Shown: positions 1 to 63,507, counted from the first letter of the whole stretch. The stretch: DNA of 63,507 bases, filler included, from Octopus bimaculoides (GCF_001194135.2; 6 parts of 6 records of this genome joined end to end with filler, not necessarily neighbours in it); one strand, 5' to 3'. Made by a program: numbers and translations. The notes: generated by a model from the letters alone, not told the origin.

Positions 1-213
1 AGACACCATTTCGAGCGTGGCCGTTTTCGTGCGGGTGACACGTAAAAGCACCCACTACACTCTCTGAGTGGTTGGCGTTAGGAAGGGCATCCAGCTGTAG
101 AAACTCTGCCAAATCAGACTGGAGCCTGGTGTTGCCATCCGGTTTTCACCAGTCCTCAGTCAAATCGTCCAACCCATGCTAGCATGGAAAGCGGACGTTA
201 AACGATGATGATG
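1..213 (+). mobile_element. RTE-tailed retroposon 3' end (family A)
   Basis: GGCGTTAGGAAGGGCATCCAGCTGTAGAAAC core and CCAACCCATGCTAGCATGGAAAGCGGACGTTAAACGATGATGAT tail, shared with at least five other copies in the window. Confidence 0.85.
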
Positions 214-228
214 TTATTCCTTCTAATA

Positions 229-570
229 CAGTGGTTTTCAACTGGGATCCATATGATACCTTGGGGTTCTATATGATATTTTTATGGCTCCACACAAGCA
301 AAATAGTAAATTGTGGATACACTACTATATTTTAAGGGTCCATGAAAATCTTTGCTTTAAGATGTATTCATTGCAAGAAACAGCTAAGTTTCTTTTTCAA
401 ACGTTTTACACAGTTCAAACTACGCAAGCGATTGCATGAAAAAACAGAATAGGAATTTTGAAAGCTGTACCAATACAACTAGTTTTTAATCATTGAATGG
501 CTTGGGATTCCACTAGAATGGAATAAAATCAAAGGGGTCTATAGTTTAAAAAAATGATTGAGAATCATTG
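229..570. mobile_element. hAT/Charlie-type MITE
   Basis: TIRs CAGTGGTTTTCAA ... TTGAGAATCATTG with a perfect 8-bp TSD TTCTAATA at 221-228 and 571-578. Confidence 0.8.
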
Positions 571-1259
571 TTCTAATATATTTTATTCTGTCCATGTGCT
601 ATAGCAATTTTGCTATGGATATAACTATAGTGTAAGGTTATACATTAATGCATGTGGATTTAGAATTTTCAAAGTTTAATGCAATAAATATTGAACTATA
701 ATACAATTGACTAATTGTATGCTCACACAACATACGACATGATAATGTGTGTTTTGTATGTGTATATGTGTCTGTGTGTGTGCGTATGTGTGTGTGTCTA
801 TGTGTATATGCATATGTATGTATGTGTGTATATATATATATGTGTGTGTGCATATATATATCTTATTCTGTCTGAGGAGAATCATTCCCTTTTAGTGCCT
901 TATTATTTAACACACTCACAGGTTCAATAGCCACTTGTTTACTTATTTATTTTTTCTAAAATTTTTGTTGCATCTTGCAACCTTTTCAATAGTCGTTGAC
1001 TCNNNNNNNNNNNNNNNNNNNNNNNNNNNNNNNNNNNNNNNNNNNNNNNNNNNNNNNNNNNNNNNNNNNNNNNNNNNNNNNNNNNNNNNNNNNNNNNNNN
1101 NNNNNNNNNNNNNNNNNNNNNNNNNNNNNNNNNNNNNNNNNNNNNNNNNNNNNNNNNNNNNNNNNNNNNNNNNNNNNNNNNNNNNNNNNNNNNNNNNNNN
1201 NNNNNNNNNNNNNNNNNNNNNNNNNNNNNNNNNNNNNNNNNNNNNNNNNNNNNNNNNNN

Positions 1260-1707
1260 ATATATGCCAGTGCCGCTGGACTGGCTCCTTCATTGGACAC
1301 GAAACTCGGCTTGTGAAAACCTGTTGGGGCAAGTGAAAGCGAAATCGTGACAGCACCTGTGCCTAGCGTCGCCTTAATGGCACTCATGCCGGTGGCACGT
1401 GTAAAGACATTCGAGCGAGATCATTTCCAGTGCTGCTGGACTGGCTCCTGTGCAGGTGGCACAAAAAATACACCATTTTGAGCGTGGCTGTTGCCAGTAC
1501 CACTTGACTGGCCTTCGTGCCGGTGGCACGTAAAAGCACCCACTACACTCTCGGAGTGGGTGGCGTTAGGAAGGGCATCCAGCTGTAGAAACTCTGCCAG
1601 ATCAGGTTGGTGCCTGGTGTAACCATCTGGTCCACTAGTCCTCAGTCAAATCGTTCAACCCATGCTAGCATGGAAAGCAGATGTTAAACGATGATGATGA
1701 TGATGAT
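1260..1707 (+). mobile_element. RTE-tailed retroposon 3' end (family A)
   Basis: Same core and (GAT)n tail as 1-213, with longer upstream 3'UTR sequence. Confidence 0.85.
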
Positions 1708-2269
1708 ATACACACACACACATCTACATAACAACAAAAGGCTAAGCCATTGGCCACCTGTTGTTTTCAATCTGCAGGTGTATGCTTAGAGTACTATTCA
1801 CCCTATATTTTTGCATTTGTGTATGTATATATTTATGTATATATATATGTACGTGTGTATGTCTATATATATGTGTGTGTGTATCTCTCTCTATATATAT
1901 ATNNNNNNNNNNNNNNNNNNNNNNNNNNNNNNNNNNNNNNNNNNNNNNNNNNNNNNNNNNNNNNNNNNNNNNNNNNNNNNNNNNNNNNNNNNNNNNNNNN
2001 NNGAGAATTTATTATTAATCACAACAATTGTTTCAACACATCAAGCATCGATCCCGTTTTCTGTCAGTCACCATCAGGTTCTTTCTCATTTACGCCTTCC
2101 CTTCTCTCTATATATTTACGACAATCTTTATTACTCTCTGCGTATGTATCATCTCTTACGTATACTGCTCCTCTCACTCACTCATTTCTCTCTCTCTCTC
2201 TCTCTTCATATGATATGCAATTGCTTTCACTTTGTTTGAATATCTTGTAATGTTTACTTTCATTTTATG

Positions 2270-3660
2270 ATACACAGCTATTATACATAAGATGCTAGCT
2301 TCCAAATCCTGTTTTCTGATCAGATAAAAATTATCAAAAATTTTTAATTTTTTCTAAATTTTTCTTGAATAAACGAATTCCCAAATCAGATTCAGCGTCA
2401 AAGAGTACGTCAATATACCAAATTTGAAAATTTTTACTTAATTTTAAAATTTCAAAATCTGACAGCAACAGAAAAGATCTTTAAAAACGTGTCCCTGAAA
2501 AATTTAATGAAAAAAAAAATTTTTTTGAAGAATTCTTTGTAGGGAAACAAAGTCAAGTAGAGTGGGTGTAGCACATTTCGGATCTTTTCCAAGAGTAAAC
2601 CCTGTTCTACGTGACACATTCAACTAGTATCCGAAGTTTCAAAGTGTTTAGTTTAAAAAAAAATTAATTAAAAAATCTGTGCTTGAGATGGAAAAGGCCC
2701 CACATTTCTGCAGTTTTGCTTATTCTAAATCTTTTCGTTAACATATTTCTGTTGAAATACGTCTTTGCTTTAAATTATTTTGAAAATAATGAAGAATTTA
2801 GCTAAAAAAAAAAAAGACTGTCGTTATTTAGATGCTGTTTGGAACAAATTGATATGAAGTTTTAATGGAAGCTTTTAATTTAGATCTCTTAGAAACAAAT
2901 AATTTGTATCACAGAACTAAGGGTATTTTGGATGTGAGGGTTAGTAGCACTGGTCAATTAATAAATAATAGCAACAATTGCGTCAAGCTCCTTTTATAGA
3001 GGTGGAAGTTGATAGCAGTCATCATAATTGAAGCATTTTTTTATCATGTTTCATGGCTTTTTTTTTCTTATATTTTTCTTTTTTTTTTATTACAAATTTG
3101 TGAACGCTGTAAAAAAAATTTAATTAAAAGAAACAATAAAATATCGCCCTGCAATATTTTCCAATGAACTGTTTTTTTGTTTTTTTTATCCAACTGTTTT
3201 TTAAGTTAAAAAAAGATCCGTTTTCTTATCAGTGTAATTAATCTCAGACAGAACGACCGAGTTTTCTGCCTTCTTTAGATATTACAGATTTTTATGCCTT
3301 AAGTGGTAGTTTTGCATGGAACATTGTCTGCATGGCTACATAAGCGTGCCCCGGCATTGTTCCTCCTATAACTTTCTTTAAAATACAAATATTTTTTTAA
3401 TGAAATTTTCCAGAGATACATTTTAGATAGTGCACATTACGATTATATGACGTGGGGATAATAAAAACTAGATTTTTGTTTTGAAGGCTCATTCATTTAA
3501 ATGAATGAGGACTCTATAAATGCATATATTTTTAGTGAAATTTTTCAGTGATACATTTTCGATGGTCTAGATTACGATTATCGTGATAAAAATTGGAAGA
3601 AAAATCTCTTGGGTGAGTTACGGATAATTTCCATCTTCTGGAAAGGAAAACGCGATTAAC
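2270..3660. mobile_element. Probable non-autonomous DNA transposon remnants
   Basis: 2595-2680 (GTAAACCCTGTTCTACGTGACAC...GAAGTTTCAAAGTG) recurs at 13455-13740, and there is an internal duplicated block at about 3395-3450 and 3530-3585. No TIR or TSD resolved. Confidence 0.3.
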
Positions 3661-3777
3661 ATGCAGTTTACAACCTTTGGTTAGTAAACTGCAAGTTAGC
3701 CAAATACAATATATACACTATATTGAAAAGACTAGTCTGAACATAGGACCATAAATAGAAGTATATCATAGGCAAAA

Positions 3778-3870
3778 TGCTTAGCGGTATCTGTTCTTGG
3801 TCTTTACATGTTGAGCTCGAATCATACCGTGGTCAAATTTGCCTCTCATCCTTTCGGGTTGATGAATTAA
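3778..3870 (+). mobile_element. tRNA-derived SINE fragment (family C)
   Basis: GCTTAGCGGTAT...TTTGCCTCTCATCCTTTCGGGTTGATGAATTAA matches the family C body seen elsewhere (GCCTTTCATCCTTTCGGGGTCGATAAATTAA). Confidence 0.55.
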
Positions 3871-3880
3871 CCCATAAACT

Positions 3881-3968
3881 GCGATAGGCCACTTCAGTGG
3901 CCAACGCGACAGTGCGATAAGCCACCTCAGTGGCCAACGCGACAGTGCGACAGGCCACGTGCTTGGCC
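3881..3968. repeat. 33-bp GC-rich tandem repeat, about 2.6 copies, with internal palindrome
   Basis: GCGATAGGCCACTTCAGTGGCCAACGCGACAGT at 3881, 3914 and partially at 3947. Confidence 0.9.
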
Positions 3969-4869
3969 ATGGAAGTAGGGCATGATCTGACCTAATTTTG
4001 ATGTCGTATAATGTATGCACACGATACCCTTTCACCCCAGAAACAGTGTAGCCAATCACAGAAGGTGTTAAGAAACACTGAGTATTTTTTTCGAGTGATA
4101 GATCGATGTTGATCTTTACCCAAAATAGGCTCGGCAGTTCATGTTACATACAGCAAAATCCCAAATGTTTATGGGTTAAGTACCGATTGAATATGGGGTC
4201 GATGTAATCGATTAATTGTCTTCCTCGAATTTCAGGCTTCTGCCTGTTAGGAAGAACTTTTATTACACAGATTATTGTTTTCATCTCTAAATGCTTTTGT
4301 TTACTTAAGCTAGCATTGTTATAAATAAGACACTTCTCATTAGAAAACAAAATGTAAATAATATCTAAAAGTATGCAAAGGTACTCAAAGTAAAATGCTG
4401 GTTATCTGATGAAATGAAACGACAGGCAGGAAATTGCAATTTTTCGAAATTAACTTTACTTACAATTGTCATTACATCTTATAATATTTAACATATGCAT
4501 TTCAAAGAGTAGAGTTGGAAAACCATATGCGATAGTGAAGGAAATCGGAAACCCCGCGGTAGATCTTATCTTTCTTTAGTCTAACGTAGGTATCCCATAT
4601 TATTTTTACATCGTGGCACAAAAGGGTAAAATTAGAGGTAACATTGAAATTTTTTTGGGGAAAATATCGTTACATCGACAGACAAGTCCAGATAGGATTG
4701 GGTACACGTTGCAAACGTTTACCTGAAAGCATTTAACAATAATAAAAATGTTTAATAAAAACCGAATTGTAAATAGTAATTTAATTGTAGATATTTAAGA
4801 AAAGTGACTTGATTAAAAATTTTACGCTACAGCAAATTACATTAAAGTTTTATTTATATAGGTTATATT

Positions 4870-5040
4870 GATTTCCATTATCAACACGTACAGGCCTCAG
4901 ACTTGGTGAAGGGGTTTAAGTGATTAATCGCTTCAGTACGTGATAATCCTTATGTTATCCACCCTCAGAAAGACGAAAGCAAAGTCGAACTCAGCGGGAA
5001 TTGAACTCAAAACATAGACGTCAATAACTAGAACCGCCGC
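4870..5040 (-). mobile_element. Degenerate SINE (family C)
   Basis: GACGAAAGCAAAGTCGAACTCAGCGGGAATTGAACTC resembles the reverse-complement family C B-box region. Confidence 0.5.
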
Positions 5041-5050
5041 AAGAATTTTT

Positions 5051-5138
5051 ACGAAGTGATTATGACGTAATAACACTAAAGTTAGCGGAAATTCACGAAG
5101 TGATTATGACGTAATAACACTAAAGTTATAGTAAATTC
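5051..5138. repeat. 44-bp tandem duplication
   Basis: ACGAAGTGATTATGACGTAATAACACTAAAGTTA repeated at a 44-bp period. Confidence 0.85.
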
Positions 5139-5532
5139 ACTTCTGATTCGAATTCGCTTCGAGAAGGTTGTTCATATCGTTCTCTAGTTAATTACGAATT
5201 TGCGATATCTTTGTATTTAATCGTCTGTCTGTGAAATATTTTGTACTTCAGTCAGTTTACTAATAACTTCGTCAGTTTATTGAGTCAGCCTATTTTTCAA
5301 TCTTTTTTTTTTTCATTCCGTGTTTTAGATAGTGTTTTGGATAGTGTTAAGTAATGTCGAGCACCCCCGATTTGTCCACGTCCGCGAAAGCCCATCGCGG
5401 GCGACGTCTGGCCAACGTTTTCTCTATTTTNNNNNNNNNNNNNNNNNNNNNNNNNNNNNNNNNNNNNNNNNNNNTTAATTAATTAANNNNNNNNNNNNNN
5501 NNNNNNNNNNNNNNNNNNNNNNNNNNNNNNGT

Positions 5533-5906
5533 TGTAGGAAAGTGGTTATACACCATTAGGTGTACACCGCTTCCGTACATTAAATTTCTAGAAGAAACAA
5601 CGGAACGCAGATTCTGAACAACATAACAATATTTATTTACAGTGGAATTCAGTAGCTCGTCGCCCTCGGTTACTGAGACGCCTCCTGAATGATTTCCATG
5701 GTTATTTGTGAAGCTCTGGTGCTGACATGTGAGAGAGCTCTGTTGGACGTCTAGGCTCGACGGAGATCAGTCAACGAAGAGACTGAGAAAAGGCGCCAAA
5801 GCTGGGTGTCGAACTCTACGCATGCGCATGAGACTCTTCCTGTATTCCTTCCGGAACTAGTCCCTGCGCATGCGTGGATAAAACTCCGGACATTGAACAT
5901 ATAACA
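5533..5906 (-). mobile_element. Solo LTR
   Basis: TG...CA termini on the minus strand (TGTTATATG...TTTCCTACA) and AATAAA in the 3' third. The right flank is GTCGT and the visible left flank is GT (rest in N gap), compatible with a 5-bp TSD. Confidence 0.65.
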
Positions 5907-6038
5907 GTCGTCTGCTTTAAGGTGTCACTACAGAGTTTTCTTTCGGGAGGTAGAAACCAAAGTAAAAGAACAATAAATATTGAAAATACCTTACAAGCTT
6001 TTGTAACGGTATTTTAGGTGAAGTCAGCGACTACCGGT

Positions 6039-6379
6039 TGTAACGGTAAATGTACTGATAATGTGTTGGAGTTGCCAGTTACCAATTGTAATGGGTGGTT
6101 GGTGTTGCAGATGTGCAAGATGAAAGAACAGTGATTGAAGTTGTAAACAAATATTTATTACTGTTACTTTGTTTCTAGCCAAACAATGGCAGGCTGGTAT
6201 GTATAATACAAGTTGTAAAGCATGCAATGTAAAGAGAGGTATCATAGATTTTTTCTTTATGCTTCTGTTCTCGTCATAGTGTAGTAGTAAACCACAGATA
6301 AAGATAGGGTAATGTTGTAGAGAAAAGAAAGTGAGAGAGTGGAGAGGGAAGTGAAACATCATAACTACTGACCGCCACA
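6039..6379 (-). mobile_element. Possible second solo LTR
   Basis: TGTGGCGG...CCGTTACA termini and internal AATAAA on the minus strand. The TSD is imperfect (CCGGT vs CAGGA). Confidence 0.4.
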
Positions 6380-6559
6380 CAGGAACGTCTTCTCTCTCCC
6401 TCAGTCAGGTTGCCTCTCATGTTAGTCGCTTTTTCACCTACTGACTTTGCCTATGGAGTTCTTGTATTTATAACTACACAAAACCAGTTAGAAAAATAGA
6501 TATACAATTCAACTCTCCATCACACACAAGAGGTTAGAAGGGTCAAGTGGCAAAGTCAT

Positions 6560-7327
6560 AAATCAGCTTTGCAAGATATTGTAGCAGATATTTTGATTGT
6601 ATTCCTGACTTTGGATTGATTCTTTAGGTCTCCCCAAAGTCAATGTTTTTTGTGTGGATGTTTCTGTGTACTATCTACAAAATTCATATAGTGGTTAATA
6701 GCAAAATGCTGATAACCTAAAGAATTTAAGTCCTTGTAGGCAGGCCAGAAATCACTTTACACTGTACTCCCAGGTTTAATGTATTGTTAAATGAGAGGAA
6801 CAAGTGTGATGCTGTGATGCTTCTTTCCTTGTAAATTTGTAACAAAACTGCATTTAGTCACTCGTTCAATGTTGCCAAACAACCAGATTTGGCTAAGAGG
6901 TCAACCATTTGTGCATTTTCTTCGAACAATCAAAGTTTCGTCGATCTCCACTTCCACACCAAAGCCGCCAATAGGTTGCTGTTGTGTGAATCACGTCTGT
7001 CACTTCGCTACAAAGTGATCACCAGTCCACGGTGCTCCTTATGGACATTTTCAGGCATTTTCCCACCGTTCTGTGGTCCCAGAACAAAATGGTTTACAAA
7101 AAGCATAACGTTTCATGGAGGAATGTGAATATTGTCCAAAAGCAAACGTTGGAAATCAGAAACAGAATAGTTTGAAAAGTATATTTTCTTTGATTTAGGA
7201 ATGACATGATTTCTTCTACACTGCCATAGATGTTTGTCTTCCATCTAAATACATTCGTTGTTATAACATGGACATATCACTATTTTTGGTAATACTCCGT
7301 GTGAACGAAGGAACTCAACTGACTTTT
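6560..7327 (-). mobile_element. Merlin (IS1595/ISXO2-like) DNA transposase fossil
   Basis: Minus-strand reading gives DQKSVEFLRSHGVLPKIVICP, PIGGFGVEVEIDETL, IWLFGNIER and LVPLI*QYIKPGSTV*SDFWPAYKDLNSLGYQHFAINH, with in-frame stops. An RTE insertion interrupts it at 7328. Confidence 0.8.
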
Positions 7328-7328
7328 G

Positions 7329-7361
<33 letters not shown>

Positions 7362-8010
7362 GTTTAATGTCCGTTTTCCATGCTGGCATGGGTTGGACGG
7401 TTTGACTGAGGTCTGGAAAGCCAATGGCTGCACCAGGCTCCAATCTGATCTGGCAATGTGTCTACAGCTGGATGTCCTTCCTAACATCAACCACTCTGAG
7501 AGTGTAGTGGGTGCTTTTTACATTTCACCAGCATGGGAGCCAATCAGGGGCCACTGGCATTGGCCACGTTAGGGTGGTCTTTTTACGTGCTACCGGCATG
7601 GGAGCCAGTCAGGCAGGACTGGCATCGATCACGTTCAGAGAGTGCTTTTTACATGCCCCTGACACGGGATCCAGTCAGGGGGCACGGCATCAGCCATGTT
7701 TGGATGATGCATTTTACGTGCCACTGGAAATGGAGCCAGTCAGGAGGCACTTGCCTCAGCTACGATTTCGGTTTTACTCGATTCAATAGGTCTTCTCAAG
7801 TATATCATATCACCTGATGCACCAAGAGTACTTTTAAATGGGCCGGACATGCAACACTGGCATTGGTCAGGGCTGCAATCTCACTTTAGTTACCGGGTCT
7901 TCTCAATCACAGCACATCTCCAAAGGTCTCGGTCTCCTGTCATTGCCTCTGTGAGGCCCAACATTCGAAGGTCTTGCTTCACTACCTTATCCCATGTCAA
8001 ATCATGTCAT
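7328..8010 (-). mobile_element. RTE LINE 3' end (ORF C-terminus, 3'UTR and (GAT)n tail)
   Basis: 7900-8005 on the minus strand encodes the RTE terminal motif WDKVVKQDLRMLGLTEAMTGDRDLWRCAVIEKTR. It is followed by the family A 3'UTR and a (CAT)n run at 7330-7360. Confidence 0.85.
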
Positions 8011-8494
8011 CATTACAATGAAAAGTGCTGATACATTTATAGTAATCAAAATTACAATTTTGACAAATATTGAAATTCTCCATTCTCGAGCATGTATGTT
8101 CAAATGTGACAATATCAAAAATGAAACAAAAGATGAATTTCAAGTAAACTTCTTGACAGGTGGTTACGAATTTTAGCGAAAATTATTGGCCGGAACATCT
8201 GCTACGTGGTTGCAGGGCGTGTTAGAAATAGCAGCCAAATCTTTCAGCAGGTCCTGCAAAACATAACTACGAGGTCCCCACCATGCCACCTCCTTTCTTT
8301 TCTGGAAAAAATGGCTTGCAGTGGGTTTGGAGGTCAGATACGTTGAATGCACTAAAAAAACCTGTGGAAAAAAATTTTTTCCACACCGAGGTTCTTTACG
8401 AAATATTTACCCGGGAAGGCAAGGGGATGAGGAAGGATTTCATAGCCACTGGAGTGTTCTTTCATACCACACCTCTCTGCTTTGATGGCGTCCC

Positions 8495-9108
8495 ATAATT
8501 TCTGTAGCAGAGAAGCATAATATGCCCTGTTAATTGTAGTACCCTTTGCCAGAAAATCCACCATCACTACTCTATGCTGGTCCCATAAGACTGTGAATAT
8601 TACCTTACTTGCTGAGGGTTGGACATGAGCCTTCTTTGGAGGTGGTGAGTTATCATGCTTCCATTGCTTTGACTCAGGATCATATTGATGGACCCATGGT
8701 TCCTCCTGTGTGATAAGTCTGCCGAAAAAGGCCTCCTCGTTTTCTTGGCACATTGCCAAAAGAGCCTGGAAGCAATTGACTCATTCCTGCTTCTGAAAAG
8801 GTGTGAGCATCCGGGGAATCCATCATGCAGGAATCTATTTGCACTTCTGCATGTGCAAATAGTCGTGAATGATTTTTTGCACAGACCCTACCTTTCAAGT
8901 ATAAGAACCTAATCATTTACCTGCATTCAACTGCCTCCATTATAACACTTTAGTTCACTTCAGCAGCCGTTAAAGACAAACAAATACTAGTGGAAAACTA
9001 CAATTTACAATGTGATGTGTAGAGATATTTATGATTATACCTGTACAAGTTCCGTTTCTCGCAATAACCGGAAGTGGGTCAGGAAATCTTTAATGAACAC
9101 CCCTGGTA
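8495..9108 (-). mobile_element. mariner (DD34D) transposon, truncated
   Basis: ITQEEPWVHQYDPESKQW...PPPKKAHVQPSASKVIFTVLWD...VDFLAKGTTINRAYYASLL, plus a 5' TIR TACCAGGGGTGTTCATTAAAG ending at 9108. Confidence 0.85.
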
Positions 9109-9816
9109 AGAGGCGAGTAAACATTTATGGAATAGACAATTCTTTCGAGAGTCTTTTTTTAGAAATATGTAGACTGCTCTGAAATATGTAGACTTCTTTT
9201 GGCGCACTCCTCTTTTTATTCACCAGTCTAATGATTTATTTTCTATCTCTTTCTTTTGTTTTTTTTTTACTGGATTCTGTTGTTACTTCCGAATTCACGG
9301 TACCATACTGCATTCTTTACGTTGCCATGTTCACTGTTCACATTAACCACCGAAACCAACTTTACACTCAACACCAAATACTGTGTCAACTGGTCCACAT
9401 GAAATTTGCCTGGCACCAACTCACACATCAACCACATGGCACCGGATGCCACATAAATACTATTCACATCGGCTTCCAGCACAAATTAACTCTGTCGCCA
9501 CATGTTCAATAGTAGTCATTATAGTTCGCCCACACTGTTAAAAAGCGTACCAAAATCATACCGCCTACGCTTTAAACAGTCATGTGACCACAAAGAATTA
9601 TTTTTTCATCTTTGCTTGCAAAACCGGAGATCGGTGTTTTAATTCGGCATCGTACAAATGAGAAATTATTTGAATAAAATGTTTTTGTTCGTAAACGATA
9701 TGGATTATATAGGGTGTTTGGGGACAGTTTTGGTATACAATAAAAGAACTATATTTCAGCATAAATAAATATGTATTTGAATAAGCAATCATGCAATTAG
9801 TCTTGATAATGATTTT

Positions 9817-10790
9817 TTAAGCAAAGTATTCAATGAAACCACTTTTGGCTTTGATGACTGTTTCAATGCGGGACCGAAACCGCTGGCATGCTGACACTAT
9901 ATGGTCCTTATTCATTTCGGACATCACTTGGACCTTCAGTGAAGCTATGGTATTATGAGGGTGACAATTAATCTCCCTTTCAACAGTCCTACACATAGAG
10001 TAGTCCATGGGGTTCAAATCTGGCGAGTTTGGAGGCCACACATTGGGTGTTACATAATCGTAAAGATTGTCTGACAACCATTTTTGGGTGACTAGCGCTT
10101 TGTGAGAAGGTGCTGGCTCTTGTTGAAACACGTATGGCCTTCCATTGCATGTTTCATCAATCCAAGGCTTGATAACAGTTTTCAGTACCTCAATGTATCC
10201 AGCAGCATTAATTCTAAGACCCTGTGGAAAAAAGTGGGGAGGCATGACAAAACTTTTGCTACTCACCATTCCTAAAACTGTTGCTGGAAATTTCATGTGC
10301 TTCGCGGTGGATAGTTCAGAAGGATCTGCACATAACCACCTGTCATTTCTTCTGTTAGACTTTTGTTCCTGGTCAAAGTATTTTCCACCAGAGAAAATAA
10401 AGCATACCTTGTTCATGAGGGTTTTTCAGTTTGCTAAGTAACTGTTTTGAATGGATGAGACGGTTTTCCTGTGTCTTTGCAGACATGAATTAACCTTTTC
10501 TCATTACATAGGACTTGTATTGAATGTCACGATGTACCACAGTTCTGATAGTCCACTCTGACACCCGAAGTTATTTAGCAATGGACCTCATTGATCTTCT
10601 GGAGTTTTCATCGATAATCTTTTGAACATGTATAAATTCCGATGTCCTTTTAGAGTCTGAGCATTATGAATGTTTTTTCCTCTTTGATACAGAGCGTTGC
10701 GAATGTTTTTTTCTCTTTGAAACATTACCATCACATACCTCCAATTCCAACTGAACTGCGTGTACAAATGAATTTGCAACATTTAGAAAG
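9817..10790 (-). mobile_element. Tc1/mariner maT (DD37D-type) transposase remnant
   Basis: DQEQKSNRRNDRWL, KFPATVLGMVSS, RPYVFQQEPAPSH, WPPNSPDLNPMDY and final IKAKSGFIE. The terminal D in NPMDY indicates a DDxD catalytic triad. Confidence 0.8.
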
Positions 10791-11339
10791 TTGCTCATTT
10801 CTAAATCACTGTGGTTTGCATGCATAGTAACTATCGCATGCTTCTAGGCTCAATAGGGCAGGTAGCCTTCTACTATAGCCCCAGGTTGACGCAAGCCTTG
10901 TGAGTGGTTTTAGTTGTCGGAAACTGAACGAAACCGATTGTATGCATTCATGCATACATACATATACACATACATACATACATACATACATACATACATA
11001 CATACATCCCAAAAATGGAGCCTTGTATCTTTGTTGGGAACCAGCTTCCTCCTTAGTGGAAAATTTATAGTAATTAAAAAATAGAAGAGACATACACGAA
11101 GAGATGAGGAGCAGTGATTTGGCCACCTCTGCTGACTCACCAACAGGAGGGTGTTCAGGGTTGAAACACCCATTGATCATAGGATACCGTTTGATGACAT
11201 GAGTTCCTCCTGGCTAAGGCTCCATTCACTTCGTTGAATGGAAAAGAAGCACCTCCTGGTGTTATCAATGCGCGTGTGTGTGTGTGTGTGTGTGGCTATC
11301 CTTTAGAGATGGTATCACCAAACTGAAACTACCTCTCGT

Positions 11340-11865
11340 TACTCTTTTACTCTTTTACTTGTTTCAGTCATTTGACTGTGGCCATGCTAGAGCACCGCCT
11401 TTAGTCGAGCAAATCGACCCCAGGACTTATTCTTTGGAGGCCTAGTACTTATTCTATCAGTCTCTTTTGCCGAACCGCTAAGTTACGGGGACGTAAACAC
11501 ACCACCATCGGTTGTCAAGCGATGTTGGGGGGACAAACACAGACACACAAACATATACACACACATACATATATNNNNNNNNNNNNNNNNNNNNNNNNNN
11601 NNNNNNNNNNNNNNNNNNNNNNNNNNNNNNNNNNNNNNNNNNNNNNNNNNNNNNNNNNNNNNNNNNNNNNNNNNATATATATATATATATATACATATAT
11701 ACGACGGGCTTCTTTCAGTTTCCGTCTACCAAATCCACTCACAAGGCTTTGGTCGGCCCGAGGCTATAGTAGAAGACACTTGCCCAAGGTGCCACGCAGT
11801 GGGACTGAACCCAGAACCGTGTGGTTGGTAAGCAAGCTACTTATCACACAGCCACTCCTGCGCCT
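11340..11865 (-). mobile_element. tRNA-derived SINE with internal microsatellite (family B)
   Basis: A-box TGGCTGTGTG, B-box GGTTCAGTCCC, CORE-like TTGGGCAAGTGTC, internal (TA)/(CA) tract with an N gap, and a (AAAAGAGT)n tail. Confidence 0.9.
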
Positions 11866-12406
11866 ATTCAACAATTTTCATAAAAAGCTTTTATTTCTTT
11901 AATTTTAATTTTCAGCTCACACACACAGACCTATACATATATACACAAATATATATAAATGCATAAAGACAAATACATAAACATAAGTAATTCACGAAAA
12001 CATAAAAGATGTATGTGCATTTTTGTATGTATTTGTATGTATGTACGTGTGAATGTGTGTGCGAGTGTGTGTTTCACTGTTCAACTTGCTTGTGGACATG
12101 AAAAACAATGGGTACGCGCTCGTGTGTGTGTATGTTAGCGTGAGACCGTGTTTTTCACTGTTCAGCTGATATTTAAAAAAACCTAAAGAAATAAAAAAGA
12201 ATTACGGAAATTATCGATCAGGATCTTTTTTGTTTGGCTGCCACTTCTCAATTTCTTCAATTTCTGTTCCAGTTGATTTCATATTTTGTGTAATGATGTA
12301 GTTTTGTACAGTAATCATTGACATGAAATTCATTTTCGCCATAAATCAATGAATAAAGAGGTAATCGCTTTTAAAGTTTTCAAAAGCTACAGGTATATAG
12401 ATGCTT

Positions 12407-12420
12407 GTTTCCATAGTAAC
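12407..12420. promoter_or_regulatory. RFX X-box-like motif
   Basis: GTTTCCATAGTAAC fits the X-box consensus GTTNCCATRGNAAC. Two CACGTG E-boxes and splice-donor-like sites on both strands lie within about 110 bp, in non-repetitive sequence. Confidence 0.5.
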
Positions 12421-13377
12421 AAGTCAAGCTGTTGTCAAGCTGCTTACCCTTCTGTTGCTGTCCTGTCAAGCCACGTGATCATGTTTCGCTTATCAAATTC
12501 TTAAAACACGTGGTGTGAGGTGGTCGTCAGATGTTCTAAAAATAACAGTTAAATAGGTCTTAAATCGCACACCAGAATGTTTTTGTTTTTGGTTTTTGCA
12601 TAATTGTATGAATTCCAGTGAGTAGAATACAAATACGCAAAAATTTTCTGAAAATTCCAAAATTCCAAAAAATGAAAAAGTTCTTTATGTTGCCTGTCTC
12701 GTTTCTCTATTTGTTTCTTTCATTGTTAGGAAAAGAGTTCGTTTTCCATGTAATCTATTATTTTTCCAGGTATTGCTGTTATAAGACAATTAATAATGCG
12801 TCAATTAATAATTTAAGATTTTACCTTATAAAATACTGAAAGATAATATTTCAATTTTTCCATATAAGTGATGACAATATTTCAATTTTTTTAATGTTTA
12901 ATCTAAATATATGCTGTGATTGAATTATTTGATATTACCCATCTACACCAAATTAATGACAGGGATTTTTAACACGTTGTTGGTTGGACCATGGCTCATC
13001 AAAAGTTACAAACAGCAAGACCCCAAAACCATCCGTTACCAAGAGGTCACAGGAATTCATTAAACGAAAAAAAATTTCCAATGATTCCGGGATTGGGGGT
13101 GGAACCTCCCCCCACCTCATTTTTTCCGAACCAAAATAAGGGATTTNNNNNNNNNNNNNNNNNNNNNNNNNNNNNNNNNNNNNNNNNNNNNNNNNNNNNN
13201 NNNNNNNNNNNNNNNNNNNNNNNNNNNNNNNNNNNNNNNNNNNNNNNNNNNNNNNNNNNNNNNNNNNNNNNNNNNNNNNNNNNNNNNNNNNNNNNNNNNN
13301 NNNNNNNNNNNNNNNNNNNNNNNNNNNNNNNNNNNNNNNNNNNNNNNNNNNNNNNNNNNNNNNNNNNNNNNNNNNNN

Positions 13378-13850
13378 AGTCGACCTCGGCGGAATGTGAA
13401 CTCAGAACATAAATACCGCTTCTAGAGTACAAAATTTTGTCAAAAACGTTATAAGTAAACCCTGTTCTATGCGACCCTGTTCTACCAGTATCGGAAGTTT
13501 CAAAGTTGTTAGTTTTAAAAAATCAATTAAATAATCTGTATGTCTAATTGAATAGATCCGAAATGGATGAAAGGCAAAGTCGACCTCGGCGGAATGTGAA
13601 CTCAGAACATAAATACCGCTTCTAGAGTACAAAATTTTGTCAAAAACTTTAAGAATAAACCCTGTTCTATGTGACATATTCTACCAGTATCGGAAGTTTG
13701 AAAGTGTTTAGTTAAAAAAAAATTAATTAAATAATCTGTTCGTTAAAGTCGACCTCGGCGAAATTTGAACTCAAAAAACGTGAAGACAAACGAAATACAT
13801 CTGGGAATTTCTCCCAGCGTACTAGCGTTTCTACCAGCTCGCCGCATTAG
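13378..13850. repeat. About 200-bp tandem duplication built from SINE C fragments and a DNA-transposon-like block
   Basis: AGTCGACCTCGGCGGAATGTGAACTCAGAACATAAATACCGCTTCTAGAGTACAAAATTTTGTC at 13378 and 13578, with a third SINE C head at about 13746-13850. Confidence 0.75.
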
Positions 13851-14313
13851 CAAGTAAACGTTCATTTTAGAAATATATTCTTTATTCTTATTGCTTAAGC
13901 GTTACCCACTTACTTACTGACATGAAATTTCGTTACATTTTACCTCATAACTCTTTTTCTACTAATTTTTGTTCAATGCGACTAGCGATTCTGAATTCCT
14001 CATGAATTTTTCTATTATTTAAGCCTAAGAAATTAAAAAATTTATGTTAATTCAAGATATCTGCCTTACTACCCACCTTGAGGTCGCAGATATTTTTATG
14101 TAACTTTTTTTCTACTGAATCAAATCTCAAACTATTTGTGCCAAAGTGTAGCTGAGAAGGTGTCCTTTTTAAAACTATTAACAGTTTGCAATTTAGTTGA
14201 GAACTGAATAAGTGGTGAAGCTTGGAAGCTGCTGCGATTGACGAAATGGTGGACTTAAGAATATATTCAACCACTACCATGATTGAATGATGTATATGTG
14301 TGTGTGTGCGTGT

Positions 14314-14353
<40 letters not shown>

Positions 14354-14371
14354 ATGCATGTATGAATCCTT

Positions 14372-15680
14372 GCTGGTTTGCACACTATGGCAACACCATT
14401 GTTATGTTTTCAGTATTCTGTATAACGTCCTTTTTTTATTTCAGATTCTTCAGTTTTTGGGTGAACCACGCTAATAGCTTCTGAATGAAAATAGCCCATC
14501 TGGACATTTTTTCAGGAAATGAAGGGTAATGATACATATTAAGCATACATTGAGTATATATTTAACAGAAAACCATAATAATATTATAAGATTTGTTGGC
14601 ATAATGAATTAATTAAGCAACATGAGCGCCATTTTGACGGGTAACATCAAGAACCCTATTAGTCATGGAATCTGTCAATTTCTTAATTGTAACTGGTCGG
14701 ACTGCCTCTGCTGCAGATTTGATGGTCGCCCATAAGACATCTTTCAACATAAATTGGCGTCCAACGGCATAAGCATCTTGTTTAATGATGGGCCAAAGAT
14801 TTTCGATAGGGATACTAGCGACCACACCATCAACCTTTCACCTTGTATGCCGTAAGACCCTAGGAATGTTTGGGTGGTCCTAGCAGAGTGGTAGGGAGCA
14901 TTGTTATGCATGAATACGAGATTCCTTAGAAGTGACAGTAGTATTACATCTAGCCAAGGATCCAAGACCTCCTTCAGGAGATTGCAGTAGACGGCTGCTG
15001 TCACTTTAACCTCTTGAGGCACACTGACTGGGCCAACAAGTCTGTCCCCAATGATACTAAGCCACAACATGACTCCTCCATCCAAAATAGACCCAACCAT
15101 TTTCCCAACCGTCAGGTTCGTCAAGGGTTGCCTTGGTTTCGTCAGTGAACAGAACACAACTCATATCTAACGTTATGTACTTTTGGGCGCATTGAAGCCT
15201 CAAGCTCTTGTGAGGAGACAGTTTCATGTGTTCTCGCAAGGAAACTATGGTCCCGAGGATGTGATTTCTGGTGGTTTTCGGTACGTGAGGAAATCCGGAG
15301 GCGGGGAAAATAGCTTTGCTTGTTTGTCCAGGTTTCCCACGTAACTTGCGGCCAATATTCCTTAAGTCCCTAGCTGTCACAGTCTTGGAAGTCACACAAT
15401 CGGATCGTTTCTTCTTTGGCGCTCATGTGGCTAAATAATTCGTTATGTCAATAAATGTTATAATATTCTTATCGTTTTCAGTTAAATATATGCTCAATGT
15501 ATGCTTAATATTTATCATTACCCTTCATTTTCTGAAAAAAAATGTCTTGATAGGCTATTTTCATTCAAAAGCTATCAGCGTGGCTCACCTAAAAACTGAT
15601 GAATCTGAAAAAAAAAAAAAGAACGTTACGCAGAATAATGGAAAATATAACAATGGTGTTGCCGTACTGTACAAACCAGC
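14372..15680 (-). mobile_element. Tc1-type transposon with long (about 230-bp) TIRs and a degenerate transposase
   Basis: 14372-14600 is the reverse complement of 15450-15680. Internal frames give VLFTDETKATLDEPDGW, GGVMLWLSIIGDRLVGP, VFMHNNAPYHSA and PIENLWPIIKQ. Confidence 0.85.
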
Positions 15681-15816
15681 TGAGAAAAGTTTTATCAAAA
15701 TCGATCCACAGAAAACCGAGAAATCCTAAATTCCTCTCCTAAGCTATTAGCGTGGTTCTGGGTGCGTATATATATATATGTGTGTGTGTATGTGTAAGTG
15801 TGTGTGTGTTTGTGTG

Positions 15817-15888
<72 letters not shown>

Positions 15889-17735
15889 CAGTGGTGGGCA
15901 CAGCTAACCTAAAAGTTAGCTTCGCTAACTGCTAATCCGCTAACTAAAAAGGTTAGCTTAGCAAACGCTAAACCACTAAACTGGTAAAAAAATCAGCGGA
16001 AGCTATCGCTAACTGATAACCGCTAACTTTTATCATATGAATTTAGCTTCAGTTGGGTTTTTTTGGCTCTAAAACCACCAAAAAGAGACCTACAGAGATG
16101 AAATTTTCATGTTGTAGTTTAGATATAGAGCTTTTCAAAAAGGTATAGCATGCCAAAATCAGATGATGGCTTAGGGTTACGCGAATAATTAAATGAACAA
16201 AAGAAATTAAACATTTGTTTTTAGTCAACATACACTTTATTTACCGTAAAAAAAGTATTAAACAAATCAAAATGGTATAGTATGGCATAAGTATAATGCT
16301 AAGATCAGATGATGATCAAGGTGGACCTTCTCCAAAGCCTCGATGTGATACCTGTTAGGCCTTCTCCATCGCCTCGACCTGATGCTGGCTGCTCTTCATA
16401 AACATCAGTCTCACAAAGTTACCATCTGACAGGGTGGTTCTCTTGGTCCTCAAAATATCTTTGCCTATAGAGAATAGCAGTGATATACTTGGTGAACAGG
16501 TCGATCAAGGCCTGTTCACCAAAAAAGCGACTTCAGTGACCTGTGGATCCTGCTCTCCTGGAACCGAGTGATGCTGTTGAAGAAATAATCTTCCTCATCC
16601 TCATTGAAGGTGATGCTGCTTCCCTCCTCATTGGTCTCCATTAGGGTTGTCTCTACGACGGTCTCCATGGCGTTAGTTACTCTGCTAACCTGGTTGTTAT
16701 TATACTGCTCCAGCTAGAACAGGCTAAACTTGGGGTTGAAGGCAGCGGTCAATTGGCACTCCAGGTGTTCGAGGAGGAGCCCAAACCGTTTCGTAAAGCC
16801 TGCCAGTATCGCATCTATCAGAGGACTGCAGTACAGGAGATTTTTGAACTTGGCCTCCTTCAACTTCATGACGGTAACCGCTACAGTTGGCAGAAGGCTC
16901 CAGAGAAAGGCTTGGTCCTCCCACTGGATTTTATCCAAGACCTTGGCAACATTAGACATCACTTGGGCGTATTCCGTCAGAAAGCCGACATAAAAATCAG
17001 TGAAGGTCTGCAGTTTCAGCTGTGTCATCACCCTGTGGAAATTCTGTTCTTCTCCAGCAGGTTGTTGAGGTCAACAACAAAGTTATAGGAAGAGTTCCAT
17101 CTGGTACTGTTGAGAACCACCAGCCTACTTTCCAACGCGTCCAGAATGCTGGCTGCCGCCACCATGCTGCGGCTCTGCAGAATCCACAGCCGCTGTGCCT
17201 TGGACATGGCCTTCCTGTAGGCTGACTTGAACGAAGCGCTGTCAAGAGTCTTGTCGGCATCCACTCTGGCTACCAAGTTGAAAATATGGGCTGCGCACTT
17301 CATGTGTACTGGCAGGTTGATGCCCGGACCGCAGGACTCGTCAAGGACGGTATCAACAGAGATATACTCAACTTCGTCCACATTCCTAGCCTTGGGATCC
17401 ACGTCCAGGTTCACATCCTCGACGCCTTCCACGTCCGGATTGGCAGCAGCCTCAAGAATGTCTGGCAAGAGTTCAACTTCTGTACCAAACTGCATAAATG
17501 CTTTGACAAAGTTTTTGCTGTTGTCCGTCGTGGTTCTGGTCACCTTGTCTTGCAGATGAAACTTGTAATGCGTGTCCACCATGGCCTGGGCGAGAACATC
17601 AAAGGTGTCCTCTGAGCCAAGAGCAGGCCATGTCTTGGGGTCCAGCCAGTGTGCCATCATCCCCAGGCAGGACTCGCTGTGGGCCGACCAGCAACCCGCA
17701 GTGGTCGCCACCCAGGGGACATCTTTGAGCAATCT
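15889..17735 (-). mobile_element. hAT transposon 3' half with degenerate transposase
   Basis: TIR CAGTGGTGGGCA at 15889 followed by many GCTAAC/GTTAGC subterminal motifs. Protein motifs: VATTAGCWS..., TTTDNSKNFVKAF, HMKCAAHIFNLV, NSTRWNS, AAFNPKF. Acceptor TTACAG near 17735. Confidence 0.85.
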
Positions 17736-19035
17736 GTAATTAAAAAATGTTAAATTGTAAAGAGAAATAAGTTGTAGAGTTAAAAACTTAACATTATATA
17801 TNNNNNNNNNNNNNNNNNNNNNNNNNNNNNNNNNNNNNNNNNNNNNNNNNNNNNNNNNNNNNNNNNNNNNNNNNNNNNNNNNNNNNNNNNNNNNNNNNNN
17901 NNNNNNNNNNNNNNNNNNNNNNNNNNNNNNNNNNNNNNNNNNNNNNNNNNNNNNNNNNNNNNNNNNNNNNNNNNNNNNNNNNNNNNNTTATCTTATAAGC
18001 ATGTAGTGAAACCACCTCTCTCGGGTATTTATTTATAAATGCGAACGTAACATCTAGCCTTCGGCCCGCCTTGGACCCTGCTGTGTCCATCACCCTGATT
18101 GGCTCTTATTTGCGCGGCATTTGTCTCCAGTTCTGTTTGTGTGAATTGTTTCTACCATGAAGTAACAGCCAGAACAACCTGCGAGAATCTTCTGTATTCA
18201 AGTAACCGGTCGCAGCATCGTAGCCTCAACTTCTTCTCACGACATGTGACACTTCAGCTCTGCTATTCGGCCCCAACCTCTTATGTACAGACTTTCTATT
18301 TACTGTGTACCTGGACAATGAACTGGTATCTTATCTTTGTGTGCAGGACGCTTATCGTCCACGTTACAGACTCTTTTCCATGCCCTGTATTTCTCATTCA
18401 CTCACATACACATATTTATGTATACACACTCTTGTTCATACGACGGCCTGTCATATATATTGCGTTATTATTTATATTGCCGCATTCACGCACACACAGA
18501 CACACAGTTTACTACGCTTATAAACTTACTCTTTATATATATATATTTAACGGTGTGTCTCTCTCTTTCCTTGCTGGCATTTCCGCGCATTTCACATGTG
18601 AGTTCCATTCGTCACCATTCTCCTTTGGTTCGCACGGTCATTTTCTACAACCGTATTTTGTCTATAGAAATCACACAGATTGTAGTTTAATATTTGTTAC
18701 TAGGCTGTTCTAAATTCATGGAAATATTACTTATGATTTAAAACCTTGTTATTAAACTTTTGAAAATAGTGACACTACCCTGATAGGTGGTGCGTTAGCG
18801 GGTGGGGGATGAATAACCGATATGGGAAATGGAATGATGGTTCAGAACGGTTCGTTTATTTGTTATTTCATTAAAGACTGCTGTTTTGACTGTACAGACT
18901 TAATCATGAGTGATATATATATATATATATATATANNNNNNNNNNNNNNNNNNNNNNNNNNNNNNNNNNNNNNNNNNNNTTAATTAATTAANNNNNNNNN
19001 NNNNNNNNNNNNNNNNNNNNNNNNNNNNNNNNNNN

Positions 19036-19370
19036 AAGTAGCTTGCTTACCAACCACATGGTTCCGGGTTCATTCCCACTGCGGGGCACCTTGGGCAAGT
19101 GTCTTCTACTATAGCCTCAGGCCGACCAATGCCTTGTGAGTGGATTTGGCAGACGGAAACTGGAAGAAGCCTGTCGTATATATGTATATATGTATATGTG
19201 TGTATGTGTTTGTGTGTCTTTGTTTGTCCCCCCCCCCGTAACCTAGCGGTTCGGCAAAAGAGACCGATAGAATAAGTACTAGGCATCCAAAGAATAAGTC
19301 CTGGGGTCGATTTACTCGACTAAAGGCGGTGCTCCAGCATGGCCACAGTCAAATAACTGAAACATATAGA
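19036..19370 (+). mobile_element. SINE family B
   Basis: Same diagnostic blocks as 11340-11865, with an internal deletion. Confidence 0.9.
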
Positions 19371-20002
19371 TACTAAAACTAAAATTGAATAACAGAAGAG
19401 AAGACACTTTGCAGGGCAAAAACATGCACAATTAAAATGACTTGCAATAAACTGGAATCTACTGAGGATGGTGGCGGTAGTGGTGGGAGGGAATAATAAA
19501 CCAATGCTTCGGAAGATGGAAGAGGGATGAGGAGAAGTAAGCCCGTCCAATCTGGAGGGTGTGGTCTAATTCAGAATGAGACAATAAATATAACTTCCGC
19601 TGTCTTCAATGACGTTTTAAAGAGTTTTTGGTTACAGGTGTGTGTGTGTGTGTGTGTGTGTTACATGTACCGCGAAAAAGAGATACGCCCACACAGCACA
19701 CGCGCGCGCGCACACACACACACAAACTTATTTCGCTATACGTAGGAAAATATGGAGATTATGATGGTGAAAAAAAAAATATTGTTCATAAAATTCCTAT
19801 TTTTCAAAATAAAAAGAAAAAAAAAAATTACCCGAACCCCCTCCCGATTCTAGCAGGTTATCCACATGCTAGAAATAACAGACAGATCTCCCACAAACCT
19901 TGTTTCCTTTTAACTTTCACAAAAATTGATAGTTTTTAATAAAATTGTCGATATATACGCTGCTATAAAATAATGAAAGAAATATGTAATCAATCTACTA
20001 TC

Positions 20003-20255
20003 TTGTTGTTGGCACTCCGTCGCTTACGACGTCGAGGGTTCCAGTTGATCCGATCAACGGAACAGCCTGCTCGTGAAATTAACGTGCAAGTGGCTGAGCA
20101 CTCCACAGACACGTGTACCCTTAATGTAGTTCTCGGGGTGAGATTCAGCGTGACACAGTGTGACAAGGCTGACCCTTTGAATTACAGGCACAACAGAAAG
20201 AATAAGTAAGAGTGATAGAAAGTTGTGGTGGAAGAGTACAGGAGGGTTCGCCACC
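20003..20255 (-). mobile_element. SINE family D
   Basis: GGCACTCCGTCGCTTACGACGTCGAGGGTTCCAGTTGATCCGATCAACGGAACAGCCTGCTCGTGAAATTAACG, shared with 26903, 41770-42305 and 45337. Confidence 0.85.
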
Positions 20256-20851
20256 NNNNNNNNNNNNNNNNNNNNNNNNNNNNNNNNNNNNNNNNNNNNN
20301 NNNNNNNNNNNNNNNNNNNNNNNNNNNNNNNNNNNNNNNNNNNNNNNNNNNNNNNNNNNNNNNNNNNNNNNNNNNNNNNNNNNNNNNNNNNNNNNNNNNN
20401 NNNNNNNNNNNNNNNNNNNNNNNNNNNNNNNNNNNNNNNNNNNNNNNNNNNNNNNNNNNNNNNNNNNNNNNNNNNNNNNNNNNNNNNNNNNNNNNNNNNN
20501 NNNNNNNNNNNNNNNNNNNNNNNNNNNNNNNNNNNNNNNNNNNNNNNNNNNNNNNNNNNNNNNNNNNNNNNNNNNNNNNNNNNNNNNNNNNNNNNNNNNN
20601 NNNNNNNNNNNNNNNNNNNNNNNNNNNNNNNNNNNNNNNNNNNNNNNNNNNNNNNNNNNNNNNNNNNNNNNNNNNNNNNNNNNNNNNNNNNNNNNNNNNN
20701 NNNNNNNNNNNNNNNNNNNNNNNNNNNNNNNNNNNGATAATGTCTGTATTTTTCTACGTATTTCGCGCCCCCAAAAATTTCTGATAAAAAAGTGAAAAAT
20801 TAAGAGAAAAAAGTTGGGGGTGAATTTAAATATTAAAATTGTATGTATGTA

Positions 20852-20898
<47 letters not shown>

Positions 20899-21179
20899 AT
20901 GGATGGATGGATGGATGGATAGGTGAATATATATATCTATGTATGTGCCCAGAAGTGTATTTCATCGACCTTTGGAGGAATGAAAAATATATACTGTAAA
21001 TCCTCGAGTATAATCCGCACTTTTTTCCAAAAATTTAAAGGTCAAAATTTCTAGTATGTACTATATACGAGGTTGAAAATGAAAAACACAATGTCCCATC
21101 CAAAACGAAAAGCAATTTAAAAAATCAAAAAAAATATCAACTCATTTAGAGCTGGGACATAATAGTTTACTCAAACCAG

Positions 21180-21700
21180 CTACCCTCACCTTCCGCCATG
21201 GCTTCAAGATGCCTCCAGAATTTAACGCATGCATTCCTCACTGTTACACCAGGAAGATCTTTGGAAACCTCCTTTGCCATCGGCTTGGCCTTGATGTTAC
21301 AGACAGAGCAGTTGAAGTCTTTTTCAGCTATGTCCTACACATAGTATTCAATGAAATTATAATAAAAAGAATTAGGGATTAGTGAAGTTGTAGAAATTCT
21401 CCGCTTCTGATTCTTTCCAGAGAAATGGCATGGGACCAGATTTTATTGCAACACATAGCCTTCCAGCAGCGACCCTCTCCAGTCGGGGATTGACTACAGT
21501 CTCCTGCAGCCTCAAATAGTAATCTGAGTAGAGCCTAAGGCTCTGTTTGAAGATGTGGAGTGTCATGAAACCACCCCCACTGGAAACATACCCAAAAACC
21601 ATTACAGTTCCCGTTGACCACAGCTTCGTAGTCTCTGTTGCAACTGTCCATGTCATGTCATACAGCCTTTACAGTGTTCATAGAGCAGTAAGTAGCAGTC
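21180..21700 (-). mobile_element. Second maT/DD37D-type transposase remnant
   Basis: TVMVFGYVSSGGGFMTLHIF...VVNPRLERVAAGR...ENFYNFTNP is homologous by eye to the 9817-10416 frame. Confidence 0.7.
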
Positions 21701-21719
21701 ATGATGTTAACCATTTTGA

Positions 21720-23900
21720 TATCCACCACAAATCATCATGATATATGTAACACATTTCTAATATCAAATGGCTTCCAGTCCTGCATGTTAGCGAACTGTT
21801 TCTCTGAAGTATTAAATATATGAAATACACCACCCATTTTTTTTTTAATAGTCTTCTGTCTGATATCGAAACAATTTTATTTCCAGTTGCAATTTTAGAG
21901 TAAAATCTCACTCTCTGATTTGGTTCAATGCATAGTGCACATCTGCTATTGCTCATTGGAATCTCTTCTATCAATGCTTTCAGCAGGATCAGTCTAATAA
22001 TTCTCAGCTCACTTTCCATAGGACTAACAATGCCCATGAAGGACCTGTTGCCATGGTTAAATCTTTATATGCTTCCAGGTTCAAGAAACCATTGCCTCAC
22101 AGGGGCTTGGAAGTTGCCACCTTTTGGCAAATCTACAATACTCTTTACTCTTTTACATGTTTCAGTCATTTGACTGTGGCCATGCTGGAGCACCGCCTTT
22201 TTAGTCGAGCAAATCGACCCCAGGACTTATTCTTTTTGCCGAACCGCTAAGTTACGGGGACGTAAACACACCAGCATCGGTTGTCAAGCACACACACACA
22301 CACACACNNNNNNNNNNNNNNNNNNNNNNNNNNNNNNNNNNNNNNNNNNNNNNNNNNNNNNNATATATATATATATATACATATATACGATTGGCTTCTT
22401 TCAGTTTCCGTCTACCAAATCCACTCACAAGGCTTTGGTCGGCCTGAGGCTATAGTAGAAGACACTTGCCCAAGGTGCCACGCAGTGGGACTGAACCCGG
22501 AACCATGTGGTTGGTAAGCAAGCTACTTACCACACAGCCACTCCTGCGCCTATATGTAATTAATCCTGGTAAATCTGTTCTGCTTCCACTTTTTTATAGT
22601 GTCTGATGTTCTAAGCCTTTTGTAGAAAAAGCTGACCTCTTTATCCATTTATTTCCTGCTAACTCTAACCTTGATGGTTCAGGTGCACCTCTGAGTTTCC
22701 TTCTCATATAGAACAGGTTTTTATTTTGTAGTCATAACTCTGAAGCTTGTAACTACAGTGATCTCTGGGCTTGATCAGTCTAGAGCATCTAGTCCTGACA
22801 ACAATCCTGTGATACTCTTGAAGCAGGGTGCTCCTGGGATGTTTTCTTTACTCTCTAAGTTATTTAATCTTTGTCTTGCTAAGTCTTGTTTTTCATCTTG
22901 CTGGAATATATCTCATGTTGTCTCAATCTACCGATTTATGGATAAATCAGGAGAGGATCATGTTGTAGCTCTTGATATATCCAAAACTTTAGGATTTGGC
23001 ATGCTGGTTTGTTCCATAAGCTCTCTTCCTATGGAAAGGTTATTGCATGCGTGTGGCTCTGGACAGTGTTACTTTTCAGTACTCTATCAATACCGATGTT
23101 CTCCAAGGCTCTGTTATTCATCCAACTCTATTTCACTTCTACATCCAACAACCTTCCTGCCAATGTTCTTCAATTCACCAATGTTTGTGACGATGATTCT
23201 TAACTTTATTCTGGTTTTCCTGATAATCTCTCTCCTTTGAAATGGTTGGAATTTGACGCTAATTTTGAAGTGGATCTGCATGCTGTTGAGAAACGGAGCA
23301 GGTGGTTAGTAACTTTCAACCTTAGCAAGACCAAACTCAGGTCTTTCACTAACAAGTGGGGACCTATCTTCTCCCCATTTGCATGAATTACAGGTTGGCA
23401 GTATCACATGGTGAAATAGTCAGAACGCTGGATGAAAGGTTTTCGTTGGAACCACTTGGTTTCACTTTCTTGCCTCGTCTTTTTGAGGGTTCTTACATAC
23501 AGACAATTGGTAGATCTGCTTCCTGTAATGTGGGGTCATTGTATAACTCAAAGGACTATCTCACATCCAAGGCTATTTTGTATCTTTAAAAGTCCACACT
23601 TCATCTTTGTATGGAATATTGTAATCATATTTGGACTGGTGCACTTGACCAGGTACAGAAGCAAGTTTTTAATTTGATTGGTTCTTCTCTTGCTTCTTTA
23701 TTCCAGATAACTTTGTTCCATCTCGCCAGACTCAAAACTCACACCTTCATCTAAATGCTGTTGTGCTTCCGTGAATAAGGAAGTTTTTCTATATTCATAG
23801 GTTTTTTTCCCTTGAACTGCCAAACCTTGGAACACTCTTCCATTACATTGTTTTCCCCCTTCTTATGACCTGAACATTTTTATGTCTAAAGTAAGCTCAT
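21720..23900 (+). mobile_element. Highly degenerate Jockey/CR1-group LINE (endonuclease-RT region), interrupted by a SINE
   Basis: ASSPDNNPVILLKQGAPGMFSLLSKLFNLCLAKSCF and HVVALDISK fit the ASGPDGIP..LK...LFNKCL and ALDISKAFD motifs, with many frameshifts. Confidence 0.65.
22140..22552 (-). mobile_element. SINE family B nested in the LINE fossil
   Basis: Tail TACTCTTTTAC at 22140 and head GCCACTCCTGCGCCTAT at about 22535-22552. Confidence 0.9.
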
Positions 23901-23959
23901 TCCTTTCATATTAATTTCTCTTTCATAGTCCCTTTCATTAAGTGACATCTTGTTTGGGA

Positions 23960-24269
23960 ATTTCTAATTCGAGCGAGATCGTTGCCAGTGCCGCTGGACT
24001 GGCTCCTGTGCAGGTGGCACGTAAAATACACCATTTTGAGCGTGGCCGTTGCCAGTACCTCCTGACTGGCCTTCGTGCCAGTGGCATGTAAAAAGCACCC
24101 ACTACACTCTCGGAGTGGTTGGCGTTAGGAAGGGCATCCAGCTGTAGAAACTCTGCCAAATCAGATTGGAGCCTGGTATAGCCATCTGGTTTCACCAGTC
24201 CACAGTCAAATCGTCCAACCCATGCTAGCATGGAAAGCGGACATTAAACGATGATGATGATGATGATGA

Positions 24270-24272
<3 letters not shown>
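23960..24272 (+). mobile_element. RTE-tailed retroposon 3' end (family A)
   Basis: Family A core and a (GAT)n tail running into (TA)n. Confidence 0.9.
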
Positions 24273-24326
<54 letters not shown>

Positions 24327-24719
24327 CACATATATCAGAAATAAAATAAATGACAAGAGAATAATAAATTATGTCAGATTTTCAAACATGAGGTGTAATT
24401 TTATTTGAGAAACCCACACAGAAAACATTACTGTCAAAAAAATGTAGAACCATATGTATGAAATGAGGTAAGGAGTTTGAGGGGCAGAAGATCCTCACAG
24501 AAAAAGTAGACTTAGATGGAAAAAAAAATTGTATATACATGTATAAAGATGGTTATATAAAGAATTCTCGTGTACAGAGTAAAAATACACCTGGGAATGA
24601 AGACAGAATCCAAAACAATGAGAGAGAGAGAAAGATACTAGCCAGATTCAGAATTAAGAGGCCAAAGAAGCAGTAATAATTATCTTACATAAACACAGAC
24701 TCTACCATCCACACACATA

Positions 24720-25049
24720 ATTCTTTTACTCTTTTATTTGTTTCAGTCATTTGACTGCGGCCATGCTGGAGCACCGCCTTTTTAGTCGAGCAAATCGACC
24801 CCAGGACTTATTCTTTGGAAGCCTAGTACTTATTCTATCGGTCTCTTTTGCCGAACCGCTAAGTTACGGGGGACGTAACCCCCCCCCCATTGGTTGTCAA
24901 GCGATGTTGTGGGGACAAACACAGGCACACAAACATATACATACACATACATACATATATATATATACATATATACGACGGGCTTCTTTCAGTTTCCGTC
25001 TACCAAATCCACTCACAAGGCTTTGGTCGGCTTGAGGCTATAGTAGAAG
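24720..25049 (-). mobile_element. SINE family B (head lost in N gap)
   Basis: Family B tail and body blocks. Confidence 0.9.
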
Positions 25050-25380
25050 NNNNNNNNNNNNNNNNNNNNNNNNNNNNNNNNNNNNNNNNNNNNNNNNNNN
25101 NNNNNNNNNNNNNNNNNNNNNNNNNNNNNNNNNNNNNNNNNNNNNNNNNNNNNNNNNNNNNNNNNNNNNNNNNNNNNNNNNNNNNNNNNNNNNNNNNNNN
25201 NNNNNNNNNNNNNNNNNNNNNNNNNNNNNNNNNNNNNNNNNNNNNNNNNNNNNNNNNNNNNNNNNNNNNNNNNNNNNNNNNNNNNNNNNNNNNNNNNNNN
25301 NNNNNNNNNNNNNNNNNNNNNNNNNNNNNNNNNNNNNNNNNNNNNNNNNNNNNNNNNNNNNNNNNNNNNNNNNNNNNNNN

Positions 25381-25476
25381 TGACCTCAGCAGAATTTGAA
25401 CTCAGAACATAAAGACAGATGAAGTGCCGCTAAGCATTTTGTATGGCATTCTAACAATATTACCAGCTCACTGCCT

Positions 25477-25516
<40 letters not shown>

Positions 25517-25710
25517 TTGTACTATAGGCATAAGGCCTGAAATTTGTGGGCAGGGGACTAGCCAATCATGTCAACTCCTGTGTTCTTATAGACCCTGAAA
25601 GGATGAAAGACAAAGTAGACTTCAGTGGAATTTGAACTCAGAATGGAACGACAGACAAAGCATCACTGAGCAATTCATCCAGTGTGCTAATGATTCTACC
25701 AGCACCTTGT
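25381..25710 (-). mobile_element. Two SINE family C fragments separated by (TAG)n
   Basis: GACCTCAGCAGAATTTGAACTCAGAAC at 25382 and GGATGAAAGACAAAGTAGACTTCAGTGGAATTTGAACTCAG at about 25600-25640. Confidence 0.7.
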
Positions 25711-26290
25711 GTTAATTACTAATAATGATGATAACAACAGCATCTACAACAATAGTAATCAAAGGTAGAAGGAGGAGTGTAAAAAAAAAACACAGAGAGT
25801 AGAAGAAAAAGATGTTTTCAGATATGAAGTTTTTAATGATTAAAAAATAATCGATGATGGTGAATCAACGGTATGTCATGTAAACATGTAAAAACTGGCA
25901 GGTGTCTTTGCGTGCATTTAAACAAAAATACTCTGTGATTGTCCGAATAGTCTTCTCTTACAGTAATCTCCGATTCGCGTTTTTGTATCATATGAGAACA
26001 ACAAAGGACTAGAGAAAAGACAAAGAGGCTGATAGAATTAAATGAATCTCCAAAGTTAATCATTAGTGATGCAAGCAGTGTTAATACCAAAAGATAATTT
26101 TTGTAGTCAGTTAAATATGGGCACCTTGGATATAAAGATTATCTCCAAAGAAATGCTTCAACATAACCACAAACTACTGATAACAGAACAAAAGAAAGCA
26201 AAAGAATCTCTTATACACAAGATGTTTTATGGTCAAAGAGAAGCTCTTAGAAAAACAGTTTATCTGTAACTAAAGTACAACACTAACATT

Positions 26291-26679
26291 TTATTGAGGA
26301 TCATTTATACGTAAACTGGTGATAGACAAATAGCTTGAGGGTTCATTGCGGCTGATGAATTTTGCCTTGTTCATCTTCAAAAGCATGGTATCATTTGCTT
26401 TAAATTGGTGTGTAAACGATGATTGTATTATAGCATGTTCTGATACCTTTTCTAAGGATTTTGAACTCTTTTTTAAATATTTATATTTTGTTCCATTCTT
26501 TTTCTGAAATAACAGGGTTATAAGTGCTATAGAAGTATTTTTTGGAACGTGCAATTGCACTGCACAGTTTATTTGGTAAACCCCATCCTGTGGAACATAT
26601 ATGTAAGTTTCATTGACCAGTTGAATGTTGCCTACATTCTGCTTCTTATCCTTCTTCCAATGTAAACTAGTTACGTCAT
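26291..26679 (-). CDS. TNF-like gene, terminal exon encoding most of the TNF homology domain
   Basis: Acceptor TTATTTCTTTTTCAG| at 26680, phase 1. Translation DVTSLHWKKDKKQNVGNIQLVNETYIYVPQDGVYQINCAVQLH...SSFTHQFKANDTMLLKMNKAKFISRNEPSSYLSITSLRINDPQ*. It aligns by eye to THD landmarks LxW, NGxxL..LxVPxxGxY, FxLxxGDxLxxxxN and the terminal YFG strand. The ORF track shows only the last 89 aa. Confidence 0.8.
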
Positions 26680-26877
26680 CTGAAAAAGAAATAACAAATA
26701 TGATTTCCCATTTTGCACAAAGCTAGCAATTATGAGGGGAAGATTAAGACAATTTCATTGACCCTAGGGTTTAACTTGTACTTATTTTATCGACTCTAAA
26801 AGGATGAAAGCCTCAACGGAATTTCAGACAAAGTCTTAATGATTCTGCTAACTCAAAACTTTAATGATAATAATAAT

Positions 26878-26902
<25 letters not shown>

Positions 26903-26913
<11 letters not shown>

Positions 26914-27440
26914 GCACTTCGTCGCTTACGACGTCGAGGGTTCCAGTTGATCCGATCAACGGAACAGCCTGCTCGTGAAATTAACGTGCCAGTCGTCGAG
27001 TTTAATTCGATTTCGATTTCGACTTCACTTGCCTCAACAGGTCTTCGCAAGTGGAGTTTANNNNNNNNNNNNNNNNNNNNNNNNNNNNNNNNNNNNNNNN
27101 NNNNNNNNNNNNNNNNNNNNNNNNNNNNNNNNNNNNNNNNNNNNNNNNNNNNNNNNNNNNNNNNNNNNNNNNNNNNNNNNNNNNNNNNNNNNNNNNNNNN
27201 NNNNNNNNNNNNNNNNNNNNNNNNNNNNNNNNNNNGCTATCCTCATCCATTCTCACCACATGCCCATACTAGCGCAATCGTCTCTCTTGCACACCACAAC
27301 TGATGCTTCGTAAGTTCAACTTTTCTCTCAAGGTACTTACACTCTGTCTAGTATGCACACTGACATTACACATCCATCGGAGCATACTGGCTTCATTCCT
27401 TGCGAGCCTACGCATGTCCTCAGCAGTCACAGCCCATGTT
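26903..27440 (-). mobile_element. RTE LINE C-terminal fragment fused to a SINE D 3' end
   Basis: 27236-27440 encodes ETWAVTAEDMRRLARNEASMLRWMCNVSVHTRQSVSTLREKLNLRSISCGVQERRLR (RTE C-terminus). 26990-27060 is RTE 3'UTR and 26903-26990 is the family D tail. Confidence 0.85.
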
Positions 27441-27468
27441 TCATATATATATATACACATATATATAT

Positions 27469-27507
<39 letters not shown>

Positions 27508-27558
27508 ATTTAAAATATATATATTTACATACACACACACACACATATATACATCTCA

Positions 27559-27622
<64 letters not shown>

Positions 27623-27721
27623 ACACGCGTGTGTATAAAGTAGTTATTATTAGTTACGTAGTTTCTCATAATTCAAATTATGAGAAAAAGGTGTGCAATA
27701 AATCTGAATAAATTAGCTTAC

Positions 27722-27769
27722 CCAACTCATCATAATCATTTGTTTTTAGGTGTAACAAGGAATGGTGAA
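27722..27769 (-). CDS. TNF-like gene, 48-nt exon encoding strand A of the TNF homology domain
   Basis: Strong acceptor CTTTCTCTCTTCCAATCTTTCAG| and donor G|GTAAGC. Phase 1 to 1 reading xHHSLLHLKTNDYDEL(D); LLHL matches the AHL/AHV strand-A motif and joins in frame to the 26679 exon. Confidence 0.75.
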
Positions 27770-28163
27770 CTGAAAGATTGGAAGAGAGAAAGCAGAATGT
27801 GAGAAGGATATATTTTGATATAGGTTCAATATCAACAGAAGACTATTCAAAGAAAAGAGCACGTACTGATGTATTTCATATATTTAACATTTCAGATTAT
27901 CACCTAATAAATAACTATACAATATATTAACCATTTCACAATCATCATTATTATTACGAGGAAAATAATCTAGAACAATTATTAACCATTAATGAAAACA
28001 GACCCAGGATTATATTAAACATCCTTGTATTACACCCTTCACATAGTAGTTCCATGAGCTTTAACATGTTCAGTTGTACAGTAGCANNNNNNNNNNNNNN
28101 NNNNNNNNNNNNNNNNNNNNNNNNNNNNNNNNNNNNNNNNNNNNNNNNNNNNNNNNNNNNNNN

Positions 28164-28625
28164 CTTTGTAAGCCTAGTACTTATTCTATCGGTCTCTGTT
28201 GCCGAACCGCTAAGTTACGGGGACATAAACACACCAGCATCGATTGTCAAGCGATGTTGGGGGACAAACACAGACACACAAGCACACACACACATATATA
28301 CATATATACGACGGGCTTCTTTCAGTTTCCGTCTACCAAATCCATTCACAAGGCTTTGGTCGGCCCGAGGCTATAGTAGAATACACTTGCCCAAGATGCC
28401 ACGCAGTGGGACTGAACCCGGAACCATGTCCCTTCACTGGGTCCCATGCTGGTGGCACATAAAAAGCACCTACTACACTCTTGGAATGGTTGGCATTAGG
28501 AAGGGCAACCAGCTGTAGAAACCTTACCAGATCAGATTGGAGCCTGCTGCAGCCTACTGGCTTGCCAGTCCTCAGTCAAACCAGCCAACCCATGCCAGTA
28601 TAAATGAAACAAGTAAAAGAGAAAA
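28164..28625. mobile_element. Mosaic of SINE B (minus), family A fragment (plus) and a B-type tail (plus)
   Basis: The B body ends at about 28427 (GAACCCGGAACCATGT). The family A core follows at about 28445-28595, then TGAAACAAGTAAAAGAG at about 28605. Confidence 0.75.
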
Positions 28626-29524
28626 GAAAAAAAAAATTTGGAGCATTATTCTAGTTAAAATAGCAGCAACTTCAGAACAAAACTTCTGAAATTAGTTTGC
28701 TTGCATTCNNNNNNNNNNNNNNNNNNNNNNNNNNNNNNNNNNNNNNNNNNNNNNNNNNNNNNNNNNNNNNNNNNNNNNNNNNNNNNNNNNNNNNNNNNNN
28801 NNNNNNNNNNNNNNNNNNNNNNNNNNNNNNNNNNNNNNNNNNNNNNNNNNNNNNNNNNNNNNNNNNNNNNNNNNNNNNNNNNNNNNNNNNNNNNNNNNNN
28901 NNNNNNNNNNNNNNNNNNNNNNNNNNNNNNNNNNNNNNNNNNNNNNNNNNNNNNNNNNNNNNNNNNNNNNNNNNNNNNNNNNNNNNNNNNNNNNNNNNNN
29001 NNNNNNNNNNNNNNNNNNNNNNNNNNNNNNNNNNNNNNNNNNNNNNNNNNNNNNNNNNNNNNNNNNNNNNNNNNNNNNNNNNNNNNNNNNNNNNNNNNNN
29101 NNNNNNNNNNNNNNNNNNNNNNNNNNNNNNNNNNNNNNNNNNNNNNNNNNNNNNNNNNNNNNNNNNNNNNNNNNNNNNNNNNNNNNNNNNNNNNNNNNNN
29201 NNNNNNNNNNNNNNNNNNNNNNNNNNNNNNNNNNNNNNNNNNNNNNNNNNNNNNNNNNNNNNNNNNNNNNNNNNNNNNNNNNNNNNNNNNNNNNNNNNNN
29301 NNNNNNNNNNNNNNNNNNNNNNNNNNNNNNNNNNNNNNNNNNNNNNNNNNNNNNNNNNNNNNNNNNNNNNNNNNNNNNNNNNNNNNNNNNNNNNNNNNNN
29401 NNNNNNNNNNNNNNNNNNNNNNNNNNNNNNNNNNNNNNNNNNNNNNNNNNNNNNNNNNNNNNNNNNNNNNNNNNNNNNNNNNNNNNNNNNNNNNNNNNNN
29501 NNNGGACGGGGCGGAAGTCTTGCC

Positions 29525-29865
29525 AAATTTTTTCCCACGAGAGTTCCGGACCCCAGTAATGAACTCGTTTGCATACATGACTGCCTCTACGTAGTTATTT
29601 GTGTTGTTGTTTACTTTGTAAAACAGTAAAGGGAGAGGGTTGCTAGCACACCACCCTCTACCCACATTTTTCCCATCCACATCTTTACCATATGTGTCCC
29701 TTAGCAAAATCCGATAACAGGTATAGACGCAAATCTATCTAATTACTTTTCTCCTAAAAATCAGGCGATCGGTCGACTTACAACACCAGTCAAGGTGAGC
29801 TCTGATTGGCTGTATGCAAATGAGTTCATTAGTCGGGTCCGAAACTCACGAGGGAAAAGAAATTT
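29525..29865. repeat. Imperfect inverted repeat, arms of about 53 bp separated by about 230 bp
   Basis: The reverse complement of 29525-29577 (TGTATGCAAACGAGTTCATTACTGGGGTCCGGAACTCTCGTGGGAAAAAATTT) aligns to 29811-29865 (TGTATGCAAATGAGTTCATTAGTCGGGTCCGAAACTCACGAGGGAAAAGAAATTT). Confidence 0.85.
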
Positions 29866-30339
29866 CGCGTCCGGGTTATAAGTCAATGTAACTAGGCCAC
29901 TCGCCTTCACTCCACGTTAGTCTGAGACTGTTTCGATATGTGTCGTGTGACATGCTTGTCTAGATGTTCAGACAACGTTGATTTAATTACAGCGCATACA
30001 TTTGATCAACATAAGACAAATCATTTGTGCGGGACCACGCCCACATACTTGTTAACACCCACAAGGCTGGTTTATTACTTTTTTTTTTGGTCCCGGGGGA
30101 AGATCTTTATATTGCCCCAACTCGAAACGCTTAGTTTTAGAATGGTGGCAGCTGATGAAGGAAATGTTCTCTATGTGGCCTGTATGTTTTCTGTACTCCG
30201 TTTATCATTTTGTCCACGTTTTTTTTTTGCTACGTCCTGTACCCAGATATGCATCTATATATACATGTAGATGTAGGTATGTACATACATGTACGCATAT
30301 ACTCATATATTATTTGTATTACCTACCTACCTACCTACA

Positions 30340-30370
<31 letters not shown>

Positions 30371-30623
30371 GTCAAATGTCAAATGTAAGCATAACAGGTT
30401 GGATGTAGTTATTTGGGACATAGGGGTATAGACAAAAAATATCTCTTTGACACGTCAAACAGAACAAGCGCACACACACACGTCCACGGGAGGTGTTTAC
30501 AATTGATAAGACAATACGTGCTCACGGAAACTACCGAAGGGGCAAAGATATATCTCTTTGGAAAATCAAAGAAAAAGAGGATATCTAAGGACAACTGCTT
30601 CGAAACCTCCAGCTTCTATATCC

Positions 30624-31045
30624 ATAGGCGCAGGAGTGGCTGTGTGGTAAGTTGCTAGCTTACCAACCACATGGTCCCGGGTTCAGTCCCACTGCGTAGC
30701 CCCTTGGGCAAGTGTCTTCTACTATAGCCTCGGGCCGACCAAAGCCTTGTGAGTGGATATGGTAGACGGAAACTGAAAGAAGCCCGTCGTATATGTGTAT
30801 ATATATATGTATATGTATGTGTGTGTATATGTTTGTATGTGTGTGTGTTTGTCCCCCCAACATCGCTTGACAACCGATGCTAGTGTGTTTATGTCCCCGT
30901 AACTTAGCTGTTCGGCAAAAAGGGAACCGATAGAATAAGTACTAGGCTTACAAAGAATAAGTCCTGGGGTCAATTTGCTCGACTAAAGGCGGTGCTCCAG
31001 CATGGCCACAGTCAAATGACTGAAACAAGTAAAAGAGTAAAAGAG
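30624..31045 (+). mobile_element. Full-length SINE family B
   Basis: Head ATAGGCGCAGGAGTGGCTGTGTGG through tail CAAGTAAAAGAGTAAAAGAG with no gap. Confidence 0.92.
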
Positions 31046-31066
31046 ACTATGAATTCATATTCATAC

Positions 31067-31175
31067 CAATAATAATTGAAGTACTAGGTTTTGTTAGTAA
31101 ATGCTTAGAATCTGGATAAAGTGGGATTTTCAGAAATAGAAACCGACCGGTTGATTTGTACATAACAAATGCAAT
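31067..31175 (-). CDS. Candidate stalk exon of the TNF-like gene (unconfirmed)
   Basis: Acceptor TTTTACCGTTCCACTCACAG| and donor ATTG|GTATGA flank 109 nt that are open in phase 0 to 1, the phase needed to join the flanking exons (IAFVMYKSTGRFLFLKIPLYPDSKHLLTKPSTSIII). An alternative short candidate near 30513-30540 and several N gaps could also hold the true exon. Confidence 0.3.
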
Positions 31176-31546
31176 CTGTGAGTGGAACGGTAAAACTATG
31201 CAAGAATTTCCTCAGGTTCCAAATGCGAATTTGTCTGTGTTAGCTACATACCAACGATGGGGCTTTGTATCTTTGTCGGAAACCTATTCCTTCCTCAGTG
31301 GAAGATTTATAATAATTTAAAAATAGAAGAAGAAACGGCGGCGGTAAAGACAATGGAACACACATACACACACACACAGAGGTAAATCGAAAACGAAAAT
31401 AATTCAAAAGGATGTACGCAGACAATGCATTCATGTTGACATACATAAGTATAGTAGTAAAACCGCGATGTTGTGTGTGTGGCGACTGGCTGTTTACTGT
31501 TTAGTCTATGTTATCTCTTATTGAGATTTTATAACTAGCTATTTTG

Positions 31547-31578
<32 letters not shown>

Positions 31579-32014
31579 NNNNNNNNNNNNNNNNNNNNNN
31601 NNNNNNNNNNNNNNNNNNNNNNNNNNNNNNNNNNNNNNNNNNNNNNNNNNNNNNNNNNNNNNNNNNNNNNNNNNNNNNNNNNNNNNNNNNNNNNNNNNNN
31701 NNNNNNNNNNNNNNNNNNNNNNNNNNNNNNNNNNNNNNNNNNNNNNNNNNNNNNNNNNNNNNNNNNNNNNNNNNNNNNNNNNNNNNNNNNNNNNNNNNNN
31801 NNNNNNNNNNNNNNNNNNNNNNNNNNNNNNNNNNNNNNNNNNNNNNNNNNNNNNNNNNNNNNNNNNNNNNNNNNNNNNNNNNNNNNNNNNNNNNNNNNNN
31901 NNNNNNNNNNNNNNNNNNNNNNNNNNNNNNNNNNNNNNNNNNNNNNNNNNNNNNNNNNNNNNNNNNNNNNNNNNNNNNNNNNNACATACATATATACATA
32001 TATATAATATAAAT

Positions 32015-32070
<56 letters not shown>

Positions 32071-32330
32071 TGCATATATACATACGTATATGTACATATA
32101 TCTTTAGGTATATATATGTATGCGTATGTGGGCACAGGACGTCATGAAACGTGTACAACAACAAAAAAAGTACGTAGCTCGAGTACATGGAACATGACCT
32201 ATTCTTTCGAACAACGAAAGACACAAATATATATAGGGTAGCGAATGTTTTTAGAAACGTCACTACCAGTTGCCTAGCATGTATAAAAAGTCAACAGACA
32301 ACATATTCTCAATATATAATAGTGTACATT

Positions 32331-32463
32331 TAAACACAAGAGACAACTACCTTTAACGGGTAATTTTACATGCTAGAAGAAGCAGTCAAAACGTTTTGGT
32401 CGTTTTGACTGCTTCTTCTGGCGTGTAAAACTACCTGTTAAAGGTAGTTTTCTCTTGTGTTTA
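32331..32463. repeat. Near-perfect foldback palindrome (63-bp arms, 7-nt loop)
   Basis: Left arm TAAACACAAGAGACAACTACC...GCAGTCAAAACG and right arm CGTTTTGACTGC...GGTAGTTTTCTCTTGTGTTTA, five mismatches, loop TTTTGGT. Confidence 0.92.
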
Positions 32464-32629
32464 TATGTATGTATGTATGTATGTATGTATATATATATAT
32501 AGACATACACACACATATATATATACACACACACAAACACGTGCTATTTTTGTACCATATGTGTTATTTATGTATATTGTGAAATAGACATGAGCTAAAT
32601 AAAAAAAGAGAATAGATTAAATTAATTAC

Positions 32630-33259
32630 CTCGATTCGAACAAGATTAGCAATCGCCAATATACCCAACATGACAATCAAAAAAACCAAAATCATGCATT
32701 GATGATCTTTACGGCAGGCTGCAATGCATGGACGTCCTTTTTTCACGGTTCTATTTGTTTGGTTCTCATCAGCCCCAGGTATCTCATTTTGATCGGCTGT
32801 TTCCGGAGCCGAAGGTGGGGTCGTTCCAGGCATTACTACTCGGTCACCATGAACACCATTTCTTAAACTGTTTTCTTCCTGCTTGGGATATCTCTCGCGA
32901 CTTTCTTCACCGGTTTTGGGTGTAATAGCAGATTCCTTGTCAGCGTCGGGTGTTCTTCGACTACTCTCGGGTGTCGCTTGTTGATCGGTAGCTTCACCAG
33001 ACATCAACGGTACATTTTCTTCTATATTCACGTCTTCTTCACTTCTTCGTACAGATTCGTACCCGTTGTTTGACGGGGCAACCCCCGAGTTTTCCTGTGT
33101 ACTGTCTTCAGTACACATAGATGGTATGCTTTCTATAGCATTCTTCTCCTCTTCTCCCTCAGTGTTATTCATAATTTCGTTCTTGTTCTTTGGTTGGGCT
33201 CCGGTAGACGAAACGTCTCGTTCCTCCATTTCTAAGTTATCGTTTTGTCCGCCCGACAT
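32630..33259 (-). CDS. TNF-superfamily ligand, first coding exon (about 187-aa acidic cytosolic tail plus single TM helix, type II topology)
   Basis: ATG at 33259 opens 210 codons ending CMILVFLIVMLGILAIANLVRIE, then a phase-0 donor GAG|GTAATT at 32629. Basic and Cys-containing residues (KKGRPCIAACRK) precede the hydrophobic helix and there is no signal peptide. The link to the THD exons is inferred from strand, order and domain architecture. Confidence 0.75.
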
Positions 33260-33355
33260 TTCCTAAAGTTTTCACCAACTGATGTTAATATGAGCACTCC
33301 TATCGACTTATACTCTCATCTCTCCCCTTTCCTCTGTTCTACTTCCTTGTTACTA

Positions 33356-33406
<51 letters not shown>

Positions 33407-34716
33407 CCTCTCTCATTACACACAAAGACACACGCATACACAGTTTATAAACTTAAGCTTATAAGCGATCACCATGTATTGGACTAAGATAAATAGTCTA
33501 AAAGTTGGGAACTTTTATATGCCTCAATATTAGATTGCTTACTTTAGCTTATAAAGTGATAGCTTATAAGCTTTAAGCTTATAAAATATTATTAATATTA
33601 TTATTATTTACAGAATTTTAAAATCGATATCACACACGCACAAAAAGGTCACGTGTCTTCCGCCTTTCGAATCTACCGAATCGTCTATACAGTTAAACGC
33701 TTTATAGGGTTCATTATCTGACCAGCCAACATCCTAATGTGTGTGTGTGTCCATATAGAATCTATCTATCTATCTATCTATCTAACAATGACAATATTGA
33801 CCAAGGTTATCGTGGTCTTTTCCGTAGGCTTTTCTTTCCACGGCTAAACCTAAACTGTCCTCCCCTTTTACACGAGAACATTATTGTGATACACGATCCC
33901 TATTGATCGCTATTTTTTTTTCTCGATCCCTTTTGATTGAACTCCCCCCCTTTTCCTTCCTACGATCCCTTTTGATCGACACCCCCCTACTTCCTTTTTT
34001 TTTCTCTTCCCCCTCCCAAAAAGAAAAGCTCTACATTGTATTTGTCCCATCTTTGTTGAGCCCTGTGTGGCTAATAAAAGAAATGTATCTATCTATCTAT
34101 CTATCTATCTATACACACACACACACACACATATAACCTAGATCTCAAACCCCTTTGTAGTCAATACTTTTTATTCCTCCATAAACTTCCGATCACATAC
34201 ATATTTTTACCCATCCATCTATCTATACATACATACATGCATCCATCCATCCATCCATACATACATACATATCGACTCAATTACGAACACGCTTAGCATT
34301 CCTATCATGGCCATCTCCTCGGATGATTGTCTCGCTCTGGTTTGGATTTACATATCAACTTATCCAAACTCATAACCTCATTTCTTTCATTCCATAACAG
34401 TGATGGAAAAGGAGCTGGGAAATGGGGGGGGGGGCAGGAGTGNNNNNNNNNNGCTGGGAAATGGGGGGGGGGGCAGGAGTGATGATAGCGAGGCTCCCTT
34501 TACTTTCAGTTTGGAAAGACTGGATTCAAAAGTGCGAAAAGACGATATTTTATTAAGATAGAATTATCTCTTTTACAATAATCTTTTCAGTCTCTGATGT
34601 CATCTCACGATTTCTTTAACTCAAAATGAACATTATTCCAATTTATATTTTGGGTACTGTTGCCATTTTCCCGCTTTGTCTGTTTACCTCGCTGCACTCA
34701 ACCATGGTTCTACAAG

Positions 34717-35001
34717 ACGCAAGAGTGGCTGTGTGGTAAGTTGCTTGCTTACCAACCACATGCTTCCGGGTTCAGTCCCACTGCGTGACATCTTGGGCAA
34801 GTGTCTTCTACTATAGCCTCGGGCCGACCAAAGCCTTGTGAGTGGATTTGGTAGACGGAAACTGAAAGAAACTCGTCGTATATATGTATATATGTGTGTC
34901 TGTCTTTGTCCCCCCCCCCCAACATTGCTTCACAACCGATGGTGGTGTGTTTACGTCCCCGTAACTTAGCGGTTCGGCAAAAGAGAACGATAGAATAAGT
35001 A
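34717..35001 (+). mobile_element. SINE family B (tail lost in N gap)
   Basis: Family B head and body blocks. Confidence 0.9.
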
Positions 35002-35114
35002 NNNNNNNNNNNNNNNNNNNNNNNNNNNNNNNNNNNNNNNNNNNNTTAATTAATTAANNNNNNNNNNNNNNNNNNNNNNNNNNNNNNNNNNNNNNNNNNN
35101 NTAAAATATACATG

Positions 35115-35168
<54 letters not shown>

Positions 35169-35658
35169 GAGAGAGAGAGATGGGTGTCCCAGGGGAAGAG
35201 GGAAAATTGTTATTATTTGTTATTTTTCTGTATATTAGAATTTCCGATATTGGAAACACCGAACATCTTTATCACAAAAATTAATTACAATTTTATTTAT
35301 TTATTTTTCATTTTTAATTAAACACGGTTTGTGCATAAATTAGGTTTCAAAGTGGTTATTCGTTTCGGTAATACTGACCAGCCAAGTTAGATTTTTGAAG
35401 TTTCTCCCTCCTTATTGCCGGTTCCAAATTTCTCACACTCCACTTTCCGTTGTATTTTACTTATTGTCATTACTTTGGGGCGCGAGGCCTTCCTTTCTTT
35501 TTTGTTTTATTTTGTTTTTGCTAACATATCAATAACAATAACCAGCTGATAACATTAAGCAAATAAACAGTTTGGAACTCACAAGTTTGATAACCAAAAA
35601 TTAAGCGGATTCAGTGTATGTGCGTGCATATATATGTATGTGTGTTTGTATTATATAC

Positions 35659-35704
<46 letters not shown>

Positions 35705-35869
35705 TATATATATTACATATATATTATATACTCATATATGTTATATAATACAGGCAGGATTATATATATTTATTTATTATATATTAAATATATATATAGG
35801 TGTGTATATATAAACCCATGTACATACGTGTGTGTGTGTGTGTGTCACACATATGTACGCACACACGTA

Positions 35870-46830: not shown

Positions 46831-47673
46831 CTACTCTCATTTGGATGGGCTGGGTTGCGCTGGTCATCCACACAGTGTTCACAACCCTGCAGCAGTAGGT
46901 TAAGTATATATTTTTATTGCTTGGGAAGTAAAAACTCTTCCTGAATTGTATTGCATAAGTTTGTTTTGTTATGGGGATTCTGCTTCAGTCTTTTGTTCTA
47001 TTAGTGTGTGATTTGCGAGTTATATTCTTCTGTTGGGTATCAGCAGCAACATTAAGAAATAGATTCGCCTCTTCAGTGTGATTTTTTTGACAGAACACAG
47101 CTTCCGGCTGTGTGCTGGTGCTTTCATTATTGCGCTTGGTCAAGGATCACAGAACGAAATTCATCACCATTTCTTGAGAGCTTTATCAACGAGCACAGAT
47201 GTCCCTTTCGACTGTTTAAAAAGAAATTAAAGAAACTTGTTGCAGCTTTCTTTAAAGACATTTAAATATCGTGCGTTCGATGCTTGTTTGCTCTATGCAC
47301 ATATAGAGGCTACTACGTGTTCGCATGCAAATTGTATAAACACATATTATATTGGTTGCCGTATAATCGAGAAATGGCTATATGCATACGTGTATAACGA
47401 GTATACATTTATATATGATTGGGTCTAGTACTCAAAATTTCGTTCTCAGTTCCAATGTAAATAGTTGTTGCAGCCCACGTGTTCTTTACACATTCAGGCA
47501 TAAATTTTGCTGCAATACCGTATAATTTTGATATCGTAATTCTACATGTTGTTCACAAATTTTCATAAAACCTTTTGTTTCCTTGCGATGGTTTACATTA
47601 ATAAGTAGTTTTTTGTTTTTGTTTTTTGTTTTTGCTTTGTTTTTTTGCACTATTTAGCTTTTCTTAAATCCAG

Positions 47674-47727
47674 CTTGATGATGCTCACAGATTTAGGTCA
47701 GGGGGCTCGGTGATGTGCGTCCATCGT
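47674..47727 (+). CDS. Candidate small exon of an unidentified plus-strand gene
   Basis: Long T-rich tract, then AATCCAG|...CGT|GTACGT; 54 nt, open only in phase 0 (LDDAHRFRSGGSVMCVHR). Confidence 0.3.
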
Positions 47728-49812
47728 GTACGTTATTTACTGCTTCTGAATAGTCTAAATTTTCGTGCCAACAATGCATCTTAGTGATTTTCTCATCACT
47801 ATTTCACCATGCACAGTAGAGCTTATACTTCATAGATTAGACTCTTTAAGTCTGAAGCAAATCGGGAGTTATTTACAAGAATAAAGTTGCCAATAAAAAT
47901 AAAATAAATTATTGAAATAATATTTTTTTCTTTCGCCTCATAATTATTTCTAATTAATTGTCTGCTTGTCACTGCATTAAAAATCTTAATACTAACTTCA
48001 TTTTTTTTCTGAAACTGAGATGGAGCTTCCTTTTTCTCTCGTTTTGGGAATATATTTGTATGTAATTAAACTTTAGCTTCGAAACGTTTAACTTCAGGGG
48101 TCTAGGGATGATTTAGAGATATCTTATCGTTATGTTCACGAAAAAATTATTTCAGCAACAATTATCAATTTTCGATATTTTATTATCAGCAGTAATAATA
48201 AAAATTAATGATTGTTCTCTTATCGATGATAATTTCTTTTTTTAATATTTAAACGTGGAAGTTTATTTTAATTTGCTACAGCAATTCCTTGTGTGGCTAT
48301 GTGCGTGCGTGTGTATTGAGAATTGTGTTATATTTTGCTGTAACTTTCATACATAATTATCTAGTTTGACGAGAATTCTGTATCACACAGATTTGTTATC
48401 AAGTAATGTTAGTGTCTCTTTTTTCATTTAGTTATGTTTCTTGCTATGTAGTTATCATGGATTTAATAGCTCCGTGTTAGCGATGCAGGGTCAATCGGTT
48501 CAAAAGTATGGTGATTATATTTCTATTCTGACAATGAAAGTCATGAAGTTTACAATATTCATATTTATATCTGAATTAGTAAACATTTGTAAAAGTGTTT
48601 AATCAAGGAATCGGAGGCAAGCAATTTGTTAATCACGAGAAAATGTGTATCAATGCATTTTTTGTTTGTTTTTTGTTACATAGTGCATCGATGTTATTCT
48701 GTTCTATAGTCATGGGGTACATAAGTTTTATAAAATACTCTGTCCGTTTATAGTTTGTATTTACTGCATTTTGTTTTGTTTCTATAGTGCTCAGTATGAA
48801 GGGTCAGTAGACTGTGTGGATTTTTTTTCTGGCAACTGTTTCTTTTATTCTCCATCGAAGTGTTTCTTTCATGAAAGAGATTTTGAGGATAGTTTGAAAT
48901 AGATATTGTATAACTGCTGTTTTCTATCTATGAAGATATTATCGAAGCGTGCACAGGAATATTTCAGTGAGCTTTTATGGAAGATGATATAACATTTGTT
49001 TATTATCTCATAATTTACGCCTCCTAATGGAATGGATGGATCACTAAAACTTTTATATAAGCTATTTTGGATTTGAAATGTGTTTTTTTGTTTTTTTTAA
49101 TACATGAACAGAAGTAAAACAAGTTTAAAGGCTTGCATCCGTTGTATAGAAATGTGCGCACGTTAAAATATAGCAAGAAATATATTAATGTGCATTATAA
49201 AGAACATGTAGAACATTACAACGATCCAAAGGGAAAGCTCCGTACTCAGAAGAAACAAAGATATACAGAGCCTTTAGATGATTAATCTACCGTGGAAGTT
49301 ATCAAACATGATACGTAAACGACAAAAACAGCGATTTCATCGAAGTTTTTAGTGATGAGAAATTTCATATGCGTGACGTAGAAGAACGAGTCTATAACTC
49401 TACAGAATTGACACAAAGAAATGAGAAAGACTTCCAGTGATAAACAAGTGGTTCTTTGCAATCGTCTCTTTCTGCTGGATTTAAAAGCAATACGCTGGTA
49501 GTCATGAGATTAGGGATAATGTCACCTGGTAAAGGGACACAAGTTACATGTTAGCATAGACTGGGTTGTATCCCCGTGAAGTGAAAGATTAAAGTGTTTG
49601 GTAAAAATACAACTGTCAATATCTCATGCTGTATACAAAAGAAGGCGCTACGACTCATTCACAAATCCACAGTTGACACTACAACCACAGACGCACTTCT
49701 CTTTTATATCTATCAACACTATTATCTGCGCCTCTGAACTAGTTAACAGAACGTGAAACATACTTGATCTTCTGTCTCACATAGTACAATCGACCTCTAT
49801 AGTTTTTCACAG

Positions 49813-49961
49813 CCTGCAAGCCTAGTGGATTCCGCCAGGAAATAATCCCCAAACCGGAGACCTCGCCCGAAGGTTTGCAACTGAGTGAACTGTGCCAAAG
49901 CAGCCAAGGAACAGGTGTTGGTGTTAAACCAAGCAATGGATTATGTACATCTAACCGCTAA
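49813..49961 (+). CDS. Candidate terminal exon of an unidentified plus-strand gene
   Basis: TTTTTCACAG| then a phase-1 reading xCKPSGFRQEIIPKPETSPEGLQLSELCQSSQGTGVGVKPSNGLCTSNR*. This is a GC-balanced island in AT-rich flanks, with ATTAAA near 50099. Confidence 0.3.
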
Positions 49962-51320
49962 GAACTCAGAGCGCAAGACGCTGAAACATATATCGCAAAA
50001 CGTTCTGTCCAACACTTCAACAATTCCAGCAATCTATCGTTCTGGAAGAAGATCTTTTGTTTTATCAGCCACGAAAAATACTTTTCAAAATATTCAGTAA
50101 TTAAAAAGCAGTTTAAAAAATACACAAAAATCGAAATTTGTTTTAATCTTGTGGAATTTATAATTATTTCTTTCTCTCTCATATTACACACACATTACTT
50201 ATGTTCCAAGGATGGTCATGCACTATAACATTTTGCTCACTATAACATTTTGCCTGCGTAAATAGACAAAGCGGGGAAACGGTAGTTTACACGGGTTTTT
50301 CTCAAATTCGTTGTATGTACATAGTTTTTTGTATGTAGGGTCTTCCTTCTATATGATCGTATATTGGCATTAGAGAATATATTTAATGGCTTTTCACATT
50401 TTATTTATTTATTTATTATTTATTTATATGTTATAATTGTGTATCATTACTTGGTTAGAGAATATTATAAAAATGAAAGGATTTTGTCTATCTATTTATT
50501 TCGACTGTCCTGCGACTGTGATTAAATTGACAAGGAACACTGTACGCGATGAATATCCAATACCAAACAATCTTAATCTCCATATTTAAACTATATTAAA
50601 ATTTGGCAAGCTTACTATTCTGAGTTACTTGAAAGGGGATGTTCCTTCCTCTTTCTTCTATTTGTCGATACCTTTGTTTACCTACCTAAGCGTTGTTTCA
50701 CTTTAAGGATGCTTATTTAGCCATCCATTATGATATTTCGAACGCGACATCTTTTCACTGAGAACTGCTAAAAATTCAAAGTAATATTTGTAAACTGAAG
50801 TCAAATTCTTCATGTCTTCATTTTTCTTTACCTGAAGTCAATTTTAGAGTTCGTACACTCTAATCACGTAGCAAATACATTCCTTTAACTCTACTTTTTT
50901 CAAGAACGTATCATATTGCTATTTTTGAACGTACCAATCCTACTTTTCTCCGAAAAAATAAACTGACTTTGCTGTTGAATAAAATAAACTGGCAGGGGGG
51001 AAGTTTCAACGTCTTCTTTCAAATTCTTTACATTTATGTGCCTGCTTCTGACAAGAAATTTCGCTTTCTTGTAAAACAACCATATTTTGTAGTCAGCCGT
51101 AATGTACTCCCAAAATACTTCAATAGCTCTACTTTGCATCGCTTGCAAACTTATATGTTCTATGATCATTAAAATGCAGCGACCTCAACAATAACCAGCC
51201 TTCAGTTTGGTCTTCTGTTGCTGGGTTAATAGGAAACATAGATTGCCGTGCTACTCATAAACCTTCTCGGTAGTTCAATTATTTTTGGGGGGGGGGGGGA
51301 ACACCATGAAAGCAACTTAA

Positions 51321-51350
51321 ACCGTCCAAAGGACGGGTGCGTTTGCTAGT
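51321..51350 (+). mobile_element. Helitron-like 3' terminus
   Basis: Hairpin CCGTCC-AAA-GGACGG followed about 9 nt later by CTAG|T. The 5' TC end was not located. Confidence 0.5.
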
Positions 51351-52739
51351 TATAAATATTAGGAAGAGATGTTTTCACTAAAAATATTTGCTTACACAAT
51401 TTAGACATTATATCATTGCATTTGAGAAAGTAATGTGCTATACCAAAGATATACTGATATACACATTCACCATAAACAAGAGATTTAAGGAAGTTCAGAG
51501 ATAGAAATCTTCAAACAAACTTTATTTGTAAGTAATTTTTAATGAGAAAAATATGTGTATATGTGAATGTGCGCATGCATGTGTGCGTGTTTGTTCTATA
51601 GTTTCATATATATATTCATGCAGGTGTAGATATTGTTACATATATACTTAGTAATACATTATTTAAATGTATCCAATTCTTCAACATAGCAGTCTATTTC
51701 CTCTCTTACATTTTTTTGTATAGGTAGCTGCACAAACAGGTCTGGTGCTATAAGTTTATCTATGATATATTTTCTGATTTACACATTTATGTAACAGAAA
51801 ATTAAACACTATATATATATATAGATTATATGAAATTTCGCTGCCCAACTAATTTTCGATCTCGAGTAATTTGCAGCAAGTATATTTCTAATATTTCATC
51901 GGGGATTAACTTAATCGAATCTTACTTTCAGTTTATATTTGAAAGAAATGACTTTATATTTTCTTAAAAGATCAGGTTTTACATAAACATTTTGTTAGGT
52001 TCTTACGTAACTAAACTTCCATTTTTATGACATCATAGTAAATTATTTATCAACAACAGAAATCTGAAAATACTGATTTTGCGCCATCTCTTTTTCCCTC
52101 TTACATTTTTCACCTCCTTGACGTGAAACGATATACTTGAAAATTTCGAGTGCATTTGAAGCAATCACTTGTCGAATAGGATGTTGATAGTTATCTTTTG
52201 ATACATGTCAAAGAATTTAGCAGAAACCACAGTCGTACTAGTATTTGAAGCTACCTTTGCAAACAGGAAAATTACTTAAAGCTCGTACTTTTAAGTGCTC
52301 TTCCTGCCAATAATTGATTCTAAAGCATTAAATATATTTTTTATAAAATCATATCGTGATATTATTTCGGTCCTCTTTTTTCAAAAAAGGCAGCAGATAA
52401 ATTCCTTTCCAATACTTTATTTGCTCAACTATAATTTTGTACTGAACAAGATAGAGCGAAGATAACAAGCAAGTACAATGCAGCCAAACAAAATTTAAAA
52501 TAATGCGTCTTCTTTTTTTTTTTTAATAGAATAATGACTTATCACATTGGTTCAATGGGTAAAGAATAGTCAATTAAACTAGTTCTATTTATTATTATTA
52601 CTGGTAATTATTCATTTGACACTGGGGGCGAGATAAGTACACGGCTACCCCAAATAACTTAGTCCACCACTTAAATGTTTCTGCTATTTTTCTACATTTT
52701 GAACTAAAAACAAAACATAATTGAGTTTGATTTAATAAC

Positions 52740-52930
52740 AAGGACAACAGATTTGATGTGAGAAGTGCTCAGACCCGAAGCTCAAAGGGTACTTTATTTT
52801 ATTCATCCCGGAAGGATGAAATGCAAAGGTGACTTTGGCAGAATTTGAAATCAGAACATAATGAGTCGGACGAAATATCAGAATTTATTCTTCTCTGCCA
52901 CTCTAACAATTCTGACAATCAGTTGTCCTT
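52740..52930 (-). mobile_element. SINE family C
   Basis: CCCGGAAGGATGAAATGCAAAGGTGACTTTGGCAGAATTTGAAATCAGAAC. Confidence 0.7.
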
Positions 52931-53011
52931 GAACCCCACAGGATTTGGACTAAATAATAATAAATAATAAAAAAAAACAAAATAGTTTTAAACTGGTGTG
53001 AAGCTCTATGT

Positions 53012-53060
<49 letters not shown>

Positions 53061-54379
53061 AATCTTTGATCTTCTTAAATATTTCTCCTCCGACTAAGAA
53101 CATTTAAATTTACGCAGTACATACATACACACATACATACTGGCTGTGTCCCAGCATGGCACAACCTTAGGGCTGAAGCATATAAAAGAATAAAAGAATA
53201 TATACAGACAGTCAGATATATATATATATGGGTACAGGACGTCACCAGCTGTTTAAACAGCATGAAGTACGAAAATCAATGAGTTAAATACGCAAACAAC
53301 GAAAGGAAAAATGGAAAACAGGACAAGTAACATAAAGAAGGACCCTTCATCAGTTGTAGGCTGTTTATCTACTCCTCATTTCGAGCATTCAACAACAATA
53401 TAAGTCTTCGAAGACAGTTGCTCTCATAAATTCCGAAATAAAAATTTGGATTTATGGAGGGTCAAAGTTGGGAACAAAAACAGGGCAGTGGAGACATACA
53501 AGGTAACCGAACGAAAACAAACATGGAGGATCGTTAGACCAGAACGAGAAGAAAATAGTAAAGGCAAGGAGAAATATTTTCTTTGAAAAGAGAAAAGATA
53601 GAAGAAAGAGATAGATAGAAATAGAAGAGAGAGAGAGATAGAAGACGTCCAGTCCTGAGAACGTCATGCAGGAAAAGAAAAATAGTCACGTGAGGAAAAG
53701 AAAGATGAACGAAGGTCACGTACGAGCTACGAGAGAGAGAAAAAGTGAAAGAAGGGAGAGAGTGAAGCAGATAGAAATCGGTGAAGGGGAGAAAATGGGA
53801 ATTAGAAAAGGATGGGGGAGAAAACAGTATAGAGTAGAGTCGCATAAAAATGGTTAAGATAAATTTACTTGGAAATGGATGCGTCGCGTTCAATTAAATA
53901 TTATAAGTAATATATATATATATATATATATATATANNNNNNNNNNNNNNNNNNNNNNNNNNNNNNNNNNNNNNNNNNNNNNNNNNNNNNNNNNNNNNNN
54001 NNNNNNNNNNNNNNNNNNNNNAGGTCATGTCTAACTCAATAGCACTACCCAGTGAAGCTTTTTAGTTATATATGGGGCACTATAGCCCACTCTAGCAAAG
54101 AGTTATTATTGTTGGAGACACATCCGGGTGTAGGAGGTTGGCCGGGATTTTTTGTAGAAATTTGTCTAGTGAACATTTGGATTTTTTATGGGATTCGTTT
54201 ACGTTTTGACGTATTTTGGTATGGTATTAAAGAAAGCTGGACCGGTTGAGGTAAAGTAATTGTGACGTAATGTTGCTATGTGTACCGAGTTCGATTTAAT
54301 ATTTTCCACATAACACAAATGAGGTAACGTTCCCGGCGACATTGGAGAGAGAAGTGATTGAGTTTTTTAGTCGATCCCA

Positions 54380-54590
54380 ATAATCAATGCCCCTCATACC
54401 GTCGATCTTTCATGTTATGGACCTCTGGAGTGTTTCTACTTTCATAATGAGTTGCTTCGTATTGGGCGTACCACAGTTGGTAACAGTACTCAAGGTGGGG
54501 TCGGGCAACAGTAGAGTAGAGAAGGATGATGGTGTAGGCATCACTAGATCGGAAAGTTCTCAGAATCCAGGAGCACATGTACAGCCACTA
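54380..54590 (-). mobile_element. CR1-group LINE fragment
   Basis: WILRTFRSSDAYTIILLYSTVARPHLEYCYQLW is the post-RT CR1 motif LY..LVRPHLEYC.Q.W. Confidence 0.8.
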
Positions 54591-54753
54591 CACATTCTTT
54601 ATTTTCTCTCCTTGTTTCTTTTTGTGTTCTTTTCTGTGCAAGAGCGTAGGCTCGAAACATTAAAAACTTTTTCACTTTACTTAAAGTATCTTAGGTGTGG
54701 AAGGCGACCACCTCCTTTCAGGTACGGAGTCAAAGATCGGAATCTGTATGAGG

Positions 54754-54796
<43 letters not shown>

Positions 54797-55449
54797 CGTG
54801 CGTATGCACATACACACACACACACGTATATTCTATTTGTGTCTATTTATGTATATCTATAGGGTCATTGAAAAGCTTCCTTACATGTGAATAAGTGTCT
54901 TAACCACAAGCAATTTATCTTTAAAATAACATAATGCAGGAGGAAATTTGTTAATTGCTGTATCTTTCTTCTATAAGCATACTGAACACGACGGTAAAAT
55001 TCTTTTCAATATTTTATGAGTTATTAAAAGAATTATTTCTACTATGCATAGCATTGTCTGCGTTAAATTTATATTCGTATCAGTTTTCTATTTCTATATA
55101 AAACTTTTCAGCATCAAATACAGTAGACTTTACAAATACTGGTTCATTGAATTATTCATACAGATAATGAGTTATATAATGACATACTATTAATAAAACG
55201 TTAAACAAAAGACTTCCTGGACAAGTCCACGAACATATGCTTACTTATATATGAAATATATGGTGATGAAATTTTTGTTGCTTAAGGTTATTTTATTGCA
55301 AATAGTATAGAACAACGGTATTTTACTAGTATTCAAGTAGAATTTATTTTGAAAATTGTAGTAGTTGTACAATTGTATAAAAAAATCAAGAAGAACAATC
55401 TTGAAGTTTTGTAATATTCTACTTGTATCACAGTTATTTGTATTGACTA

Positions 55450-57130
55450 CATCTCATTAATTGTTGTATATGATTTTACAGGTAAGATAACGATGGCTGA
55501 TTGGTTTTGTTATGCCTATGGACTTTGCAGAATACGAAATATTATGTCGCATATACAAGTACTTCGGTATTCCCATTGGAGACCTCGACAAGCCTTGAGC
55601 TCCAAATGTAATGTGATAGTTTGAAATCTATGGATACATGGCAGCAGGAATTGCATGTCATTTACTATTCCGAGAACCTATCAAGAACTGATGCACTGCT
55701 TAAACAACTGCAATTTCTGCATGGTACATGTACCTACTTACAAAGGATGATAAGATAGGAAGAAGCTAAGTCTGTCCAAGCATTTAATTATCATCGATTG
55801 CATCAAATTTCATTCTCGTCCATATTCTGAATCAACTGATGAGTTTGATATCGGAACGTCGGATCATGTCAAAGATTGATAAGACGTAGAAGAAGAGGAT
55901 GCTAATGTGAAGAACCCCACTAAAAAAAAAACAGTAATGAAACCTACCGGAGGCAGAAACTATAATTTCGAGCTAAGAAATATAGCAGGCAGCTTTTGCT
56001 CACTTGAATTCATTGTCTGAGTTGCTATGATTTTGTAATTTTGTTTAAGCGATTGATCTTAGCCACCGTCTCGGTCAAGGGTGTCTTCTAATTGGCACCT
56101 CTGTAAGAAGTCTGAAAGAAATACTACTCCACAACGGCAACCAGTATCCATCTATCCATATTGGTCGTATACGTGCATGAAAAGATCAATTATGATGACT
56201 ACAAACGGGTTGAATCTAGTAATTTTAAGATGTTGATATTTCTCTGATTGTGGAACATATACTAAGTACCTTTTCTTGATGTGCTTTGGAGTAGCAGAGA
56301 TAGAGAAAAATATTGTGTGAAACAAGAACGTCGAAAAGGATCGTCTCTGCAGCCGAACACACAAAGTGTAAGTCATGATGATAAAAAATACGGGGATAAA
56401 TTTTTTCTACATCTGTTCCACACAAAAGACTTGGCCTTACAAAACAATTCATTACAGCCTTCGCCCAGAATAAGAAAGTCTATGCTAACATATGAACGTT
56501 GTTTCTGAAGTTGTTTGATACAAATCTGCTACTGGCCTGTTTTTTGGACTTCAGACGAAGGATATACTTGCATTCAAAACTTTTCTTATGAAAATGACAA
56601 TGGTAGAAAGAAAAAAAAAACGATGTTAAATTGTACTCCAGAATAATGTTAATAGGTCTCTAATCAACAGAAACCCTAAGTGATCGATTGAATATTCAAT
56701 ATAAAAAAATTATACAAATTCGTTAAACTATACAAATTTCACATTTGATATTTCTGAGGAGCAGAAGAGTTATCTATAAATGCTTATCAATATAGGACTC
56801 TATTATTCTATATTATCTAAGTCTATGAACTATATTCGGAATACAGGACAATATAATGCATTTTACATATAACTATTATGGATTATTGCAGAAGACTTAC
56901 CAAGGAAGCATATATGGATTTAAAGACTCTCATACTAAAGTGTACATACCAAAATCAAAAACAGTAATTTTAAAATTTTAATTTATATTTCAAACAAACA
57001 CCGTTTTCCCATATTACCTCATATTTTTCAAAAACTACCATTCGATAAATTCTACAAATTTCACATTTTATATCTCTGAAGAGCAGAAGAGCTGTCTATA
57101 AATGCTTATCAATATAGGATTCCATTATAG
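55450..57130 (+). mobile_element. Degenerate DNA transposase, probably Chapaev3/CMC-type
   Basis: Frame-broken motifs SLKEILLHNGNQYPSI (56105-56155), YTKY..LMCLWSSRDR (56255-56305), RLGLTKQFITAF (56425-56460) and a C-terminal H.DISEEQ block duplicated at about 56735 and 57060. The superfamily name is from recalled motif similarity only. Confidence 0.6.
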
Positions 57131-57249
57131 GGACAGCACTTCTGCGAAACGATCGTAAGATGCTTTATAAAATTAATTCGAAACTTTTAAACTGTCATAT
57201 TTATTATTATGTATTTATACTTATACATATTTACATATATTTATATATA

Positions 57250-57650
57250 CTCTTTTACTCTTTTACCTGTTTCAGTCATTTGACTGTGACCATGCTGGAG
57301 TACCGCCTTTAGTCGAACAAATCGACCCCAAGACTTATTCTTTGTAAGCCTAGTACTTATTCTATCGGTCTCTTTTGCCGAACCACTGAGTTATGGGGAC
57401 GTAAACACGCCAGCATCGGTTGTCAAGCGATGTTAGGAGGACAAACACAGACACACAAATAGACATATATATATATACATATACACACATACGACGGGCT
57501 TCTTTCAGTTTCCGCCTACTAAATCCACTCACAAGGCTTTGGTCGGCCCGAGCTTATAGTAGAAGAGACTTGCCCAAGGTGCCACGCAGTGGGACTGAAG
57601 CCGGAACCATGTGGTTGGTAAGCAAGCTATTTACCACACAGCCACTCCAA
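57250..57650 (-). mobile_element. Full-length SINE family B
   Basis: Tail TACTCTTTTACTC at 57248 through head CACAGCCACTCC at about 57648. Confidence 0.9.
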
Positions 57651-57840
57651 TATTTATATTTTTAATACAACAATTATTTTACACACGTATATCTCTCTCT
57701 GAAGAATTGTTTAATAATGATTTCCTGATATTAATGATAATATATTATATAAAATTTATATTAAAAAAATTATGTATTCATACAACTAAATCGTAAAAAA
57801 CAAAAGAAACAAGAAAAAATTAGTTTTCCTAATAAAACCA

Positions 57841-58098
57841 ATACGACCACGGCAATAAATATCGAAGAAATTTATATTTCAATTGCAACATCCATTGCAA
57901 TTTCACTACAACTATCACTAACTATTAACTGTATTTTGTTTTTAATTACTGTTAATTAAAATACTGTTAGTTAGGATACGACCATGGAAATAAATATCGA
58001 ATAAATGTTTATTTCGATTACAACCTCCATTGCAAATTCGCTACAAATATCACTAACTCTTAACTGTATTCAATTTTTAATTACTGTTAATTAAAATG
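57841..58098. repeat. About 135-bp AT-rich tandem duplication
   Basis: ATACGACCA.GG.AATAAATATCGAA...TTACTGTTAATTAAAAT at 57841 and 57976. Confidence 0.85.
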
Positions 58099-58802
58099 CG
58101 GGATAGCCTCCCCTGATACATTTGACTCGAATTTATTATTTAACTAATGATTTTTTTCTCCTTACTAGAGGTGCGCTTTTAATTAAATAAAAATTTGTTA
58201 ATCATTGTGGTTTTAAATAAGGTTTTGCTTAATTTATTATTTCTTGCTAAAAATGGAGGACACAAAGTTGACATTTGTTGAGAATAAAAGAGATCGAAAG
58301 ATTACCTTTGTTACTGTAGTGAGCTGTTCGGACAATTTACTGTGTTTAAAGTACTGTGAATAAGCTTATTATAATGAAGCACAAGCATAGACAGTCGTAA
58401 TACTAGGTGCGGTATGACCAAACGCACAGGATTCGATGACTTTCTGTCATGTAGGTTGAATTCAACATATAACGTGTTATTGCAAAGTCAGCCAGCCGTT
58501 TGAGATGGATATTTACCTGTTCCTATTTAGATAAATAGCAATTGAAAATATATAGATAGTTCCTTTGAGTAGCGTAGTCGGGAAGCAACATTTACCAGCC
58601 AATTTCTTCGTCGCTCATTTGTATCTATCGAGGATTTATCATATAAATTACTCTCTTTACGTGAAATTGTATCAAATGGTAGTGGCAACGGTAAGCAGAT
58701 GTTTGGAATGCTTATGTAATTATTTCATTATTAATTTATAAATTTTAGCTTTCAGAATAATCTAAATCCTATACTCAAAAATATTAATTAAACTTTTCGA
58801 GC

Positions 58803-58852
<50 letters not shown>

Positions 58853-59289
58853 TGAAGGAGACACACAGGAAATATTAAAATTTATATACATAAATCAATA
58901 AATAAAGAGACAAGAAAATATTAATCTGTTATCAAATTTTTCCAGAGATATCATATACAAACAGGTGTGCTTTATTTAAGAGATATTTACAAGTTACTTT
59001 TTGCTACGTTTATAACATTGTTACGTTATTTAAGAGAATTTTCCAACAAATGTTGAGTAAGCTGTTTTAAATTCAAATATGGTTTAAACGAATAAGCATC
59101 AGTAGCAGATGCAGCAGCAGCAGCAACAATAGTGGCAGCAAAACCAACAGCAGTAGAAGTATTACTGGTGATGGCAGATAATATCGCAGATGATCACAAG
59201 TAAACAAGCACTTTTTTTCAGAACTATATAAATAATAGTAATAGCAAACTAATAATAACGACGACGACAACAACAATAACAACAATAAT

Positions 59290-59495
59290 AATGATAATAA
59301 AGCCTGATATTTTGGGCGGATGAGAGTAGTCGAGTACATCGACCCCAGTATTTCACTGGCACTTAATTTATCAACCCCGAAAAGATGAAAGGCAAAGTCG
59401 ACGTCAGCGGAATATGAACTCTGAAGGTAAAGACGGACGAAATCCCGTTAAGCATTTTGTCAGGCGAGCTAAAGATTCTGCCAGCTTGCCGCTTT
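59290..59495 (-). mobile_element. SINE family C
   Basis: GACCCCAGTATTTCACTGGCACTTAATTTATCAACCCCGAAAAGATGAAAGGCAAAGTCGACG...GATTCTGCCAGCTTGCCGC. Confidence 0.85.
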
Positions 59496-59507
59496 ACCAC
59501 CACCACC

Positions 59508-59562
<55 letters not shown>

Positions 59563-59574
59563 TTACTACTACTA

Positions 59575-59833
59575 CACCATTCAAACTGACAGAAAGATAG
59601 ACGCAAATAGGTCAGACATCATACTGAAAGACTTCAGACAACTATCATGCCTCCTCATTGATATGAATGTCCCAATCGATATAAACGTATCTGTCAAGAC
59701 CTACCAAAAACTGAGAAAATATAAAGATCTTGAAATAGAAATTAGCAAAATGTGGAATCTGAAGACGAAAACAATACCTATTGTCATAGGTGCCCTGGGA
59801 ATGACAGCGAAACGGGCTGATTACTACCTAGCT
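59575..59833 (+). mobile_element. R4/Dong-type restriction-like endonuclease domain fragment
   Basis: IQTDRKIDANRSDIILKD...CLLIDMNVPIDIN...QKLRKYKDLEIEISKMW...IPIVIGALG matches R(P)DI...ID...P.D.N...K..KY.DL...VIGALG. Confidence 0.85.
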
Positions 59834-60444
59834 NNNNNNNNNNNNNNNNNNNNNNNNNNNNNNNNNNNNNNNNNNNNTTAATTAATTAANNNNNNNNNNN
59901 NNNNNNNNNNNNNNNNNNNNNNNNNNNNNNNNNTATATATATATATATATATATCCATATATATCCATGCACACATGCGCACACACGCATACACATATGG
60001 AATATGTTACTAATACCCCTGTGGATATTACGTACGCATGCACGCAAACGCGCAGACTTCTGTATATTCGTACATACTTACTTTCGCTCATATACCCCAA
60101 CATTTATTTACACATTGACATACAAATACATATATAAACATACATACGTTCGTAAATACATATTTGTTGTGATACATTTTTGCATGCAAACAAGCGTGTT
60201 CGCACGCCTGGATGCTGGCAATGCATTTAATGATGCCCATAAAACGAGCTGTAAAAGTTGCGATGTACAAATAAAGGCGTACATAAACTCCACCCACTTG
60301 TTGGTGTTGGGTATATATGTTCACTATATACACGGTTAGTTATATGTGAATTTATTATATATAGATAGAAACACAGAAAGGTTAGCGTAATCGTAAATAA
60401 TTGCATAAATATATTCACACATATATACATACGTACATATATTC

Positions 60445-61240
60445 AGATTACAAGTTCAGGTTTATACTGGTAATTATTGGTGCACTGAAATATGTAACAT
60501 GCTGCCTAAATATCAATCTTGAGAAATTAGGCTTCTCAAAACCAGAAAGGAGAAAGCTGATTCGAAGACTACAGATTCAATTCATTATTGGAACTGTAAA
60601 AATCTGTAAAACTTTCCAGAAGTTTTATCATTTAAGTATATATGAGCATGTTTAGATATGCAATTATGTAACTATATGCCTGAGAATACATGCATAAAAC
60701 AAGACATATACATCCTCACATATACATACATACAAAAATACCGTTGTTGATGTTGAAATTCCAATGAAGGAGCCTTGGATCAAGGTTAGAAACCAGTTCG
60801 TTCTCTATTGGCAAGAAATCGTAAAATGAAACTGAATAATGACATACATACACATGCACACATACATACATACATACATACATACATACATACATACGGA
60901 AAGGAGAAAGCTGATTCGAAGACTACACATCCAAGCTATCACTGAAACTAAAAATCTGTAAACCTTTCCAGAAGTTTATCTTTTAAGTATATATGAACAT
61001 GTTTAGATATGCAACTATATGCATGAGAATACATACATAAAATAAACCATACAAATCTGCGCTTATACATACATACATACATACATATATACATACATGC
61101 ATATATACATACATATATACATACATACATTCATACATACCCTGTTGTTGTAATTCCAATGAAGAAGCCTTGGATCTCGGTTACAAAACGGTTCTTTCTC
61201 TTTTGGCAAGAAATCGTAAAATAAAACTGAAAAATGCCTT
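60445..61240 (+). mobile_element. RLE-type LINE extreme 3' end with partial tandem duplication
   Basis: FILVIIGALKYVTCCLNINLEKLGFSKPERRKLIRRLQIQFIIGTVKICKTF at 60450-60625. AAGGAGAAAGCTGATTCGAAGACTACA recurs at about 60900, and TTCCAATGAAG.AGCCTTGGATC at about 60775 and 61155. Confidence 0.7.
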
Positions 61241-62097
61241 CGCAACACGCCCAATACTGAGCAATAACAATAAAGGACCGAATCAGTGCGTGTGCTTATT
61301 ATTATGGGTATAATGCTCCTCCCAAGGTTCAATAGTATTTCTTTCAATACAGGAATTCACATCAAGAATCTTGCAAACTAAATACAAATACGAACTATAT
61401 AAACATACATACATGTATATNNNNNNNNNNNNNNNNNNNNNNNNNNNNNNNNNNNNNNNNNNNNNNNNNNNNNNNNNNNNNNNNNNNNNNNNNNNNNNNN
61501 NNNNNNNNNNNNNNNNNNNNNNNNNNNNNNNNNNNNNNNNNNNNNNNNNNNNNNNNNNNNNNNNNNNNNNNNNNNNNNNNNNNNNNNNNNNNNNNNNNNN
61601 NNNNNNNNNNNNNNNNNNNNNNNNNNNNNNNNNNNNNNNNNNNNNNNNNNNNNNNNNNNNNNNNNNNNNNNNNNNNNNNNNNNNNNNNNNNNNNNNNNNN
61701 NNNNNNNNNNNNNNNNNNNNNNNNNNNNNNNNNNNNNNNNNNNNNNNNNNNNNNNNNNNNNNNNNNNNNNNNNNNNNNNNNNNNNNNNNNNNNNNNNNNN
61801 NNNNNNNNNNNNNNNNNNNNNNNNNNNNNNNNNNNNNNNNNNNNNNNNNNNNNNNNNNNNNNNNNNNNNNNNNNNNNNNNNNNNNNNNNNNNNNNNNNNN
61901 NNNNNNNNNNNNNNNNNNNNNNNNNNNNNNNNNNNNNNNNNNNNNNNNNNNNNNNNNNNNNNNNNNNNNNNNNNNNNNNNNNNNNNNNNNNNNNNNNNNN
62001 NNNNNNNNNNNNNNNNNNNNNNNNNNNNNNNNNNNNNNNNNNNNNNNNNNNNNNNNNNNNNNNNNNNNNNNNNNNNNNNNNNNNNNNNNNNNNNNNN

Positions 62098-62135
<38 letters not shown>

Positions 62136-62809
62136 ATAATAAAACGAATGGTTTACGCCTGGTAGTTTACTGGTAAAGCACGGTCAAGTTCGCAGTGACC
62201 GTTATGTATATGGCAAATGAAAGACGGAATATGGAAAATGGGATACATGAGAGTTTATTATTAATCACGACTCACGACAATTGTTTCGATACATCTAGCA
62301 TCAATCCCTCTTGGTTGGGACACTCAACAACTGGTTCAGGAGCATCCGGCTGTGCCGATGTATCTCGTCGAGTGATAAAATAAATACAACTCGTTAAAAC
62401 AAACTGTTTCGCCGTGTAATTTCCTGTTTTGTAGAAAGAAAAGCGGCCAGACGGATTGAAATATCTTCATTTATATAGAAAATCAAAAATAAAATCACAG
62501 ATGACAAAAAGAGAAACGAACACGCAATCCAACGAGAAATGTATTAAGAATAACCGTTAACAAATATGGATGTATAAACACCCTCGGCAAGCTGCATGGC
62601 GCGAGTACACTCGCTCATACAAGCATCCGCAAGAATGTGCATCTAAATACCAACCAAGGAGATGTAAACCATAATGATAAACACCAATTACGATCAATTT
62701 ATAGTAATAGAAATACTTATGATACAGCTAACACAGTAACAAAGTCGGTAAATGGAGATGGGACTGTCTTATATACAGATAGACAGCTTGAGAATCAAGA
62801 GAGTCTCTG

Positions 62810-63507
62810 TTAAAAACAAGATAAATCTGTAACAGAGTGACAGAGTCTCAGCCAGCCAGCTAGCCAGCCAGCTAGCCAGCCAGATGGACAGACAGGAAGA
62901 CAGTCAAGGGAGTATCTGCCCCCTGTCTCTGTCTCTGTCTTTCATTCTCTCTTAAAAACAAGACAACTGAGTAACGGACAGCTAGTCAGTCCATCAGTGA
63001 GCTAGCCAGATAGATAGATAGCTAGATAGTCACTCAAGAGCTCTCTGCCTCTTAAAAACAAGGCCACTCAGGAATAAGAGACGGACAAGTATACACAGAG
63101 AGTGTCAGCCAGACAGACATAGAGGAAACAGACGGATAGTTAGACAGAGTCGAGCGTGTTTCTAACCCTCTTAAAAATAAGATAACTCAGTAATAACAGA
63201 CAGATAGACAAGCAGACACGTGGTCAGATAAATAGACACAGACCGAGTCAAGGGTCTCCTCTTACCATCTCTCACTCTTATTCTCTCTCACTCTTCTTAA
63301 AAGCAAAACAGCCCAGAAACAGCAGACATGTAGACTGACAACCAGGTAGGCAGGCAGAAAGGCAGACAGGCAGCCGGATAGATAGGCATAGACAGAGTCT
63401 CGCTCTCTCTCTTTCTCTCTCTCTCTCTTTCTCTCACGCATATATAATCTCTCTTCTTAATAGCAAAACTGCTCAGAAACAACAGACAGACAGGCAAATA
63501 GACAGAC
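62810..63507. repeat. Degenerate tandem array: conserved TTAAAAACAAGA-type anchor with variable (AGAC)/(CT)-rich spacers
   Basis: Anchors at 62810, 62952, 63052, 63171, 63297 and 63457 (periods 142, 100, 119, 126, 160 bp); runs off the window end. Confidence 0.8.

What the first reader, a model, noticed from the sequence alone, without database searches (positions are those of the whole stretch)
26291..33259. Hidden spliced TNF-superfamily ligand gene that the ORF track splits into unrecognisable pieces
Seen: three minus-strand exons with canonical splice sites; the last two join in frame through a phase-1 intron to give a complete THD-like domain (LLHL...LHW...GNIQLVN..IYVPQDGVY...HQFKANDTMLLKMN...SYLSI), and the first encodes a cytosolic tail plus one TM helix. 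Known: TNF ligands are type II membrane proteins with most of the THD in the last exon. Inference: this is a divergent cephalopod TNF ligand of about 390 aa that could easily be mis-annotated or left as an uncharacterised protein.
Basis: partly seen in the sequence, partly recalled or inferred. Interest (0 to 1): 0.75.

Follow-up and report, generated by a model that had tools for sequence, protein, structure and literature searches.

The report
Octopus TNF-family ligand gene, one exon missing
This is a real but ordinary member of an octopus-specific cluster of TNF-like signalling-protein genes.

Summary
The three minus-strand exons exist with canonical splice sites. The 48-nt exon (27769-27722) and the last exon (26679-26291) join through a phase-1 intron into a 144-aa domain. 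That domain is 64-67% identical to annotated octopus THD proteins. It scores 22.8 bits on Pfam TNF (E 9.5e-5, curated cutoff 23). Its predicted structure is confident (pLDDT 87) and its 50 best PDB matches are all TNF-superfamily ligands.

Exon 1 (33259-32630) encodes a 187-aa acidic tail and one transmembrane helix. Its donor is phase 0, whereas the 48-nt exon needs phase 1, so the three-exon model is out of frame.

The four related genes whose exons I mapped (three O. bimaculoides paralogs and the syntenic O. vulgaris gene CAI9740218.1, 359 aa) each have a small stalk exon (phase 0 to 1) between these two. No such exon exists in the sequenced part of the window. Homology with the related introns runs to the gap edge at 28086 and stops there. 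The exon therefore most likely lies in gap 28087-28163 or gap 28709-29503.

The expected product is about 365-373 aa, not about 390. No deposited protein matches this gene. The family is known only as uncharacterised or auto-annotated THD proteins. Compared with the O. vulgaris counterpart the gene evolves fast (dN/dS about 1.3), yet its reading frames are intact. Verdict: new member of a known kind.

The parts
32630..33259 (-). Exon 1 coding part: start codon, 187-aa acidic low-complexity cytosolic tail and transmembrane helix. It ends at a phase-0 donor, GAG|gtaatt.
   Evidence: ORF and sequence. Its first 11 residues are identical to those of O. vulgaris P0006/P0031, and identity over the whole exon is 49-56%. 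The DNA is collinear with L003 9868-10792.
32639..32698 (-). Transmembrane helix CMILVFLIVMLGILAIANLV (aa 188-207). The basic residues lie on the N-terminal side, which implies type II orientation.
   Evidence: Kyte-Doolittle maximum of 2.94 over 19 residues. Translation checked. Paralogues carry a TM helix at the same place, just before the exon 1 donor.
28087..29503 (-). Interval holding the two assembly gaps (28087-28163 and 28709-29503) where the missing stalk exon is expected. That exon should be about 31-55 nt, phase 0 to 1, and end in a base that completes the codon xTT. The sequenced stretch between the gaps (28164-28708) is repeat DNA.
   Evidence: A stalk exon is present in L001a, L001b and L003, and a tblastn hit marks one in L002. 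No candidate was found in sequenced DNA. Intron homology with L001a, L001b, L002 and the syntenic O. vulgaris gene in L003 stops at 28085-28086. L003 19113-20707, which contains the stalk exon, has no match anywhere in the piece.
27770..28086 (-). Conserved 3' half of the intron upstream of the 48-nt exon, including the polypyrimidine tract and acceptor. It runs into the gap edge.
   Evidence: Mean column identity of 82% across six gene copies. A 110-nt core occurs in the window and all four loci, each time in this intron.
27722..27769 (-). 48-nt 'HH' exon (phase 1 in, phase 1 out). It encodes (x)HHSLLHLKTNDYDEL and the first base of the next codon, and forms the first THD strand.
   Evidence: Sequence. 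In the two copies mapped base by base (L001a, L003) the exon has the same length and the same phases. Acceptor ATCTTTCAG is invariant in all six aligned copies and the donor is GT in all six.
26680..27721 (-). Phase-1 intron between the 48-nt exon and the last exon. It contains microsatellites, repeat fragments and gap 27061-27235.
   Evidence: No residues are missing at the junction in the alignments.
26291..26679 (-). Last exon: 129 codons of the TNF homology domain plus stop TAA (26293-26291).
   Evidence: tblastn identity of 51-68% to paralogues. Collinear with L003 23381-24283 at 84% DNA identity, flanks included.

Best explanation
The region holds a protein-coding gene for a type II membrane ligand of the TNF superfamily. 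It belongs to a tandemly expanded gene cluster that was detected only in octopods.

The gene has four coding exons on the minus strand:
1. Exon 1 (33259-32630): a long acidic cytosolic tail plus the membrane anchor.
2. A short proline-rich stalk exon, not present in the assembled sequence and most likely inside gap 28087-28163 or gap 28709-29503.
3. A 48-nt exon (27769-27722).
4. The last exon (26679-26291).

Exons 3 and 4 together encode a complete ten-strand jelly-roll TNF homology domain.

By analogy with characterised TNF ligands (inferred, not shown), the protein would trimerise through the THD on the cell surface, or after shedding, and engage cysteine-rich TNFR-type receptors. The long cytosolic tail might allow reverse signalling. 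Its likely roles are in immunity or cell death.

The gene is the syntenic counterpart of O. vulgaris CAI9740218.1 (359 aa). It is diverging unusually fast at the protein level while keeping intact reading frames. It lacks a deposited protein model, plausibly because the gap removes the exon needed to keep the frame.
For: Shown:
- Splice sites and frames.
- THD peptide against octopus THD proteins: E 6.4e-57, 64-67% identity.
- Pfam PF00229: E 9.5e-5, 22.8 bits, covering profile positions 1-124 of 127. Seven of 17 family members hit PF00229.
- Profile search of PDB sequences: one significant hit (E 3.6e-5), chain 7dov_A, a zebrafish TNF-family ligand. The only other matches (VAMP2, E 0.24-0.49) fall on the N-terminal and TM part of the profile.
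- AlphaFold2 with a 17-sequence alignment: pLDDT 87.1, pTM 0.81, all-beta.
- Foldseek against PDB: top 50 hits are all TNF-alpha, TL1A, RANKL, LT-alpha or CD40L, probability 1.00, TM-scores 0.69-0.82.
- TM helix with basic residues on its N-terminal side.
- Four-exon structure with the phase pattern 0 / 0-1 / 1-1 / 1, read base by base in L001a and L003. In L001b the stalk exon and the 48-nt exon were located. In L002 only tblastn hits mark them.
- The window model aligns end to end with P0031, from MSGGQNDNLEM to the terminal NDPQ.
- DNA synteny of exon 1, intron 1 blocks, the 48-nt exon, the last exon and the 3' flank with L003 at 72-93% identity. This is similar to the 84-93% seen between orthologous O. 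bimaculoides and O. vulgaris DNA.
- Missing exon: no candidate in sequenced DNA. Homology stops at the gap edge. The unique O. vulgaris intron segment that carries the stalk exon has no match in the piece.
- Coding constraint: dN/dS of 0.39-0.64 against four paralogues. All five family-invariant residues are kept. In simulations of unconstrained substitution, the frames stay free of stops in only 2.5% (THD) and 0.6% (exon 1) of runs.
Against: - The stalk exon has not been seen, so a continuous reading frame is inferred rather than shown.
- There is no transcript evidence. No protein from any source, including transcriptome-derived Logan contigs, matches this gene.
- The Pfam score is 0.2 bits below the curated cutoff.
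- Against the syntenic O. vulgaris gene the THD has dN/dS of 1.26 and exon 1 has 0.83, neither distinguishable from 1 (Fisher p 0.54). The neighbouring ortholog pair has 0.16. Substitutions are not concentrated in loops. Relaxed constraint therefore cannot be excluded.
- Trimerisation, receptor binding and biological role were not tested.
- The source species was not identified.
Confidence: 0.82

Rival explanations
1. The locus is a recently inactivated or decaying copy (a pseudogene) of the octopod TNF-ligand cluster. The exons look intact, but the gene is no longer under protein-level constraint or is not expressed.
For: - dN/dS of 1.26 (THD) and 0.83 (exon 1) against the syntenic O. vulgaris gene, compared with 0.16 for the neighbouring ortholog pair.
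- Substitutions are equally frequent in strands and loops.
- No matching protein or transcript-derived sequence exists in the databases.
- One exon is unaccounted for.
Against: - No stop or frameshift occurs in 1,067 coding bases. In-frame survival was simulated at 2.5% and 0.6% for the two parts, before counting indels.
- All gaps in the exon 1 protein alignment are whole codons, with no frameshift.
- All splice sites are canonical and conserved.
- The family-invariant residues W23, G48, Y50, I52 and I135 are kept.
- dN/dS against the paralogues is below 1.
- The O. vulgaris counterpart is also intact.
Confidence: 0.12
2. The gene really has three coding exons. Exon 1 splices to an upstream acceptor at 27842 (…ctttgaatag|TCT), which extends the 48-nt exon by 25 codons (SSVDIEPISKYILLTFCFLSSNLSV). 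This extension is in frame with the phase-0 donor of exon 1, so no exon is missing.
For: The frame upstream of 27769 is open for 25 codons, and an AG with a pyrimidine-rich tract precedes 27842.
Against: - The AG is simply the end of the in-frame TAG stop, so a phase-0 'acceptor' at that spot is automatic and carries no information.
- The same stretch is intron in the annotated paralogues and in the syntenic O. vulgaris gene, which use the ATCTTTCAG acceptor and a separate stalk exon.
- The inserted peptide is hydrophobic and unlike any of the family's proline-rich stalks.
Confidence: 0.04
3. Exon 1 and the THD exons belong to two different genes. The long-tail exon would be the 5' end of another gene whose remainder is lost in the gaps, and the THD exons would have their own short first exon, as in the 225-aa paralogues.
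For: The join is not demonstrated because of the frame mismatch and three gaps. Most paralogues have short first exons of 68-92 aa.
Against: - The O. vulgaris counterpart joins the homologous long N-terminus, stalk, 48-nt exon and THD in one 359-aa model, and the window is collinear with it throughout.
- Other family members also have long tails: 309, 350 and 384 aa in total.
- Among the minus-strand ORFs listed between 27770 and 32630, none looks like a first exon.
- The spacing of 4.9 kb from exon 1 to the 48-nt exon falls between those of paralogues L001b and L001a.
Confidence: 0.02

Closest known systems
Octopus vulgaris CAI9740218.1 (P0031, 359 aa; named by similarity to LOC115223917), chromosome OX597837.1 at 30.36-30.42 Mb
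   Same: - Syntenic counterpart with the same architecture: long acidic tail, TM helix, stalk, 48-nt exon and THD.
- Same first 11 residues and the same C-terminal NDPQ.
- Collinear DNA in the exons, introns and 3' flank.
   Different: - Only 53% identical overall and 63% in the THD.
- The window's stalk exon is not in the assembled sequence.
- The window's cytosolic tail is about 14 residues longer.
Octopus bimaculoides LOC106873363 (P0001, 225 aa; UniProt 'THD domain-containing protein') and its neighbours on CM046624.1
   Same: - Closest annotated THD, at 65% identity.
- Identical exon phases and an identical 48-nt exon.
- Conserved intron upstream of that exon.
   Different: P0001 has a short tail: its exon 1 encodes 68 aa against 210 aa here. 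It is a different paralogue, as shown by 67% THD identity, DNA identity limited to the exons and one intron, and dS of 0.38.
Vertebrate TNF superfamily ligands (TNF-alpha, TL1A, RANKL, lymphotoxin-alpha, CD40L)
   Same: - Predicted fold, with TM-scores of 0.69-0.82.
- Type II topology.
- THD at the C-terminus, encoded mostly by the last exon (established knowledge of the family).
- The W…G.Y.I motifs of strands A to C align with zebrafish TNF-family chain 7dov.
   Different: - Sequence identity of 11-19%.
- The C-terminal strand reads SYLSITSL, without the glycine of the usual FGAF-type motif (my knowledge of the family).
- The cytosolic tail is much longer and more acidic than that of mammalian TNF (my knowledge of the family).
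- Receptor and function are unknown.
Drosophila Eiger (invertebrate TNF ligand)
   Same: Also an invertebrate type II TNF ligand with a long N-terminal region before the THD. This rests on my knowledge of the literature. The preprint 10.1101/2024.07.27.603686 treats the octopus genes as Eiger homologues.
   Different: - I did not compare the two directly.
- A family profile search of 1.84 billion representative proteins found 20 proteins at E <= 0.001. Every one that a source assigns to a species is from an octopod, except the weakest hit (a sea-spider protein). The family is therefore very divergent from Eiger and from other molluscan TNFs.

Membership tests
TNF superfamily ligands (TNFSF; THD proteins) | C-terminal TNF homology domain with the ten-strand jelly-roll fold | tested here: met
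   AlphaFold2 model at pLDDT 87.1 and pTM 0.81 with about 10 beta strands. The 50 best Foldseek hits in PDB are all TNFSF ligands, at probability 1.00 and TM-scores of 0.69-0.82.
TNF superfamily ligands (TNFSF; THD proteins) | Sequence match to the curated family model (Pfam PF00229) above its gathering score | tested here: inconclusive
   22.8 bits against a cutoff of 23. E is 9.5e-5 and the match covers profile positions 1-124 of 127. Seven of 17 family members match at E <= 0.01, the best at 3.2e-6. UniProt labels several paralogues 'TNF family profile domain-containing'.
TNF superfamily ligands (TNFSF; THD proteins) | Type II membrane topology: N-terminal cytosolic tail, single TM anchor, extracellular stalk and THD | tested here: inconclusive
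   The TM helix (aa 188-207) with basic residues on its N-terminal side is present, and there is no signal peptide-like N-terminus. The link between the anchor and the THD crosses an exon that is not in the assembly. It is supported only by the O. vulgaris counterpart.
TNF superfamily ligands (TNFSF; THD proteins) | Assembly into a (homo)trimer through the THD | not testable with these tools
   Only monomer prediction was available. The conserved aromatic and hydrophobic positions W23, Y50, I52 and I135 are kept, but that does not test trimerisation.
TNF superfamily ligands (TNFSF; THD proteins) | Binding to a TNFR-type cysteine-rich-domain receptor | not tested
   I made no search for receptors and no interaction prediction.
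Octopod TNF-ligand gene cluster (O. bimaculoides CM046624.1, O. vulgaris OX597837.1) | Four coding exons with phases 0 / 0-1 / 1-1 / 1: a tail-plus-TM exon, a short stalk exon, a 48-nt exon and a THD exon | tested here: inconclusive
   Three of the four exons are present with the right lengths and phases. The stalk exon was not found in sequenced DNA, and its expected position falls in the assembly gaps.
Octopod TNF-ligand gene cluster (O. bimaculoides CM046624.1, O. vulgaris OX597837.1) | Significant sequence similarity of the THD to cluster members, plus a conserved intron upstream of the 48-nt exon | tested here: met
   THD identity of 25-67% to the 16 family members in alignment A2. The intron block is 75-86% identical, with a 110-nt core 88-95% identical to its consensus.
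C1q-domain proteins (same jelly-roll superfold) | Match to Pfam C1q (PF00386), usually with a collagen-like region | tested here: not met
   With the E-value cutoff relaxed to 10, Pfam reported only TNF for the THD peptide. There are no Gly-X-Y repeats in any exon. All 50 top structural matches are TNFSF ligands, not C1q.

The most novel reading that the evidence does not exclude
This long-tailed member of the octopod TNF-ligand cluster may be under positive, diversifying selection rather than decay. That would make it a rapidly adapting immune or cell-death ligand specific to octopods. The unusually conserved intron next to its two micro-exons may be a functional element, such as a splicing or regulatory element, shared by every gene of the cluster.
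Probability: 0.2. Interest if true: 0.5.

Novelty: new member of a known kind. Interest (0 to 1): 0.3.

Why it matters
TNF ligands are central immune and cell-death signals, and cephalopod immunity is poorly characterised. This locus adds one more gene, with no deposited protein model, to an octopod-specific tandem expansion of TNF ligands.

It also shows concretely how an assembly gap that swallows a micro-exon of about 31-55 nt can prevent any gene model from being made. Neighbouring paralogues have ended up with fused or truncated public models. This bears on gene counts and on any evolutionary analysis of the family.

The fast protein divergence from the O. vulgaris counterpart and the conserved intron are leads rather than results. 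The finding does not change what is known about TNF biology.

Tried and rejected
- **Direct three-exon join.** Rejected because the phases do not match: a phase-0 donor against a phase-1 acceptor.
- **Exhaustive scan for the stalk exon.** I scanned 27770-32652 (minus strand) for AG…GT exons of length 3n+1 without stops and scored them against known stalk peptides. The best candidate (30120-30063, LGQYKDLPPGPKKKVINQP) has no polypyrimidine tract. It lies 2.3 kb from the 48-nt exon, against 0.5-1.4 kb in relatives, and does not resemble any stalk.
- **Sensitive blastn of paralogue and O. vulgaris introns and stalk exons against the window**. This gave only microsatellite and SINE noise beyond the gap edge.
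- **Extended-exon model starting at 27842.** Rejected as an automatic by-product of a TAG stop.
- **Structure prediction with only five sequences.** It gave a poor model (pLDDT 59.5) and was replaced by the 17-sequence run.
- **Looking up the 231-aa read-through ORF to find the source contig.** It is not on record, so the species remains unidentified. Divergence from O. vulgaris is similar to that of O. bimaculoides, but this is not proof.
- **Pfam on neighbouring ORFs** (27269-27559, 22758-23240, 21372-21656, 21699-22037). No hits.
- **Rfam on the whole piece.** No hits.
- **Literature.** No paper specifically on cephalopod TNF ligands turned up beyond one preprint.

Full report
**1. The observation**

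On the minus strand the last exon runs 26679-26291. Its acceptor is ttctttttcag|AT and its stop is TAA at 26293-26291. A 48-nt exon runs 27769-27722, with acceptor atctttcag|TTCACC and donor TTGG|gtaagc.

The ORF at 33259 starts two codons after an in-frame TAG. It is coding up to the donor GAG|gtaatt at 32630, giving 630 nt or 210 aa. It encodes a 187-aa tail rich in acidic and polar residues (38 D+E and 21 K+R in the first 185). One hydrophobic helix follows, CMILVFLIVMLGILAIANLV (aa 188-207, Kyte-Doolittle 2.94), preceded by KKGRPCIAACRKDH. That arrangement implies an N-terminus-inside, type II orientation.

**2. The gaps**

None of the three exons touches an N run. Gap 27061-27235 lies in the intron between the 48-nt exon and the last exon. 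Alignments with homologues show no missing residue at that junction, so nothing coding is hidden there. The other three gaps (28087-28163, 28709-29503, 31579-31983) lie between exon 1 and the 48-nt exon, and here they matter.

**3. The three exons do not form one frame**

Exon 1 ends in phase 0. The 48-nt exon begins with two bases (TT) that complete a codon started in the previous exon, so it needs a phase-1 donor.

I mapped related genes to see how they handle this:

| Gene | Exon structure |
|---|---|
| O. bimaculoides LOC106873363 (P0001, locus L001) | Exon 1 ends LIQ\|gtaaga (phase 0); 43-nt stalk exon VNILQQPEPSPRPQ+T (phase 0 to 1); 48-nt exon (C)TCACCAT…TTGG\|gtaagt; last exon |
| Second gene in L001 | Stalk exon KEKQQQPPQQ, then the 48-nt exon |
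| P0004 (locus L002) | tblastn hits at the stalk and 48-nt exon positions |
| Syntenic O. vulgaris gene (locus L003) | Same four-exon pattern, with a 55-nt stalk exon VYHHLQSETLLQIPPHPQ+T |

The window's gene should therefore have a fourth small exon.

**4. Where that exon is**

An exhaustive scan of the sequenced DNA between the two exons for AG…GT exons of length 3n+1 without stops found nothing that resembles a stalk.

The intron upstream of the 48-nt exon is well conserved in all copies. In the window this conservation runs from 27770 to 28085-28086, the last sequenced bases before the gap, and is about 95-98% identical in the final 40-50 bases.

In O. vulgaris the collinear anchors are:
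- L003 14200 to window 30080.
- L003 20708 to window 28085.

The unique 1.6-kb segment L003 19113-20707, which carries the stalk exon (L003 19570-19623), has no match anywhere in the piece. What lies between the two window gaps (28164-28708) is SINE-like multi-copy repeat.

The stalk exon therefore most likely sits in gap 28087-28163 (if its 77-N size is an underestimate) or in gap 28709-29503. This is an inference. It is the simplest one, and sequencing would test it directly.

An alternative in-frame extension of the 48-nt exon to 27842 exists. However, its 'acceptor' AG is just the end of the in-frame TAG stop, and the homologous stretch is intron in the annotated relatives.

**5. What the protein is**

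- Pfam finds only TNF (PF00229) for the joined peptide: E 9.5e-5, 22.8 bits against a cutoff of 23, covering profile positions 1-124 of 127.
- Against PDB sequences the peptide alone finds only chain 7dov_A (E 0.0087). PDB labels the chain 'Lymphotoxin-alpha' and titles the entry zebrafish tumor necrosis factor alpha. A family profile raises this to E 3.6e-5. The only other profile matches (VAMP2, E 0.24-0.49) fall on the N-terminal and TM part of the profile.
- The word-indexed database search gives four octopus proteins at 50-67% identity, with E down to 6e-57. Sources call them 'uncharacterized protein', 'THD domain-containing' or 'TNF family profile domain-containing'.
- A full HMMER scan of 1.84 billion representative proteins with the family profile finds only 20 proteins at E <= 0.001. 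Every one that a source assigns to a species is from O. bimaculoides, O. sinensis, O. vulgaris or Argonauta hians, except the weakest hit, a sea-spider protein.
- With a 17-sequence alignment AlphaFold2 gives pLDDT 87.1 and pTM 0.81, an all-beta model. With five sequences it gave only 59.5.
- The 50 best Foldseek matches in PDB are all TNF-superfamily ligands (TNF-alpha, TL1A, RANKL, LT-alpha, CD40L), at probability 1.00 and TM-scores of 0.69-0.82. No C1q signal appeared.

**6. Do exon 1 and the THD belong together?**

- The exon 1 peptide has one homologue cluster, from O. vulgaris. Its full-length member CAI9740218.1 (P0031, 359 aa) reads MSGGQNDNLEM…, then TM, stalk, QHAVLYLK…, then THD ending …NDPQ.
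- The window model, with the stalk left as X, aligns with it end to end at 53% identity.
- At the DNA level the window is collinear with that locus: exon 1 (72% over 985 nt), two intron 1 blocks (75% and 80%), the 48-nt exon with its intron (83%), the last exon with its flanks (84% over 905 nt), and the 3' intergenic blocks (86-93%).
- Orthologous O. bimaculoides and O. vulgaris DNA at a neighbouring gene is 84-93% identical. The window is therefore as far from O. vulgaris as O. bimaculoides is, but the species was not identified.
- Other family members also have long tails, with total lengths of 309, 350 and 384 aa.

**7. Is it a working gene?**

Against four O. bimaculoides paralogues the last exon has dN/dS of 0.39-0.64. 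Against the syntenic O. vulgaris gene the picture differs:

| Comparison | dN | dS | dN/dS |
|---|---|---|---|
| Window THD vs O. vulgaris P0031 | 0.24 | 0.19 | 1.26 |
| Window exon 1 vs O. vulgaris P0031 | 0.290 | 0.347 | 0.83 |
| Neighbouring pair P0001/P0002, last exon | 0.062 | 0.386 | 0.16 |

The difference between the window pair and the neighbouring pair is significant (Fisher p 2.7e-5). The window's own ratio is not distinguishable from 1 (p 0.54). Substitutions are not enriched in loops.

On the other side, all family-invariant residues are kept, all splice sites are intact, and both species keep open frames. Under simulated unconstrained substitution at the observed divergence, the THD stays free of stops in 2.5% of runs and exon 1 in 0.6%, before counting indels.

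I read this as a coding gene evolving fast. Decay cannot be excluded without transcripts.

**8. Comparison with what is known, and novelty**

The protein works like, and by fold and architecture belongs with, TNF-superfamily ligands. Trimerisation and receptor binding are untested. It is a further member of an octopod-specific tandem cluster whose members are already in databases with automatic THD labels. A preprint reports six O. vulgaris TNFSF paralogues that form a lineage-specific clade (10.1101/2024.07.27.603686).

What is new here is limited:
- This gene has no deposited protein.
- The likely reason is an assembly gap over a micro-exon.
The expected product is about 365-373 aa: 210 from exon 1, 10-18 from the stalk, and 145 from the 48-nt and last exons.

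Several public models of relatives are visibly wrong:
- XP_052832125.1 fuses two adjacent genes.
- CAI9740217.1 runs into the next paralogue.
- CAI9740207.1 and CAI9740221.1 are truncated.

**9. Verdict**

The gene model needs correcting, and the novelty is low: a new member of a known kind.

Noticed in passing
window 27770-28086 (core 27975-28086); L001 15611-15720 and 23924-24033; L002 14301-14410; L003 20708-20818 and 45198-45308; L004 28562-28666: The intron between the stalk exon and the 48-nt exon is conserved in every copy of the gene family, with a mean column identity of 82% over six copies. A 110-nt core is 88-95% identical to its consensus and is found only in this intron. The whole intron is 77.5% identical between paralogues whose coding dS is about 0.8. 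It has no Rfam match and I have no explanation for it.
   Followed up: partly
window 26291-26679, 27722-27769 and 32630-33259, compared with L003 23599-23985, 21027-21083 and 10001-10597: Protein divergence from the syntenic O. vulgaris gene is unusually fast: dN/dS is 1.26 in the THD and 0.83 in exon 1. The neighbouring ortholog pair P0001/P0002 has 0.16. Both reading frames are nevertheless intact.
   Followed up: partly
L001 22315-27667 (XP_052832125.1, P0007); L003 10001-45834 (CAI9740217.1, P0006); P0012; P0022: Public gene models of neighbouring family members are faulty. P0007 joins half a THD of one gene to the stalk and THD of the next. P0006 leaves the THD after 18 residues and continues into the next paralogue's stalk and 48-nt exons. 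P0012 and P0022 are truncated.
   Followed up: partly
window 19036-19364, 24722-25049, 28164-28429, 30623-31045, 34714-35001: A SINE-like repeat of about 300-420 nt is present at least five times in the piece. It also occurs many times in the O. bimaculoides and O. vulgaris loci, at 77-92% identity. One copy directly follows gap 28087-28163.
   Followed up: no
window 30080-30121: A 42-nt block in intron 1 is 90% identical to, and collinear with, O. vulgaris intron 1 (L003 14159-14200). It overlaps the best, though unconvincing, candidate from the stalk-exon scan.
   Followed up: no
window 27269-27450 (minus); 26839-27050 and 19973-20209 (plus): Intron 3 carries an open fragment (ETWAVTAEDMRRLARNEASMLRWMCNV…) with no Pfam match. 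It also carries a segment encoding ALRRLRRRGFQLIRSTEQPAREINV that recurs at 19973-20209. These are probably remnants of mobile elements.
   Followed up: partly
window 27560-27640, 31984-32110, 33330-33400: Long dinucleotide microsatellites flank the exons and border the assembly gaps: (CA)n in intron 3, (TA)n next to gap 31579-31983, and (GA)n about 70 nt upstream of the start codon.
   Followed up: no
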